NCBI GenBank assembly: GCA_902779665.1
Contig: CACZCN010000014.1
Span: forward strand, 1,403-65,402
From: an uncultured Prevotellaceae bacterium
Lineage (GTDB): Bacteria; Bacteroidota; Bacteroidia; Bacteroidales; Bacteroidaceae
Length of the DNA stretch: 64,000 nt
Reading direction: 5' to 3'
In this document: piece after piece, positions 1 to 64,000 of the stretch
Layout: every line of letters starts with the position of its first letter
How positions within the stretch are numbered: position 1 is the first letter of the stretch
Position numbers and translations under genes: made by a program
The notes under the pieces: model-generated
Databases searched by the model: none
What the model was told of the DNA's origin: nothing
What the model saw: only the letters and a program-made list of their open reading frames with translations

Positions 1-420
1 GGCGAACCGGAATTTGACAAGCTCCATGCAGTTCTCGGTCATGCTATGCTCAGCATCAATGCTGTCAAGGGCTTTGAATACGGCGAAGGATTTGCCGGTG
101 TCAATCAGCGTGGTTCTCAGCAGAATGATGTGTTCACAACAGATGCCAACGGCAATATATGTACCAAGACCAATCATAGCGGCGGCATACAAGGTGGTTT
201 GTCAAATGGCGAGGACATCTACTTCCGAGTAGCCTTCAAGCCTGTGGCTACAATCCTTATGGAACAGGACACCGTAGATATGGAAGGTAATGCCACAGTT
301 CTAAAGGCTCGTGGACGTCATGACCCTTGTGTGTTGCCTCGTGCTGTACCTATCGTAGAGGCTATGGCTGCGTCCGTTATCCTCGATGCGTATCTGCTTA
401 ATAAGACAACAATTCTATAA
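1..420 (+). CDS. aroC: chorismate synthase, C-terminal part (runs in from window edge)
   Basis: Frame open from base 1 ([26 protein letters not shown]); [24 protein letters not shown] and [11 protein letters not shown] motifs. Confidence 0.96.
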
Positions 421-426
421 GTACGG

Positions 427-529
427 TTTATTCGCAAAGTTCATAAAGCTACACAAGTTCACTTGTTCAATGTGTTTTTCTACAATCACGAATTTGGTAC
501 TTGAATAGCTTGATGAGTTTGCGAATAAA
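427..529. repeat. intergenic imperfect inverted repeat with 9-bp internal period
   Basis: TTTATTCGCAAA (427-438) and TTTGCGAATAAA (518-529) are exact reverse complements; AAAGT/AAAGC/CAAGT at 436/445/454 mirrored by ACTTG/GCTTG/GTTTG at 499/508/517. Confidence 0.75.
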
Positions 530-600
530 TTATAATAATACCCCCTACCCCATTTGTAGATACACATGTAAATCATTATTCTGAACCTTAACAAAGATAT

Positions 601-1233
601 ATGAAAGTCATCATACTAAATGGAAGTCCTAAGGCTGAAGGCAATACTGCCACAGCATTACATGAGGTTGAGCGTACCCTTAACCAACAGGGTATTGAGA
701 CGGAATGGATACACGTTGGGCATCGGCAGATACACGGCTGTATTGCGTGTAATAAATGCTGGGACACAAACGAATGTTGTTTCCACGACATTGTTAATGA
801 GATTTCAGAGAAAATGGATGCTGCCGACGGTCTCCTTATCGGTTCTCCCGTGTATTTCGCTTCGGCATCAGGCACCCTACTCTCACTTCTCGACCGTCTC
901 TTCTACTCCACCCTTCACAAGAATTGGACGATGAAGGTTGGTGCTTCCGTTGCCGTAGCTCGTCGTGGCGGTGCAACAGCTACAATGGATGTGCTCAACA
1001 AATACTTCCTCAAGACCAACATGCCTGTCGTTCCGTCGCAATATTGGAGTATAGCTCATGGTACAGAGCCAGGAGAGGTCGTTCAGGACGAGGAAGGTAT
1101 GCAGACAATGCGACAGTTAGGATTAAACATGGCGTTTATGATAAAAAGCCTACGTCTTGGTTTGGAGCAATTCGGCTCTCCCAAAATCGAGGAACAACTT
1201 GTAGAAACCCACTATATCCGTACTCTCAAGTAA
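601..1233 (+). CDS. iron-sulfur flavoprotein / NADPH-dependent FMN reductase family (flavodoxin fold)
   Basis: NGSPKAEGNT FMN loop, CIACNKC-x5-C cysteine motif, GSPVYF, RRGG. Confidence 0.88.
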   Translation: MKVIILNGSPKAEGNTATALHEVERTLNQQGIETEWIHVGHRQIHGCIACNKCWDTNECCFHDIVNEISEKMDAADGLLIGSPVYFASASGTLLSLLDRLFYSTLHKNWTMKVGASVAVARRGGATATMDVLNKYFLKTNMPVVPSQYWSIAHGTEPGEVVQDEEGMQTMRQLGLNMAFMIKSLRLGLEQFGSPKIEEQLVETHYIRTLK

Positions 1234-1240
1234 TAAACAC

Positions 1241-2287
1241 ATGGAACAAGAACCAGTCTTAAACGAACATAACAAGCAGGAATATGAACCTGCGCATACG
1301 AGAGGAACTAACACGCCCTTAAAGTATTGGGATGTCTTTCGTGTTCTCATTTTTACGGCATTAATATTCTTCACAGGATGTGCTTCTCGGAACAAGTTGG
1401 CAAAAAATGATGGATATTGTCCGACATTTCTGTATGAAGGTCAACTTGTTGATCATGATGGAACATCCTCGAATGTCAGTATCTCATTAATGACCTTGTT
1501 GGATTCTACTTTGGTAGGTTCGTATTATTTCGATACGTTGTCAAGTGTCACATATAGTCTTGGAGGAAAAGCGAACCAAGACAAGACCTTTGATATGGGT
1601 GAATTTAGAAACGGCAATCTATCATTTATTTGGAAAGGCACAAAAAATGACGGAGGAAAGACTATAGAAGGAACAAGAACAGATATAAACAATCAAAAAG
1701 AATATAGGTTTAAGGCATCTGTTGTCTTTGGCAAAAGTTATTGGGACTATATCCGTAAAAAGGAGAGCTGTGTTTCATATACAGACTTGAAAGATGCCCT
1801 CCGTCACAGGGACAAGGTTCTTCGTGTTGACTTTGAAAACCGAGGTTGGACTTCACTACCTGCAGAAATGGCAGAACTTTCAAAACTGAAGTCTGTCAAT
1901 CTATTGGGAAATATGATAGACACTTTTCCGCCAATACTGGCACAAATGAAGAATGTATTCTATCTCAGCCTCTGTTCAAACAAAATGAAGTACATAGGCT
2001 CTGAAATCGGAGAAATGACCAATTTGAGGGTGCTCATCATCAATATGAATCATCTTCACAGTCTTCCCAAGGAAATAGGCAACCTAAAGAATTTAATGTA
2101 CCTTGATATAGGGGATAATCCCATAGACTGTCTTCCTGAAGAAATAAAAAACCTCACCAAACTACAGGAACTGCATATAGATAATTGGCAACCATCGTCA
2201 AAACGTTTCTCCGACGAATATAAGCAGCATTTGCAAAATTTGCTCCCAAACTGTAGAATACATTTTGATAAAAACGACCACCAATAA
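1241..2287 (+). CDS. leucine-rich-repeat protein, probable lipoprotein
   Basis: Hydrophobic stretch ending FTGC (lipobox-like); C-terminal 23-aa LRRs such as LPKEIGNLKNLMYLDIGDNPI. Confidence 0.8.
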   Translation: MEQEPVLNEHNKQEYEPAHTRGTNTPLKYWDVFRVLIFTALIFFTGCASRNKLAKNDGYCPTFLYEGQLVDHDGTSSNVSISLMTLLDSTLVGSYYFDTLSSVTYSLGGKANQDKTFDMGEFRNGNLSFIWKGTKNDGGKTIEGTRTDINNQKEYRFKASVVFGKSYWDYIRKKESCVSYTDLKDALRHRDKVLRVDFENRGWTSLPAEMAELSKLKSVNLLGNMIDTFPPILAQMKNVFYLSLCSNKMKYIGSEIGEMTNLRVLIINMNHLHSLPKEIGNLKNLMYLDIGDNPIDCLPEEIKNLTKLQELHIDNWQPSSKRFSDEYKQHLQNLLPNCRIHFDKNDHQ

Positions 2288-2288
2288 T

Positions 2289-2753
2289 ATGGAAAAAGAA
2301 CTCTTTTTAAACACTCACAACAAAGACGAGTTCCCACCTGCACATACAGCCGAGCACCTTCTTAATCAAACGATGATAAGGATGTTCGGATGCGAGCGTT
2401 CAAGGAATGCGCATATCGAGCGTAAGAAGTCGAAGATAAACTATAATCTCAGCTCCTGCCCTACCCCAGAACAAGTGGCAGAGATTGAACGTAGGATGAA
2501 TGAGCTTATACAACAGGATTTACCTGTCACCTTTGAGTTTGTTACTCGTGATAACATTCCTGAAGGTGTTGTGCTCGACAAACTGCCAGAAGATGCAAGT
2601 GAAACTTTGCGTATTGTCCGCATAGGTGACTATGATATCTGTGCCTGTATCGGAAGTCATGTAAAGAGCTCAAAGGAGATTGAATCCTTCAAAATAACGA
2701 GTACAAGCTATAATGATGGAAGTTTTAGAATTGTATATAAAGTAAAAGTATGA
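2289..2753 (+). CDS. free-standing AlaX-like / ThrRS-AlaRS editing domain protein
   Basis: HTAEH (HxxxH) and CIGSH (CxGxH) zinc motifs; ATG 2289 preferred over upstream start 2265. Confidence 0.85.
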   Translation: MEKELFLNTHNKDEFPPAHTAEHLLNQTMIRMFGCERSRNAHIERKKSKINYNLSSCPTPEQVAEIERRMNELIQQDLPVTFEFVTRDNIPEGVVLDKLPEDASETLRIVRIGDYDICACIGSHVKSSKEIESFKITSTSYNDGSFRIVYKVKV

Positions 2754-3037
2754 CACGAAAGCAGATAACATCGCTACTATTGCTTGGAGCATCAATAATA
2801 TATGATGTGATTCCGGCAGATTTCATTCCCGACATCCCATTTGTCGGGTGGCTTGATGATATGCTCGTCACTTCATCAGCAGCTCTCAACTGCCTTCAGC
2901 AGTTTGGTGTTAATGCCAATGGAAAGGTTGACAGACTGCTCAAATGGCTCAAATGGATATGCATACTCCTTGCAATCCTCGTCATCATAGTCGTGATTCT
3001 GCTTGCAGGAACTATAGTCGATATGGTGAATAAATAA
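2750..3037 (+). CDS. DUF1232/YkvA-like small membrane protein
   Basis: YDVIPADFIPDIPFVGWLDD signature; ATGA overlap with previous gene. Confidence 0.8.
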   Translation: MTRKQITSLLLLGASIIYDVIPADFIPDIPFVGWLDDMLVTSSAALNCLQQFGVNANGKVDRLLKWLKWICILLAILVIIVVILLAGTIVDMVNK

Positions 3038-3040
3038 GAA

Positions 3041-3940
3041 TTGAAATTGCAGATGATCTCACGTGACCAGAAAATATACAGAGTGACATTGACAGGCAGT
3101 ATTGTGAACATGATACTGCTCGTGATGAAGTTTGTGGCGGGAATACTCGGAAACTCTGCTGCAATGATTGCCGACGCTGTACATTCACTTAGTGATTTCC
3201 TCACAGATATTGTCGTCATTGCACTCGTAAAGCTTAGTAGCAAGCCTGCCGACAAAGATCATGACTATGGTCACGGGAAGTACGAGACCATTGCTACGTC
3301 CATTATCGGTATGGCACTTGTCGTAGTTGCCGTCATGCTTGCTTGGAATGGAATTGAGAAAATCATTTTCGTAATAAAAGGTGGAGAGATAGAATCTCCA
3401 TGTATGATTGCCTTTGTCGCAGCTGTTGTAAGTATCTTGTTGAAGGAGTGGGTGTTCCGCGTTACGAAGAAAGTAGCACTTGAAGTGAATTCGCAAGCCT
3501 TAGAAGCCAATGCCTGGCACCACAGAAGCGATGCGTTCTCGTCAATAGGTACGGCTATAGGCATTGGTGGAGCGGTACTCTTAGGTAATAAATGGGTTGT
3601 CCTCGACCCTATCGCCGCAGTCATCGTGAGCGTCCTTATCTTCATCACAGCCTTCCGACTTCTTCGTCAAGCTTCAGGTGAACTTCTTGAGGAAAGTCTT
3701 CCAAAGGAAACGGAGGATAAGATTGAGGCTATCGTTTATCAAGATTCGCTCGTCAGCGACATACATAATCTTCATACCCGCAGGATTGGAAGTATCATAG
3801 CCATAGAAATGCATCTTCGTCTTCCTGGCGATATTAGTCTTGAGGAATCCCATCGTCACGCTACCGCTATCGAGCGTGCGCTAAGGGATGAATTTGGCTC
3901 TGGAACACATATTATGCTGCATATCGAGCCTGTAAAATAA
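3041..3940 (+). CDS. cation diffusion facilitator (FieF-like) metal efflux transporter
   Basis: ADAVHSLSD, HDYGHGKYE, WHHRSDA motifs and C-terminal HIEP; start could be ATG 3053. Confidence 0.93.
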   Translation: MKLQMISRDQKIYRVTLTGSIVNMILLVMKFVAGILGNSAAMIADAVHSLSDFLTDIVVIALVKLSSKPADKDHDYGHGKYETIATSIIGMALVVVAVMLAWNGIEKIIFVIKGGEIESPCMIAFVAAVVSILLKEWVFRVTKKVALEVNSQALEANAWHHRSDAFSSIGTAIGIGGAVLLGNKWVVLDPIAAVIVSVLIFITAFRLLRQASGELLEESLPKETEDKIEAIVYQDSLVSDIHNLHTRRIGSIIAIEMHLRLPGDISLEESHRHATAIERALRDEFGSGTHIMLHIEPVK

Positions 3941-3957
3941 CATAACTGTATTTATTC

Positions 3958-4452
3958 ATGAAAATGAAAATAAGAAAACTGACACCTTCTGATAGAGATT
4001 CTTTCTTTGAACTCACAAATACTGTCGTAGAGGCGTTGGAAAATAAGGATTACCTTATTCCAATGTCAAAGGAAGAAGCAGATGCCACATTTCGTGATGA
4101 TAGTGAGGATATTGTATTAGGTGCTTTCATTGACGAAAAACTTGTGGCTACACTTGGTCTTTTTCATGACATCCGCGACTATGCCTACGAACTGCCAAAC
4201 AATTACCTTACTCTCAAAGGGGCTGAGATTGGAGAGGCTATGGTACTTCCGGATTTTCGTAGAAACGGATTGATGAACCAACTGCTGGATGCTCTTCAAA
4301 CCTATATTCATAGTAGCCGCCTTGACTACCTTCTTGCTACTGCCCATCCCGATAACGTCAGCAATCACCTTATCATAAAAGCAGATTTTAACTTGCTTAA
4401 GGTGTTTGAAAGACGTGGATATACAAGGAATATGTATATAAAGAAACTTTGA
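3958..4452 (+). CDS. GNAT family N-acetyltransferase
   Basis: MVLPDFRRNGL acetyl-CoA motif A; ATAHPDN. Confidence 0.8.
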   Translation: MKMKIRKLTPSDRDSFFELTNTVVEALENKDYLIPMSKEEADATFRDDSEDIVLGAFIDEKLVATLGLFHDIRDYAYELPNNYLTLKGAEIGEAMVLPDFRRNGLMNQLLDALQTYIHSSRLDYLLATAHPDNVSNHLIIKADFNLLKVFERRGYTRNMYIKKL

Positions 4453-4466
4453 ATTTCTACCGTAGT

Positions 4467-4600
4467 GCTTCCCATAATCCTCCCTTACTCCTCTGTACCA
4501 TACTCGGTGATTCTTCGCTTCTCCACCGACTTTGCACCGACTTTGGTACGGAGGAAGAGCGAAGGTAGAACGAAGGATGAGCGAAGGAGCATCGAACTAT
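4467..4600. repeat. 11-bp-period inverted repeat array
   Basis: CG at 4505, 4516, 4527, 4538, 4549, 4560, 4571, 4582, 4593; CTTCG-like units on the left, CGAAG units on the right. Confidence 0.85.
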
Positions 4601-4681
4601 AGTATAGAAATCATCTTAAATAGGAATATCTCATAATTGAAAAAAAACAGCAAAAAATTTGGGTGCAATGCATTTTTTTCG

Positions 4682-4689
4682 TAATTTTG
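4682..4689 (+). promoter_or_regulatory. Bacteroidetes -7 promoter box TAATTTTG
   Basis: Matches TAnnTTTG about 50 bp before ATG 4741. Confidence 0.6.
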
Positions 4690-4740
4690 CATTTGCGTAA
4701 TGCAAAAAAATAATTTTTAACACCTAAAACTTAAAAAACT

Positions 4741-5454
4741 ATGACACTAGAGAATGTTTACAAAGACGCATGGGAGATAGGTAAAAAGAATTGCGGCTTC
4801 TTAATTGCTTTCGGGTTGGTTTTGTCAATATGTAGTTCGCTTACAAGCAGACCAAACGACCAGAACTCGGAAAAAATAATGAAAAAAGTTGCTGAAGGAG
4901 ATATGCAATTTGCAGAGGCTTTACAGGAACTTGCGAAAAACTTATCTTTTCTTGATATAACACTAATAATAATAAGTGTACTCCTAACAATATATGTCAC
5001 TATTGCTTTATATCGCTATGTTAAGAAGATTGTTGATGATGAAGATGTTGATTTTAAGGAATTGATAAATTCATCAGCAAAGGTGTATGGCATGTTTTTT
5101 GTAAAAAATCTTCTGTTATATCTTGCTGTTGGACTTGGACTTATGCTCTGTGTGTTGCCTGGAATATATCTTGCGGTAAGACTGACATTTGTGCAATATA
5201 TAGCTGCCAATGAGCCAGAGCTTAGCGTTAGCGAGACATTCTCTAAGTCAATGAATCTGACAAAAGGTAGATTCTGGCAGTTGTTAGGATATGGTATCGT
5301 GGCATGCATTATTGTATTAGCCGGTTTATTGCTCTGTTGTGTAGGTGTTTTATTCACAGAGCCATTGGCATACGTATTCATGGGAGTTGTATATAAGGAA
5401 CTCGTTCAAGAGAATTTAGCTCCTGAATCTTTGGAGAATGATGAAGTGCAATAA
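4741..5454 (+). CDS. multi-pass membrane protein (DUF975/YciC-like)
   Basis: Four hydrophobic segments; LCVLPGIYLAVRL and SMNLTKGRFWQL pattern. Confidence 0.7.
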   Translation: MTLENVYKDAWEIGKKNCGFLIAFGLVLSICSSLTSRPNDQNSEKIMKKVAEGDMQFAEALQELAKNLSFLDITLIIISVLLTIYVTIALYRYVKKIVDDEDVDFKELINSSAKVYGMFFVKNLLLYLAVGLGLMLCVLPGIYLAVRLTFVQYIAANEPELSVSETFSKSMNLTKGRFWQLLGYGIVACIIVLAGLLLCCVGVLFTEPLAYVFMGVVYKELVQENLAPESLENDEVQ

Positions 5455-5812
5455 GACAGTAATATTGTCGATAAGCATCCTTGTTGTAGCATGTATCATA
5501 TTGGCATTGGGTAATCCACATAGCCTTTCGTGGCCTTTGAAGTGTCCGTTATATCAAATTACAGGTCTTCAATGTCCATTATGCGGAATGCAGAGAGCCA
5601 TTCATGAATTGTTACACGGAAATATGAAAGAAGCCTGGAGTCTTAACCCAGGCTTCTTTCTGTTCTCTCCTTATTTGTTGGTAGTTCTTGTCGGTACAAT
5701 CTTCCCTAACCTGCAGAAGACCAATAGTATAGTCCGATTTTGTTTACGCGACAAAATCATTTTCCTTGCCCTCATAGCGCTTTTGGTATGGGGAATCGTA
5801 AGGAATTTATGA
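5438..5812 (+). CDS. DUF2752 membrane protein
   Basis: CPLYQITGLQCPLCGMQRA signature. Confidence 0.85.
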   Translation: MMKCNKTVILSISILVVACIILALGNPHSLSWPLKCPLYQITGLQCPLCGMQRAIHELLHGNMKEAWSLNPGFFLFSPYLLVVLVGTIFPNLQKTNSIVRFCLRDKIIFLALIALLVWGIVRNL

Positions 5813-5822
5813 TTGTAAATAA

Positions 5823-8549
5823 CTAATCTATACGATAGATTCTGACAGGACTGTTAAGACCGGATGGCATAGGTTTCCAACGGTTGTATTTGCGATGTTT
5901 ATAGTTGATGTCAACAATGTTGATATCATCAAACTTTCTCCATTTCACCCCCCTTTTATCCATATCTGCGATTCGGTTGGCAGGAAGGTTGGTTACCTCA
6001 ATACGCAGAGAGTTGCCTTTCTGCTTGAGAATTGAGTTGTCAAAGGTCAGGATATAAGGTACACACCAAGCGCATCCTACATATACATCGTTTATATAGA
6101 CACGTGCGGATTCACGTACATCTCCAAGGTCTATCGCCCATTTGCTAGGATCAACTCGTCTTGCATCATCTTTTCTGAGCGGTGAATCGAAAGAAATCTC
6201 ATATACACCTGTTCCCATTGTGACTTTTGCAGATTCGTTGTCAAGAGTCTCCCAAGTGCGGAGTTTACCAATATTAAATGTTTCGTTAACCTTTGGTGCT
6301 TCCTCGATAAAAGACAGTTTCCAGTTATCTTCTAATTTTACTGTATCTGTTTGAGATTCATTCAGATTATGGAACTCTAGTGACGGTAAGGATAGTTCCT
6401 GCGGCTCATTGAACGTCTGGAGAATCATTGATTGGCCAGAGCGAAGTGTGATATGTACCTTTCCCCCACCCTGTATTTCTGCAGTATATTGTTTGCCTGT
6501 GAGGGGATCAATCCACATCGCTTCTGTGAATCCTACGATCAGATGCACTTTTGCATTAATATCATTAGGTGTTAGGTTGGCTATGAAATAATGGTAGCCG
6601 GCCTCGTTCTTTCTGCGGATGAGCTTAAGTCCGAGTTGATTGCGCATAGGCTCAGGATTACAGCAACTTTCCATATCCTCGCGTTTTACGCCTGTCAAGA
6701 TACATGCCCCTTGCGCCTTGAGTTGGGCGATATGATTCCTTACATCCTCCGTCATAATTGTATTGTCGCTTGGGATGATGAGTCCAGAGTATGGCTGTCC
6801 CGAAGCGGTAACAAGTTTTCCGTCTTTGTATGAGGTGGAAAGAAGGAATTTCTCGCTTATATAGTCGCAGTCATAGCCTGCCTTGTCAATCTGGTTTATC
6901 GTTTCGACAAACTCAGGTGCAAGTTCACCCATTTTATGAATGGAGAACTGCATGAGACGATTGTCATGAGTCTCTTTCGTCCACATATCCCTTACTGGCA
7001 GGAGAACAAGGAAGTCATTATCAGGTTTCCCCCATTGTAGGTATGACTGGCAGCGTTCAATGTACTTCATGAGCTCTGGGGCATCACGCCAGATGCTGTT
7101 TGTCGGACTCATGTCAACAGACGCATAGAACTTCCATCCTGGCCAGGAATCATCCTTCGGAGAATAGCATGTTCCGTGGATATAAACATTGTTTACGCCG
7201 GCACAGAACATAAGATCGAGATCAGGCTTCATCTGTGAAAGGGATGTACGGAAATGCTCTGTAAGCCAAGTGAAGGTCTCGCTTGATGCGAGTTTCTTGC
7301 CGTTGATATGTGCAGCCGAAGGAGCATACTTGAGCATTGAGAAATCTGAATCGTTCTTTCTCGTGTGCTTAACGTCCTTACGTAATCCTTTGATACCGAA
7401 GTCGGTAAGCCCGAATCCTTCAATCTCTGGTATATCCACAGCAGAATAGCAGTCGATTAGGTTTGCAGGTGAGCCGTGAGCCTGATTTCGGGTTATAACT
7501 CCATGATTATGCGCCCATTCTGTCCATGTTTGTGTGAAGTTCTCGAAAATGAGCTCGCCGAGGGTTTCGCGGTAGTCGGACACGACCTTTACATCGCCGT
7601 CAATAAGTTTCTCGATGTTATCCTCAAGTTTGTACCCTCTTCGTTTCTCGAACTCAGGGAAGAGATTTGGGGTATAGTCAGCCTCACTTACCTCATACGA
7701 GTCGTTGAAGAAGGTATGAGGATATGGTGTATTTGTCTTCTCGAAGGCATCGCTGATATGCTTTAGATAGTTGAGTACGGCCTGTTTGTTGAAATGGTCA
7801 ACGACAAAGCCAGTACCGCCAGGAGCGGCACGTTTTACCATCATAACTCCCATCTGCTTCCATAGGGTGATGATTCGCCAATCGCCCTTTGCTATCTTTT
7901 GCTTCTTGTCAAGTGGAACAAGACGTCCTTTTTTATTAATAGTCAAGCGTGCAAAAGAGTCGCCCTTGCTTCCCGACTTACGATAGGCATAGATGCCGAT
8001 AAGGCGCTTGTCATCGAGCGTGTCGGGGATTTCTACGAAAGTGGAGTCGTCAATCTGTACAGGCAGAGGTTTGGGAGGTTCAGGCTTATAGCGGCTTATG
8101 AGCGAAGAATGTATGGTTGTATCGCATACGAGGAGCTTTGAGGCACTCTCTTCCATAGGCACCCAAGGACCGCCAAACGGCCATCCTGTTCCTGTTGCCA
8201 TATCGATTTGGATATTGTATTTCCTCCCCTCAGACTGTACGAAACGGAGCATTTCCATCCATTTAGGAGACAGAAACTCTATGTTCTTCTGCTCATTGTT
8301 GAGCACACCATATATAGGTGTAATCTCAAGTGCGCCTATTCCACAATCCGCATACTGTTTCATGCTCCATGAGATGTTCTCTTTGTCGATAGCAGAGCCC
8401 ATCCACCACCATCTTGCACCTGGTTTTGTCGTCTTTGTGCTTGGAGGCGTTACCTGAGCAAAAGCTGAAGAGGAAAGGAGAAAAGCGAAAAAGCAGGCCA
8501 AACCTTCTCTAAAGGAAGGATGTTTTATAGAGTTTATAAAAAAAGACAT
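5823..8549 (-). CDS. glycoside hydrolase family 106 (alpha-L-rhamnosidase-like), secreted
   Basis: Signal peptide; ARWWWMG, EITPIYG, GWPFGGP, NDSYE, QAHGSP, SETFTWL motifs. Confidence 0.85.
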   Translation of the reverse strand: MSFFINSIKHPSFREGLACFFAFLLSSSAFAQVTPPSTKTTKPGARWWWMGSAIDKENISWSMKQYADCGIGALEITPIYGVLNNEQKNIEFLSPKWMEMLRFVQSEGRKYNIQIDMATGTGWPFGGPWVPMEESASKLLVCDTTIHSSLISRYKPEPPKPLPVQIDDSTFVEIPDTLDDKRLIGIYAYRKSGSKGDSFARLTINKKGRLVPLDKKQKIAKGDWRIITLWKQMGVMMVKRAAPGGTGFVVDHFNKQAVLNYLKHISDAFEKTNTPYPHTFFNDSYEVSEADYTPNLFPEFEKRRGYKLEDNIEKLIDGDVKVVSDYRETLGELIFENFTQTWTEWAHNHGVITRNQAHGSPANLIDCYSAVDIPEIEGFGLTDFGIKGLRKDVKHTRKNDSDFSMLKYAPSAAHINGKKLASSETFTWLTEHFRTSLSQMKPDLDLMFCAGVNNVYIHGTCYSPKDDSWPGWKFYASVDMSPTNSIWRDAPELMKYIERCQSYLQWGKPDNDFLVLLPVRDMWTKETHDNRLMQFSIHKMGELAPEFVETINQIDKAGYDCDYISEKFLLSTSYKDGKLVTASGQPYSGLIIPSDNTIMTEDVRNHIAQLKAQGACILTGVKREDMESCCNPEPMRNQLGLKLIRRKNEAGYHYFIANLTPNDINAKVHLIVGFTEAMWIDPLTGKQYTAEIQGGGKVHITLRSGQSMILQTFNEPQELSLPSLEFHNLNESQTDTVKLEDNWKLSFIEEAPKVNETFNIGKLRTWETLDNESAKVTMGTGVYEISFDSPLRKDDARRVDPSKWAIDLGDVRESARVYINDVYVGCAWCVPYILTFDNSILKQKGNSLRIEVTNLPANRIADMDKRGVKWRKFDDINIVDINYKHRKYNRWKPMPSGLNSPVRIYRID

Positions 8550-8582
8550 TATATTTAATTGTTTAGGTGTAGTGGTGTCGTT

Positions 8583-9053
8583 TTACTCATGATGATATGG
8601 CTCACCTTTGATAATGGTGCAAGCCCTGTATATCTGCTCTGTGAACACAAGTCGTACCATCTGATGTGAGAAAGTCATTTTTGACAGGCTTATCTTCTCG
8701 TTTGCCCTCTGATACATAGAATCGGAGAACCCGTATGGACCGCCTATAACGAAGACAAGACGGCGTACAGAAGCATTCTTCTGTTCTATCCATTTCGCGA
8801 ACTCCACAGAACGGAACTCCTTACCATGCTCGTCAAGTAAGACAACATGGTCGGAAGGCTGTAACTTGGCAAGCAACATTTCTCCCTCGCGTTCCTTCTG
8901 TTGTGCTTCAGAAAGGGCTTTCGTGTTCTTCAGTTCGGGAATAACAGTTATCGAGAATGGCATATAATGGCCGATTCTCGATGTATAGTCGTCTATTCCT
9001 GCCTGAAAATGCTTGTCGTTAGTTTTACCGATTAATATGAGCTCTGTCTTCAT
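8583..9053 (-). CDS. rlmH: 23S rRNA pseudouridine-1915 N3-methyltransferase
   Basis: FVIGGPYGF, SLSKMTFSHQMVRL, EQIYRA, GEPYHH. Confidence 0.97.
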   Translation of the reverse strand: MKTELILIGKTNDKHFQAGIDDYTSRIGHYMPFSITVIPELKNTKALSEAQQKEREGEMLLAKLQPSDHVVLLDEHGKEFRSVEFAKWIEQKNASVRRLVFVIGGPYGFSDSMYQRANEKISLSKMTFSHQMVRLVFTEQIYRACTIIKGEPYHHE

Positions 9054-9061
9054 ATTTATAA

Positions 9062-9129
9062 TTGAGTGATTAGAGTTTAGTGATTAGTGTTGGGGGTGGA
9101 GTATAATCCTCTAGACACCAAGCTCTAAA
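9062..9129. repeat. 7-bp-period inverted array
   Basis: TTGAGTG ATTAGAG TTTAGTG ATTAGTG followed by complementary-type units CTCTAGA...CTCTAAA. Confidence 0.55.
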
Positions 9130-9299
9130 CTTTTCGAAATGCAAATATAGTAAAAAATTTGTGTATTACCAATATAAATTAGAAATTTCGTTGATATTTA
9201 TTAAAAAAAGTGTCCTTTTCTTTCATTTTAAAAATCTTTTTTCTACTTTTGTAGTCATGTAATTTTGTAATTAAATAATCATACAATAAAAAACAGAAA

Positions 9300-11042
9300 A
9301 TGGCAAATAACGCAGAACTCGTAGCTCAGTGCCGCGCAAAGGCACAAGAGTGGTTATCCCCTTCTTTCGATGAGAAGACACGCGCAGAAGTACAGGCTCT
9401 CCTTGATAATGAAGACCCAAGTGAACTCGTAGATGCATTCTATCAGAATCTTGAGTTTGGTACTGGTGGCCTCCGTGGTACTATGGGAGTAGGTACAAAC
9501 CGTATGAACAAATATATCGTGGCAATGGCTACACAGGGCTTCGCAAACTATGTGCTGAAGCAATTCCCTGGACGTAAGAATCTTGCTGCTGTAGTTGGTC
9601 ATGACTGTCGTAATAACGGACGTGACTATGCAGAGACCGTTGCAGCTATCTTCACAGCCAATGGCATCAAGGCATATCTTTTCGAGAGTCTCCGCCCTAC
9701 CCCAGAGATTTCATTCGCTATCCGTCAGCTTGGTGCACAGTGTGGTGTTAACGTGACAGCTTCTCACAACCCTAAGGAATACAATGGATATAAGGCTTAC
9801 TGGGAGGATGGTGCGCAGGTGCTCATGCCTCACGATACCGCTATCGTTGAAGAGGTGAAGAAGGTGAAGATCGAAGACGTGAAGTGGGATCTTAACCCTG
9901 ACCTTCTCCAGATTATCGGTGGTGAGATGGACTTCGACTATATGCAGGCTGTAAAGGAAGGTATGGTTGATCAGGATGTAATCCTCCGCAACAAGGACCT
10001 GAACATCGTATATTCAGCTATGCACGGCACAGGTCGTGTGCTCGTTCCTCTGTGTCTCCGCTCTTGGGGCTTCCAGAATATAAACGTTGTACCTGAGCAG
10101 ATGGTTGTTGACGGCAACTTCCCAACTGTAGTTTCTCCAAACCCGGAGAACCCAGAGGCTATGACACTCGGCATCAAGCTCGGAACAAAGCTAAATGCTG
10201 ATCTCGTGGTTGCTACCGACCCTGATGCTGACCGTCTTGCTATTGTATGTCGTAATGGAAAGGGTGAGTGGCAGATTCTTAACGGTAACCAGACTGCTTG
10301 TATGTTCTATTGGTACACTATCAAGAACAAGAAGGCTCTCGGACAGCTCAAGCCAACCGACTTCATGGTTAAGACAATCGTGACATCAGAGCTTATTGCT
10401 AAGATTGCAAAGGCAAACGGCGTTGAGTGCTTCGATGAATACACAGGTTTCAAGTGGATTGCATACCGCATCCGTGTAAACGAGGGTAAGCGTCAGTATA
10501 TCGGTGGTGGCGAAGAGTCATTCGGCTATCTTCCATATGACAAGGTTCGTGATAAGGACGCTCCTGCTTCTATCTGCTTGATTTGTGAGATTGCTGCATG
10601 GGCAAAGGATCAGGGCAAGACATTGTTTGACCTTCTTCTCGATATTTATAAGGAGTATGGTTTCCAGAAGGAAACAACAATCAATGTTGTTAAGCCAGGT
10701 AAGTCTGGTGCCGATGAAATCAAGGCTATGATGGAGAACTTCCGTCAGAACCCACCTCAGACAATTGCTGGCAGCAAGGTTGTTACTATCAAGGACTACA
10801 AGGTATTGAAGCGTACAGACAACGGTGTCGTGACAGACTTCGAGATGCCAACAACAAGCAACGTACTTCAGTGGTTCACAGAGGACGGTCTGAAAGTGAG
10901 CGTACGCCCATCAGGTACAGAGCCTAAGATTAAGTTCTACTGCGAGGTACCAGTACCAGGCAAGTTCGATGGCGACTATGTTGCTGCAACTGCTAAGGCT
11001 GATGCCCGTGTAGAGGAAATCAAGAAGGACCTTGGTTTGTAA
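9300..11042 (+). CDS. pgm: phosphoglucomutase / phosphomannomutase
   Basis: FGTGGLRG, TASHNP phosphoserine loop, DPDADR, GEESFG, RPSGTEPKIK. Confidence 0.95.
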   Translation: MANNAELVAQCRAKAQEWLSPSFDEKTRAEVQALLDNEDPSELVDAFYQNLEFGTGGLRGTMGVGTNRMNKYIVAMATQGFANYVLKQFPGRKNLAAVVGHDCRNNGRDYAETVAAIFTANGIKAYLFESLRPTPEISFAIRQLGAQCGVNVTASHNPKEYNGYKAYWEDGAQVLMPHDTAIVEEVKKVKIEDVKWDLNPDLLQIIGGEMDFDYMQAVKEGMVDQDVILRNKDLNIVYSAMHGTGRVLVPLCLRSWGFQNINVVPEQMVVDGNFPTVVSPNPENPEAMTLGIKLGTKLNADLVVATDPDADRLAIVCRNGKGEWQILNGNQTACMFYWYTIKNKKALGQLKPTDFMVKTIVTSELIAKIAKANGVECFDEYTGFKWIAYRIRVNEGKRQYIGGGEESFGYLPYDKVRDKDAPASICLICEIAAWAKDQGKTLFDLLLDIYKEYGFQKETTINVVKPGKSGADEIKAMMENFRQNPPQTIAGSKVVTIKDYKVLKRTDNGVVTDFEMPTTSNVLQWFTEDGLKVSVRPSGTEPKIKFYCEVPVPGKFDGDYVAATAKADARVEEIKKDLGL

Positions 11043-11071
11043 CCATCATAAAACAAACTATAAAACCGCGT

Positions 11072-11109
11072 GCCCGGCATCTGCAATATATTGCGGTGTC
11101 GGGCTTTTT
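11072..11109 (+). terminator. intrinsic terminator
   Basis: GCCCGGCATCTGCAAT/ATTGCGGTGTCGGGC stem followed by T run after pgm. Confidence 0.75.
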
Positions 11110-11127
11110 ATATGTTTTTAGAAAAAG

Positions 11128-12045
11128 ATGAAGAAAATTTCAAATAGTATATTGGAGATTTCCGTAGAAGAGCATGGTGCTGAACTTTCGAGTATCAGGT
11201 GCAACGGAAGAGAATATTTGTGGGGAGCATATCCTGAATTCTGGAAACGCCACTCTCCTATCCTGTTCCCTATTGTTGGTAGCGTATGGAATGGTCAGTA
11301 CATATCTCATGGGGAGACGTTTCAGATGGGACAGCATGGTCTTGCACGCGATATGGACTTTGCACTTGTGAGGGAAGAAACTGATTATCTGGAATATGAG
11401 CTGATTTCATCGGAGGAAACCCTAAGGAAATACCCCTACCCTTTTACCTTGCATATTGGATACAGGATTGAAGACAAAACTATTAGTGTGATATGGAAAG
11501 TCGAGAATCCATCGGGAAAAGACATGTATTTCCAAATCGGTGCACATCCAGCATTCTATTGGCCCTTTCTCTCCGATGAAACGGTTGAAAATGGCGTAGA
11601 GGCTATGAAGGCTGAACTTATAAAGAGCGATGAAAGGGGATTTTTCTATTTTCCTGAGAAACCTGCGGAGATTGTTCGCACACTAATTACCGAAGGTGGA
11701 TGTGTAGATATAGAAAAGAAACAGAGCATCAAGGTGGAGGACGGTTATTTGCCTCTTATCACCGAGACTTTTAATCATGACGCCCTTGTTCTTGAACATG
11801 ATCAGGTGCATGAGATTACCCTTTGTGACAATGACAAGAAGCCTTATCTCACCCTCTCATGGGATGCTCCTTTAGTCGGGCTTTGGTCACCTCCAGGCAA
11901 GAATGCACCATTTGTTTGCATTGAACCTTGGTATGGACGTGCAGATCGCGCCTATTTCAACGGTTGTTTTGAAGAAAAAGACTGGATACAGCACCTTGAT
12001 GGCTATGGTAAGTTTGAGGTTAGCTATAAGATAGCAATACATTAG
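11128..12045 (+). CDS. aldose 1-epimerase family protein (LacX-like)
   Basis: HSPILFP, QHGLARD, GAHPAF, FVCIEPW. Confidence 0.88.
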   Translation: MKKISNSILEISVEEHGAELSSIRCNGREYLWGAYPEFWKRHSPILFPIVGSVWNGQYISHGETFQMGQHGLARDMDFALVREETDYLEYELISSEETLRKYPYPFTLHIGYRIEDKTISVIWKVENPSGKDMYFQIGAHPAFYWPFLSDETVENGVEAMKAELIKSDERGFFYFPEKPAEIVRTLITEGGCVDIEKKQSIKVEDGYLPLITETFNHDALVLEHDQVHEITLCDNDKKPYLTLSWDAPLVGLWSPPGKNAPFVCIEPWYGRADRAYFNGCFEEKDWIQHLDGYGKFEVSYKIAIH

Positions 12046-12106
12046 AGCTACCTTTTCATACTCTTTGGACATTTTTTTCTACAATCTTTCTCGTAATCAG
12101 CTATCC

Positions 12107-12133
12107 CTTCCCCCTCCTGACGGTGGAAGGGAT
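12107..12133. terminator. hairpin between convergent genes
   Basis: TATCCCTTCC...GGAAGGGATA stem. Confidence 0.6.
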
Positions 12134-12143
12134 AAGTTTTGAT

Positions 12144-12875
12144 TTAGGAATTGGTTAGCCTTGCCAAATAATCATAATGTTCCCCTTCTGCTATCAACTC
12201 AGCATGAAGTCCGTTGGCTTCGGCTATTGCAGAAAGTAAAGGATAGTCAACATAGAGCCAGTCGAAAGGTTCTCCTTCAATATCCTTATATATCATCTGA
12301 TAGTCAACTTCTCCGTAATAGTTTCCGTTAAGGTCGATATCGAAAGAGCCATCCTCATTCTCGTAGATATATTTGAGATCAGAAGAGTCTATAAGTATCT
12401 GTCCATCAGATGCAAGGAGTTCTTTTTGTCGTTTGAAAAGCTTTGGAAGGTTACATATTTTTCCAGCTATTCCTGTGCCATTCATCAGCAATAGAATGGT
12501 ATCAAACTTTCCTTTGATTCTCTCGTCAAAGAGATTGACACATTGTACTTTACTTATACCACGTTTAATCATTGCCTCACAGCTCAGAGGCGAGATGTCG
12601 ATAGCTGTAACATCCTTTTTCTGTTTTTGTAAGACAAGGGCATGACATCCAGCCCCAGCTCCGACATCCAGAATCTTTCCTCTTGACAAATCAAGTGCCT
12701 TTCTCTCAAGCTTTGGCATCTCACGCAGGCTGCGGAAAAGATGTGAGACTGGCATTTCATCTTCCTCGAACATGGAAGACAGTATGCGCAAGGTATCTGC
12801 CTTACCTGTGGTCAGGAAGTCGAGAATAGCCGCACCCATCGGGTCTTTGCCCTTTGATAATATAGTATTTATCAT
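12144..12875 (-). CDS. class I SAM-dependent methyltransferase
   Basis: ILDVGAGAG motif I; FDTILLLMNG. Confidence 0.9.
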   Translation of the reverse strand: MINTILSKGKDPMGAAILDFLTTGKADTLRILSSMFEEDEMPVSHLFRSLREMPKLERKALDLSRGKILDVGAGAGCHALVLQKQKKDVTAIDISPLSCEAMIKRGISKVQCVNLFDERIKGKFDTILLLMNGTGIAGKICNLPKLFKRQKELLASDGQILIDSSDLKYIYENEDGSFDIDLNGNYYGEVDYQMIYKDIEGEPFDWLYVDYPLLSAIAEANGLHAELIAEGEHYDYLARLTNS

Positions 12876-14273
12876 TTATAATCTGCTAACTTTTGAACGG
12901 AATTCGAAATAGAAAAGGAAACCTGCCGTAGTGAGTCCGAATGGCATTCCCATCCACACTCCTACTCCCCCCCAACCGAATATGAAGGCGAAGATATAGC
13001 TGAGTGGAATACCGACTATAACATACGAGATGAAAGCGTAAAGCATCAGTTTCTTCACTTCCTCTATACCTCTGAGAGCATTGGCAAAGGTTATCTGCAT
13101 ACAGTCACCAAACTGATATATGAAGAAGCACGGTATGAGTGATATTACCACAGAAACGACATCCTCGCTTGTCGTGAAGCATGAAACAAGCGGATAACGG
13201 AATATCTGTATCATCCCTATCATCATAAGGATTAGCGTTATACCGATAATGAATGCCGTATTTGCCGTTCTACGAACATTATGCCAATCACCAACTCCAC
13301 GAAATTGGCTTATCAACACACTTGCTGCAGCTCCAATGCCATAAACAATCTGAAAACAGAGCGTTGAAATCGTACACATTATTTGATGAGCAGCAAGTGG
13401 TATTGCACCAAGCCACCCCATAAATATAGCACAGATATTAAATGAAGATGCTTCCAAACCGAGTTGTATGCTGATCGGGAATCCGAGCAACAGCAAGTGT
13501 TTCATCCTGTGCATTTCTGGGCGTGTATTGACAGAAGGCTTTAATTCTTTGTATTTCTTCATCCTTGCAATAGCTATGAGAAGTGCGACAACGGCAAGAA
13601 TACGTGAAACGAGTGTTGCAATACCTGCACCAAAGAGACCTAAGGCATCAATTGAGAATTGATAATTGAAAATTGATAATTCAAGACCGAAGATCAATGA
13701 CAAGTTGAGAAGAATATTGAATGCATTTGCACCAAGCATTATCCACATTGGGATTTTCGTTTCTCCTACTGCATCTGAATATTGCTTTAGCGCGTTGAAT
13801 ACAGCCATAAAAGGCATTGAGGCTGTGATGAGGAGGAAATAAGGCAGAGCATATGGCATTATCTCCTCTGGTTGTTGCAGAATGCCGATGTTATGATAGA
13901 GCAACAATAGCAAAGCCACGATGACGAGGCTAAACAGAAAATTGACAACGATGCTATCAACAAGCGACTGAGCAACTGCCTTATAGCCTTTTTGACCGTA
14001 TGATGCTCCGATAACAGGTGTTGAGGCATACGAGATACCAAGCATGAAATAGATGACAAAGTTGAAGACATTGTTCACAAACCCGGCAGCGGCAAGTTCC
14101 ATTGTCCCATACTGCCCTACCATTATAGTATCAGCAAACTGCTGTGCTATAGAGCCTAACTGCCCTATGATGATAGGAATACCAAGTTTTATTATAGACT
14201 GAGCTATATACGACTCACCCCATAATCGCCATAGGAAAGCGGATAGATTGGTATTGGGTAATCTTCTAAACAT
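12876..14273 (-). CDS. MATE family efflux transporter
   Basis: About 12 TM segments; ADTIMVGQYG, LGFPISIQLGLE, AAHQI. Confidence 0.92.
   Translation of the reverse strand: MFRRLPNTNLSAFLWRLWGESYIAQSIIKLGIPIIIGQLGSIAQQFADTIMVGQYGTMELAAAGFVNNVFNFVIYFMLGISYASTPVIGASYGQKGYKAVAQSLVDSIVVNFLFSLVIVALLLLLYHNIGILQQPEEIMPYALPYFLLITASMPFMAVFNALKQYSDAVGETKIPMWIMLGANAFNILLNLSLIFGLELSIFNYQFSIDALGLFGAGIATLVSRILAVVALLIAIARMKKYKELKPSVNTRPEMHRMKHLLLLGFPISIQLGLEASSFNICAIFMGWLGAIPLAAHQIMCTISTLCFQIVYGIGAAASVLISQFRGVGDWHNVRRTANTAFIIGITLILMMIGMIQIFRYPLVSCFTTSEDVVSVVISLIPCFFIYQFGDCMQITFANALRGIEEVKKLMLYAFISYVIVGIPLSYIFAFIFGWGGVGVWMGMPFGLTTAGFLFYFEFRSKVSRL
13650..13684. repeat. heptamer tandem repeat inside the MATE CDS
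   Basis: AATTGAG AATTGAT AATTGAA AATTGAT AATTCAA, read as ELSIFNYQFSI in the protein. Confidence 0.75.
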
Positions 14274-14290
14274 CTATTTATTCACAATGT

Positions 14291-14322
14291 AAAAGCCCGT
14301 CACCATTATGATGACGAGCCTC
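14291..14322 (-). terminator. intrinsic terminator after acd
   Basis: On - strand GGCTCGTCATCAT...ATGGTGACGGGCTTTT. Confidence 0.65.
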
Positions 14323-14353
14323 TACTATTGTCTATTTCTTAAATTGGTTGGAT

Positions 14354-16108
14354 TTACTTGCGATAGTCAGCCAGATCATCAGCAGAAGCACTCATTACGA
14401 AACTGTAATGACGCTCAATCTCTGATGCTGCATAACGATTATATACCTTAGCAGACTCATTGAAGAGCTCTGGAGCTCTGCTTGCATCACCGATGAGAAG
14501 AAGTGACATGATGATGTCAGCAGCCATCTCGTAGAGGTGGCGGATAACGAAATCCTTGAATTCATCGTTCTTCTGAGCGTTTACGTAAGCAACAGCCTCG
14601 TTGTACTTCTCTGCCATCTTAGCGCACTTCTCCTTGAGTGGGAGATACTCAGCTGCGCACCAGTCGTCAGAACCGATGTTTGCAGGAGCCTGACCGCTCT
14701 GGAGCATATCAGCTATAACAGTTCCATAGAAACCGTTTGTGATATAACGGCCGGCAGCAACAGTCTGAAGCTGTGTTGTACCCTCATAGATAGAAAGGAT
14801 ACGAGCATCACGATACAGACGCTGACAAGCATACTCAAGCATGAAGCCAGAACCGCCATGAACCTGAATGCCATCGTATGTATTCTGGTTAGCATACTCA
14901 GAAGTCATACCCTTGGCAACTGGTGTGAAGGCGTCAGCAAGCTTAGAGAATGTCTTGCACTCATTGCGCTCCTCTGGAGTGAGCTTGTCGCCAACAGCCT
15001 TACGCTCGCGCTCGATGTCCTCAAGAATCTTATATACGTCAACGTAACGGCTTGTAGCATAGAGCAATGAACGTCCTGCATCAAGCTTTGCTTTCATGAT
15101 TGAAAGCATATCATAAACAGCAGGGAACTCGATGATTGCCTTACCGAACTGCTTACGCTCTTTAGCGTATGCAAGAGCCTCGTTATATGCCATCTGAGAT
15201 ACACCTGTGCTCTGACCAGCGATACCAAGACGAGCACCGTTCATCAAGCCCATAACGTACTTGATAAGTCCCATCTTACGATCACCGCAAAGCTCTGCCT
15301 TTGCGTTCTTATAAACAAGCTCACAGGTTGGAGAACCGTGAATACCGAGCTTGTTCTCAAGACGACGAACATCTACACCACCCTGGTTCTTGTCATAGAT
15401 GAACATAGAAAGACCACGACCGTCGCGTGTGCCTTCCTCTGAACGAGCAAGTACGAGGTGGATGTCTGAGTCACCGTTGGTGATGAAGCGCTTACAGCCA
15501 TTCAGACGCCAGCAGTCCTCCTTTTCGTCGTATGTAGCCTTGAGCATAACGCTCTGGAGGTCAGAACCTGCGTCTGGCTCTGTGAGGTCCATTGACATTG
15601 TCTGTCCCTCGCAGACACGTGGAACGAAACGCTGACGCTGATCCTCGTTACCGAACTCATAGAGAGTCTCGATACAGTCCTGAAGTGACCAGATATTCTC
15701 GAAACCTGTATCAGCTGTTGCAACCATCTCATTGATAGCGCCATATACTGACATTGGGAAGTTAAGACCGCCGTAACGACGTGGCATTGTAACACCGTTA
15801 AGACCAGCCTTGATTGTCGCGTCAAGGTTTTCATAGGTCTTTGAAGCGTAGATCATGCGGTTGTTCTCAAGATGAGGACCTTCTGCATCAACAGCCTCTG
15901 CATTAGGTGCTACGACATTAGCCATTACGTCACCTGCAAGTTCGAGCACGCGCTCGTAGTTGTCCATTGCATCCTCGAAGTTCTCAGGAGCATAGTCATA
16001 CTTATCCTTGTCGGCGAAATTACGTTCTTTCAGTTCTACAATATGCTTAATCAGCGGATGAGTGAGGTAGAACTTGATATTTGGATTGTCTGTATAGAAA
16101 TTTGCCAT
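14354..16108 (-). CDS. acyl-CoA dehydrogenase
   Basis: MDLTEPDAGSD, FITNG, KLGIHGSPT, QVHGGSGF, SIYEGT; third gene of etfBA-acd operon. Confidence 0.95.
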   Translation of the reverse strand: MANFYTDNPNIKFYLTHPLIKHIVELKERNFADKDKYDYAPENFEDAMDNYERVLELAGDVMANVVAPNAEAVDAEGPHLENNRMIYASKTYENLDATIKAGLNGVTMPRRYGGLNFPMSVYGAINEMVATADTGFENIWSLQDCIETLYEFGNEDQRQRFVPRVCEGQTMSMDLTEPDAGSDLQSVMLKATYDEKEDCWRLNGCKRFITNGDSDIHLVLARSEEGTRDGRGLSMFIYDKNQGGVDVRRLENKLGIHGSPTCELVYKNAKAELCGDRKMGLIKYVMGLMNGARLGIAGQSTGVSQMAYNEALAYAKERKQFGKAIIEFPAVYDMLSIMKAKLDAGRSLLYATSRYVDVYKILEDIERERKAVGDKLTPEERNECKTFSKLADAFTPVAKGMTSEYANQNTYDGIQVHGGSGFMLEYACQRLYRDARILSIYEGTTQLQTVAAGRYITNGFYGTVIADMLQSGQAPANIGSDDWCAAEYLPLKEKCAKMAEKYNEAVAYVNAQKNDEFKDFVIRHLYEMAADIIMSLLLIGDASRAPELFNESAKVYNRYAASEIERHYSFVMSASADDLADYRK

Positions 16109-16109
16109 T

Positions 16110-17150
16110 TTACTTATTATTCTCCTTATAATACTTAATCAGCTTTGGAACTACCTCTTCCACTGTGCCATTGATTACATAGTCAGCGATTGTGTTGATT
16201 GGTGCATCAGGATCGCTGTTTACAGAGATGATGATACCTGCGTCCTGCATACCGGCAATATGCTGAATCTGACCAGAGATACCGCAAGCGATATAAACCT
16301 TTGGACGAACTGTAACACCTGTCTGACCAATCTGACGATCGTGGTCAATCCAGCCTGCATCAACAGCTGCACGAGAAGCGCCTACTTCTGCGTGAAGTTC
16401 CTTTGCAAGTTCGAAAAGCATATTAAAGCCTTCCTTTGAACCAACGCCATAACCTCCTGCTACAACGATAGATGCGCCCTTTAGGTTATGCTTTGCCTGC
16501 TCAACGTGACGGTCGAGAACCTTTACTACATACTCAGTCTCTGGCACGTACTTTGCAACGTCGTGACGGATAACCTCAGCCTTGTAGTTTTCATCAAGAA
16601 CTTCCTTCTTCATCACGCCCTCACGAACAGTTGCCATCTGTGGGCGATGCTCTGGGTTTACGATAGTAGCAACGATGTTACCACCGAAAGCTGGACGAAT
16701 TTGGTAAAGCTGCTGCTCATAGTGCTTGTTTACAAGCTCACCAGCCTCATTCTTCACCTTCATGTCGAAGTCGCCAATCTCAAGTTCTGTACAGTCGGCA
16801 GTAAGACCGCTGAAAAGAGCAGAGCTAACACGAGGACCGAGGTCACGACCGATAACGGTAGCACCCATAAGGCAGATCTGTGGCTTCTCCTCCTTGAAGA
16901 GATTAACTACGAGAGCTGTGTGAGGGTTTGATGTGTATGGGAAAAGGCCCTCTGCATCAAATACGTGAACCTTATCAACACCATATTTAATAACCTGATT
17001 CTCAACGCCGTCAAGGCCAGAACCAGCAATAATACATTCCAACTGAACGCCAAGAGTATTGGCAAGCTTGCGACCCTTAGTAAGGAGTTCAAGAGCAACA
17101 TCCTTTACGGTTGTGCCTTCAATTTCGCAATATACAAATACGTTATTCAT
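16110..17150 (-). CDS. etfA: electron transfer flavoprotein alpha subunit
   Basis: RPAFGGN, ASRAAVDAGW, QIGQTG, GISGQIQH. Confidence 0.96.
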   Translation of the reverse strand: MNNVFVYCEIEGTTVKDVALELLTKGRKLANTLGVQLECIIAGSGLDGVENQVIKYGVDKVHVFDAEGLFPYTSNPHTALVVNLFKEEKPQICLMGATVIGRDLGPRVSSALFSGLTADCTELEIGDFDMKVKNEAGELVNKHYEQQLYQIRPAFGGNIVATIVNPEHRPQMATVREGVMKKEVLDENYKAEVIRHDVAKYVPETEYVVKVLDRHVEQAKHNLKGASIVVAGGYGVGSKEGFNMLFELAKELHAEVGASRAAVDAGWIDHDRQIGQTGVTVRPKVYIACGISGQIQHIAGMQDAGIIISVNSDPDAPINTIADYVINGTVEEVVPKLIKYYKENNK

Positions 17151-17152
17151 AA

Positions 17153-18034
17153 TTAACCAATAATCTTCTCGTTAATAAGTTCAACAATAAGGTTGTTGAT
17201 GTCCTCGTCAGAACCAGTAAGTGTACGTGACTCTTTAGCCTTGAACACGATGTTCTTAACAGCCTTCACATTGGTTGGAGAACCTGCCTTACCAATCTGC
17301 TTTGGATCGCAGTCAATATCTGCAGCACCCCACTGTGTGATGTCGAGGTATGGCTTGCGAGCGATAAGCTCTGCATATGCCTCCTGCTCTTCTGCGCTAC
17401 GCTCAGCAGCAACAGTTGCCTTCTTGTACTTCATAACGCGCTTAGCATTACGTGGTCGACAAGGAGCAGCACTACCGTTTACTGTAACAACAAGTGGAAG
17501 TGGAGCCTCTACGGTCTCAACACCACCGTCGATATGACGCTTGATGACAATTTTTCTTGCGGTCTCATCGAGAGAAATGATTTCCTCAGCGTATGTAACC
17601 TGAGTAAGACCGAGTTTCTCTGCAATCTGTGGACCTACCTGAGCGGTATCACCATCAATAGCTTGACGACCACCGAGGATAATATCAAACTCACCAATCT
17701 TCTTGATTGCCTGTGCGAGGGTGTATGATGTAGCAAGTGTATCAGCACCACCGAGAGGGCGGTCAGTTACTACATAACCTTTGTCTGCACCACGGTAGAG
17801 AGCCTCACGGATCACCTCAGCAGACTTAGGAAGTCCCATTGTTACGACAGAGATAGTAGAACCAGGGAATTGCTCCTTAAGGCGAAGAGCCTGCTCAAGA
17901 GCGTTGAGGTCCTCTGGGTTGAAGACAGCTGGCAAGGCAGAACGGTTGATGGTTCCTTCTGGAGTCATCGCATCCGGTCCTACGTTGTGAGTGTCAGGTA
18001 CCTGCTTTGCAAGTACAACAATTTTCAAACTCAT
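17153..18034 (-). CDS. etfB: electron transfer flavoprotein beta subunit
   Basis: KQVPDT, NPEDLNALE, GADTLATS, GRQAIDGDTAQVG. Confidence 0.96.
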   Translation of the reverse strand: MSLKIVVLAKQVPDTHNVGPDAMTPEGTINRSALPAVFNPEDLNALEQALRLKEQFPGSTISVVTMGLPKSAEVIREALYRGADKGYVVTDRPLGGADTLATSYTLAQAIKKIGEFDIILGGRQAIDGDTAQVGPQIAEKLGLTQVTYAEEIISLDETARKIVIKRHIDGGVETVEAPLPLVVTVNGSAAPCRPRNAKRVMKYKKATVAAERSAEEQEAYAELIARKPYLDITQWGAADIDCDPKQIGKAGSPTNVKAVKNIVFKAKESRTLTGSDEDINNLIVELINEKIIG

Positions 18035-18090
18035 TCGATTTTCCTTTTTGTTTAAGTTATATTGTTATTGTTACTTTTCAAAAAACGATG

Positions 18091-18098
18091 CAAAGATA
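18091..18098 (-). promoter_or_regulatory. -7 promoter box TATCTTTG for the etf operon
   Basis: Reverse complement of CAAAGATA, followed by CATC. Confidence 0.65.
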
Positions 18099-18170
18099 AT
18101 AAAAAATATCTGGAAAACAAAGAGAAAATGCCTAAAAGATTTCTAAAATAACATTAAAAATGAACCTATA

Positions 18171-18268
18171 CTCCTACGAAGCTCTTATGTTGCTCTTAAC
18201 CAAACTCGGTGGTGCTCTTATTAGAAATGGGACTTACAACGGATTAGCAACGGACTTACAACGGTATT
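18171..18268. repeat. 11-bp-period array
   Basis: CTCCTA/CTCTTA at 18171, 18182, 18193, 18215; CGG at 18240, 18251, 18262 (GGACTTACAAC units). Confidence 0.75.
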
Positions 18269-18303
18269 TATTTGAGTGTATGAGAGAAATAGGAAAAATG
18301 TCT

Positions 18304-18792
18304 CTATTTTATTCTCATCAGGCATAAATGGGTAGAATCATTGTCAAGACACATAAAATGTGCGGTTGTATAACCTAAAGTCCCACTTGGACATTCCTTA
18401 AATGTCACTTGATATTTTCCATGTAGAGGGTGTGAGGGAGCATCAATATAAATAGAATCTGGATTATTAGAAATGACATTCCAAATATTTTTATCAGGGA
18501 AAGCGTCACCAAATATTAAATTCAAATCAGTATTATATTGAAAATCTATTGACCCTAAAGACGGGAGGTGTATTCTATTTTGATATATTTGCATATACCC
18601 ACACAATCTAGAAATTTCATAAAATCTATCTATTGACGACAAATCCGGCACCAATTCGTATAATCCCTGCATCTTTGGATAAAGCGTAGAATGAACCAAC
18701 TTATATCTGTTCCAATATCGATATATTCCCAAGACAAGGAGAATGGCAAGTAAGATGAATATGAACATCTTGAATATCTGTTTTTTAGACAT
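18304..18792 (-). CDS. hypothetical membrane-anchored protein, AT-rich
   Basis: 162-aa ORF with N-terminal TM helix, directly after crcB. Confidence 0.65.
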   Translation of the reverse strand: MSKKQIFKMFIFILLAILLVLGIYRYWNRYKLVHSTLYPKMQGLYELVPDLSSIDRFYEISRLCGYMQIYQNRIHLPSLGSIDFQYNTDLNLIFGDAFPDKNIWNVISNNPDSIYIDAPSHPLHGKYQVTFKECPSGTLGYTTAHFMCLDNDSTHLCLMRIK

Positions 18793-18800
18793 ATCGCAGA

Positions 18801-19154
18801 TTATCGAACAACATTATACCCAATCCACACACATGCAAGTCCAAGTACAAGACTTACAACCATATATGAAAGCGCAACAAATAGCTGTCCACCCCTCAGC
18901 ATGAAGAAACTCTCGTTCATGAATGTAGAGAACGTGGTGAAGCCTCCACAGAAACCAGTAGTTAGCAATAGTTTCATCTGCGTATCTCCAGGAGAAAGCT
19001 TTGTTAGCAATCCAAGAAGAAAGCATCCAAGAAGATTACAAATCAATGTGCCATAAGGATGCAGAACGTTTAACCAACTGCTTAGTGCCCAACGACAGAC
19101 ACCTCCAAGGCCGGAGCCAAGAAAAACCATACATGTATAAACTATCATTTGCAA
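18801..19154 (-). CDS. crcB: fluoride channel Fluc/CrcB
   Basis: GGVCRW, GTLICN, GFCGGFTTFSTF. Confidence 0.95.
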   Translation of the reverse strand: MQMIVYTCMVFLGSGLGGVCRWALSSWLNVLHPYGTLICNLLGCFLLGLLTKLSPGDTQMKLLLTTGFCGGFTTFSTFMNESFFMLRGGQLFVALSYMVVSLVLGLACVWIGYNVVR

Positions 19155-19171
19155 TAAACAATTAAATAAAA

Positions 19172-19255
19172 AAATGAAAAGTGAAAAATAAACAATGGAT
19201 AATACTAATTTCAGAATCTGTATTTTCTCATTTGTTTATTTTTTCACTTTTCATT
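19172..19255. repeat. AT-rich inverted repeat with 7-bp period
   Basis: AATGAAAAGTGAAAAATAAACAA versus TTGTTTATTTTTTCACTTTTCATT. Confidence 0.7.
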
Positions 19256-19260
19256 TACTA

Positions 19261-20265
19261 TTAGAACTGCTCCAGAATAGCGATTCTCTTTGCTGTATCT
19301 GGATGCGTGGCAAAAAGTCCGGAGAAGAAACTTGACAAGCCTTCCGCAAACGACTGGGGATGAATGATAAAGAGCTGTGCTACATCATCTCGCTTCACGT
19401 TCTGAAGACCGGGATTACCGCTTATCTTACGCAAGGCAGAGGCAAGGGCAAGAGGATTGCCGCATAACTCTGCACCTCCTGCATCTGCCATATACTCTCG
19501 CTTGCGAGAAATGGCAAAGCGGGTAACCATCGTGAAGAAATATCCCACGAAGCATACTACAGCAGCAATACCGAGTATGGCAACAATACCAAGACCGTTG
19601 TTCTTTCCGTTTCGGCTTCTGTTTGACAGAGAGCCCCAAAGAAGATTACGCTGGAACATATTCCATACGAGAGAGGAAAGAGTGGCCAGAATACCCACGA
19701 ATACGATACTCGTAATCAAAAGTCGGGTGTCGCGGTTTCTAATATGTGTAAGCTCATGACCGATAACGCCTGCAAGTTCCTCGTCGTCAAGGAGATCCAG
19801 AAGTCCTGTCGTTACGGTGACAGTATATGAATTCTTGTCAATGCCAGAAGCAAAGGCATTCAACTGAGGGTCGTCAATAATGTTGATTTTGGGCATATCC
19901 ATACCACACACCATAGTAAGATTCTCCACGATATTATATACACGTGGATTGTCTTTTCGCAATAGGGAATGGGCACCAGTTGCACGCTTCACCATGGATG
20001 TATTGCAGAAATAGGCTATGGTAAACCACACTCCCACTCCACCAACAAGCCAAGGTGCAGCTTGTGTGAACGACATATTGACAACTTCCGGCTCCATGAA
20101 ATGCTGTACCTCTCCATACTGATTGTATGTGCCGTTACCAAAATAGTTCAAGGCAGCAAGAAATACCCACAGCATGGCCATGAGTATACATGGGAAGGCG
20201 ATTAGCAACAATATACTGAGCTGATTGTTGCGCGTTATCTGTGTCTGTAGTCCTACGTATCTCAT
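19261..20265 (-). CDS. htpX: M48 family zinc metalloprotease HtpX
   Basis: NAFASG, GHELTH, SRKREYMADA, THP; paired with lemA. Confidence 0.92.
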   Translation of the reverse strand: MRYVGLQTQITRNNQLSILLLIAFPCILMAMLWVFLAALNYFGNGTYNQYGEVQHFMEPEVVNMSFTQAAPWLVGGVGVWFTIAYFCNTSMVKRATGAHSLLRKDNPRVYNIVENLTMVCGMDMPKINIIDDPQLNAFASGIDKNSYTVTVTTGLLDLLDDEELAGVIGHELTHIRNRDTRLLITSIVFVGILATLSSLVWNMFQRNLLWGSLSNRSRNGKNNGLGIVAILGIAAVVCFVGYFFTMVTRFAISRKREYMADAGGAELCGNPLALASALRKISGNPGLQNVKRDDVAQLFIIHPQSFAEGLSSFFSGLFATHPDTAKRIAILEQF

Positions 20266-20828
20266 TAGAAATTAATCTCTGGAGCCTTCTCGTGTGCGGC
20301 ACGGTCGCTTACAGGAATCTCGAACATAGGCTCTTTCTTGAAACCGAACATACCGGCAATGATGTTGCTTGGGAAGCTCTGAACAGCTGTATTCAACTCT
20401 TTTGTGGCAGAATTGAAGAAACGACGAACAGAAGCGAGTTTGTTCTCGATGTCAGAAAGTTCGTTCTGTAACTGAAGGAAATTCTGGTTCGCCTTGAGGT
20501 CTGGATATGCCTCCACAGCAACACGAAGACCAGAAAGAGCAGCACCGAGAGCATTGTCAGCCTGTACACGGTCGTTGATAGATGTTGCATTCATGCAAGC
20601 AGAACGAGCAGCTGTTACCTTCTCAAGAAGTTCGCGCTCGTGGGCTGCATATCCTTTTACGGTAGCAACCAACTGTGGTACTAGGTCATAACGCTGCTTG
20701 AGCTGAACGTCTATATTTGCAAATGCGTTCTCGCGGTTATTACGAAGTTTTACAAGGTTGTTGTACATGCTGATGAGGATCAAGGCGATGATCACTACAG
20801 CTGCGATGATAATAATTGTTGATGTCAT
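20265..20828 (-). CDS. lemA: LemA family protein
   Basis: MYNNLVKLRN, QLKQRYDLVP, AYPDLKANQNF, FPSNIIA; start ATG 20828. Confidence 0.95.
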   Translation of the reverse strand: MTSTIIIIAAVVIIALILISMYNNLVKLRNNRENAFANIDVQLKQRYDLVPQLVATVKGYAAHERELLEKVTAARSACMNATSINDRVQADNALGAALSGLRVAVEAYPDLKANQNFLQLQNELSDIENKLASVRRFFNSATKELNTAVQSFPSNIIAGMFGFKKEPMFEIPVSDRAAHEKAPEINF

Positions 20829-20849
20829 GTTTAATAGAAAATAGTGTGG

Positions 20850-20885
20850 CCTTTTCCCCGCCCTCCCCCTTAGGGAGGGAGCCGG
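20850..20885. repeat. C/G-rich REP-like palindrome
   Basis: CCCTCCCCCTTAGGGAGGGAG upstream of lemA. Confidence 0.55.
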
Positions 20886-20938
20886 ATTGCGAAAAGGCAA
20901 GGTTTAACTTCTTAATCTCTTGATTTCTTTCAGAAAAA

Positions 20939-20983
20939 GGCGCAATGTCATAAGGAATCGCGATTTCCTCACAACATTGCGCC
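20939..20983 (-). terminator. terminator after secG
   Basis: GGCGCAATGT...ACATTGCGCC stem. Confidence 0.65.
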
Positions 20984-21009
20984 CAATGTTTCTTTTGAGA
21001 GTCGGTCTC

Positions 21010-21381
21010 TTACTTCTTCTCCTCTGCAGGAGATGCAGGAGTAGCCTGCTGAGCATCAGCTGCAGGTGCAGGAGCTGCACCGAAGCCCTGAACGTTGTTA
21101 GGGTTTGTTGTGCTCTGCTCTGTAGCAGCCTTCTCGATAACGCTACTTTCAGAAACAGCATTAGGTGCAACGTATGCACAGATAACGCTGATGATAACCA
21201 TAGCAGCAGCGAGAGTCCAAGTGGTCTTCTCGATGAAGTTTGTTGTCTGGCGAACGCCAAAAGAAGAGTTTGCGCTACTGAAAGCGCTGGCGAGACCGCC
21301 GCCCTTTGATTCCTGGATTAGTACGATACCAATCATACAGAATGATACCAGGACAATCAGAATTACGAATAAAGTGTACAT
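21010..21381 (-). CDS. secG: preprotein translocase subunit SecG
   Basis: VLIQESKGGGLASAF, NFIEKTTW, Ala/Pro-rich tail. Confidence 0.93.
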   Translation of the reverse strand: MYTLFVILIVLVSFCMIGIVLIQESKGGGLASAFSSANSSFGVRQTTNFIEKTTWTLAAAMVIISVICAYVAPNAVSESSVIEKAATEQSTTNPNNVQGFGAAPAPAADAQQATPASPAEEKK

Positions 21382-21423
21382 CTTTAATTTAAATTATAAT
21401 TTAATGTTATTGTTATTTCCTTT

Positions 21424-22179
21424 TTATTTTTTCTGTCCGCTGTTGACGATAAGTTTCTCGAGAAAGCGGATTTGGTCTGCAAAGTAAGCATTTTTTTTTG
21501 GAATATTCAAATTTAAACGCTTAATAATCTCTAAAGCCTTCAAATATCTGCCCTGTTTTATGTAAATTCCAGCCAAAGTCTCGGTCAGATACTCATCTTC
21601 GGGCAGTTTTTCACTATCTTCAGGCTCCGATGAAATCTCGGGTTTATACTCAAGTTCCTCTTGCAATTCGAATCCGTCGCCTTTGATGAAGGTGTCAATA
21701 AGTTCCTGTCCTTTCATCTCTGGTTTCTTTGTCTCTACCTTACTTGATTCTTCCTCAAAGTCGACAGCTAGAAGGTATGCCATATAATCTACGGTCGCAT
21801 CAACTGCAGTCGGCTTTCTGAGATTTCCCTTCTCCTCGGTCTTCTGGCCGTCATTTTCCTCCATATCGGCAGGAATGGACGAAAGGAAGTTGTCGATGAG
21901 CGACATAGTACGGTTGCCCTCGGGTACCTGTATCTGTGGGCGCTTGAGTTTGTAGTGTGCTGCCTCTACAAGATTGAATATAACCCTGCGGTCTGTGATG
22001 TAAACAGCAGCACGGCGCAGTTCCTCATCGAAAGTAGGATCGTGAAGCAGATAGAGATTCTTGAGCATAAGCAGACGAGCCGTCTGATAGTACGGATAAA
22101 GTGCTATCAGACTTCGCAGGTCGTAAAGGGTCTCCTTATTGAGCTGCTCTGGATGTTTTATAAGTTCTGTTAAGTTCAA
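21424..22179 (-). CDS. conserved Bacteroidales protein with C-terminal TPR
   Basis: YPYYQTARLL; TETLAGIYIKQGRY...PKKNAYFADQIRFL; sits between lptE and secG. Confidence 0.8.
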   Translation of the reverse strand: MNLTELIKHPEQLNKETLYDLRSLIALYPYYQTARLLMLKNLYLLHDPTFDEELRRAAVYITDRRVIFNLVEAAHYKLKRPQIQVPEGNRTMSLIDNFLSSIPADMEENDGQKTEEKGNLRKPTAVDATVDYMAYLLAVDFEEESSKVETKKPEMKGQELIDTFIKGDGFELQEELEYKPEISSEPEDSEKLPEDEYLTETLAGIYIKQGRYLKALEIIKRLNLNIPKKNAYFADQIRFLEKLIVNSGQKK

Positions 22180-22210
22180 TCTTATTGTTAATTACTAATT
22201 ACCTATATGC

Positions 22211-22256
22211 TTTACTCTTTACACTTTCAACTTTATACTTTATACTTTCAACTTTC
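22211..22256. repeat. heptamer tandem array
   Basis: TTTACTC TTTACAC TTTCAAC TTTATAC TTTATAC TTTCAAC. Confidence 0.8.
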
Positions 22257-22795
22257 TACCAATTCGCTACCGTCGCATTAAATATCTGGTCACAGATATC
22301 CTTACACATCTCATTTACAAGTTCTGCTTGAACGGAGTTTAGGGATTGACTACTTTCGTAAGAACGTGAGGCGGTAAACTGTTTCTCAAAGTCCTCTGAA
22401 TGGTTCACCTTGTTAGTAAAGCGAACATTTACGGTCATTGAAAGTTCTGCCATAGCAGAGTATCCTTCATGAGTAGCTCCTTTGTTCCTCAACTGATACT
22501 GCGTTATCTCGCCTTCAATCTTCAGGTCGCCGTTACGACGCACCTGTATCAATCGGGTGTGGTTGGCAAACTTGTCCTTCAATTCATTATTGAATATAGG
22601 TCCCATTTCTCCCCATACGTATGATGAGCGTATTGGGAAGTCTGCTATCTGTATGGTCTTTGTCTTTGTATAGTCAATGCTTGAACCATTGAAATCGTAT
22701 GACACCTTACAAGATACTATGGTTGCAAACATTACGATTGCGCATGCTGCAAGACAGAATATATAATAAGGAGTCTTAATCTTCATTGAGTCCAT
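22256..22795 (-). CDS. lptE: LptE-family LPS assembly lipoprotein
   Basis: Lipobox IVSC; SYDFNGSSIDY; DQIFNATVANW. Confidence 0.85.
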   Translation of the reverse strand: MDSMKIKTPYYIFCLAACAIVMFATIVSCKVSYDFNGSSIDYTKTKTIQIADFPIRSSYVWGEMGPIFNNELKDKFANHTRLIQVRRNGDLKIEGEITQYQLRNKGATHEGYSAMAELSMTVNVRFTNKVNHSEDFEKQFTASRSYESSQSLNSVQAELVNEMCKDICDQIFNATVANW

Positions 22796-24020
22796 ACTGT
22801 TTTATTTGTCTGTAAAGAGTACGGTCTGAGATACCTAACTCTGCTGCCGCCTTTTTTCTGTTACCGCCATTACGTTCCAATGCCTTCTGCAAAAGGGTAC
22901 GGCGTACATCGGTAATGTTAAGAACTTCCGGCTCCTGCACTTCCTCCGCAACGGCATATTCCATTTGCTGTGCACTAGGAGAATATGGCTGTCCCTGCTG
23001 CATATTCGGAACATATCCCTGTGGAATCTGCTGCGTATTACCCGAATAGCCTGACATCTGCTGTGGCATAGCCGATGGATTGTCGAGCTTGTCCCGAAGT
23101 CCGTTGAGCTCACGACGAAGGTCACTAACGTTACCCTTCAGGTCGTAGAGTATCTTATACAGAAGTTCGCGCTCACTCTCGTATGAATGGCTGTCGCCCG
23201 ATGAAAGCGGAGCAAGCATAGTGCTCTCTGGGTCAACAGGAATAAACTTCTTCAGTTCTTCTTCATCCACCATCCTCTCACGACACAACACCGACATCTG
23301 CTCTGTGATATGCTTGAGCTGACGTATGTTTCCCGGCCATTTATACTTCATCAGCATGAGTTTTGCCCCATCTGTAAGCTCTATGCGAGGCAGACGGTAT
23401 TTCTCTGCCATCTGCATGGCAAACAAGCGGAACAACAATACTATATCGTTGCCACGGTCACGCAATGGTGGCATCTGGATAGGAATGGTATTAAGACGGT
23501 AATACAAATCCTCACGGAAACGTCCCTCGCTGATAGCCTTGCGTACATTAACGTTTGTAGCTGCCACTATACGCACATCCGTTTTTCTTATTGCTTGACC
23601 GCCCACGCGAATATATTCGCCAGTTTCCAGCACACGAAGCAGTCTTGCCTGAGTAGCCATCGGGAGTTCGCCTACCTCATCAAGGAAAATCGTTCCCTTG
23701 TTAGCAATGCCGAAATAGCCTTCGCTCTCGCCAATCGCACCGGTGAAAGCGCCTTTTTCGTGTCCGAAGAGTTCGGAGTCGATAGTGCCTTCTGGAATGG
23801 AACCGCAGTTTACGGCGAAGTAACGCTCGTGTTGTCGTGGTGACAAATCATGAATTACACGCGGAATGATTTCCTTACCCACGCCACTCTCGCCCTCGAT
23901 GAGAACGGAGAGATCTGTGGATGCAACCTGAATGGCAACATCCAAAGCACGGTTAAGAGCATCGCAGTTGCCCACGATGTTATATCTGCGCTTTATGTCC
24001 TGAAGCTCTACGGTCTTCAT
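22776..24020 (-). CDS. sigma-54-interacting AAA+ regulator with Fis-type HTH
   Basis: GESGVGKE, ELFGHEKGAFTGA, FREDLYYRL, WPGNIRQL, C-terminal HTH; no receiver domain. Confidence 0.93.
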   Translation of the reverse strand: MKTVELQDIKRRYNIVGNCDALNRALDVAIQVASTDLSVLIEGESGVGKEIIPRVIHDLSPRQHERYFAVNCGSIPEGTIDSELFGHEKGAFTGAIGESEGYFGIANKGTIFLDEVGELPMATQARLLRVLETGEYIRVGGQAIRKTDVRIVAATNVNVRKAISEGRFREDLYYRLNTIPIQMPPLRDRGNDIVLLFRLFAMQMAEKYRLPRIELTDGAKLMLMKYKWPGNIRQLKHITEQMSVLCRERMVDEEELKKFIPVDPESTMLAPLSSGDSHSYESERELLYKILYDLKGNVSDLRRELNGLRDKLDNPSAMPQQMSGYSGNTQQIPQGYVPNMQQGQPYSPSAQQMEYAVAEEVQEPEVLNITDVRRTLLQKALERNGGNRKKAAAELGISDRTLYRQIKQYGLNED

Positions 24021-24050
24021 ATCTTTTTTGTTTGGACGTTTAGGGGATAT

Positions 24051-24108
24051 GTTTAGAGTTTAGTGTTGAGTTTTATTTCTCAAACCTCTAACCCCTCAAC
24101 TCTAACCT
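24051..24108. repeat. 7-bp-period inverted array
   Basis: GTTTAGA GTTTAGT GTTGAGT ... CTCAAAC CTCTAAC ... CTCTAAC. Confidence 0.65.
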
Positions 24109-24109
24109 T

Positions 24110-25204
24110 TTATTCATTATTACCAGAGGCTTCGCTATTTGCAACCTCCTCATTAGCTGACAGAGAGACATCTTCATCCTTCTGCTCATCATCCACAGGA
24201 TGTTTCTTCACGGCAAAGCGTACCTTTTCACCGTCCTCACGGCGCTCGTGGTACAACTTTGGCAGAGGATCAACGTATGGCAGGTCGAAGAAATAGCGAC
24301 TGCGATATACATCTATACATGTGTAGATGGCCTCACGGAAAGAATCAACCGTGGCATTGTTGTCGCCGTCAAGTTTTACTGGCGAAACAACCAGAGGTGC
24401 TATGCCCGCAGCCAATACTATTCCATTACCTTCATACATGGAAAGGAATGGAGCCTGAGCCTGTTCGCGTGTCATTGTAAGAACGGCATCAAAGCTAAGA
24501 TGCTTGCCTGTCTCGAAGAAATCGGCATAAGAGTATGGTCCGAAGACTGGAATGCCGGTATTTACGAGTTTGCTTACGGCAGGAGCGATGACCTGAAGCT
24601 CTATGGAGTTCTCGTCAGGCTTTATCTCAGGATTAAGCGACAGAATTGCCACACGTGGATTGTCCTGACGAAGGTCACGCCTCAATGTACTATGCAAGAT
24701 ACGAGCCTTGTTCTCGATATTGTCAGCCGTAATGCCTGATGTCTCGTTGTTTCCGGCAACCACGTATGCCACACGCAACTGATTGGTACACATCAGAGGT
24801 ATTGCCTTTATATCGTTCTCCTGACGTTTTACGACAGGATTCGGTATCACAGCATTACGGAGTTGGTTCGTTATCTCCCTTGATATAGGCACAACGACAA
24901 AGGCATCCAGCAGGTCTGCCTCAAACTCTCTCTTTACCACCTCTACAGCATTACGACCGTTGAGATCGACAAAATTGAGGGCGTCAGGGTCAGCCTGTGA
25001 TGCGTTGCCTACGATCAATGCGTTATATCTTATCTGCAAGCGACTGCTTTTCTGCTTGAGCATGTGCAGGGAACCATACACCACAGGAGTGAATATCTCC
25101 AAAATCTCAGGCTCGAGAAATGTCTCAAGTATGAGATCGTATGCATGGGTGCTATTGTCGTCAAGCACTATCGCTATGCGAATTTTCTTGTTAAGTTCGT
25201 TCAT
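24110..25204 (-). CDS. pdxA: PdxA-fold protein, divergent (metal ligands missing)
   Basis: PRVAILSLNP, PVFGPY, SFREAIYTCID match PdxA; syntenic rlmN-pdxA-activator; start ATG 25204. Confidence 0.75.
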   Translation of the reverse strand: MNELNKKIRIAIVLDDNSTHAYDLILETFLEPEILEIFTPVVYGSLHMLKQKSSRLQIRYNALIVGNASQADPDALNFVDLNGRNAVEVVKREFEADLLDAFVVVPISREITNQLRNAVIPNPVVKRQENDIKAIPLMCTNQLRVAYVVAGNNETSGITADNIENKARILHSTLRRDLRQDNPRVAILSLNPEIKPDENSIELQVIAPAVSKLVNTGIPVFGPYSYADFFETGKHLSFDAVLTMTREQAQAPFLSMYEGNGIVLAAGIAPLVVSPVKLDGDNNATVDSFREAIYTCIDVYRSRYFFDLPYVDPLPKLYHERREDGEKVRFAVKKHPVDDEQKDEDVSLSANEEVANSEASGNNE

Positions 25205-26216
25205 ATATCTTCTTGGTACTAAGCAACCCGCATGCAGCAAATATATCCTGTCCTCGGGATGCTCTTATTGTTGTAAAGATGCCATGCTGTGTGAGATAGT
25301 CGCGCAGCACCTCCATTTTCTTCTCGTCGGATGTCTTCAAAGGCACATCAGGAATCTGGTGGAACCTTATCAGATTGATTCTGCAATCCAAGCCCTTCAG
25401 CAGATTGACAATTGCACGTGCATGAGTCATGGAATCGTTCAAACCGTCAAATACGATGTACTCGAATGACAGTCTTCTCTGATGTGAGAAGTCATATTGT
25501 CTTAGCAATTCCACTATCTCCTCAATGCCCATACCCTTTTGTGCCGGCATCAGCGTGGCACGCTGTTCGGAAATCGGTGAATGCAGACTAATTGCAACGT
25601 GACATTCGCTTTCATCGAGGAATCGCTTCAGTTTGTTGCGCACCCCCACGCTGCTCACCGTTATTCTCTTAGGGCTCCAGGCATATCCCCAATCTGCCGT
25701 CAACACCTCCGTTGCACGAAGCACGTTGTCGAGGTTGTCCATCGGCTCGCCCTGTCCCATGAAAACGATGTTTGTCAGGCGTTCTGCCTCTGGAAGTGAG
25801 TATATCTGGTTGAGAATGTCAGCCGCAGTAAGCGAGCCTTCAAATCCCTGCTTGCCTGTCTGACAGAAGAGGCAGTTCATCTTACAGCCCACCTGACACG
25901 ATACACACAAAGTTGCGCGGTCCTTGTCGGGAATGAAGACGGTTTCCACGAACTTCCCTGAAGCAACAGGAAACAGATACTTGATAGTACCGTCAACCGA
26001 ATACTGGGCATCAATATGCTCCATTACACCGATGCAATACTGCTCTGCAAGCTTTTCGCGATTTGCCTTTGAGATATTCGTCATCTCTTCAATATCACGA
26101 ACATGGGAGACGTAAATCCACTTCGCAATCTGTCCTCCGGTGAAAGCAGGCATTCCAAGGGAGCGAGCAACTTCCTTGAGTTCTGCAAGTGTCATTCCGA
26201 GTAATGGAGTCTTCAT
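25191..26216 (-). CDS. rlmN: dual-specificity RNA methyltransferase, radical SAM
   Basis: CVSCQVGCKMNCLFC, VFMGQGEP, ISLHSP, RGQDIFAACG; start ATG 26216. Confidence 0.96.
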   Translation of the reverse strand: MKTPLLGMTLAELKEVARSLGMPAFTGGQIAKWIYVSHVRDIEEMTNISKANREKLAEQYCIGVMEHIDAQYSVDGTIKYLFPVASGKFVETVFIPDKDRATLCVSCQVGCKMNCLFCQTGKQGFEGSLTAADILNQIYSLPEAERLTNIVFMGQGEPMDNLDNVLRATEVLTADWGYAWSPKRITVSSVGVRNKLKRFLDESECHVAISLHSPISEQRATLMPAQKGMGIEEIVELLRQYDFSHQRRLSFEYIVFDGLNDSMTHARAIVNLLKGLDCRINLIRFHQIPDVPLKTSDEKKMEVLRDYLTQHGIFTTIRASRGQDIFAACGLLSTKKIYERT

Positions 26217-26256
26217 ATCTTTTTTGTTTTGCCCAGCACACAAATTCGAATCGATT

Positions 26257-26335
26257 GCAACGAGCGAGGCATCCTCGCACGCAGTAAAAGTGCGTGTCTG
26301 CTATCAATGCAGGCGCACGTTTCAATTTTGCAAGT
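26257..26335 (-). ncRNA. promoter-anchored 79-bp structured element, copy C (rlmN leader)
   Basis: On - strand follows TAACTTTGC and ends CGTTGC; shares ACGTGCGC...ACACGCAC...CGAGG(A)TG core with 48352 and 58462. Confidence 0.65.
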
Positions 26336-26336
26336 G

Positions 26337-26344
26337 CAAAGTTA
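26337..26344 (-). promoter_or_regulatory. -7 box TAACTTTG for the rlmN operon
   Basis: Reverse complement CAAAGTTA. Confidence 0.7.
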
Positions 26345-26545
26345 CAAAAAATCTGCCAAATTGACAAGCCTTGGCGACATTTTTTCGTATTTTTTATAAA
26401 AGAAAGGTAAAAATGATTAGAAAAGAAACAATATAAGTTCGTTATTGTTCGTGTGGAATGGCGCTTCTGCAACAACTGTAATCTGTAAGAACTGTAAGAA
26501 TTCACGACTCAGCGGACAACTATTGCATGAGTGAGAAAAAATTAT

Positions 26546-26553
26546 TACCTTTG
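26546..26553 (+). promoter_or_regulatory. -7 box TACCTTTG with no immediate CDS
   Basis: TACCTTTGCA followed by about 180 bp of GC-richer non-coding sequence. Confidence 0.5.
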
Positions 26554-26778
26554 CATTCGGGATGAGGTGATAGCTGCTGGGGTTATGGGTGTTAAGTGTT
26601 AGCGGTTGCATAAATATAACGAAAGTCCGATGTGCCTTCGCCATGCCTCCGCTATGGCTCTGCTATTATAGCAGAGGATTAGCAGAGCGAAAGCCTCCTG
26701 TGTCCTTGGGCAATGCAGAGTCATGGGGGGGTAAGTGCTAAAATATGTAAAAAATTAGCATATTCAACATTAATTTCG

Positions 26779-26786
26779 TACCTTTG
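26779..26786 (+). promoter_or_regulatory. -7 box TACCTTTG for the GT2 fusion operon
   Basis: About 35 bp before ATG 26822. Confidence 0.65.
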
Positions 26787-26821
26787 CCAAATATAATCCT
26801 AAATTTGAACTAAAGACAATT

Positions 26822-29800
26822 ATGCAAAATAGAATAGACAAATTCTTTTCCTCTGACGATGCCGTAGCCGTCATGCCCTTGGTCGGTGGAATGGCTTCTT
26901 CCGAAACTATATCCAAGATCAGCTCTCTCGCTACTGCCGCCTATGTACTCCTTTCACAAAAGGAAACACCTGTATCCATCGAGTCTGACGCCTTGCACCG
27001 ACTTATCTCTGCTGCCGATAACACAGGTGCGGCTATGGTATATGCCGACCACTATACCGTTACGGAAGGCAAGACGGAGAAACATCCTGCAATCGACTAT
27101 TTCATTGGTTCTATTCGTGATGACTTCGACTTCGGACAGCTCCTTCTCATCCGCACATCCCTACTCCATGAGTTCGTTTCAGAAGCCAAGACGGAATATA
27201 AGTTTGCAGCTCTCTATGCCCTCCGCCTGTTCCTTTCACGCAAGGGTGAGATATTCCACCTGAACGAGTATCTGTATCGTGAGGAGGAACTTGACACCCG
27301 CAAGAGTGGCGAGAAGCAGTTTGACTATGTGAACCCTCGCAACCGTGAGGTGCAGATAGAGATGGAACGTGCTGCTACCGAGCACCTTGAGGCTATTGGT
27401 GCAAAGGTAGATACCTCAAAGCGTATAATCCCCGACTTCGATGAACAGGAGTTCGAGACAGAGGCGTCTGTCATTATACCTGTTTTCAATCGTGCAAAGA
27501 CCGTGGCTGATGCTGTGAAGAGTGCTTTGTCGCAGACTGCAAAGTTCAAGTACAATATAATTGTTGTTGACAATCATTCTACCGATGGAACCACGGAGAT
27601 TTTGAGTGAATTGTCTTCAAACCATCAGCTTGTACATATCATTCCTGAGCGTACAGACCTCGGAATAGGCGGTTGTTGGAATCTTGCTGTGAATGATCCA
27701 CGTTGCGGACGCTTTGCCGTACAGCTTGATTCTGACGACCTGTATTCAAGTCCTAACACGCTTCAGAAGGTTGTAGATGCCTTCTATCAGCAACAGGCAG
27801 CAATGGTTATAGGTGCATATCGAATGTGCGATTTCGACCTTAACACCCTCCCTCCAGGCATTATCGATCACAAGGAATGGACCGATGAAAACGGACCAAA
27901 CAACGCTTTACGTATCAACGGATTAGGTGCGCCTCGTGCATTCTTTACTCCAATACTCCGCCATATCGGATTCCCTAATACAAGTTATGGCGAGGACTAT
28001 GCCCTCGGACTTGCTTTCTCACGTATATATCGCATAGGTCGTATCTATGATGAGTTGTACCTTTGCCGTCGCTGGGGAGGAAACTCGGACGCTGCCCTTT
28101 CCATCGATAGAATCAACGCAAACAACCTATACAAGGACAGATTACGTACTATGGAGATTATAGCGCGTCAGGCTATGAATCAAGGCAAGGTGACGGATGC
28201 AGATAGCGCATTGAACCGCTTCTTCGAACGTCAGCTTATAGTATGGAGCGATGCAGAGAAACGCTATAACGACCTCAGAAACGTGAAGGTTAAGGCTTTA
28301 GGCGATGTTAAGGTGCAGTTCAATCCTGCGAGGATGGTTTCAACGGGCGCAAAGATTGACAAGGCATCACTTGAGAAACGCCCTTGCTTCCTTTGTCGTG
28401 AGAACCGTCCAAAGCAACAGATGGTGCATACAATAAGGAATTCTCAGGGCGCACCTGTGCTTGAGCTTCTCGTAAATCCATTCCCTATCCTTCCGCAGCA
28501 TTTCACCCTTGCAAGCACGGAGCACGAGCCACAGGCAATAGCCGCACGATATGGCGAGATACATCGTGTATTGACAAAATACCCGGAGTTAATGGTATTC
28601 TATAATGGTCCTAAGTGTGGTGCTTCTGCTCCCGACCATCTTCATCTTCAGGCAGGCACTTCAGGAATAGTGCCTCTACAGACACAATGGAAGCGAATAT
28701 CACATAACCTTACACCCGTGCAGCAACTCTCCGAAACAGAGAGCATCAGTCTTGTGACGGACTATGTTTGTCCGGCATTCGTAATTAGAAGCCAGAGTGT
28801 AGAGGGAGATAAGAAGCTATTCAAGCGTTTCTATAAGGCATTCGCATATCTTTCTCAGAATCAAGATGGTGAAGAACCGATGATGAACATTCTGGCTTGG
28901 CGTGAGGACAAGGATTATGTATCAGTTATCATTCCTCGTGCAAAGCATCGTCCTGATTGCTATACGGCTGAGGGAAATGCCCAGTTCATCGTATCTCCTG
29001 GAGCCCTGGATATGGCAGGTCTCATCATAACTCCACGACAGGAGGACTTTGACCGTATGACGCAGGATACTGCCTATGGCATTCTTCAGGAAGTCGGTGT
29101 AACGGCTGATTTCGCAAAGAAACTTGCCGATGAAATCGCATCTCCTGACAATAGCCAACACCTAACACCCAACACCCAGCAGCCTGAGGTTAAGGTGGGC
29201 ATTATAAGTGCTACGAAGATAGAATTCACACTCAACACACCATATACAGCAAAGGGCAAGGAAATCACAGGTCCGCAGGTAGTGGAGTTCTCGGAGGGTG
29301 GCATTCTATGGAATGGCAATCAGTATCAGCATCTTACCTTCCGCCCAACACCTAACACCCAACACCCGACACCTAATTTCTCAATTTCCGACGTAATCAT
29401 CGGTGTGAACTTCCATTGGGAGCGCAAGCAGACACAGACTTTCGTCGGTACTCTGAGACTGGTTGTTGAAGAGGATAAGATATGTGCTATCAACGTGTTG
29501 CCTGTTGAGCGATACCTTGAAAGCGTTATTTCAAGCGAGATGTCGGCAACATCAAGTCTTGAACTTCTAAAGGCTCATGCCGTTATCTCACGTTCATGGC
29601 TTCTTGCCCAGATAGAAAAGCGTAACAGACTTCAGAAGTCAGCCAACTCTTTCTTCTCATTCACTAAGAAAGATGATATGCTTATCCGTTGGTATGACCG
29701 TGAAGATCACACTATATTCGATGTTTGTGCCGATGACCATTGCCAACGCTATCAGGGCATTACACATGCGGCTAATCCGCACGTAATTGAGGCAATAAAG

Positions 29801-30448
29801 GCCACTCGCGGACAGATTCTCACATACGGTGGCGAGATTTGCGATACACGTTTCTCAAAGTGCTGTGGAGGTATTACAGAGGAATATCAGTATTGTTGGG
29901 AAGACACGCCTCTGCCCTACCTCAAGTCTGTTAAGGATCCATATTGCAACACACAAGATGCGCATATCATTTCTCAGGTGCTCAACGACTATGATCAGGA
30001 AACGCATGATTTCTACACATGGAGAGTGGAATACTCACAACGAGAAATCAGCGAACTCATAGCAGATAAGACTAAGATGGACTTCGGTAAAATCGTCAAT
30101 TTAAAGGCTATAGAACGTGGTCCGAGCGGTAGAATATCCTTGCTGAAGATTATAGGCACAGAGCGCACTTTTACTATTGGTAAGGAACTTGAAATCCGTA
30201 AAACCCTATCAAAGTCACATCTTTATAGTTCAGCGTTCACCCTTATGCGCCTTGATGCAGACGGCAATCAGATTCCCGACACCGACAGCAAGACCATTCC
30301 ATCGCGCTTCATCCTTGATGGACGAGGCTGGGGACACGGTGTAGGCCTCTGTCAGATTGGTGCTGCAGTTATGGGCGAGCAAGGCTTCAAATATAATGAC
30401 ATTCTCCTGCATTACTATCAGAATGCAGAGATAAAGAAAGCATATTAA
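26822..30448 (+). CDS. GT2 glycosyltransferase - DUF4922 - SpoIID/LytB triple fusion
   Basis: SVIIPVFNR and QLDSDD (GT2); VQFNPAR, CFLC, DHLHLQ (DUF4922, HxHxQ); [32 protein letters not shown] (SpoIID). Confidence 0.88.
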
Positions 30449-30466
30449 TTTTACCCCTTTACAACA

Positions 30467-31756
30467 ATGAAATCTCCTTGGTCCTGGATTCCTTCCCTCT
30501 ATTTTGCAGAGGGGCTACCATACGTAGCTGTGATGACAATATCGCTCATCCTCTACAAATATCTCGGTCTTTCAAATACCGATATAACATTCTATACCTC
30601 ATGGCTTTATCTCCCTTGGGTTATAAAACCGCTTTGGAGTCCTTTTATCGACATTGTTAAGACAAAACGCTGGTGGATAACCACCATGCAACTGCTTATA
30701 GGTGCGGCATTCGGAGGTATCGCCTTCACCATTCCATCCGACTTCTGGTTGCAAGGCACGTTGTGCTTCTTCTGGCTTATGGCATTCGCAAGTGCCACAC
30801 ACGATATTGCAGCCGATGGATTCTATATGCTCGGACTTGACCAGCACGATCAGGCATGGTTTGTGGGCATCAGAAGCACGTTCTACCGCTTTGCCACAAT
30901 CTTTGGACAAGGTGTACTCGTGATGATAGCCGGCAACCTTCAGGTGGTTTTCCGCAATTCCATCGCATTTTCATGGAGCCTTATGTTCTATGGCGTTGCA
31001 GGACTTTTTATTGCCCTATGGCTTTGGCATTCATACGTTTTGCCGCATCCATCGGAGGATGAAAAGAATACCCATGTTGAGGGCGAAGTAAAGACCGTAT
31101 CATCAAACAGCATTTTACGCGACCTCAAATCCACGATAAAGACCTTCTTCCAGAAGGAACAGGTAATTGCAGGCATACTCTTCATGCTCTTCTATCGTAT
31201 GCCTGAGGGACTTCTTGCAAAGGTTTCATCGCTTTTCCTCATAGATAACGCGCATAATGGAGGTCTCGGACTCTCACCACAGGAATATGGTCTTGTGCAA
31301 GGCACAGTGGGTGTTATAGGTCTCACTCTCGGCGGTATTCTCGGAGGAATGTGTGCTGGTAAGGATGGACTTAGGAAATGGCTCTGGCCAATGGTATGCG
31401 CCATTACATTGCCCGACCTTGTATATGTATATTTCGCCTATGAGCTGCCCTCAAACTTCCTTATCGTCAATATCGGCGTATTCATCGAGCAGTTCGGCTA
31501 TGGCTTCGGCTTCACCGCGTATATGCTTTATCTCATATACTATAGCCGTGGCAACTACAAGACATCCCACTATGCACTTTGTACGGCATTCATGGCACTT
31601 TCTATGATGATTCCGGGACTTTTCGCAGGAGCATTGCAGGAAGCCGTAGGTTACAGGACGTTCTTCCTTATCGTCATTGCATTCTGTAGCGTCACATTCG
31701 CCGTAACCTCCCTTCTCAAGATAGATCCGTCATTCGGCAAGAAGGAACAGGCTTAG
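30467..31756 (+). CDS. MFS transporter, AmpG-like
   Basis: YFAEGLPY, KPLWSPF, SATHDIAADG, FYRMPE. Confidence 0.85.
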   Translation: MKSPWSWIPSLYFAEGLPYVAVMTISLILYKYLGLSNTDITFYTSWLYLPWVIKPLWSPFIDIVKTKRWWITTMQLLIGAAFGGIAFTIPSDFWLQGTLCFFWLMAFASATHDIAADGFYMLGLDQHDQAWFVGIRSTFYRFATIFGQGVLVMIAGNLQVVFRNSIAFSWSLMFYGVAGLFIALWLWHSYVLPHPSEDEKNTHVEGEVKTVSSNSILRDLKSTIKTFFQKEQVIAGILFMLFYRMPEGLLAKVSSLFLIDNAHNGGLGLSPQEYGLVQGTVGVIGLTLGGILGGMCAGKDGLRKWLWPMVCAITLPDLVYVYFAYELPSNFLIVNIGVFIEQFGYGFGFTAYMLYLIYYSRGNYKTSHYALCTAFMALSMMIPGLFAGALQEAVGYRTFFLIVIAFCSVTFAVTSLLKIDPSFGKKEQA

Positions 31757-31771
31757 TCTCAATTTTCATAT

Positions 31772-33061
31772 ATGATAAACCAATCCACCATTTGCGCAAT
31801 AGCAACAGCACAGGGAGGTGCAATCGGCATTATCCGTGTTTCTGGTCCTGATTCCATATCAATAGTCGATAGCATTTTCAGAGGTCGTCATTCCCTAATT
31901 GATGCCCCAGGCTATTCTATTCATTACGGCTCGATAGTAAACTCGGATGTAATTGTTGATCAGGTTCTCCTCTCACTTTTCCGCGCCCCTCATTCCTATA
32001 CAGGCGAGGATAGCGTGGAGATCAGCGCCCACGGTTCTCCGTATATTCTCCAGTCTATCTGCTCGCTCTTGATTCAGAAAGGCTGTCAGCCGGCAGCACC
32101 TGGGGAATACACCCAACGCGCCTTCTTAAACGGAAAACTCGACCTCACACAGGCAGAGGCCGTAGCCGACCTTATCGCCTCTCAGAATGCCTCTCAGCAT
32201 CGTGTGGCTATGCAGCAGATGCGTGGTGGTATCTCGCAAAAGCTCTCTGACCTCCGTGCCCAGTTGCTAAAACTCACCTCCCTTCTCGAACTTGAACTCG
32301 ATTTCTCCGAAGAAGATGTAGAGTTTGCATCACGCGAGACTCTCATCAACATAGCGCGAGAGGTTCGCGATGAAATCACGCGTTTATCATCTTCATTCTC
32401 CGCAGGAAATGCAATAAAGAACGGCATACCAGTCGCTATTATAGGTGCGCCAAACGTAGGCAAATCCACCCTTCTCAATGCCCTTCTCCATGAGGACAAA
32501 GCAATTGTCTCAGATATTCAAGGCACTACACGCGATACAATCGAGGATTGTATCAATATCTCAGGCATTCTCTTCCGCATCATAGATACCGCTGGCATCC
32601 GTCATACGGAAGATACTATTGAGAAAATGGGCATAGAACGCTCACGTAAGGCTGCAGAACGTGCGCAGATTATAATTCTGATGCGCGATAATGATATGGA
32701 CTACCCTACCCTTGATTTGCGTGATGACCAGATTGTTATCAAGGTTCACAACAAATCGGATCGATTTCAGGCACTTACAGGAAAAGGCATGGATTGGTTA
32801 GAGCAACAACTTCTTAACAGCATCCCTACCGCCAACAAAGATGAAGTCCTTATCACCAACATCCGCCATAAGCAAGCCCTTGATATTTCCCTCCTCGACA
32901 TCCAGCGCACCCTTGATGCCCTAGAACAGAATCTCCCCGGTGACCTCATTGCCGAAGACCTCCGCCAATGTCTCCACCATCTCGCTGAAATCACAGGCGG
33001 CACAATAGACACAGAAGAAGTCCTCGGAAATATCTTTAGTAAATTTTGCGTGGGAAAGTAG
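31772..33061 (+). CDS. mnmE: tRNA modification GTPase MnmE/TrmE
   Basis: RAFLNGKLDLTQAEA, GAPNVGKS, GTTRD, DTAG, C-terminal FCVGK. Confidence 0.97.
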   Translation: MINQSTICAIATAQGGAIGIIRVSGPDSISIVDSIFRGRHSLIDAPGYSIHYGSIVNSDVIVDQVLLSLFRAPHSYTGEDSVEISAHGSPYILQSICSLLIQKGCQPAAPGEYTQRAFLNGKLDLTQAEAVADLIASQNASQHRVAMQQMRGGISQKLSDLRAQLLKLTSLLELELDFSEEDVEFASRETLINIAREVRDEITRLSSSFSAGNAIKNGIPVAIIGAPNVGKSTLLNALLHEDKAIVSDIQGTTRDTIEDCINISGILFRIIDTAGIRHTEDTIEKMGIERSRKAAERAQIIILMRDNDMDYPTLDLRDDQIVIKVHNKSDRFQALTGKGMDWLEQQLLNSIPTANKDEVLITNIRHKQALDISLLDIQRTLDALEQNLPGDLIAEDLRQCLHHLAEITGGTIDTEEVLGNIFSKFCVGK

Positions 33062-33196
33062 ATTTTGCATGGGGGCAAATCATTCAAAATATCACCGAAG
33101 TGTTGAATTTATATCAATTCTGACATATCTGCAAAAAGAAGAGTAAGGGCATTTAAATTAAGGTCTTTAAAATTTGGTAATTTATTCTATTTGTTG

Positions 33197-33204
33197 TATC
33201 TTTG
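33197..33204 (+). promoter_or_regulatory. -7 box TATCTTTG
   Basis: About 27 bp before ATG 33231. Confidence 0.6.
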
Positions 33205-33230
33205 TGCCGGAATAAAACCTATACCTACAC

Positions 33231-34649
33231 ATGGACAACGTTATCAATGGCTGTTACAAACTCTCTTGGCGAGAGCGCATCGGGTTCTGTTCTGGTGACA
33301 TGGCACAGAATCTGATTTACCAGACTGTCAGCATCTGGTTGCTTTTTTATTATAATAATGTCTATGGACTTGATTCGGCTACTGTGGCGGTTATGTTTCT
33401 CGTAGTCCGTATCATCGATGTGATATGGGACCCAATGGTAGGGGCTATGGTCGATAAGTCGCACCCACGTTGGGGCAAATACCGTTCATGGCTACTATTG
33501 GGTGCCGTTCTGTTAGCTACCTTTGCGATGCTCTGTTTCTGGAACGGCTTCAGCGGATCGTTGCTCTACGCATATATTACCTATGTGGGTATGAGCATGA
33601 GTTTTACGTTTGTCAATGTCCCCTACTCTGCTTTGGGCTCGTCGCTCACTCGCGATACAAACGAAATAACCATACTCACCAGCGTACGTATGTTTATGGC
33701 CAATCTGGCAGGACTCATCATCAAAACCCTGCCCTTGGTGATTGTTCTCTTCGCCCCAAAGGTGCTTAATCCGCAGACGGGTGAGATGGAGGCTGTATAT
33801 AACACGCCTGAAGCTGGACAGGCTTGGTTTATCACCATGAGCATATTCGCATTGGTGGGACTGATGCTGCTCATCGCCACCTTCTTCGAGAGTAAGGAGC
33901 GCATAGTGATGGACAAGAGCGAGAGTGCGCAGGTCAAGGTGAGCGACCTCTGGATGGAGTTGGTTCGCAACCGTCCCCTTCGTGTATTATCGATATTCTT
34001 TGTCATCGCCTTCACCACCATGAGCATCAGCAACGCCGCAGACTCTTATTTCATGACCTTCAATATGGGCGCTACCCCTCTGATGACAACGGTGTTCATG
34101 TGGCTCGGCACTATTCCTGCATTCATTTTCATGCCTATGGTGCCTGCCATCAAGCACAGAATAGGCAAAAATGGCATGTTCCGTATGTTCCTCGGCATCG
34201 CAATCGTAGCTATGATACTGATGTATCTAATGATGTCTATTGAAAGCTTAAAATCTTATCCATTGCTCTTTGTAGTTCAGTTTGTGAAAAGTACGGGAGT
34301 GGTTGTAGCCACTGGCTATATGTGGGCACTTGTGCCAGAGGTGGTAACTTATAGCGAGTTCGCTTCAGGCAGACGGATAGCAGGTATAGTGAATTCCCTC
34401 ATCTGTATCTTCATGAAGGCTGGTATGGCGCTTGGTGGCGTTATCCCTGGACTTGTTCTTGCCTGGGTAGGTTTCCAAGCAGGCGAACCAACACAGACAC
34501 CGATGGCCAAACAAGGCATACTTTGGCTCGTCACGCTGATACCAGCAGTCCTATTTGTTCTGGCTATCTACGTGATTGGCAAATACGAGCTTTCTGATGA
34601 AAAGATGGATGAGCTGAATGCCGCCGTAAGTATAAAACAAAAACGCTAA
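33231..34649 (+). CDS. glycoside-pentoside-hexuronide (GPH) cation symporter
   Basis: DVIWDPMVGAMVD, WGKYRSW, VNVPYSAL, WALVPEVV. Confidence 0.9.
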   Translation: MDNVINGCYKLSWRERIGFCSGDMAQNLIYQTVSIWLLFYYNNVYGLDSATVAVMFLVVRIIDVIWDPMVGAMVDKSHPRWGKYRSWLLLGAVLLATFAMLCFWNGFSGSLLYAYITYVGMSMSFTFVNVPYSALGSSLTRDTNEITILTSVRMFMANLAGLIIKTLPLVIVLFAPKVLNPQTGEMEAVYNTPEAGQAWFITMSIFALVGLMLLIATFFESKERIVMDKSESAQVKVSDLWMELVRNRPLRVLSIFFVIAFTTMSISNAADSYFMTFNMGATPLMTTVFMWLGTIPAFIFMPMVPAIKHRIGKNGMFRMFLGIAIVAMILMYLMMSIESLKSYPLLFVVQFVKSTGVVVATGYMWALVPEVVTYSEFASGRRIAGIVNSLICIFMKAGMALGGVIPGLVLAWVGFQAGEPTQTPMAKQGILWLVTLIPAVLFVLAIYVIGKYELSDEKMDELNAAVSIKQKR

Positions 34650-34652
34650 AAT

Positions 34653-35537
34653 ATGCAATTTACATCGAATTCCGACAAAATTACGAGAGACTATTTCGAC
34701 TCTCTGTTGATTGAGACTCGTTATCTTGACGCAGTCCTTCCGACCACCGAGATGACGCTGTTTGGCGAAACCTTCCGCACACCGATTATGACGGCAGCTT
34801 TGTCGCATCTGCACAATTCTGCCCAAAACGGCATGACAATCTATGCTCAGGCGGCTGCTCAGAGTGGAGCTGTACATTGGATAGGTATGGGCAGCGACGA
34901 GGAACTTGAGGAAATAGTTGCAACAGGCGCCCGAACCATCAAGATCATCAAACCACATGCCGACAACCGTGAGGTGTTGCGTAAAATTGAACATGCCGTC
35001 AAGACTGGCTGTATAGCCGTGGGTATGGATATCGACCATGCTTTCAATTCCGATGGTGGCTACGACAATGTGTTCGGACTGCCTATGAAGGCAAAATCTA
35101 CAGAAGAACTGTCTGAGTTTGTCCAGGCTGCGGGTGTGCCTTTTATTGCGAAGGGTGTGCTTAGTCCCCACGATGCAGAAAAGTGTCTGAAGGCCGGATG
35201 TGCGGGCATCGTAGTGTCTCATCATCATGGTATGATTCAATATGCCGTCCCCCCATTGATGGTGCTACAGGATATTATATCTGTCACAGGCGACAGCATC
35301 CCTGTATTTGTGGATTGTGGAATCGAGAGTGGTATGGATGCATACAAATGTCTTGCCCTAGGTGCCAAGGCTGTCTCTGTTGGGCGTCACCTGATGCCGT
35401 TGCTTAAAAACGGTGCTGATGCCGTTGCCCAACGCATTAATGATATGACAGCCGAACTTGCAGGTGTGATGGCAAGGACCGGTGTGAGTGCATTGGATAA
35501 GATGGATGCTACCATTATTCATAGGAGGACATTCTGA
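34653..35537 (+). CDS. FMN-dependent alpha-hydroxy-acid dehydrogenase-like protein
   Basis: TPIMTAALS, IAKG, VSHHHG, DCGIESGMDAYKCLALGAKAV. Confidence 0.8.
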   Translation: MQFTSNSDKITRDYFDSLLIETRYLDAVLPTTEMTLFGETFRTPIMTAALSHLHNSAQNGMTIYAQAAAQSGAVHWIGMGSDEELEEIVATGARTIKIIKPHADNREVLRKIEHAVKTGCIAVGMDIDHAFNSDGGYDNVFGLPMKAKSTEELSEFVQAAGVPFIAKGVLSPHDAEKCLKAGCAGIVVSHHHGMIQYAVPPLMVLQDIISVTGDSIPVFVDCGIESGMDAYKCLALGAKAVSVGRHLMPLLKNGADAVAQRINDMTAELAGVMARTGVSALDKMDATIIHRRTF

Positions 35538-36364
35538 TGTATCTGGGTATATCATCATCGTTGCAGCATAGTTCACCAGAAGAATGGGCTGCCAAGCATA
35601 AAGCCTTAGGGCTTGAAACTGTTAATTTTCCTGTCACTTGTGATGATGGGGAGAATGCGTTTATGGCCTATAAGAAGGCTGCAGACGAGGTAGGATTGAC
35701 TATCGCAGAAGTGGGGGTTTGGCGCAATACATTAGCAGCAGATCCCGTTGAGCGCCAGCAATGGATTGACTATGCTGTCCGCCAACTTCGCATGGCCGAT
35801 GCCATCGGTGCAACCTGCTGTGTGAATGTGGTGGGTACGCCTTATGGTCCTCGATGGGATGGCGGCTATCGCGAGAATTTTAGTCGTGAGTTGTGGGATA
35901 TGGCCGTCAAGATGATCCGTCAGATTATTGATACCGCCCGACCAAAGCATACTAAATTCAGTATAGAGTCTATGCCTTGGATGATCCCTAGCAGTCCCGA
36001 TGAGTATCTGCGTCTGATAGAGGATGTCGACCGCACGGAGTTCGGAACCCATCTCGATGTAGTCAATATGATTACCACACCTCAGAGATATTTTTACAAT
36101 GATGAGTTTCTCAGGGAATGTTTCGAGAAACTTCACGGTACCATCGTCAGTTGTCATCTGAAGGACATTCTGCTTAAGCCAGAATACACATTCCAACTTC
36201 AGGAGTGTGCTTGTGGCGAGGGTACGTTAGATATCAATCTCTATGCTCAACTGGCCAACGCCGAGAACCCAAACATGCCAATGATCATCGAACACCTCAC
36301 CACCGATGAGGAATACGTTGCCAGCGTGCGGTATGTACAAGAGCGTTTGTTACGTGCTAATTAA
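35537..36364 (+). CDS. sugar-phosphate isomerase/epimerase (xylose-isomerase-like TIM barrel)
   Basis: IESMPW, HLDVVN, CHLKD, IIEH metal motif set. Confidence 0.82.
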   Translation: MYLGISSSLQHSSPEEWAAKHKALGLETVNFPVTCDDGENAFMAYKKAADEVGLTIAEVGVWRNTLAADPVERQQWIDYAVRQLRMADAIGATCCVNVVGTPYGPRWDGGYRENFSRELWDMAVKMIRQIIDTARPKHTKFSIESMPWMIPSSPDEYLRLIEDVDRTEFGTHLDVVNMITTPQRYFYNDEFLRECFEKLHGTIVSCHLKDILLKPEYTFQLQECACGEGTLDINLYAQLANAENPNMPMIIEHLTTDEEYVASVRYVQERLLRAN

Positions 36365-36394
36365 TCATATAATATTAACTAATTTATCGTTTAA

Positions 36395-37021
36395 ATGAGA
36401 AAATTATCATTTCTAATTCTTTGCATGATGGCTTTTGCCTCATGCTCACAAAGTGATGTAACGAAGGAGTCGCCAAAAGATTCCGAGTCTGTGGAAAATG
36501 TAATAATGGCAAGACGCAGTATTCGCCAATATACAAAGCAGACAATAAGTCGTGACACCCTTGACCAAATTATCAAGTGCGGCATCAATGCGCCTAATGG
36601 TCAGAACAGACAGGCGTATGAGATACGTGTAGTCAATAACCCGCAAATACTGAAGGATATTTCCGATGCAGTTATTAAGGACAATAAGGATATGAGTCTA
36701 AAGCCGGGAGCTGACAATATCTTCTTCGGGGCAACAACTGTAGTGTTTATCGGTAATGACACAAGTTATGATATGTCGCAGATAGATTGCGGACTTCTTG
36801 GTGAGAACATCATGCTCTCTGCATGGGAAAAGGGTATCGGTTCATGCTGTATGGGCTTCCCTATCCGACTGATGAAGGAGAGCGAGTCTTGCGCTCCACT
36901 TATCCAGAAACTGGGGTTCAGCGCTGGATACAACCTGCTTTACTGTATTGCCATGGGATATCCTAATGAGAATCCTGATGCAAAACCAAGAAAGGAAGAC
37001 ATGATTAAATACGTAGAATAA
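36395..37021 (+). CDS. nitroreductase family protein with lipoprotein signal
   Basis: RRSIRQY, APNGQNRQ, DCGLLGENIML; N-terminal ...FASC. Confidence 0.88.
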   Translation: MRKLSFLILCMMAFASCSQSDVTKESPKDSESVENVIMARRSIRQYTKQTISRDTLDQIIKCGINAPNGQNRQAYEIRVVNNPQILKDISDAVIKDNKDMSLKPGADNIFFGATTVVFIGNDTSYDMSQIDCGLLGENIMLSAWEKGIGSCCMGFPIRLMKESESCAPLIQKLGFSAGYNLLYCIAMGYPNENPDAKPRKEDMIKYVE

Positions 37022-37022
37022 C

Positions 37023-37727
37023 ATGAACAAAATAGTTACAATCCTTGTAGTATCAATGCTTTGCATTATGACTGCATGTAGTGGAGATAAGAAACAGGAA
37101 GCAGAGGAAAAGCCGGTTGGTGGTGCTTCTTTGGCAAAGGTGTCGGGCATACCTTATAGTGAGACAACTGTCAACAAGAAAGATGGTAAGAATGTACTTG
37201 TGATAAGTTCAAGTCCTCGTCGTGGCGGAAACACAGACCTTCTCGCAGATGAGTTTGTACGTGGCGCGAAGGAAGCTGGTGGTAAGGTAGAAAAGGTGTT
37301 CCTTGCCGACCTTAACCTTGAGTTCCTTTCAGAGCAAGGAGCAAACAAGCCTCATGACGTTCCACGTAACACCGAGACTGGCATACTTGTCGATAAGTTC
37401 CTTGCTGCAGATGTGGTATGTCTTGCATCCCCTACATATTATATGAATGTGAATGACAGAATGAAAGCATTCATCGATGCAACCTATCTTGCATGGGGAG
37501 ATGAGCGCATGGGAAATAAGGAATACTATTACATCACCGCATGTGCTCAGGAATCGACGGAAACGGCAGAATGGTGCCTTAACGGTTTCAGAGGCTTTGT
37601 AATGTGTTTGCCGAACCCGACAGAGCGCGGTTCCGTGAGTGCTACTTCCATGGGGCGTCCGGGAGCAGTATCGGGTACTCCTTACATGGAACAAGCCTAC
37701 AAGCTTGGTTTGAGCATCAATAAGTAA
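37023..37727 (+). CDS. flavodoxin-fold NAD(P)H-dependent FMN reductase family lipoprotein
   Basis: SSSPRRGGNT, LASPTYY, KAFID; N-terminal ...MTAC. Confidence 0.82.
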   Translation: MNKIVTILVVSMLCIMTACSGDKKQEAEEKPVGGASLAKVSGIPYSETTVNKKDGKNVLVISSSPRRGGNTDLLADEFVRGAKEAGGKVEKVFLADLNLEFLSEQGANKPHDVPRNTETGILVDKFLAADVVCLASPTYYMNVNDRMKAFIDATYLAWGDERMGNKEYYYITACAQESTETAEWCLNGFRGFVMCLPNPTERGSVSATSMGRPGAVSGTPYMEQAYKLGLSINK

Positions 37728-37779
37728 TAGGTGATATCATACTCTTGGATGAGATAACTTGTCCTAAATTATAATTTAA

Positions 37780-37855
37780 ACGCAAAGACACAGAGACGCA
37801 AAGTCTTTTGGGGGGGATAATCAGACCTCTTAGCATCTTTTTGTGCCTTTGAGTT
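37780..37855. repeat. 8-bp-period inverted array
   Basis: ACGCAAAG ACACAGAG ACGCAAAG with a degenerate complementary arm ending CTTTGAGT. Confidence 0.55.
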
Positions 37856-37889
37856 GAAATTTATTATATATCTTGTTCTTAAACTGATT

Positions 37890-39008
37890 ATGTGGCAGAT
37901 AATATTCTTGTTAGTAAACATCGCTGTTATTGCGGGACTTCTGTGGATAGCATTCGCTGTTTGCAGATTTCATAGTATTTCTAGATTTGTTTCTCGCAAA
38001 TGGTGGAAGCGTATGCTTATAGGTCTCTTGATTGTCATCTGCGTAATGGTGGCGTTCCATTTCACTATGGGATTCATCAATATGGTTATCATATTCCTTC
38101 ATCTGCTAATAATATGGATGATAAGCGATGTCATTGCATGGATTGTAAGAAAGAAAAACCAAAGACAAGAAAAACATTACTATGCTGGAATATTTGCCAT
38201 ATCATTTACATTCGTATGGCTTAGCATTGGATGGTATAATGCCCATGATGTAAAGAGAACGGAATATAACCTTGAGACAGAAAAATCACTCGGTATTGAA
38301 AGTCTCAAGGTTGTGGGATTTTCTGACTCACACGTTGGCGCAACTTTCCATTGGCAGGAGTTTGAGCAGTATATAGAGCGTATCAATAAGGAGAATCCCG
38401 ACATTGTAGTCATTATTGGCGACTATGTGGATGACGACACATCGAAGGAGGATATGGAGCGAAGCTGTGAGGCTCTGAAAAAAATAAAGACTAAATATGG
38501 TGTGTATTACGTTTATGGAAATCACGATGAAGGCTATTGGTCAAGTATCAGGCGCGGTTATACAATCGAGGATGTTGACCGTTGCCTTGAACAGAACAAT
38601 GTAAGGATTCTCCGTGACGAGACTGTTGCAATTGCCGGAAACATACTTCTTTGCGGAAGGCTCGACAAATCATACGCTAATCATAACAAGCCAGGACGTA
38701 AAAACGCATTCTCCCTTATGGCAAATGCAAAAGGAAAGTATGTTATATGCCTTGACCATCAGCCAAATGACTATGCAGAGGAGGCAGACAGCAAGATGGA
38801 TCTTGTATTGTCCGGACATACTCACGGAGGCCAGTTCTGGGGACTGGGTAATATTTGCGTATGGATGGGAGCAAATGATGCATACTATGGCTATGAGCGT
38901 AGGAAGAATACCGATTTCATCGTATCTTCCGGCATTGGTGACTGGGCAATAGACTTCAAGACAGGATGTATCTCCGAGTATATAGTCGTGAATATCAAAA
39001 GAAAATAG
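37890..39008 (+). CDS. membrane-anchored metallophosphoesterase (YkuE-like)
   Basis: N-terminal TMs; DSHVG, GDYVD, GNHD, LDHQP, GHTHGGQ; ATG 37890 preferred over 37854. Confidence 0.9.
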   Translation: MWQIIFLLVNIAVIAGLLWIAFAVCRFHSISRFVSRKWWKRMLIGLLIVICVMVAFHFTMGFINMVIIFLHLLIIWMISDVIAWIVRKKNQRQEKHYYAGIFAISFTFVWLSIGWYNAHDVKRTEYNLETEKSLGIESLKVVGFSDSHVGATFHWQEFEQYIERINKENPDIVVIIGDYVDDDTSKEDMERSCEALKKIKTKYGVYYVYGNHDEGYWSSIRRGYTIEDVDRCLEQNNVRILRDETVAIAGNILLCGRLDKSYANHNKPGRKNAFSLMANAKGKYVICLDHQPNDYAEEADSKMDLVLSGHTHGGQFWGLGNICVWMGANDAYYGYERRKNTDFIVSSGIGDWAIDFKTGCISEYIVVNIKRK

Positions 39009-39334
39009 AATTGACACAAGTTGGTGATGGGTGTTGGGTGATAGCAATTACAAAGTCCCCTACGCAGGGAAGCTCCCTAGTATGTTCAGATTTAGAGGGG
39101 CTTTTCAAGTCCGTTTCAAGTCCGTTCTCTATTTCGAAGATATAAAATCCCCCCACCCTCCCAATACGGAGTTTGCAAGGTAGTTCTGCTGGCTATTGAG
39201 CAATCAAGGGACACAAGAGAAACAGGATTCAGAGGTTTGACAAAACACGTGCCGAAACATGTCTGAGCGAGGATTGAAACAAATACTTATGAATGTTGTC
39301 ATCATCATAAAAACTAAACAATAAGCAAAAAAAT

Positions 39335-40042
39335 ATGGTTTTCAAAAATAAAGTTGCAGTCATAACAGGTGGCGCACAGGGTATAGGACTGTGCATTGCG
39401 GAGGAGTTTCAGAAAGCAGGAGCTGTGGTTTGCGTTATAGATAAGCAGCAAGGTGACCATAATGTAGGCGATATTGCGGACAAACAAGTGCTGGAGGATT
39501 TTGCCAATGACGTAATAAAGATACATGGACATGTAGATTTTCTCATCAATAATGCCCTGCCACAGATGAGGGGAATCAACGAGTGCAGCTATGAGGAGTT
39601 TCAATACGCTTTGAGCGTTGGCGTGACGGCTCCATTCTATCTCACTAAACTCTTTGCTCCATATTTCGCCCCAAATGCTGCCATTGTGAATATATCATCC
39701 TCACGAGACCGTATGAGTATGCCACAGACAGAGAGCTATACAGCGGCAAAAGGAGGCATTGCAGCATTAACTCATGCACTTGCTGTAAGTCTGGCGGGAA
39801 AGGTGCGAGTAAACAGTATTTCACCAGGTTGGATAGATACCGCCTATACCGTATATGAAGGTCCTGATGCCGTACAACAGCCAGTCGGACGTGTTGGAAA
39901 TCCTTTGGATATTGCTAACATGGTGCTCTATCTCTGCTCTGAAAAGGCAGGTTTCATCACAGGTGAGAATATCTGCATTGACGGTGGCATGACTCATCAG
40001 ATGATATACCACGGAGACAATGGTTGGAGTTTTAATCCATGA
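39335..40042 (+). CDS. short-chain dehydrogenase/reductase
   Basis: TGGAQGIG, INNA, YTAAK, NSISPGWI. Confidence 0.93.
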   Translation: MVFKNKVAVITGGAQGIGLCIAEEFQKAGAVVCVIDKQQGDHNVGDIADKQVLEDFANDVIKIHGHVDFLINNALPQMRGINECSYEEFQYALSVGVTAPFYLTKLFAPYFAPNAAIVNISSSRDRMSMPQTESYTAAKGGIAALTHALAVSLAGKVRVNSISPGWIDTAYTVYEGPDAVQQPVGRVGNPLDIANMVLYLCSEKAGFITGENICIDGGMTHQMIYHGDNGWSFNP

Positions 40043-40069
40043 TGTTATAATCAACATGAAGATAAATGC

Positions 40070-40378
40070 ATGAATCTACCTAAGTTTATTATCACTATGA
40101 ACGGGTATTTCCGTCTCGGTATGGTCAATCAGCACAAGGATTTGCTGAAGCACGGTGAGCAATGTATTGGTGGCGGTTACTATAGCCTCGATTTCGTTTC
40201 AAACCGCATCATACTCGATAGGGAATCCTACGATTTCGGCCGTCCCAGATGGCATCTGTTAGATACATTAAAGATACCCTCTACTTATCGTGGTCTAAGC
40301 CTTGTTTACAAGTACAACGATGGTTTTCACGATGACTTCATTGTCAGCGAAGAATTGGAAATTGAATATTACGACTAA
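40070..40378 (+). CDS. hypothetical protein
   Basis: 102-aa ORF spaced like an operon member; no motif recognised. Confidence 0.6.
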   Translation: MNLPKFIITMNGYFRLGMVNQHKDLLKHGEQCIGGGYYSLDFVSNRIILDRESYDFGRPRWHLLDTLKIPSTYRGLSLVYKYNDGFHDDFIVSEELEIEYYD

Positions 40379-40407
40379 CGGATATTAGAATGAATTAAAC
40401 GTTTAAT

Positions 40408-42960
40408 ATGATAAAAATGAAAAAAATATTATTGTTTGCATTCTTGGCGATAGGAACATTTGCCAAAGCCCAAAGTGAGTATACTATCACGGTTGAGAGC
40501 AAAAAGCCATCTGGAATCATCGATGAGATGCTCTACGGACAGCTTTTCGAGCATATCTATTTCAGCGCCAACAATGGTGTCTGGCAGGAACTCATACAAG
40601 AACGCTCCTTTGAGCCTGAGCAGTATCCCGGCATTCATCCTCGTGACGGCTATTTCGACGGATGGTTTATGGACGACAACATGGTGCTGCATTCACCTAC
40701 CCGATATGAACAGCCACTCAAGATTGACAGCATAAATACCTGCGACTTCGATCTTACCATGGATGTGAACTGGCGTTCATACAAGTTGGCTCGACGTGCT
40801 TGGAGTGGTGGTTTGATGGATATCCGTTTTGCTATTCGTAACAAGGCCGATGGTTCGCCTTATTTTGTCCGCATACACGATCCTTATTATGAAAGTCGTA
40901 CTTTTACTCCTGCGCAGACACAGTCGCAGATTGACGCTGCAAACGAAACTGCTGCACGCGCAGCTCTTCAGAAACAGAATGCTACAGCCGATTTCTCTAT
41001 CTGTCAGATGGAAGAACGTGAGATGCCAGGCTTCGGAGGCCGGCCTGCACGCCGTGTGAATATGCTAACTCCATTGATATCGGCTCCTGCTTCTAAGGAG
41101 CAGGTTAATGAGGAGCAAAAATGGCATAAACTGCGTATTGTGAGCCGTGGCAGTAAGGTAACGGTGTTCTGGGACGACAAAGAGGTATTAAGCTACGACG
41201 GATTGGAGAAGGCTGATCGTAATTTCCTGGCATTCTGGGTAAATTATACCGAGGCTACATACCGAAATATAAAGCTCACAGCAACAGACGGAACAGTACT
41301 GTTTGAGGGTACTCCGGGGGATGTCAGGACTCCGGCTATTGCACAGCAATGGACAGCATTTGGCGATGGAGGCAAGTATCGTCTTGTAAAGGATGATGCC
41401 GTCAATATGTGCTATTCGCAGGAAATTGCAGCAGGAAAGGCTGAAGCTGGTATTTTCCAAGGACCACAGAACATTATCTCTGGAGAGACATATGTAGGTT
41501 CTATATATGCCAAGGGCAAGGGAGAACTGATTGTGGGACTGCGCAATTCTGAAGGCAAGTTCGTAGCACGGAAGTCACTTGGCAAAGTGGATCAGGATTG
41601 GAAGAAATATGGGTTTACACTTGAACCTCAAGTAAATTGTGATGGCGATTTTGCGATTGCAGTTAAAGATGGTACGGTACAGGTTGACATGGCTACTATG
41701 ACAACGCAGACAGGTATAAACTTGGGAGGTTTCCGTCCCGACATTCTGAAAGCCGTAAAGGAACTGCACCCTACCTGCCTACGTTGGCCTGGCGGTGGAT
41801 ATGTTGCTCAGTATGACTGGCAATGGGGCATCGGTCCACAGGAAAACCGTGAACGCTGGGCACACTGGATGTGGATGGACTATGATCAGAACTGCTTCGG
41901 TACTGATGAATTCATACGTTTCTGCCGTGAGGTAAACTCTGAGCCTGTAATTGTTGTGAGCGTCAAGTTTGAACGTCCGGAAAGTGAGTATGAAAGCATA
42001 CTTCAGGATGCGTTGAACTGGCTGCGCTACTGTAATGCTCCTGCTACAGACGAATGGGGAGCAAAGCGTGCTGCCAACGGACATCCAGAGCCTTACAATG
42101 TGAAATATTGGGAGATAGACAATGAGATGTGGGAAATGGGTATTGAGCGTTATGAGAAATGTGTTCGCGATTTCAGTACCGCGATGCGCAAGATAGACCC
42201 GACAATCAAGATCATTGCTTGCGGTGGATTCAGGGAGGATGAGGATTTCATCAAGCGTAGCGGCAATTATTTCGACTATCTGAGTCTGCATCACTATGAG
42301 CAACAAGGCGGATATGCAACAGGTCCTGTACGTCTTGGAGAGCAGTACGATAACTATGCCAAGATTATTTCTGAAGGTCCTAATCCTAATATCAAGCTGT
42401 TCATATCAGAGTGGAATCTGAACAGCATAGACTGGCGTACAGGTCTGTTTGCAGGAGGCTTCCTTAATACGTGTGAGGCTCGTGACGTGGTGGCAATGGG
42501 TGCTGCAGCTCTGTTCATACGTCGAACTGATGCTCCAGATTGGAACAATGCCTTCATAAACTTTGACTACAAGGATATGTTCAAGGCACCAAACTGTCAG
42601 GTGACGGAGCTTTGGTACGACCATTTCTCTAAGTATCGCCTGGCATTCAGCGGTGAAACTGGTAATCTTAGTGTTAGCACCACTATGGAGGAGAATGGTT
42701 CTGGTGTGATAGTAAAGGTAGTGAACCCAACAGAAGAGCCTGCTACCCTGCGTATCAAAGGCGATTGGAAGGGTGTTAAGGATACCGCCTTCGAGTATTA
42801 TGCACCAGGTTCGCTAACTGTGGCAAACAGCATGGACAACAAGAATGCCGTTGTCCTTCAAAAAGCGACACCAAAGACCGAGGGTAATGATGTCATTCTC
42901 TCCGTCCCTGCCCTATCTGCTGGTGTTCTGACTATTACAAAGAAGCAGGCAACAGAATAA
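40408..42960 (+). CDS. GH51 alpha-L-arabinofuranosidase-like, secreted, with inserted domain
   Basis: YGQLFEH, LRWPGG, FGTDEF, WEIDNE, ISEWN. Confidence 0.87.
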   Translation: MIKMKKILLFAFLAIGTFAKAQSEYTITVESKKPSGIIDEMLYGQLFEHIYFSANNGVWQELIQERSFEPEQYPGIHPRDGYFDGWFMDDNMVLHSPTRYEQPLKIDSINTCDFDLTMDVNWRSYKLARRAWSGGLMDIRFAIRNKADGSPYFVRIHDPYYESRTFTPAQTQSQIDAANETAARAALQKQNATADFSICQMEEREMPGFGGRPARRVNMLTPLISAPASKEQVNEEQKWHKLRIVSRGSKVTVFWDDKEVLSYDGLEKADRNFLAFWVNYTEATYRNIKLTATDGTVLFEGTPGDVRTPAIAQQWTAFGDGGKYRLVKDDAVNMCYSQEIAAGKAEAGIFQGPQNIISGETYVGSIYAKGKGELIVGLRNSEGKFVARKSLGKVDQDWKKYGFTLEPQVNCDGDFAIAVKDGTVQVDMATMTTQTGINLGGFRPDILKAVKELHPTCLRWPGGGYVAQYDWQWGIGPQENRERWAHWMWMDYDQNCFGTDEFIRFCREVNSEPVIVVSVKFERPESEYESILQDALNWLRYCNAPATDEWGAKRAANGHPEPYNVKYWEIDNEMWEMGIERYEKCVRDFSTAMRKIDPTIKIIACGGFREDEDFIKRSGNYFDYLSLHHYEQQGGYATGPVRLGEQYDNYAKIISEGPNPNIKLFISEWNLNSIDWRTGLFAGGFLNTCEARDVVAMGAAALFIRRTDAPDWNNAFINFDYKDMFKAPNCQVTELWYDHFSKYRLAFSGETGNLSVSTTMEENGSGVIVKVVNPTEEPATLRIKGDWKGVKDTAFEYYAPGSLTVANSMDNKNAVVLQKATPKTEGNDVILSVPALSAGVLTITKKQATE

Positions 42961-42990
42961 TTACGTTATTTCAAGATAAGTTTTATATTC

Positions 42991-43038
42991 AGTGTGCAAT
43001 ATGTGAATAGGCTTCGCATATTGCACACTTTACTTTTT
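42991..43038 (+). terminator. intrinsic terminator
   Basis: AGTGTGCAATATG...CATATTGCACACT then T-rich tract. Confidence 0.8.
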
Positions 43039-43172
43039 CATAGGAAATCTTTTTGTTTTTTTTTTCGGTTTGAATTTTCGTTTTTCTATATGCAAAACAG
43101 AGAGCATATAACATTTGCATAATTTTGTGATACTTTTTTGTGATATTTGAACGTTGTTTCAATTATAATTTG

Positions 43173-43180
43173 TATATTTG
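43173..43180 (+). promoter_or_regulatory. -7 box TATATTTG for the CE1-GH3 operon
   Basis: About 30 bp before ATG 43211. Confidence 0.65.
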
Positions 43181-43192
43181 CAACATAATTAA

Positions 43193-44425
<1,233 letters not shown>

Positions 44426-44431
44426 AAGCGT

Positions 44432-46795
44432 ATGAAAAAGACCATGTTTTTCGCCCTCGGCATGACCACCTTGATGATGGGGTGTATGTCTGCCGACAAA
44501 GAGACTAAGAACACCATAAATCAGGAAGAGGTGATGTCAAAGCTGTCACTCGAAGACAAAGCACACTTCGTGATTGGTGTGGGTATGAAAGGTTTCTCAG
44601 GCAATGATGCTGTTATAGGCGCCACGCAGAGTCTTGTGCCTGGCGCTGCAGGTACTACCTATCCTCTCGATTCGTTAGGTATTCCTGCTGTGGTATTGGC
44701 TGATGGTCCTGCAGGATTGCGTATAGACGCAAAACGTGAAGGCGACTCTGCATCTTACTATTGCACCCACTTCCCTATCGGAACGCTCTTAGCTTCAACA
44801 TGGAACACTCAACTTGTAGAAGAGGTAGGTCAAGCTATTGGCGAGGAGGTGAAGGAGTATGGTGCCGACGTTCTCTTGGCTCCAGCCCTTAACATTATGC
44901 GTAATCCGTTATGCGGACGTAACTTCGAGTACTATTCCGAGGATCCTGTTGTGGCAGGTAAGACGGCAGCAGCCTATATACTTGGCGTACAGAAGAATGA
45001 TGTTGGTACGAGTATCAAGCACTTTGCTGCAAACAATCAGGAGACCAATCGAATGAACACCGATGCACAGATCTCTCAACGTGCTCTGCGTGAAATCTAT
45101 CTGAAGGGATTTGAGATCGCTATCAAGGAGTCAAAACCTTGGACGGTGATGACATCCTACAACTATATCAACGGTACATACGCTTCTGAAAGCAAGGATC
45201 TCGTCACCACTATTCTGAGAGGTGAATGGGGATATGAGGGTACTGTAATGACAGACTGGTTCGGTGGTAAAGATGGTGCAAAACAGATGTGGGCTGGTAA
45301 TGATATGCTGCAACCTGGCAAGAACGAGCAATTCGACAGCATCATATCTGGCGTTAAGAGTGGTAAACTTGACGTCGCAGACCTTGACCGTAATGTAAAG
45401 CGCGTGCTGAACCTCGTAGAAAAAAGTCCGCGCTTTCAAGGTTATCAATATTCTAACAAACCAGACTTGAAGACTCATGCTGCTGTAACACGACAGTCTG
45501 CTGCAGAGGGTATGGTGCTCATGAAGAACAACAAAGCGTTGCCATTCAATAAAGACATTAAGAATGTGGCACTATATGGCTGTACCTCATACGATTTCAT
45601 TGCCGGTGGTACAGGTTCAGGTAATGTAAACCATGCATACGTTGTTTCACTTGTTGATGGTTTGAAGAATGGCGGTTATATCATCTCTGATGAGTTGAAG
45701 AGCGCATACGAGACCTATATTGCCGACAGCAAGAAGAAAGCAGAGGCTGCTCTCGAGGAGATGGCGAAGAAAGACCCTAAGAATGCCTCACTTGTAAAGT
45801 TCCTTCCTGGTACCCTACCTACAGAGAAGCAGTTTACTGTTGACGAACTGACCAAACAGGCAAAGACGTCTGATGTGGCTGTGATTACAATAGGACGCAT
45901 CTCAGGTGAGTTTTTGGACCGTAATGTGTCAAACTTCAATCTTAACGACTCTGAGACAAAGCTCATCAAGCAGGTATGCGATGTATATCATAAGGTTGGC
46001 AAGCAGGTGATTGTATTGCTTAACATCGGTGGTGTTATCGAGACTGCTTCTTGGAAGGAACTTCCCGATGCTATTCTCTGTGCTTGGCAAGCAGGACAGG
46101 AAGGTGGCAATAGCGTTGTAGATGTTCTCAGCGGCAAGCAGTCTCCTTCTGGTAAGTTCACAATGACATGGCCTGTTAAGTTCACCGATGCCTATTCGTC
46201 AAAGAACTTCCCTATCGACCAGGATCCACGTATTGACATGTTGAACCAAGGTCAGAAAGGAAATGTGAAGAATGTTGACTATACCGATTATGAAGAGGAC
46301 ATCTATGTAGGTTATCGGTACTTTGATTCGTTTAATGTGCCTGTAAGCTATCCATTTGGTTTCGGACTCAGCTATACTACATTCGAATACTCAGATGCGA
46401 AGATTGCAGAAAAGGATGGTGGCTATGAGGTGAACGTTACTATCAAGAACACAGGTTCATACGAGGGTAAGGAAGTTGTGGAACTTTATGTTTCTGCTCC
46501 CGACAATAAGGCAGCCAACAAGCCTGTGAAAGAGTTGAAGGCGTTTGCCAAGACAAAGTCGTTGAAACCTGGTGAGAGCGAGACCGTCACTCTCAATGTA
46601 AAGGCTGCTGACCTTGCCTCATTCGACGAGGTCAATTCTGCATGGGTTGTTGCCAAGGGCGAATATGAATTTATTGTAGCTGCTTCTGCCAAGGATATTA
46701 AGGCTACCCTCAAAGCTACTGCTCAGGCTCAGCAGACAAAGGCTAATAATGTATTGAAGCCGAATGTGAAGTTAAACCTTCTTAAGAGACAATAA
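44432..46795 (+). CDS. GH3 beta-glucosidase/xylosidase lipoprotein
   Basis: ADGPAG, GRNFEYYSEDP, KHFAAN, VMTDW, YPFGFGLSY, Fn3-like C-terminus; lipobox MMGC. Confidence 0.93.
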   Translation: MKKTMFFALGMTTLMMGCMSADKETKNTINQEEVMSKLSLEDKAHFVIGVGMKGFSGNDAVIGATQSLVPGAAGTTYPLDSLGIPAVVLADGPAGLRIDAKREGDSASYYCTHFPIGTLLASTWNTQLVEEVGQAIGEEVKEYGADVLLAPALNIMRNPLCGRNFEYYSEDPVVAGKTAAAYILGVQKNDVGTSIKHFAANNQETNRMNTDAQISQRALREIYLKGFEIAIKESKPWTVMTSYNYINGTYASESKDLVTTILRGEWGYEGTVMTDWFGGKDGAKQMWAGNDMLQPGKNEQFDSIISGVKSGKLDVADLDRNVKRVLNLVEKSPRFQGYQYSNKPDLKTHAAVTRQSAAEGMVLMKNNKALPFNKDIKNVALYGCTSYDFIAGGTGSGNVNHAYVVSLVDGLKNGGYIISDELKSAYETYIADSKKKAEAALEEMAKKDPKNASLVKFLPGTLPTEKQFTVDELTKQAKTSDVAVITIGRISGEFLDRNVSNFNLNDSETKLIKQVCDVYHKVGKQVIVLLNIGGVIETASWKELPDAILCAWQAGQEGGNSVVDVLSGKQSPSGKFTMTWPVKFTDAYSSKNFPIDQDPRIDMLNQGQKGNVKNVDYTDYEEDIYVGYRYFDSFNVPVSYPFGFGLSYTTFEYSDAKIAEKDGGYEVNVTIKNTGSYEGKEVVELYVSAPDNKAANKPVKELKAFAKTKSLKPGESETVTLNVKAADLASFDEVNSAWVVAKGEYEFIVAASAKDIKATLKATAQAQQTKANNVLKPNVKLNLLKRQ

Positions 46796-46806
46796 ATGTA
46801 TACAAC

Positions 46807-48196
<1,390 letters not shown>

Positions 48197-48299
48197 TCAA
48201 TAAACATGATAAAACCGACAATAAAAAATGCAGAATGTCTGATTGTTCTGATTATATGATTTATATGTCAGAATCATCAGTTAAATTATGTTAGAAAAA

Positions 48300-48340
48300 C
48301 CAACCTAAGGCTAAAAGTTTTCTTAGGTTGGCTTTTTTTT
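48300..48340 (+). terminator. intrinsic terminator
   Basis: CCAACCTAAG...CTTAGGTTGG followed by 8 T. Confidence 0.75.
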
Positions 48341-48342
48341 CT

Positions 48343-48350
48343 TAACTTTG
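48343..48350 (+). promoter_or_regulatory. -7 box TAACTTTG for ino1
   Basis: Directly precedes the tandem element. Confidence 0.7.
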
Positions 48351-48351
48351 C

Positions 48352-48582
48352 GCTCGCTAAATGAAACGTGCGCCAGCCTTCGGGCTGACATGCACTTTTA
48401 GCTTCACGCGAGGTGATTCGCACGTTGCGCTCGCTAAATGAAACGTGCACCAGCCTTCGGGCTGACATGCACTTTTAGCTTCACGCGAGGTGATTCGCAC
48501 GTTGCGCTCGCTAAATGAAACGTGCGCCAGCCTTTGGGCTGACATGCACTTTTAGCTTCACGCGAGGTGATTTGCACGTTGC
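48352..48582 (+). repeat. three tandem 77-bp copies of the promoter-anchored structured element (locus A)
   Basis: TTGCGCTCGCTAAATGAAACGTGC recurs at 48348, 48425, 48502; copies differ at 1-2 positions; no spacers. Confidence 0.9.
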
Positions 48583-48614
48583 ATCTTAATCAAAGATATC
48601 AAAAACCTAAAATA

Positions 48615-49922
48615 ATGAAACAAAATAATGTAAAGCCTGCAGAAGGCAAATTGGGAATTCTTGTTGTCGGAAACGGAGCCGTGGCAACAACCTTCATGAC
48701 TGGCGTGCTTATGACCCGCAAGGGACTTACAAAGCCAATTGGTTCAATGACTCAATATGATAAGATTCGTGTTGGCAAGGGTGCAGACAAGAAATACCTC
48801 CATTACAAGGATATTGTCCCTATGACGGATCTGAAAGACATAGTATTCGGCTGCTGGGATGTATATCCTCAGAATGCATACCAAAGTGCTATGTATTGTG
48901 AAGTCCTCAAGGAAAAGGACATCAACCCTGTGAAGGACGAACTGGAGCAGATTGTTCCTATGAAGGCTGCATTCGACAAGAACTTTGCAAAACGACTTGA
49001 AGGCGACAACGTGAAAGACTGTAAGACACGTTGGGACATGGTCGAGGCGCTTCGTAAGGATATACGTGATTTCAAGACAGAAAAAGGATGTGCACGTATT
49101 GTTGTACTCTGGGCTGCCTCCACAGAAATCTATGTACCTGTAAATATGGAGGTACACGATACTTTGGAGCACTTGGAGGCTGCTATGAAGGCAAACGATA
49201 CTGAAAATATCGCCCCTTCTATGTGCTATGCGTATGCAGCTCTTGCAGAAGGAGCACCTTTCATCATGGGAGCTCCTAACACCACCGTTGATATTCCTGC
49301 TATGTGGGAAATGTCAGAAAAGACAAAGATGCCTATCGCTGGTAAGGATTTCAAGACCGGACAGACACTCGTGAAGTCTGGTTTCTCCCCTATTATCGGT
49401 ACTCGCTGCCTCGGACTTAGCGGTTGGTTCTCAACCAATATTCTTGGCAATCGTGACGGACTTGTACTTGACGAACCTGCAAACTTCCGTACTAAGGAGG
49501 TTTCAAAGCTTTCTACACTTGAGACAATTCTTAAGCCTGAAGATCAGCCAGACCTATATACTGATTATTATCACAAGGTCCGCATCAATTATTATCCACC
49601 TCGCAACGACAATAAGGAAGGATGGGATAATATCGACATATTCGGATGGATGGGCTATCCTATGCAGATAAAGATTAACTTCCTTTGTCGTGACTCTATC
49701 CTCGCTGCCCCACTCTGCCTTGACCTTTGTCTGTTGTCAGACCTTGCAGCTCGCGCAGGAAAATATGGAATACAGCGTTTCTTAAGTTTCTTCCTAAAGT
49801 CACCTATGCACGACTATACCAAGGGTGAAGAGGCTGTAAACCATCTGTATCAGCAATACACGATGCTGAAGAATGCGATTCGTGAAATGGGTGGTTACGA
49901 AGCCGATGAAGAGATTGATTAA
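48615..49922 (+). CDS. ino1: myo-inositol-1-phosphate synthase
   Basis: GNGAVATT, GKDFKTGQT, NILGNRDG, GDNKE-like NDNKEGWD, RDSILAAPL; start ATG 48615. Confidence 0.9.
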   Translation: MKQNNVKPAEGKLGILVVGNGAVATTFMTGVLMTRKGLTKPIGSMTQYDKIRVGKGADKKYLHYKDIVPMTDLKDIVFGCWDVYPQNAYQSAMYCEVLKEKDINPVKDELEQIVPMKAAFDKNFAKRLEGDNVKDCKTRWDMVEALRKDIRDFKTEKGCARIVVLWAASTEIYVPVNMEVHDTLEHLEAAMKANDTENIAPSMCYAYAALAEGAPFIMGAPNTTVDIPAMWEMSEKTKMPIAGKDFKTGQTLVKSGFSPIIGTRCLGLSGWFSTNILGNRDGLVLDEPANFRTKEVSKLSTLETILKPEDQPDLYTDYYHKVRINYYPPRNDNKEGWDNIDIFGWMGYPMQIKINFLCRDSILAAPLCLDLCLLSDLAARAGKYGIQRFLSFFLKSPMHDYTKGEEAVNHLYQQYTMLKNAIREMGGYEADEEID

Positions 49923-49982
49923 TTTATTTATAAGCAACTCATTAGCTTACGATTATTAACTTGTAACTTTAATCAAGAATAA

Positions 49983-50381
49983 GTGGCAAAGCAATCGTAT
50001 ATACAGGCCAATAAAGACTGGCTTGCTGAAAAAGCTAAGGAAGAAGGCGTAAAGGCTCTTCCCAAGGGCGTATATTACAAGGTGTTGGCTGAAGGCGATA
50101 AGAATAGTCTTCAGCCAACACGCCGTAGTATCGTGACTGTTCACTATACAGGCAAGACTATCAACGGCAAGAAATTTGATTCAAGCCGCGGAGGTACTCC
50201 TCCTGCTTTCCGCCTTAGCGAACTTATCGAGGGATGGATAATAGCAATCCAACAGATGCACATTGGTGACAAATGGGAAGTATATATCCCTGCAGAACTC
50301 GGCTATGGTAAATTCTATCAGCCAGGCATTCCTGGTGGATCAACTCTCATCTTCGAAATAGAACTTCTTGGTGTGGCGTAA
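49983..50381 (+). CDS. FKBP-type peptidyl-prolyl isomerase
   Basis: VHYTG, FDSS, LIEGW, IPAELGYG, STLIFEIEL. Confidence 0.93.
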   Translation: MAKQSYIQANKDWLAEKAKEEGVKALPKGVYYKVLAEGDKNSLQPTRRSIVTVHYTGKTINGKKFDSSRGGTPPAFRLSELIEGWIIAIQQMHIGDKWEVYIPAELGYGKFYQPGIPGGSTLIFEIELLGVA

Positions 50382-50769
50382 TACTAATATCGTGCACAAA
50401 AATCCGATTATATTTGTCTCATTAGTTCTAATCCTATCGACTTCATGCAGGACAAAACAATATGAGGAATTCTCTACCCCGATTCTATCGAAAGAGAAAA
50501 TCGTTCCAGAGCATTATCCTGATGTTTTCCTTATAATGTATGATGCCAAAATAGGAAAAGAACCCTTGCTTGAAGCCATAAAAGAATACAAGTGTGAGAT
50601 CATATACGATTATGGCACCATTAACGGCATGGCCTTGAAAAAGCCAGAAGATAAGACTCTTGAGGAGACTATGCAGTATTTCAAGAAGGTAAAAGGGGTG
50701 ACGAATGTAGAATACGACCATATCATACGCCTTACCGACCCTGTTAAACCCAAATTAGAGACAAAATGA
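50368..50769 (+). CDS. hypothetical lipoprotein, peptidase-inhibitor I9 / subtilisin-propeptide-like
   Basis: Lipobox STSC; IIYDYGTINGMAL and GVTNVEYD resemble propeptide patterns. Confidence 0.55.
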   Translation: MVWRNTNIVHKNPIIFVSLVLILSTSCRTKQYEEFSTPILSKEKIVPEHYPDVFLIMYDAKIGKEPLLEAIKEYKCEIIYDYGTINGMALKKPEDKTLEETMQYFKKVKGVTNVEYDHIIRLTDPVKPKLETK

Positions 50770-51695
50770 AGAAAATCACATTCATCTTGGTAATGCTTTT
50801 GACTATTGTTGCATGTAGCGAAAAGCGAACTGCTACTATTGGGAATGAAATAGAAAGTAAAGATGTGCCGTTTGAAGTTGCCAGAAACTATTTCTTCAAG
50901 AATAATCCGGGCATATTACCTGATAATCCCAAAATAACCACGGAAGAAGAATTTAATAAGTTCTTCGGTATGGCTACTACTATGGGTAAGGATGGCAAAC
51001 CTACAGCTATTGATTTCAGCAAACAGTTTGTAATAGCCGTTGTTTTGCCTGTAACGGATATTGAAACTGAAATAAATCCCGTGAAGGTTGAAGAAAAGGG
51101 GGATTCCCTACTCTATTCATACGAGATAAAGAAAGGTGAGAAGCAATCATATAGCATTCAGCCAGTTTCTATAATCATCCTTGACAAGAAATACGAGAAT
51201 AAAACTATTATACTCGCAAATAACCAGGAAACAACATATTTCCCTGCTATTGACCACTATCTTACAGAGCAAATAGGCAGCCAATATGCCAAAGGCGAAC
51301 ATAGCGTTCCTTTCCACAGCATCGTGAGAGTAGATGAAAGTAATGCAGAGGACATCCTCGTATGGGGTGATTTCTGGGTATTCAATTACAATCAGGTTGG
51401 CGACACTTTGAAATGTGTGTCAGGAGGCAATCATCCCGGACTTATGCATATCTGCCAAACAGATAATGGCTTCAAAGTAACAGCCTTCGAGCAAGTAGAA
51501 GACGGTTCAAGGAACTTGCCGACAGCCAAGAAGATATTTGGTGAGAAGTTTAGAGCATTTCAAGCTATTCATAGCGATGAGCAGAAACGTGAGAGATTAA
51601 GAGCTGATGTTCTTAAATCCTATGTCAAGAAACATAACCTCAAGGTCTCTATGTATCAGGATTTTGGATGGCCGGCAAAGAAACTTGGAATATAA
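50766..51695 (+). CDS. hypothetical lipoprotein
   Basis: MKKITFILVMLLTIVAC lipobox; no domain recognised. Confidence 0.7.
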   Translation: MKKITFILVMLLTIVACSEKRTATIGNEIESKDVPFEVARNYFFKNNPGILPDNPKITTEEEFNKFFGMATTMGKDGKPTAIDFSKQFVIAVVLPVTDIETEINPVKVEEKGDSLLYSYEIKKGEKQSYSIQPVSIIILDKKYENKTIILANNQETTYFPAIDHYLTEQIGSQYAKGEHSVPFHSIVRVDESNAEDILVWGDFWVFNYNQVGDTLKCVSGGNHPGLMHICQTDNGFKVTAFEQVEDGSRNLPTAKKIFGEKFRAFQAIHSDEQKRERLRADVLKSYVKKHNLKVSMYQDFGWPAKKLGI

Positions 51696-51713
51696 CAGAT
51701 TGGATTAATAAAA

Positions 51714-51744
51714 AAGCAGAGCTCAAACTATTTGGGCTCTGCTT
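51714..51744. terminator. bidirectional terminator
   Basis: AAGCAGAGCTCAAA/TTTGGGCTCTGCTT between convergent genes. Confidence 0.75.
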
Positions 51745-51750
51745 GTTCTT

Positions 51751-52419
51751 TTATTGAATATGGGTGTAGATAACGCCTCGTTGCGGTTTTAACTTCTTCT
51801 GCTTCATAAGTTCACGAACAGTAACGAATGTATAGCCACGTTCCTTAAGAATCGGGATAATACGGTCAACAGCCTCTACAGTCTTGGAATTACCTTCAAA
51901 ATCATGCAGAAGATATATAAGACCATCCTTAGCGGCAGCGAGGATCTTCTCTACACGCTGATCCGCAGATACGTTGTCTTCCCAGTCATTTGAACCCTCA
52001 CCACAGATGAAGGTAAGGTCGATATTATCATACATAGTTTGGTTTAACGCAATATAAGGCGGACGGAACAACTGAGGACGCTCACCAATGTATTTTGCGA
52101 CCAATGCTGATGTGAATTCAATCTCAGACTTAATGGAATCAGCACTTAGCGTAGGCATATTAGAGTGTGTCTTGCTGTGATTCTCTATGTCATGCCCTTC
52201 GTTATGAGCACGAACCATCACCTTTGCACTCTCTTCGTTGATATTCTTGCCAATGACGAAGAATGAAGCCTTGACATTATGCTTTTTCAATACATCGAGC
52301 ATCTGTACGGTGGTCGTGGTATTAGGACCATCATCAAAGCTCAATGCCACAAGTTTACTCTGACTAAATGCTGCTGAGCACATAAGAAACGACATTAAAG
52401 ATATTATTGTTCTTTTCAT
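51751..52419 (-). CDS. CE4 polysaccharide deacetylase (acetyl-xylan-esterase-like), secreted
   Basis: SFDDGP, NHSKTH, RPPY, LLHD all intact; signal peptide. Confidence 0.9.
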   Translation of the reverse strand: MKRTIISLMSFLMCSAAFSQSKLVALSFDDGPNTTTTVQMLDVLKKHNVKASFFVIGKNINEESAKVMVRAHNEGHDIENHSKTHSNMPTLSADSIKSEIEFTSALVAKYIGERPQLFRPPYIALNQTMYDNIDLTFICGEGSNDWEDNVSADQRVEKILAAAKDGLIYLLHDFEGNSKTVEAVDRIIPILKERGYTFVTVRELMKQKKLKPQRGVIYTHIQ

Positions 52420-52427
52420 AAATGATA

Positions 52428-52470
52428 TTTACTATTTACTATGTACTATTTATTTACTATTTACTTTCGC
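52428..52470. repeat. heptamer array (TTTACTA)
   Basis: TTTACTA TTTACTA TGTACTA ... TTTACTA TTTACTT; complementary-type units (TAGTAAA) near 53159-53187. Confidence 0.6.
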
Positions 52471-52526
52471 CACAGGCATTTACTATTTGCGCTTTGCGAA
52501 AATTATTAATATCTTCCAATAGTACA

Positions 52527-53024
52527 TTAAACTTGTTCATTCAATTCTATTATCTCTAAATCCTTTATTGTATCTTTGTCTATTACAAAGCGGATGAGAG
52601 TCCGAACTGGCTGTTGTCCGTATAATCCTGCTGCTCCGGGATTGATATGCAGACAACCGAGTCTCTTATCCATCATAACCTTCAGGATATGCGAATGTCC
52701 GGAAATGAAAAGTCGTGGCGGATTTGTCATTATCTCGTGAAAGATACTACGGTCATATTTTCCCGGATATCCACCGATATGCTTCATCAGGACATCTACT
52801 TCCTCGCACATAAATCGCTGTATCTCAGGAAACTCGCGTCTTACATCCGTACCGTCTATATTGCCATATACAGCACGAAGAGGTGCAACTGCCCTTAGTT
52901 TATCAGCAATCTCAAGCGTTCCCATATCACCTACATGCCATATCTCGTCACACTCGGCAAAATGCTTTGCGTAACGCTCATCCCAATGTGAATGGGTATC
53001 AGAAAGAAGTCCTATACGTTTCAT
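52527..53024 (-). CDS. YfcE-like metallophosphoesterase
   Basis: LSDTH, HVGD, GNID, GHSH, NPGAAG. Confidence 0.9.
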   Translation of the reverse strand: MKRIGLLSDTHSHWDERYAKHFAECDEIWHVGDMGTLEIADKLRAVAPLRAVYGNIDGTDVRREFPEIQRFMCEEVDVLMKHIGGYPGKYDRSIFHEIMTNPPRLFISGHSHILKVMMDKRLGCLHINPGAAGLYGQQPVRTLIRFVIDKDTIKDLEIIELNEQV

Positions 53025-53195
53025 ATTATATTTGCCTACAAAAATACAAATAAATCGTCATATACACAAGACTAATAGCAATAATTAACCATTTCCCTTA
53101 AATTCAATATGTTTTTACTTGTACAAGCACAGAAAAAATCGTAATTTTGCCCTTAAAATAGTAAATGGTACATAGTTAAATAGTAAATTCCATAG

Positions 53196-53849
53196 ATGCT
53201 TTTTCGTCTTCTCGATGATAAACCCAACATATTTCCCGACCCTCATTATGGTGAGGATGACGGATTGATAGCCATAGGAGGCGACTTGTCTCCTGAGCGT
53301 CTCATTACCGCATACAACAACGGTATATTCCCTTGGTATGGTTACAAGGAAAACGAGGAAATCATGTGGTGGTGTCCTCTCGACCGCTTTGTCATCTTCC
53401 CCAAGGAAATCCACATCAGCCATTCCATGCGCCAACTGATTAAGAAAGGCACATACAAAACGACAATAAATCAAGCATTTGAAAAGGTAATCGAGAATTG
53501 CAGCAAGACAGACAAGCGCAACGAACAGGTTGGAGCTTGGCTTGGCAACGACATGATAAATGCCTATAAAAAGATGTACGAACTCGGGCTTGCTGTCTCC
53601 GTTGAGGTATGGGATAAGGAAGGTAATCTCGTTGGAGGTTTGTATGGCATCAACATCAACTACAACTTCTTTGGCGAGAGTATGTTCTCCCTCGTTCCAA
53701 GCGCATCAAAACTTGCTCTCATATATCTTGCCGAGCAACTCAAGCCTTTTGGCGGCATAATCGACTGCCAGTTTGAAACTCCCCATCTCCTAACTATGGG
53801 TGGCAGACATATCACATACGATGAATATATGACATATCTCAGGGCTTAG
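53196..53849 (+). CDS. aat: leucyl/phenylalanyl-tRNA--protein transferase
   Basis: GGDLSPERL, GIFPW, SVEVW, GGLYG, FFGESMFS, SKLAL. Confidence 0.95.
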   Translation: MLFRLLDDKPNIFPDPHYGEDDGLIAIGGDLSPERLITAYNNGIFPWYGYKENEEIMWWCPLDRFVIFPKEIHISHSMRQLIKKGTYKTTINQAFEKVIENCSKTDKRNEQVGAWLGNDMINAYKKMYELGLAVSVEVWDKEGNLVGGLYGININYNFFGESMFSLVPSASKLALIYLAEQLKPFGGIIDCQFETPHLLTMGGRHITYDEYMTYLRA

Positions 53850-55075
53850 AATGTATTTATACAATCCCAATACATAAGATCATCTCTAACATACCCGATT
53901 TTTCCATCAACTTTCACTTTAAACCAATCATCTGTACTATAATCGTCCTGAGAAGGAACATATCCCAGACAATCTACAGGACTTGGCATATCTCCATACA
54001 ATTCACATATAGTGCCAATTACACGACTTTTCATACTTGGCAATGCTCTCACATTTACGATTTTTTTCTTTTCCCCATTCTTTATCGTATATTTAACTTC
54101 AGAAGATATCCAGACACAGCCCTTTCCATCTTTCGCTCTATATTCTACCGCCCTGTGACCATTCTTTGGAACTCTTCCATAATCCTGTGCTACTATAAAA
54201 TAAGAATCACCACAATCACCCATAAAACGACCAACAACCTCTCCTTTATCGTTTTCTACCACCCATGCACAATTAGGATAAATACCTTCAACAGGGCTAA
54301 CTCCCTCTGGAGAAGTAATAGCTAAATCCATTTCTGGACGGAAATTTTCTGAATGCCATTCCATATACTGAGATGGAGCCTGAAAATCAACAAAAACACA
54401 ACTACCTTCGCCATAACAAAATATTTTATCTTGTCCATCAGGATACATAACAAACGAAGAACCTTTCCATAGTTCTCCTGGAAGAAAATAACTCGTATGA
54501 TCTTCAGTCTTTATCCTTAATGTAAAATCATCAATCTGATGGTTTGCCCAACGTGTTGCAGGACTCAACCTATACATTATAAGAAATTTCTTTTCTGATG
54601 TATAGCCCATGTGATACCTATATGTATGATGCACAATATTTTTGCCTTTTTTAAAGGTGGCATCAAAGTAATAAGCGTATGAATATTCAACAAGCAACTC
54701 AGGCTTCGGCGACAAAGTATCAGCAATAACAGCATTCTCATGACTTAATTTTTCGCCATTCATCATTACTGTAAAGTCATGAATAAACGGATGAATACCA
54801 TTATTATTCAGAGGAGCCAAATCTTCATCAGGACCGGGAGCTTCAAATGCCATTTTAACAGTCTTAGTATCACTGTTATTCATAAACTCATAATATACAT
54901 CAACAATTGCGAAGCTATCTTTTCCAATCGTAATTGTCAGAATTTCCTTTGCAACTGATATGTCGGTTTCTTGAACAGGAACCAAACCTGAACCTGAAGC
55001 ATAATATACGCCATCATTAGCTTTTCCGAATAATGTCGTTAGCAACATCAAAATTGTTAGTGATATATATTTCAT
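53846..55075 (-). CDS. secreted DUF4424-like protein with C-terminal SH3-like domain
   Basis: Signal peptide; DISVAKEILTI...VYYEFMN; NVRALPS...WFKVKVDGKIGYV. Confidence 0.6.
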   Translation of the reverse strand: MKYISLTILMLLTTLFGKANDGVYYASGSGLVPVQETDISVAKEILTITIGKDSFAIVDVYYEFMNNSDTKTVKMAFEAPGPDEDLAPLNNNGIHPFIHDFTVMMNGEKLSHENAVIADTLSPKPELLVEYSYAYYFDATFKKGKNIVHHTYRYHMGYTSEKKFLIMYRLSPATRWANHQIDDFTLRIKTEDHTSYFLPGELWKGSSFVMYPDGQDKIFCYGEGSCVFVDFQAPSQYMEWHSENFRPEMDLAITSPEGVSPVEGIYPNCAWVVENDKGEVVGRFMGDCGDSYFIVAQDYGRVPKNGHRAVEYRAKDGKGCVWISSEVKYTIKNGEKKKIVNVRALPSMKSRVIGTICELYGDMPSPVDCLGYVPSQDDYSTDDWFKVKVDGKIGYVRDDLMYWDCINTF

Positions 55076-55190
55076 TATGATTCTTATTTTTTGATTTTCA
55101 CCAGCAAAAGTATAATAAAAATATCAAATCGCCAAATTTTCATCCTTGTTTCAAAGAAAAAAGCACCTTGGGTATATAATTTTGCTTATG

Positions 55191-55278
55191 ATACTCCATC
55201 GTAAGTCCATCGTTCCTCCATCGATTCTCCATCGAAACGATGGACCATCGATGGAGTATCGATGGAGCATCTACGGAG
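55191..55278. repeat. 11-bp-period palindromic array
   Basis: CCATCG units with CG at 55200, 55211, 55222, 55233, then CGATGG units at 55238, 55249, 55260. Confidence 0.88.
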
Positions 55279-55407
55279 GATGAGGTATGAATCAACGTCT
55301 TTACATACAGATTATAGGGGACTCACAAAAACTTTTCACACGTTTCCTTTTGTAATATCATAATTATTTTGTACTTTTGCCAACGCAATAATAATAATCA
55401 AATCTAT

Positions 55408-57153
55408 ATGAGACATTACTTCGTCCTTTTGTTTTTAGCCGTGACTTTATCTTGTTCTGCGAAACAAGGCGTTTCACAGCAGACTGACAATAAGCATACA
55501 TTCGTAGTTGACGAGAACCTCCCAGCCCCCGAAAAAAACTTTGAAATACTATCTGGTGAACTTATTGCCAAACAATGGGCTAGCGAGAATAAGGTAAACA
55601 AAACCATTGCGTATAGCTTTGAAAACGAAGATCTATGTAATCTCGGACAAGATAATTTCTTCAAATGTATGGTTCAAGCTTATGCCGGCCATCATTCTGT
55701 TATTCTGTCGCCTGATATTATCTGGAATGTCATAGCACAGGGATTCAGTCAGCACGTCAACAATAATCCAGAGGCTTTGCGTGACAGAATTGTATATCAC
55801 GAGAAAGGCAAGATTACCCTTTCTGTGATAACCAAGGAGGATTTGCATTCACCTAACGTGAAATGGGACGAACTTCTTGATACTTTCGAGAAACAGATTA
55901 CCGAAAACACCAAGGACAATCTTGCTGATGTGATGCGAGCAGATTTCAGCACAACTGACAAGACAGCACGCATAGTATCACAGATGACATTGATGAGTTC
56001 GGTCAAGTCTTTCTTAAATTATGAAATCCATTATAAATGTGGTATTCCAAGTATTACAATTGAAGGTACTCCAGAGGACTGGCAAAAGGTATTGAAGAAA
56101 ACCGAGCAACTGAGAAAATACGACCTCGACTGGTGGGTGGATGATCTCGTACCTATTCTTAATGAATTTGTAAAGGCTTCCGAGGGAAAGGTTGAAAAGG
56201 CATTCTGGCAGAGTATAGTCAAGCAAAAACGTGTAGATGAACTTAGAAGAAGCAGTTGCGGTTCTAAAAATGGAACAAAACTTGATGGTTGGTTTCTTAA
56301 ATTGATGCCATACACTAAGAAAGGAGAGAGAACCCCCAAAGAGATTCTATGTGATTCCGATATGCCTGCACAGATGCTAAGTATTGATTTCCAGTATAAA
56401 AACACACAAAAGAGCACAACAACTCCAATGGAGATGCTGTGCGGTTTCGTGGGTATTGAGGTTGATTCTACGACCAATACCATGCGTCCCAAATTAGGGT
56501 GGATGGTATGCGAGAAAAACATACAGCTTGAGTTGGAAGCTATAACAGAGAATACAATTCAAGTACATGAGATTCCCGATTTACTGCAAAGCATCGAGTA
56601 TGAACCATCTATTTCCCTAACACTTTTAAAAGACGACATCAAGTTTCCTGATTGGTTTGGTAATCTGAGAATTGACAGAATTAAGCTTGAAGTTTCAAAG
56701 AACAATGACGGGGTTAAGGAAAAACTGGAAAAGATATTCCCAAACAGGATTGTAACATCAGAAAAGGTAGATGAAGAATTTACAAAATATATAGTACAGG
56801 TAAAGAAGAGCTTTGAGCCTGAAAATCATATATTCACAAAAATTCAATTAGACAATTCTCTTCGGGCAAAACAAGCAGATTTCCATGACGAGTATAAACT
56901 CATAAAAGAAAATCGTCGTATTCCAGAATCCCATAATGGAAGTGTGGCCATAGAGTGCTTTGTAGATATTGATGGTTCAATTTCTGATTTTGAGATAATA
57001 GATGATTGGACTTCCGCTACTAACGAAATGAAGGAAGAAGCATTGAGACTGGCAAGATTATTGCCAAAATACACTCCTGCAATGGTTTCAAACGTAGAGA
57101 ATGAACCACTTCATAAGGTCAAAAGTAAATATATTTTATGGATTCCTTTCTAA
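55408..57153 (+). CDS. DUF4419-like lipoprotein with C-terminal TonB_C-like domain
   Basis: AYAGHHSVILSPDIIW, CGIPSITIEGTPEDW; CFVDIDGSIS...EALRLARLLPKYTPA; lipobox TLSC; -7 box at 55372. Confidence 0.7.
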   Translation: MRHYFVLLFLAVTLSCSAKQGVSQQTDNKHTFVVDENLPAPEKNFEILSGELIAKQWASENKVNKTIAYSFENEDLCNLGQDNFFKCMVQAYAGHHSVILSPDIIWNVIAQGFSQHVNNNPEALRDRIVYHEKGKITLSVITKEDLHSPNVKWDELLDTFEKQITENTKDNLADVMRADFSTTDKTARIVSQMTLMSSVKSFLNYEIHYKCGIPSITIEGTPEDWQKVLKKTEQLRKYDLDWWVDDLVPILNEFVKASEGKVEKAFWQSIVKQKRVDELRRSSCGSKNGTKLDGWFLKLMPYTKKGERTPKEILCDSDMPAQMLSIDFQYKNTQKSTTTPMEMLCGFVGIEVDSTTNTMRPKLGWMVCEKNIQLELEAITENTIQVHEIPDLLQSIEYEPSISLTLLKDDIKFPDWFGNLRIDRIKLEVSKNNDGVKEKLEKIFPNRIVTSEKVDEEFTKYIVQVKKSFEPENHIFTKIQLDNSLRAKQADFHDEYKLIKENRRIPESHNGSVAIECFVDIDGSISDFEIIDDWTSATNEMKEEALRLARLLPKYTPAMVSNVENEPLHKVKSKYILWIPF

Positions 57154-57205
57154 TTAATAAATAAAATAACAAATCAATCATGCTACTCTTTGTAGCATAA
57201 TCATT

Positions 57206-57427
57206 ATGGAATATCTACCAAAAGACCCGGCAATATTGGTTTCTAGCATAAACATGCTTTTGCGTGATGAGGAATTCGATACCCTCGAATCTCTATGCTA
57301 TAGTTTTAGTCGTGAACCTGAAGAGATAAAGGATTACCTGCTTCAGAATGAATATGTGTATAGCGAGGAGCAGAAGCAATTCAGGCCGGTGGGGTATGAT
57401 AAGACCCACCCCTGCCCCCTCCCATAA
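57206..57427 (+). CDS. DUF4250-like small protein
   Basis: LPKDPAILVSSINMLLRD; stop codon lies inside a REP-like arm. Confidence 0.75.
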   Translation: MEYLPKDPAILVSSINMLLRDEEFDTLESLCYSFSREPEEIKDYLLQNEYVYSEEQKQFRPVGYDKTHPCPLP

Positions 57428-57560
57428 AGGGAGGGGAATAATTACCTTTTATCATCACGAGTAATTACATTAAAGTTTCGTTACTATCCACTCCCCTCCC
57501 TTTATGGGAAGTCCGATGTTGATAACATCGGAGTATGTGTCAGGGGCTGGGGGGTGGGTC
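57403..57560. repeat. REPIN-like C/G-rich inverted repeat with a nested 32-bp hairpin
   Basis: GACCCACCCCTGCCCCCTCCCATAAAGGGAGGGGA versus TCCCCTCCCTTTATGGGA[insert 57510-57541]AGGGGCTGGGGGGTGGGTC. Confidence 0.8.
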
Positions 57561-57569
57561 TTTTAATTC

Positions 57570-57821
57570 ATGATTACAAAAGACGCAATAGAATCTGCTT
57601 TCTGTTTCTTTCATCAGAAACAACGTATATACCAGTATTCTACGCTGGATTGGCAGAAGGATGATATAGAATACGCCATTGGCGACTATGTTGATAATAT
57701 GAACAAGGAACTATACTCAAGTCTCGCAAAGGGAAAGCCGCACTTTCTGCATAGCCACACCACCTTTGCGGAGGAATTGCTTGATGCCGTAGAAACCTTG
57801 GAAAGAATGTTGGAACAATAA
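57570..57821 (+). CDS. hypothetical protein
   Basis: 83-aa ORF translationally coupled to the next gene. Confidence 0.65.
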   Translation: MITKDAIESAFCFFHQKQRIYQYSTLDWQKDDIEYAIGDYVDNMNKELYSSLAKGKPHFLHSHTTFAEELLDAVETLERMLEQ

Positions 57822-58363
57822 TGGAAGAAAAATCATACCATTCCTTACCGCTTATCGGCACATACAGAGAAAATGATGCTCTTACCCTATATAATGAGGT
57901 TAAGAAACATAACGATTTCGTGAACTTCATGAGGCTGTATATGCACGACGAAGATTATCATGTGGCCAGAAATGCCCTGTGGTCTATGACAAAGGCTACA
58001 GATAGCGAACTCTCGCAGCTTCAGCCAATATATAACGAGTTGATAGACCTTGCCATGAAAGCCAGTAACTCTTCCGTATGCCGTCTAACTCTCAACATCA
58101 TAGAACGACTGAAAATGGAAGAAGACGACCTGCGTTCTGATTTCCTCGATTTCTGTCTTGAGAAGATGACAGCCATTGATGAACCTCCTGGCATTCAGTC
58201 TCTTGCCATGAAACTTGCCTATCGTATGTGCAAGTTCTATCCAGAGCTTATGAACGAACTTATTGTTACCCTCAAGGCTCTGGAGATGGATTTCTATACA
58301 GCTGCTGTGAAATCTGTGAGAAACAAGATTCTGAAGCCTAACCAAGCCTTCCCAAATGGGTAG
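57821..58363 (+). CDS. hypothetical alpha-helical (HEAT/ARM-like) protein
   Basis: Leu-rich amphipathic helices; VARNALW. Confidence 0.65.
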   Translation: MEEKSYHSLPLIGTYRENDALTLYNEVKKHNDFVNFMRLYMHDEDYHVARNALWSMTKATDSELSQLQPIYNELIDLAMKASNSSVCRLTLNIIERLKMEEDDLRSDFLDFCLEKMTAIDEPPGIQSLAMKLAYRMCKFYPELMNELIVTLKALEMDFYTAAVKSVRNKILKPNQAFPNG

Positions 58364-58393
58364 TCCGATGTTGATTACATCGGAGTATGTGAC
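58335..58393. repeat. REP-like arm plus second copy of the 32-bp hairpin
   Basis: AGCCTAACCAAGCCTTCCCAAA identical to 59921-59942; AGTCCGATGTTGATTACATCGGAGTATGTGAC at 58362-58393. Confidence 0.8.
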
Positions 58394-58453
58394 AAGATGT
58401 GATTTGATGTAAAGTTTGTAGGTGAAAAATTTGGATTTCTGCTAAATAATGCC

Positions 58454-58461
58454 TAACTTTG
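58454..58461 (+). promoter_or_regulatory. -7 box TAACTTTG for the Fe-ADH gene
   Basis: Directly precedes element B. Confidence 0.7.
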
Positions 58462-58640
58462 CACTTGTCAAGCCGAAGGACGTGCGCCAGCCTTTGGGGC
58501 TGACACGCACTCTTGACTACGTACGAGGTGCAAAGCACGTTGTCACTTGTCAAGCCGAAGGGCTGACACGCACTCTTGACTACGTACGAGGTGCAAAGCA
58601 CGTTGTCACTTGTCAAGCCGAAGGACGTGCGCCAGCCTTT
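58462..58640 (+). repeat. tandem copies of the promoter-anchored structured element (locus B)
   Basis: CACTTGTCAAGCCGAAG at 58462, 58544, 58607; 82-bp unit, second copy lacks 19 bp, third truncated. Confidence 0.88.
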
Positions 58641-58734
58641 ATGAATCTAGGCTTACGCCGCTCTTTTATCAAAAGACGCTCAAATCCCATAAACTAAATG
58701 ATTTGCAAAAAATTAAATTATCTACTAAAAAATC

Positions 58735-59922
58735 ATGCAAAATTTCAAGTACTACGCACCAACACACGTTGTGTTTGGTCGTGACACAGAGAAAGAAGTT
58801 GCCTCTCTCGTAAAGAAATACGGAGGTAAGAAAGTCCTTTTACACTATGGTGGCCAGAGTGCCATTAAATCCGGTCTTTTAGCAACAGTTGAGAAGCAAC
58901 TCTCTGATGCCGGGATAGAATATGTGAAACTTGGAGGCGTTAAGCCTAATCCACGTCTGTCTCTCGTAAGAAAAGGCATAGAGCTTTGTAAGGCCGAGAA
59001 CATCGACTTCCTCTTGGCTGTAGGTGGCGGTTCTGTTATCGACTCTTGTAAAGCTATCTCTTCCGGCCGTTTCTACGATGGCGATGTATGGACACTCTAC
59101 GAACATAAGGATCACGCAACGAAGTACCTTCCAATAGGTTGTATCCTTACCATACCAGCAGCAGGAAGCGAGATGAGCGACGGCTCTGTTATTACAAATG
59201 ATGAGGTTAAGGGATGGTTGAAGAAAGACTATTGCGTGGATGATTTCCGCTGCAAGTTCGCTATTATGAATCCGGAACTGACCTTCACCCTACCAGCATG
59301 GCAGACCGCTTGTGGCATCACAGATATGATGATGCACACTATGGAGCGTTATTTCAGCAAGGATGACGATATGGAGATAACCGACGCAATCGCAGAGGCT
59401 GTTCTTCGCACTTGTATGAAAGAAGGCAGAAAGGCACTCGACAATCCTACCGACTATAAGAGTCGTGCCAACGTAATGTGGGCAGGTTCACTTGCACATA
59501 ACGACCTTACCGGTTGCGGAACAACGGGCGACTGGGCAACACATTGTATTGAACATGAACTCTCAGGTATGTTCGATGTAAGTCATGGTGCTGGTCTTGC
59601 AGCTATGTGGGGCTCTTGGGCACGCTATACACGTGAGGAGAATATGCCACGCTTTGCACGTTTCGCACGTAATGTGATGTGTATCGATACAACAGGTATG
59701 AGCGACCTTGAAGCTGCCGAGGCTGGTATTCAGGCTATGGAGAAGTTCTTCAACTCTATCGGTATGCCTACTGACATCCACACCCTCATAGGCAAGGAGA
59801 TTAGCGATGCAGAGATTGAGGATATGGCAGACAAATGCACCAACGGCGATACAACAACCGTTGGCGGGCTCAAGGTCCTCAAGAAAGCTGATGTCATCAA
59901 GATTTATCAGATGGCGAAATAG
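58735..59922 (+). CDS. iron-containing alcohol dehydrogenase (BdhA/YqhD-like)
   Basis: KPNPR, AVGGGSVID, PAAGSE, HCIEHELS, SHGAGLA. Confidence 0.92.
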   Translation: MQNFKYYAPTHVVFGRDTEKEVASLVKKYGGKKVLLHYGGQSAIKSGLLATVEKQLSDAGIEYVKLGGVKPNPRLSLVRKGIELCKAENIDFLLAVGGGSVIDSCKAISSGRFYDGDVWTLYEHKDHATKYLPIGCILTIPAAGSEMSDGSVITNDEVKGWLKKDYCVDDFRCKFAIMNPELTFTLPAWQTACGITDMMMHTMERYFSKDDDMEITDAIAEAVLRTCMKEGRKALDNPTDYKSRANVMWAGSLAHNDLTGCGTTGDWATHCIEHELSGMFDVSHGAGLAAMWGSWARYTREENMPRFARFARNVMCIDTTGMSDLEAAEAGIQAMEKFFNSIGMPTDIHTLIGKEISDAEIEDMADKCTNGDTTTVGGLKVLKKADVIKIYQMAK

Positions 59923-60065
59923 CCTAACCAAGCCTTCCCAAAGGGAAGGATGTTTGATAGTAATAAATACATAACAAAAATCCCCTATTCAATCCAAACA
60001 AGGAACTGAATAGGGGATTTTACTATATAAACTTCCTCCCCCTCGGGGGAGTCAGAGGGGGGCTT
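59921..60065. repeat. REP-like C/G-rich arms around a central terminator hairpin
   Basis: CCTTCCCAAAGGGAAGG arm; AAAATCCCCTATTCA/TGAATAGGGGATTTT stem; CTCCCCCTCGGGGGAG arm. Confidence 0.7.
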
Positions 60066-61709
60066 CTACTTCTTCAGCTTAAACCTCTGAATCTTACCGC
60101 TTATGGTCTTAGGAAGCTCATCAACGAATTCCACGACACGAGGGTATTTATACGGAGCAGTCTCATGCTTTACGTGATTCTGCAACTCCTTTGCCAAAGC
60201 ATCGCCAGCCTTGTCCTTGTATTCATCGGCAAGAACGATGGTAGCCTTTACTATCTGACCGCGAATATCATCAGGAACAGCGGTAATAGCACATTCCACA
60301 ACAGCAGGATGAGTCATAAGTGCGGACTCTACCTCGAATGGTCCTACACGATAGCCTGATGTCTTGATAACATCGTCCGAACGAGATACAAACCAAAGAT
60401 ATCCATCCTCATCACGATATACGATATCACCTGTATAATAGAGTCCGTTCTGGATTCTCTCCTTAGTCATATCCTCATCACGATAGTAGCCCTTGAAGAG
60501 TCCGAGAGGCTTGCCCTTATCCACACGTATCACAAGTTCTCCGTGCTCCATTGGTCCTACGCTCTTCTGTTCGCCATCTACGATGTCAATATCATATTGC
60601 GGATTCCTAACGCCCATAGCTCCTGGCTTTGGCTTAACCCAAGGATAGGTACCTACAACGAGTGTCGTCTCAGTCTGACCGTATGACTCATATATCATAA
60701 TGCCTGTCTTCTGCTGCCATTCGTCGAACACACTCGGATTAAGAGCCTCACCTGCTGTGGTGCAGTATTCGAGGGATGAGAGGTCGTAAGCCGACAGATC
60801 CTCGCGAATAAGGAAACGATATATCGTAGGAGGTGCGCAGAACGAAGTGATATGGTAGTTCTGCATTATATGGAGGAGGTCAGCAGGTTTGAACTGACCT
60901 TCATAGTCATACACAAAGACTGTTGCTCCGGCTATCATCTGACCATAGAACTTACCCCATACAGCCTTGCCCCATCCTGTGTCGGCAAGTGTGAAGTGAA
61001 GTGATCCCTCATGCACGTTATGCCAGTACTTGGCTGTGAGGATATGCGCAAGCGGATAAGAGTAGTCGTGCATCACCATCTTAGGCTCGCCCGTCGTTCC
61101 ACTTGTGAAATAGAGAAGGAAGTCATCTGTCACCTTGTTTCTCTCAGGAGCCTCGAAAGGCTCTGCCTCCTGAAGTCCGCGCCAGAAGTCATACCAGCCG
61201 TTAGGAATAGTAGGACCTATTGAAATGCAATGGCGCAAGGTTGGGCAGTAGCGCTTTGCCTTCTGTACGTTACAAAGCACGTTCTGGTCTCCGCAAGCCA
61301 CGATATAGCCGATACCAGCCATGTGGCAGCGGTAGATGATATCCTTATCGGTGAGCATGTGAGTTGCAGGAATAGCAACGGCACCGAGCTTGTGAAGGGC
61401 AACCATGGTGTACCACCACTCTATCCTTCGCTTCAGTATAAGCATCACCCTGTCACCTTTCTTAACACCCATTTCCTGAAGGAATGAAGCGCATCTGTCG
61501 CTTGTGTTCTTAAAAGCGCGATAAGTGATGTGTTTCTGCTCACCTTTATCGTTTACCCAGATGATTGCCTCCTTGTCAGGCATCTGCTGGGCATACCGGT
61601 CGATTACATCATATCCGAAATTGAAATCCTCGGGTATATTGATTTTGAAATTTTGCAGGAAGTCCTCGTAAGAGGAGAACTCCGTTTTTTTCATAAATTG
61701 TTCAAGCAT
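60066..61709 (-). CDS. AMP-forming acyl-CoA synthetase (short/medium chain)
   Basis: YFTSGTTGEPK, YGQTET, YYTGD, SRSDDVIKTSGYRVGPFEVE, PKTISGK. Confidence 0.92.
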   Translation of the reverse strand: MLEQFMKKTEFSSYEDFLQNFKINIPEDFNFGYDVIDRYAQQMPDKEAIIWVNDKGEQKHITYRAFKNTSDRCASFLQEMGVKKGDRVMLILKRRIEWWYTMVALHKLGAVAIPATHMLTDKDIIYRCHMAGIGYIVACGDQNVLCNVQKAKRYCPTLRHCISIGPTIPNGWYDFWRGLQEAEPFEAPERNKVTDDFLLYFTSGTTGEPKMVMHDYSYPLAHILTAKYWHNVHEGSLHFTLADTGWGKAVWGKFYGQMIAGATVFVYDYEGQFKPADLLHIMQNYHITSFCAPPTIYRFLIREDLSAYDLSSLEYCTTAGEALNPSVFDEWQQKTGIMIYESYGQTETTLVVGTYPWVKPKPGAMGVRNPQYDIDIVDGEQKSVGPMEHGELVIRVDKGKPLGLFKGYYRDEDMTKERIQNGLYYTGDIVYRDEDGYLWFVSRSDDVIKTSGYRVGPFEVESALMTHPAVVECAITAVPDDIRGQIVKATIVLADEYKDKAGDALAKELQNHVKHETAPYKYPRVVEFVDELPKTISGKIQRFKLKK

Positions 61710-62140
61710 AACTTTTGTTTTGTTCTAGCAAATGCATGACAAAAGTACGAAAATATTTATAATAAAATAGCATTATTTTCTCTGAAATACCCATTTTTTA
61801 AAATAAATTATAGATTGCCACATACATTTTTGCGCACACCATTATTGTAATGTGCAATAGTTTTCTGTTCATTTGCGGTTTTCGGTTTTCCGTCATTTAA
61901 GTAGCAAACTGCTTTTTGCCGGAATAAAATCTTTAATGAAATGTAAGGGAAATGACTTAAAAATTTTCATTTTGTTCTATGGATGTTATTGGCGAAACCT
62001 TTCAATATCATCCCTAAAATTTACTTATAAACACAAAAAAATGCGTGTACCTATATATATCATAAAAGGAAGAAAACGCATAAAAAAACCGATAAAATCG
62101 ATAACTTTTGCGAAAAAACGCCCAAAAATCGGTTATTTTG

Positions 62141-62190
62141 CGTGACTTTCACGTGACTGAAACATATTGTCACATTATTGTCACATTATT
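62141..62190. promoter_or_regulatory. phased GTGAC/GTCAC operator-like array
   Basis: CGTGACT at 62141 and 62152; ATTGTCACATT at 62166 and 62177; -7 box TAACTTTG at 62217-62224. Confidence 0.55.
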
Positions 62191-62266
62191 TTCTTGTATG
62201 TTTATGCTTTGTATCGTAACTTTGCACTCGCAAATTCAACAAAAAGTAAAAAGTAAGACAAATACT

Positions 62267-64000
62267 ATGACAAAAAGAATTGTATTCTTGGTAATTGCGT
62301 TGGCAAGCCTCTGCTTGACATCCCACGCACAAATCACCCAGACCATTAGAGGCGTCGTAACTGATGCCGTAACACGTGAACCTCTCCCATTCGCAACCGT
62401 TCAGGTCGATAACTCCAAAGATAAGGTATGCATCACCGATAGCGTCGGAAAATTTCAGATTACAGGCATTACCGTAGGACGTCACACCGTGCGTTGTAAC
62501 TATGTAGGTTTCCAAACCGTTGACCTCAGCGATGTGCTCGTTACCTCTGCTAAGGAAACCAATATTGATATCCGACTTCAGGAAGATCAGACCACCCTTC
62601 AGGATGTTGTGGTTCGTCCTAATCTCGCAAAGGAGAACACCTTAAATAAGATGGTACTCACAGGCGGACGTATGTTCAGCATCGAGGAGGCAAGCCGATA
62701 TGCAGGCGGTTTCGATGACCCCGCACGTCTGGCAAGCTCTTTCTCTGGAGTTGCTACAAGTGGTGCTACAAACGGTATTTCTATCCACGGTAATGCCCCT
62801 CACCTACTCTCTTGGCGATTGGAGGACATCGAGATTCCTAACCCTAACCATTTCTCTGACATCTCGGTACTCGGTGGCGGTATTTTCTCCTCACTCTCAG
62901 CTATGTGTATCGGAAACTCCGACTTCCTCACCTCTGCCTTCCCTGCAGAATACGGAAATGCAGTTTCTGGTGTGTTCGATATGAAGATGCGCAATGGTAA
63001 CGACAATAAGTACGAGCATGCTTTCCAGATTGGTGTGGCAGGTATCGATGTGGCTTCTGAAGGTCCGTTGAACAGAAAGACGGGTGCTTCCTATCTCGTA
63101 AACTACAGATACTCAATGACTGGTCTTGCCAGCAGAATGAAGCTTATTGACATGCAGGGGCAGGTAATGGACTATCAGGACCTTAACTTCAAGTTCAACA
63201 TCCCAACACGAAAGGCAGGCACATTCACCGTATGGGGAACAGGATTCTTCGACCACTTCCATCGCGAGTCTTCTCCAAAGGACTGGGAATCAATGTTTGA
63301 CGAGTGCTATGCGTTCAGCGACCAATGGATGGGTGCTATGGGCGTAGGACACGTTCTGCCTATGAAGCACGGACAGTTGAAGAGCAGCATTGGTGTGACA
63401 TACAACAAGGACGAGTTCACACAGGATGTATATAAAAACCTTCCTGACGACATCTATACAAGAGACAATACCGACGGACTGGAACGTGAACCTTTCTTCG
63501 CAGAGGCAAGAAGCTTTACAAACATTACAGCCCGTACCACCTATACACACCGTCATTCCAACCGCTGGCTGGCTCAGTATGGTGCCGTAGCTACAGCTAT
63601 GCTCTTCGATATGAATATCAGGACAGCATACGTTCTCCACGATAAGCTTCATACTATATGTGATAACGACGGCAGCACAACGCTTTTCTCTGGCTTCACG
63701 GCACATTCGTTCACGCTCAACCCAAAGACTACCCTCAACGCAGGATTCAACGTACAGCACCTTCTTCTCAATGGTGCTACAACCTTCGAGCCTCGTGCGA
63801 GCATGTCACACAAGCTGAGCGATGACATAAGCCTCGCTTTAGCCTACGGACTTCACAGCCGTGCGGAGAAAACCGATATCTATTTCACACGCAATATCCC
63901 ACAGCCTGATGAGAGTAACAACTGGAACCCTACGGTTGATCCAAACAGCGATGAACTTGTAAACAAGAAGCTCGGATTCACCAAGAGCCATCACCTCATG
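62267..64000 (+). CDS. TonB-dependent outer-membrane receptor with N-terminal carboxypeptidase-regulatory-like domain (runs off window)
   Basis: My translation: MTKRIVFLVIALASLCLTSHAQITQTIRGVVTDAVTREPLPFATV...RYAGGFDDPARL...IEIPNPNHF...FPAEYGNAVSGVFD; not in the ORF track, no stop seen in window. Confidence 0.88.
   Translation, partial: MTKRIVFLVIALASLCLTSHAQITQTIRGVVTDAVTREPLPFATVQVDNSKDKVCITDSVGKFQITGITVGRHTVRCNYVGFQTVDLSDVLVTSAKETNIDIRLQEDQTTLQDVVVRPNLAKENTLNKMVLTGGRMFSIEEASRYAGGFDDPARLASSFSGVATSGATNGISIHGNAPHLLSWRLEDIEIPNPNHFSDISVLGGGIFSSLSAMCIGNSDFLTSAFPAEYGNAVSGVFDMKMRNGNDNKYEHAFQIGVAGIDVASEGPLNRKTGASYLVNYRYSMTGLASRMKLIDMQGQVMDYQDLNFKFNIPTRKAGTFTVWGTGFFDHFHRESSPKDWESMFDECYAFSDQWMGAMGVGHVLPMKHGQLKSSIGVTYNKDEFTQDVYKNLPDDIYTRDNTDGLEREPFFAEARSFTNITARTTYTHRHSNRWLAQYGAVATAMLFDMNIRTAYVLHDKLHTICDNDGSTTLFSGFTAHSFTLNPKTTLNAGFNVQHLLLNGATTFEPRASMSHKLSDDISLALAYGLHSRAEKTDIYFTRNIPQPDESNNWNPTVDPNSDELVNKKLGFTKSHHLM

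Follow-up and report, generated by a model that had tools for sequence, protein, structure and literature searches.

A family of short, hairpin-forming repeats is found at promoters of rumen Prevotellaceae, and the explanation that we consider probable, short of certain, is that these repeats are non-autonomous insertion elements that enter directly 3' of the TAnnTTTG -7 box in sense orientation. In the window, by which we mean the whole 64,000-nt stretch of DNA analysed, three arrays of this one family occur (A, B and C), and among near-identical strains the units are present, absent or multiplied, so that the family looks like an undescribed mobile element. The repeat family is real and far beyond chance, with four matches of its core pattern in the window against 0.00 expected. 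The central inference of the original prediction, that a non-autonomous element enters at the -7 box, is supported by the tests that the prediction itself had proposed.

The prediction had also placed three loci each directly after a TAACTTTG box, and its coordinates and sequences hold: every array of the window begins at the base that follows such a box, and the element is present at three of the four TAACTTTG sites. In array A, on the forward strand, the box of the ino1 promoter (48343-48350) forms the left docking site and is followed by units A1 (48351-48427, type I, 78.7 bits with the covariation model), A2 (48428-48504) and A3 (48505-48581), each of 77 nt, and then by the host leader CATCTTAATC... 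with the ino1 ATG at 48615; TRF reports a period of 77 with 3.1 copies and 97% matches. Array B, likewise on the forward strand, docks at the box of an Fe-ADH gene (58454-58461). Unit B1 (58462-58542, 81 nt, 69.9 bits) belongs to a subfamily with a GTCAAG/CTTGAC P1 stem and is followed by an extra T at 58543. Unit B2 (58544-58605) lacks 18 nt internally (ACGTGCGCCAGCCTTTGG), a deletion absent from its counterpart in the sister contig L170, which is complete. Of unit B3 (58607-58637) only the left end remains (CACTTG...ACGTGCGCCAGCC); the truncated unit breaks off and continues into a 46-mer of unrelated sequence (58638-58683, forward strand, TTTATGAATCTAGGCTTACGCCGCTCTTTTATCAAAAGACGCTCAA), a 'type II' central module that stands in place of the type I hairpin and has no right end. 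This 46-mer is identical at 46 of 46 positions at another locus of another MAG (L079) and occurs also in L047, and its contig depth in rumen metagenomes is 250-840 as compared to 3-21 for unique flank. Unit C, on the reverse strand, is a single copy of 79 nt with a CTGC/GCAG variant of stem P3 (26258-26336, 74.7 bits), located between the docking box of rlmN (26337-26344) and the host leader CAATCGATTCG..., downstream of which lies the rlmN ATG at 26216. Pfam assignments cover ino1, adh, an AMP-binding gene and rlmN.

How strictly is the element tied to the promoter? The TAnnTTTG box spans positions -12 to -5 (PMC9723704). In nine MAG species and the window the core lies 15-18 nt past such a box in about 50 of 57 arrays; among the exceptions are two with a diverged unit upstream that itself abuts the box and one at a contig end. 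Every assessable array is observed next to a TAnnTTTG box and in the orientation of the gene. A covariation model built without the promoter found about 10 extra loci, all starting directly 3' of TAnnTTTG, and the junctions at loose ends of rumen metagenome contigs are identical in kind. As background, TAnnTTTG boxes account for only 17% of the intergenic TTTG and 36% of the intergenic TTTGCA occurrences of the window. Promoter targeting as originally proposed is thereby borne out, essentially every array in the nine species adjoining this box. TAAC boxes are four-fold enriched at element sites (22 of 57 versus 12 of 125), and TAnnTTTGCA(Y)TCG is a common sequence of the native promoters of these genomes. 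Inverted alleles were not found, about 110 of about 110 units having one orientation relative to the -7 box; candidate 'inverted' matches, which would have suggested an invertible promoter switch, were rejected as the reverse strand of normal units. Since the -33 and -7 boxes are left intact, the promoter should still fire. GC skew, examined as a sign of replication-strand bias, tracks gene orientation alone and is uninformative.

Presence and copy number are polymorphic between close relatives. L090 is of the same species as the window, with 96-97.5% nucleotide identity in both flanks and a 100% identical Ino1, and its ino1 promoter has no element: it reads TTAACTTTG^CATC (^ marks the junction), and the two flanks meet with a 7-nt overlap. 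The ino1 promoter of L092 is empty as well, the TAACTTTG box being directly followed by CATC in both, and the empty form TAACTTTGCATC that had been predicted for ino1 was found in real relatives. At the same promoter one unit is present in L091 and L086, one plus a variant in L082, three in the window, L083 and L084, and four in L055, giving 0-4 copies among near-identical strains, some with identical proteins. Relatives with RlmN of 98, 97 and 92% amino acid identity have no element, and the empty promoters of rlmN orthologues read TATCTTTG^CATTCG, TATCTTTG^CACGG and TACCTTTG^CATAAA. Empty rlmN sites thus exist as expected, with boxes that are TATC or TACC and not the predicted TAAC and a leader start slightly off the predicted CAATCG. 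Empty and filled alleles overlap imperfectly by 7-8 nt, and the ino1 flanks have only TTGC in common (TTTG^CGCTCG ... GTTG^CATCTT, with TTTG^CATC at the empty site). A 9-bp target duplication was rejected as it fails at ino1, where the fixed-length target-site duplication of a classical MITE derived from a DDE transposase is not met either. Also rejected was a host-derived left end with a templated inverted copy, because the empty ino1 site is without the CGCTCGCTAAATGAA segment.

The family extends well outside the window, with about 110 further units in the nine rumen Prevotellaceae MAG species and metagenome contigs, and in cattle metagenomes the contig depth of the core is 20-30 times that of a single locus. 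Units are 77-83 bp long. The conserved left end consists of CAYTCG, a locus-specific A-rich strand and RRAC, next to which stands the GTGCG foot (..RRACGTGCGCC) of a hairpin whose stem P2 (GTGCG/CGCAC) hardly varies and encloses the variable stem P3. On the 3' side of this hairpin follows the T-rich partner of the A-rich strand (P1), and near the right end (CGTGCGAGG..GCACGTTG) a second hairpin (P4) re-uses the GTGCG/CGCAC stem, the unit terminating in GTTG. Between these conserved ends, three or more distinct centres occur (types I, II and III). A unit opens with 6 nt that look like native leader starts (CAYTCG) but are free to differ from them, as ino1 illustrates (CGCTCG versus CATCTT). In one subfamily internal junctions contain an additional T (GTTGT^CAC), '1.25-copy' forms occur at many loci, and some right ends are true -7 boxes (L005: GTGCGAGCCTAAGTTTG^CACTC). 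Incomplete trailing units, right ends of hybrid make-up and internal deletions at short repeats are frequent. The idea that tandem copies arise by re-insertion at a regenerated TTGC is not established, the extra T and the '1.25-copy' forms being in better agreement with recombination or slippage. From locus to locus, copies diverge by 15-30%, and many are common to orthologous loci across MAG species, indicating that transposition is rare and that much of the pattern reflects vertical inheritance and copy-number change. Dozens of genes lie downstream of units, and those named from their N-terminal sequences are as unrelated as had been claimed (asnA, leuA, ftsZ, fbaA, clpS, lon, purH, rubredoxin, ino1, rlmN and adh), and one downstream gene encodes RNase P RNA according to an Rfam match.

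Four helices covary, one of them with nucleotides that are expected to be untranscribed. Stems were tested in a fixed register, a free-register search being too permissive in A/T-rich strands. In this test 93% of cells were paired versus 82% in shuffles, and double-change cells numbered 240 versus 67, a value reached in none of 500 shuffles; controls with slid register gave 24-46% paired cells. The compensated stems noticed at the three loci of the window were confirmed in this way and extended across the family, P1 alone occurring as at least 12 different perfect Watson-Crick helices. The proposed pairing of CRCTYG with CGAGGTG is not what covaries; instead nucleotides 1-3 pair with the three nucleotides directly 5' of CGAGG (CAC/GTG, CAT/ATG, CGC/GCG, CAA/TTG, TAC/GTA), forming a helix that we call P0. 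With the box at -12 to -5, P0 of the first units uses nucleotides -4 to -2 and yet covaries. Moreover, G-T and A-C mismatches are equally frequent, wobble pairs showing no excess over A-C. We argue from these two observations, the wobble frequency and the position of P0 upstream of the expected start site, that the structure matters at least partly at the DNA level. The GTGCG/CGCAC stem common to both end hairpins is nearly invariant. The ACGTGC/GCACGT inverted repeat of the original prediction is present, and as this core is invariant to nearly invariant, covariation cannot test its pairing. The only inverted repeat is AACGTGCG/CGCACGTT, the left copy of which lies 16-19 nt inward of the left end; terminal inverted repeats as in classical MITEs are absent, units beginning CAYTCG... 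and ending ...GCACGTTG. The C(UUCG)G tetraloop described for array A is found in units A1 and A2 only, and elsewhere the loop varies across the family. A pseudoknot of CCAAAGG with the loop CCTTTGG was dropped because it is present in one subfamily only.

Units are co-transcribed with the host gene. A metatranscriptome contig covering 48518-48989 joins unit A3 to the ino1 coding sequence, as expected if the element stands at the 5' end of host mRNA, and for array A there is no RNA depth upstream of 48353. This evidence consists of assembled contigs only, without a mapped start site. From the position of the box, transcription would start some 5-7 nt inside the element, and a unit or array would form the 5' leader of the host RNA. 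The effect on the RNA is likewise inferred: likely, the 5'-terminal stem-loop would stabilise the transcript or partly attenuate transcription.

Searches for a described family or a mobilising gene returned nothing that would identify the element. No Rfam family matches the units, as the prediction of novelty demanded: Rfam 15 at gathering threshold gave no family match in the whole window, a search at E<=10 on 48250-48700 gave chance-level matches only and none centred on units, and a search of 17 related loci gave only RNase P RNA and tRNAs downstream of units. BLAST against phage and plasmid collections yielded no match to the element, two scans of viral contigs zero or chance matches only (high-GC phages), and literature searches by sequence and by topic no description of it. 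A parent with the same ends, sought in the relatives' loci with nhmmer and the covariation model, was represented only by short partial ends without an autonomous copy. The absence of a transposase from the window, noted originally, stands for 50 ORFs, in which Pfam detected no transposase or integrase domain (two 3' ORFs, from ~62270 and at 63290-63760, were outside the scan). A motif scan of about 0.8 Mb of Prevotellaceae DNA, crude and of low sensitivity, found neither Y1-HUH nor tyrosine-recombinase signatures.

How could such units be moved? By analogy with IS200/IS605 we infer, tentatively and with the greater weight left to other possibilities, that an HUH/Y1 transposase acting in trans may mobilise them in single-stranded form. 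One cut would be made 3' of TTTG, perhaps read by the guide-like RRAC beside the left hairpin, and a second 3' of the element's own GTTG; excision and insertion would be precise and without target duplication. In the preferred reading, arrays, once seeded, lengthen and shorten quickly by unequal recombination or slippage, perhaps also by re-insertion. IS608 is cleaved 3' of TTAC, 19 nt 5' of the foot of the left hairpin, the site being read by the four nucleotides 5' of the hairpin foot (AAAG versus TTAC), and it transposes without target duplication through a single-stranded circle (PMC3201880, PMC5934647). Like IS200/IS605 elements and their non-autonomous derivatives (PATEs), the element has subterminal hairpins on the same strand at both ends, here with one stem sequence. 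It also resembles IS200/IS605 in its location 3' of a fixed T-rich tetranucleotide, its single orientation, the lack of duplication and of terminal inverted repeats, and its precise empty sites. TTTG is 17-21 nt before the GTGCG foot, similar to the 19 nt of IS608, and RRAC, of which AC is invariant, occupies the guide position and could pair with TTTG as AAAG does with TTAC. Neither partner varies, so that there is no covariation evidence for this pairing, and at the right end CTTC versus GTTG matches at the outer positions only. Unlike IS608, in which it is 10 nt away, the right cleavage site would directly follow the hairpin, and the left hairpin is nested inside the additional outer helices P0 and P1. 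Further differences to IS200/IS605 are that no tnpA was found for the element, that all 8 nt of the -7 box, and not 4 nt, serve as the effective target, and that the units occur in tandem arrays and are always transcribed as leader. Against the insertion element as the best explanation it must be said that no transposase or recombinase is linked to it, that a 4-nt target of the IS200/IS605 type cannot alone explain the exclusive use of the full -7 box or the TAAC enrichment, and that extra-T junctions, '1.25-copy' forms and right ends with a true -7 box fit recombination better than clean cut-and-paste. It could be imagined that an HUH-type transposon targets transcription bubbles, entering only a TTTG that is single-stranded on the non-template strand of primary-sigma open complexes. 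Such targeting would place the insertion always at -5/-4 of the -7 box and always in sense, with the promoter intact and transcribing the element; we regard it as an improbable, speculative variant.

Two other ways of bringing the same units to the same sites have to be considered, each unlikely in our view and neither more so than the other. A tyrosine recombinase of the IntDOT type, taken over from a conjugative element similar to CTnDOT, might move the element in double-stranded form; this recombinase would cut TTT^GC and exchange across a 7-bp overlap of which the last 5 bp are free to differ. The sequence TTTGCNNNNN is common to attDOT and every known attB site, with top-strand cleavage between T and G and a heterologous 5-bp coupling sequence (PMC2817482, PMC2034462). 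In the element, too, the target ends in TTTGC and the exchange could be at TTT^GC with tolerance for non-identical bases after GC: the junctions are TAnnTTT^GC.. and ..GTT^GC.., fulfilling the core-site criterion of IntDOT, element and host have different bases after GC, the overlap at empty sites is imperfect over 7-8 nt, and the 6 nt that open the unit are similar to native leader starts without having to match them. The longer CTnDOT consensus GTAnnTTTGC is presumably equal to the -7 box. If a site of 8-10 bp were recognised, the specificity for this box would be explained, right ends that are true -7 boxes would fit, and so would the TAAC preference, since the unit end ..CACGTTGC resembles ..AACTTTGC. 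What speaks against a recombinase of this type is foremost the size of the substrate, a double-stranded circle or loop of 77 bp being very small for synapsis. The overlap is flanked by neither arm-type nor inverted core-type sites, with nothing inverted around GCACTCG in units of 77-83 bp; a double-strand reaction gives the covarying hairpins no role, the extra T of GTTGT^CAC remains unexplained, and no integrase was seen near any copy by the Pfam scan of window ORFs and the crude motif scan. CTnDOT itself is a large conjugative element with its own integrase and arm-type sites, whereas the element is 77-83 bp long, hairpin-structured, tandem and gene-less. Alternatively, no dedicated enzyme may be involved, and units would spread by microhomology-mediated template switching or ectopic gene conversion, with hairpin replication slippage changing the arrays. 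This would need no transposase, and none was found in the ORFs and loci scanned. Promoters (AC-TTTGCAYTCG) and unit junctions (AC-GTTGCAYTCG) have about 9-13 nt in common, the native TAnnTTTGCA(Y)TCG promoters provide the homology and the enriched TAAC boxes extend it, and the 7-8 nt of imperfect homology between empty and filled alleles, the fast copy-number change between strains with identical proteins and the frequency of incomplete units, of hybrid right ends and of short-repeat deletions are all in line with it. However, a near-invariant core beside freely covarying stems is not explained, a contrast that points to a sequence-reading partner, nor are conserved ends around three different centres, and with about 10 nt of homology the event should be rare between unlinked loci, yet there are probably around a hundred loci per genome.

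Selection on the RNA is an alternative of a different kind. As an RNA effect is compatible with mobility, a leader RNA competes with the insertion element only if it is not mobile, that is, as a cis-acting leader under selection such as a stabiliser hairpin, a leaky terminator or attenuator tuned by copy number, or a protein-binding leader; we consider this improbable. The units are always in sense between promoter and gene and are co-transcribed, they covary strongly, P1 would start at the first nucleotides of the RNA with the box at -12 to -5, and the GC-rich P2/P3 hairpin followed by 5-7 T in 8 nt is terminator-like. A simple terminator scan made no call, which is uninformative as the scan, owing to its loop limit, also misses a genuine upstream terminator. 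Folded singly, units reach modest z-scores only (-1.1 to -2.7), and, as discussed above, P0 uses untranscribed nucleotides and wobble is not in excess over A-C mismatches. The functionally coherent set of downstream genes across orthologues that characterises riboswitches and other cis-regulatory leaders is not met, RNase P RNA being among the unrelated genes, and a selected leader would hardly be present or absent, or vary between 0 and 4 copies, among strains with identical proteins. Less probable still is that each unit is a multicopy small RNA gene with the adjacent canonical promoter and its own hairpin as end, similar to FopS. FopS, sRNAs of 65-70 nt, are multicopy and have canonical primary-sigma promoters, and their consensus structure is deposited in Rfam according to the authors (PMC11697453). 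Like FopS and GibS of Bacteroides, the element occurs in Bacteroidales as multicopy units, about 65-80 nt long, that immediately follow canonical primary-sigma promoters, and in X25 the RNA contig depth of the unit core is 134 as compared to ~38 for ino1, the core depth pooling many loci. Unlike the element, FopS have a conserved single-stranded seed and a terminator, stand alone, are non-tandem, and have no reported strain-polymorphic insertions. The units match no Rfam family despite the deposited FopS structure, and a sequence match to FopS or GibS was not found either; they have no conserved single-stranded seed, the 5' part being their most variable region, and they stand in tandem before open reading frames into which RNA contigs read through. 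FopS was therefore judged to be different from the element, and so was BrickBuilt.

With the insertion element as preferred reading, the closest parallels are found among small repeats. REP/BIME with their RAYT (TnpA-REP) are similarly short, of high copy number and extragenic, with covarying stems. REPs are palindromes, on which a domesticated HUH enzyme probably acts while they are folded as single-stranded hairpins, and they carry a 5' GTAG. They lie mostly between or after genes and often as inverted pairs, whereas the units are direct repeats fixed to promoter cores. BOX of pneumococcus, Correia/CREE of Neisseria, ERIC and BrickBuilt are, as the element, small, modular, intergenic and non-autonomous with a variable number of modules, and they are co-transcribed with adjacent genes, whose expression they can change. 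None of these has been described as inserting at one constant base in the interval from the -10/-7 element to the start site. In contrast to the element they have inverted-repeat ends, target duplications or both, and a loose position relative to genes. BrickBuilt of Porphyromonas gingivalis is an example from Bacteroidota and has an internal minisatellite (PMC4596501). An integron attC site was also considered and rejected. The attC boxes R''(RYYYAAC) and R'(GTTRRRY) pair in the folded strand; GTTGCAC of the unit matches GTTRRRY at 6 of 7 positions but has no RYYYAAC partner in the unit.

To our knowledge, no other small bacterial repeat has one constant docking base within the core promoter, 3' of the -10/-7 element and 5' of the start. 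If confirmed, the element would be the first to do so, rewriting the 5' ends of many housekeeping transcripts without destroying their promoters. Being abundant in the dominant rumen genus and hypervariable between strains, it could be a major unrecognised source of strain differences in expression, and if open-complex targeting were true, the copy-number arrays would constitute a heritable, fast-changing expression dial on a few per cent of rumen Prevotellaceae genes. The questions raised are whether promoters are recognised through the single strands of open complexes or by a recombinase reading the -7 box, and whether tandem leader modules tune mRNA stability or read-through. In practical terms, units break short-read assemblies at promoters, they could act as strain markers, and tools for promoter-proximal insertion in Bacteroidota could make use of the docking chemistry. 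A possible footprint or solo left end is located at 62217-62240 on the forward strand, where TAACTTTG is followed by CACTCGCAAATT and then by an unrelated leader. It is of low confidence because native leaders here also begin CAYTCG; CACTCGCAAATT matches the first 12 nt of the L004 and L079 units.

Three loci of the window carry a shared element of 77-83 bp, present as single copies (units) or tandem runs (arrays), and each begins directly after the promoter sequence TAACTTTG, an instance of the Bacteroidetes primary-sigma -7 box TAnnTTTG. In array A, upstream of ino1 on the plus strand, the box (48343-48350) is followed by three 77-nt units (48351-48427, 48428-48504, 48505-48581), after which the host leader (CATCTTAATC...) runs to the ino1 ATG at 48615. 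Array B, upstream of the Fe-ADH gene on the plus strand, consists of the box (58454-58461), a first unit of 81 nt (58462-58542) with an extra T, a second unit lacking 18 nt (58544-58605) with another T, a left-end fragment (58607-58637) and an unrelated 46-mer (58638-58683) about 50 nt upstream of the Fe-ADH start. Array C, on the minus strand, is a single 79-nt unit (26258-26336) between the box (26337-26344) and rlmN. The element shared by these loci, originally noticed from the sequence alone, is real, its conserved core matching four times in the window with 0.00 matches expected, and it occupies three of the four TAACTTTG sites. At the fourth (62217-62240) the box is followed by CACTCGCAAATT, equal to the first 12 nt of a unit known elsewhere, and then by unrelated sequence without a core; this may be a recombination footprint between flanking partial repeats or merely the start of a native leader.

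Promoter targeting, as claimed in the original prediction, holds well beyond the window. Of 57 arrays, about 50 have their core 15-18 nt 3' of TAnnTTTG, which places the first base of the unit directly after the G of the box. Since the nn dinucleotide of occupied boxes varies (AC, AT, TC, CC, TT, AG, TA) and the sequence upstream is unrelated from locus to locus, the box is the target and not part of the element. Most of the exceptions can be accounted for: two arrays have a further diverged upstream unit that itself adjoins a box, and one array is truncated where its contig stops. The only one without a box is L022 (AAAAGTTG), one of the related loci from rumen Prevotellaceae MAGs and metagenome contigs (L numbers). 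A covariation model (R1) built from the units alone, with the promoter left out, retrieved about ten additional loci, each beginning right after TAnnTTTG. This pattern cannot be attributed to a target of 4-6 nt combined with loss of genic insertions, as such boxes contain just 28 of the 163 intergenic TTTG and 8 of the 22 intergenic TTTGCA in the window. Occupied promoters show an about four-fold enrichment of TAAC boxes (22/57 versus 12/125). All units point to the downstream gene, and these genes, read from their N-termini, include asnA, leuA, ftsZ, fbaA, clpS, lon, purH, rubredoxin, sensor kinases and transporters. At L011 (~3580-3712) a promoter segment, caattcgggatttagTAACTTTGCACTTG, is present in two copies with a spacing of about 85 nt, the first of them empty and the second occupied.

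Comparison of relatives revealed the empty sites that the original prediction had anticipated. Among contigs encoding an Ino1 identical to that of the window, the ino1 promoter carries three units (window, L083, L084), four (L055), one plus a variant unit (L082) or a truncated single unit (L086). A metagenome search for ino1 loci added an allele with one unit (L091, 97% amino acid identity) and two empty promoters reading TTAACTTTG|CATC, L092 (96%) and L090. In L090 Ino1 is 100% identical, both flanks have 96-97.5% nucleotide identity and the two flanks join with a 7-nt overlap, so that the block of 3 x 77 nt is the whole difference from the window; 76 more distant ino1 loci all lack the element. 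Relatives of rlmN at 98, 97 and 92% amino acid identity likewise have empty promoters (TATCTTTG|CATTCG.., TATCTTTG|CACGG.. and TACCTTTG|CATAAA.., respectively). The left segment (CGCTCGCTAAATGAA at ino1) is missing from empty sites and thus belongs to the element, and there is no target duplication other than an ambiguous TTG(C). Several MAG species share many occupied loci at orthologous positions, frequently with unequal copy number, indicating that insertions can persist while arrays change fast. Array B differs by the 18-nt deletion from that of L170, a locus on the public scaffold that also matches other parts of the window. The ino1 locus shows another structural polymorphism: compared with window 46943-48196, some strains (L084, L055) lack the upstream esterase gene and have the GH3 gene as the immediate upstream neighbour of ino1.

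In a core pattern scan of 185,579 species, with one genome per species, about 55 loci were found in nine rumen Prevotellaceae MAG species, the remaining matches being chance hits in high-GC genomes. The core reaches 20-30 times the depth of the A-specific flank among contigs of cattle rumen metagenomes. Nothing resembling the element was found in Rfam, phage and plasmid collections, viral contigs or the searchable literature. This large, hitherto undescribed family is confined to one clade, and the finding is new relative to Rfam, annotated collections and searchable literature. With Rfam negative, empty sites found and docking at the box, the main interpretation, a non-autonomous element inserting at the -7 box, passed the tests proposed with it. 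We rate the element as a variant of small non-autonomous repeats with an unusual, precisely promoter-docked lifestyle.

Each unit begins with CAYTCG, followed by an A-rich locus-specific strand (5' strand of helix P1), a purine linker ending in an invariant AC, GTGCG-C-CAGCC, a loop and GGCTG-ACA-CGCAC (helices P2 and P3), a T and the T-rich 3' strand of P1, TTC-GTG, CGAGG(A)TGC..GCAC and finally GTTG, in some units with a further T. P0 pairs nt 1-3 with the 3 nt preceding CGAGG, and P1 pairs nt 6-11 with the 6 nt following GCAC-T; both covary, as does P3 (CAGCC/GGCTG), and P2 (GTGCG/CGCAC) is almost invariant. The P2 stem is used again in P4 (GTGCGA/TCGCAC) near the 3' end, an alternative to P0 with which it has GTG in common. 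In a fixed-register test, P1 forms 5.3 of 6 Watson-Crick pairs within units versus 3.5 between units (reached in 0 of 5000 permutations), with at least 12 different perfect helices, and P0 occurs as CAC/GTG, CAT/ATG, CGC/GCG, CAA/TTG and TAC/GTA. When 97 distinct units were aligned with the model, 93% of cells were paired versus 82% in shuffles (24-46% in slid controls), and 240 versus 67 cells had changed on both sides (0/500 shuffles). These pairing counts are biased towards the fitted structure and inflated by kinship of the units, but the count of distinct helix types is independent of both. Mismatches in P0 and P1 (12 G-T versus 16 A-C) give no strand signal. At window positions 48372/48449 and 48391, and in other units too, GCGCC/GCACC and ACACGCAC/ACATGCAC flip repeatedly, even between adjacent units; the two positions form one base pair (GC 55, AU 15, GU 14, other 10), and the flips, both CpG-type transitions, might hint at cytosine methylation and deamination.

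The conserved ends enclose at least three different centres: the P2/P3 hairpin (type I), the 46-mer TTTATGAATCTAGGCTTACGCCGCTCTTTTATCAAAAGACGCTCAA in its place (type II; window 58638-58683, L079 4497-4542, L047 6144-6189) and ACGGWCACC-GCTY..RAGC-GACAAGCCC (type III). Two unrelated loci of different MAGs carry the 46-mer with 100% identity, and it is very abundant in rumen metagenomes (contig depth 250-840 versus 3-21 for unique flank); it could be another inserted element or an alternative cargo. A second repeat family, the 28-nt hairpin TCCGATGTTGATWACATCGGAGTATGTG, occurs in the window at 57512-57539 and 58364-58391 and 11 more times in the loci (for example L045 from 2941, L064 from 3142), usually between ..CCCTCCC..GGGAAG and TCAGGGG...; in two units (L045, L064:3076) it lies within the right-end hairpin loop just 3' of CGAGGAAG, indicating that small elements nest in one another here. 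At L005 (3372-3582, 6060-6214) some units have a perfect -7 box at their right end (..GTGCGAGCCTAAGTTTG|CACTC..) in place of ..GCACGTTG, the same hybrid junction at two loci of one genome, giving arrays with a promoter box before each unit. Downstream of GTCAAACC-subfamily units are short-period repeat runs (for example GGTGTTGGGTGTTAGGTGAT, TCCGTTGTAAGTCCGTTCC and CTCTAACCTCTAACC) with no ORF nearby (L010, L033, L050, L059, L063, L070, L071); as the upstream regions are mutually similar, units and runs may form a larger composite repeat.

How does the element move? What is observed is that it lies after -7 boxes in a site- and orientation-specific manner, is precisely present or absent, changes fast in copy number and has conserved ends and covarying stems. 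No transposase is linked: the window ORFs scanned contain no transposase domains, and about 0.8 Mb of loci gave no hit in crude motif scans for Y1-HUH and tyrosine-recombinase signatures. A trans-acting protein is inferred to read the invariant parts of the unit. Judged by unit anatomy, single-strand transposition of the IS200/IS605 type would be the best match, the mobiliser not being identified. In IS608 one cut falls 3' of TTAC, 19 nt upstream of the left hairpin, and the other 3' of TCAA, past the right hairpin; each site is read by the tetranucleotide lying 5' of its hairpin (AAAG and GAAT, respectively), and the element passes through a single-stranded circle without duplication (PMC3201880, PMC5934647). 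TTTG lies 17-21 nt before the hairpin of the Prevotellaceae unit, the stem of which returns at the right end, RRAC stands where a guide would be and a target-like GTTG closes the unit. This model leaves the requirement for the full -7 box unexplained; speculatively, the target would be the single-stranded non-template strand of open complexes, which would account for it.

Box specificity, together with the unit junctions and the TAAC bias, fits the second candidate, an IntDOT-type tyrosine recombinase, which uses sites with TTTGC at their end, cleaves them at TTT|GC and accepts five unmatched bases (PMC2817482, PMC2034462), but neither the unit size nor the hairpins do. Template switching without an enzyme on about 10 nt of promoter/junction homology, the third candidate, does not fit the invariant core, although the extra T at junctions of one subfamily, "1.25-copy" forms and the true-box right ends in L005 agree with it. 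Growth and shrinkage of arrays probably need only recombination or slippage.

In a flavobacterium TAnnTTTG covers -12 to -5 (PMC9723704), so transcription is expected to start at about unit nt 5-7; P1 would then be the 5'-terminal stem of the RNA, an inference without a mapped start site. By the same inference the 5' strand of P0 (nt 1-3, -4 to -2) should be untranscribed in first or single units, and its covariation therefore points to a constraint at the DNA level. Metatranscriptome contigs contain units and unit-unit junctions. None covers 48150-48352, and one of 472 nt runs from unit 3 of array A into ino1 (48518-48989). These contigs, the only data on this point, fit co-transcription of array A with ino1 from the docked promoter. 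At L064 (209-736, minus strand) the RNase P RNA gene (Rfam RF00010, 186.9 bits) is separated from a -7 box by one unit, indicating that the leader is also added to a non-coding RNA precursor.
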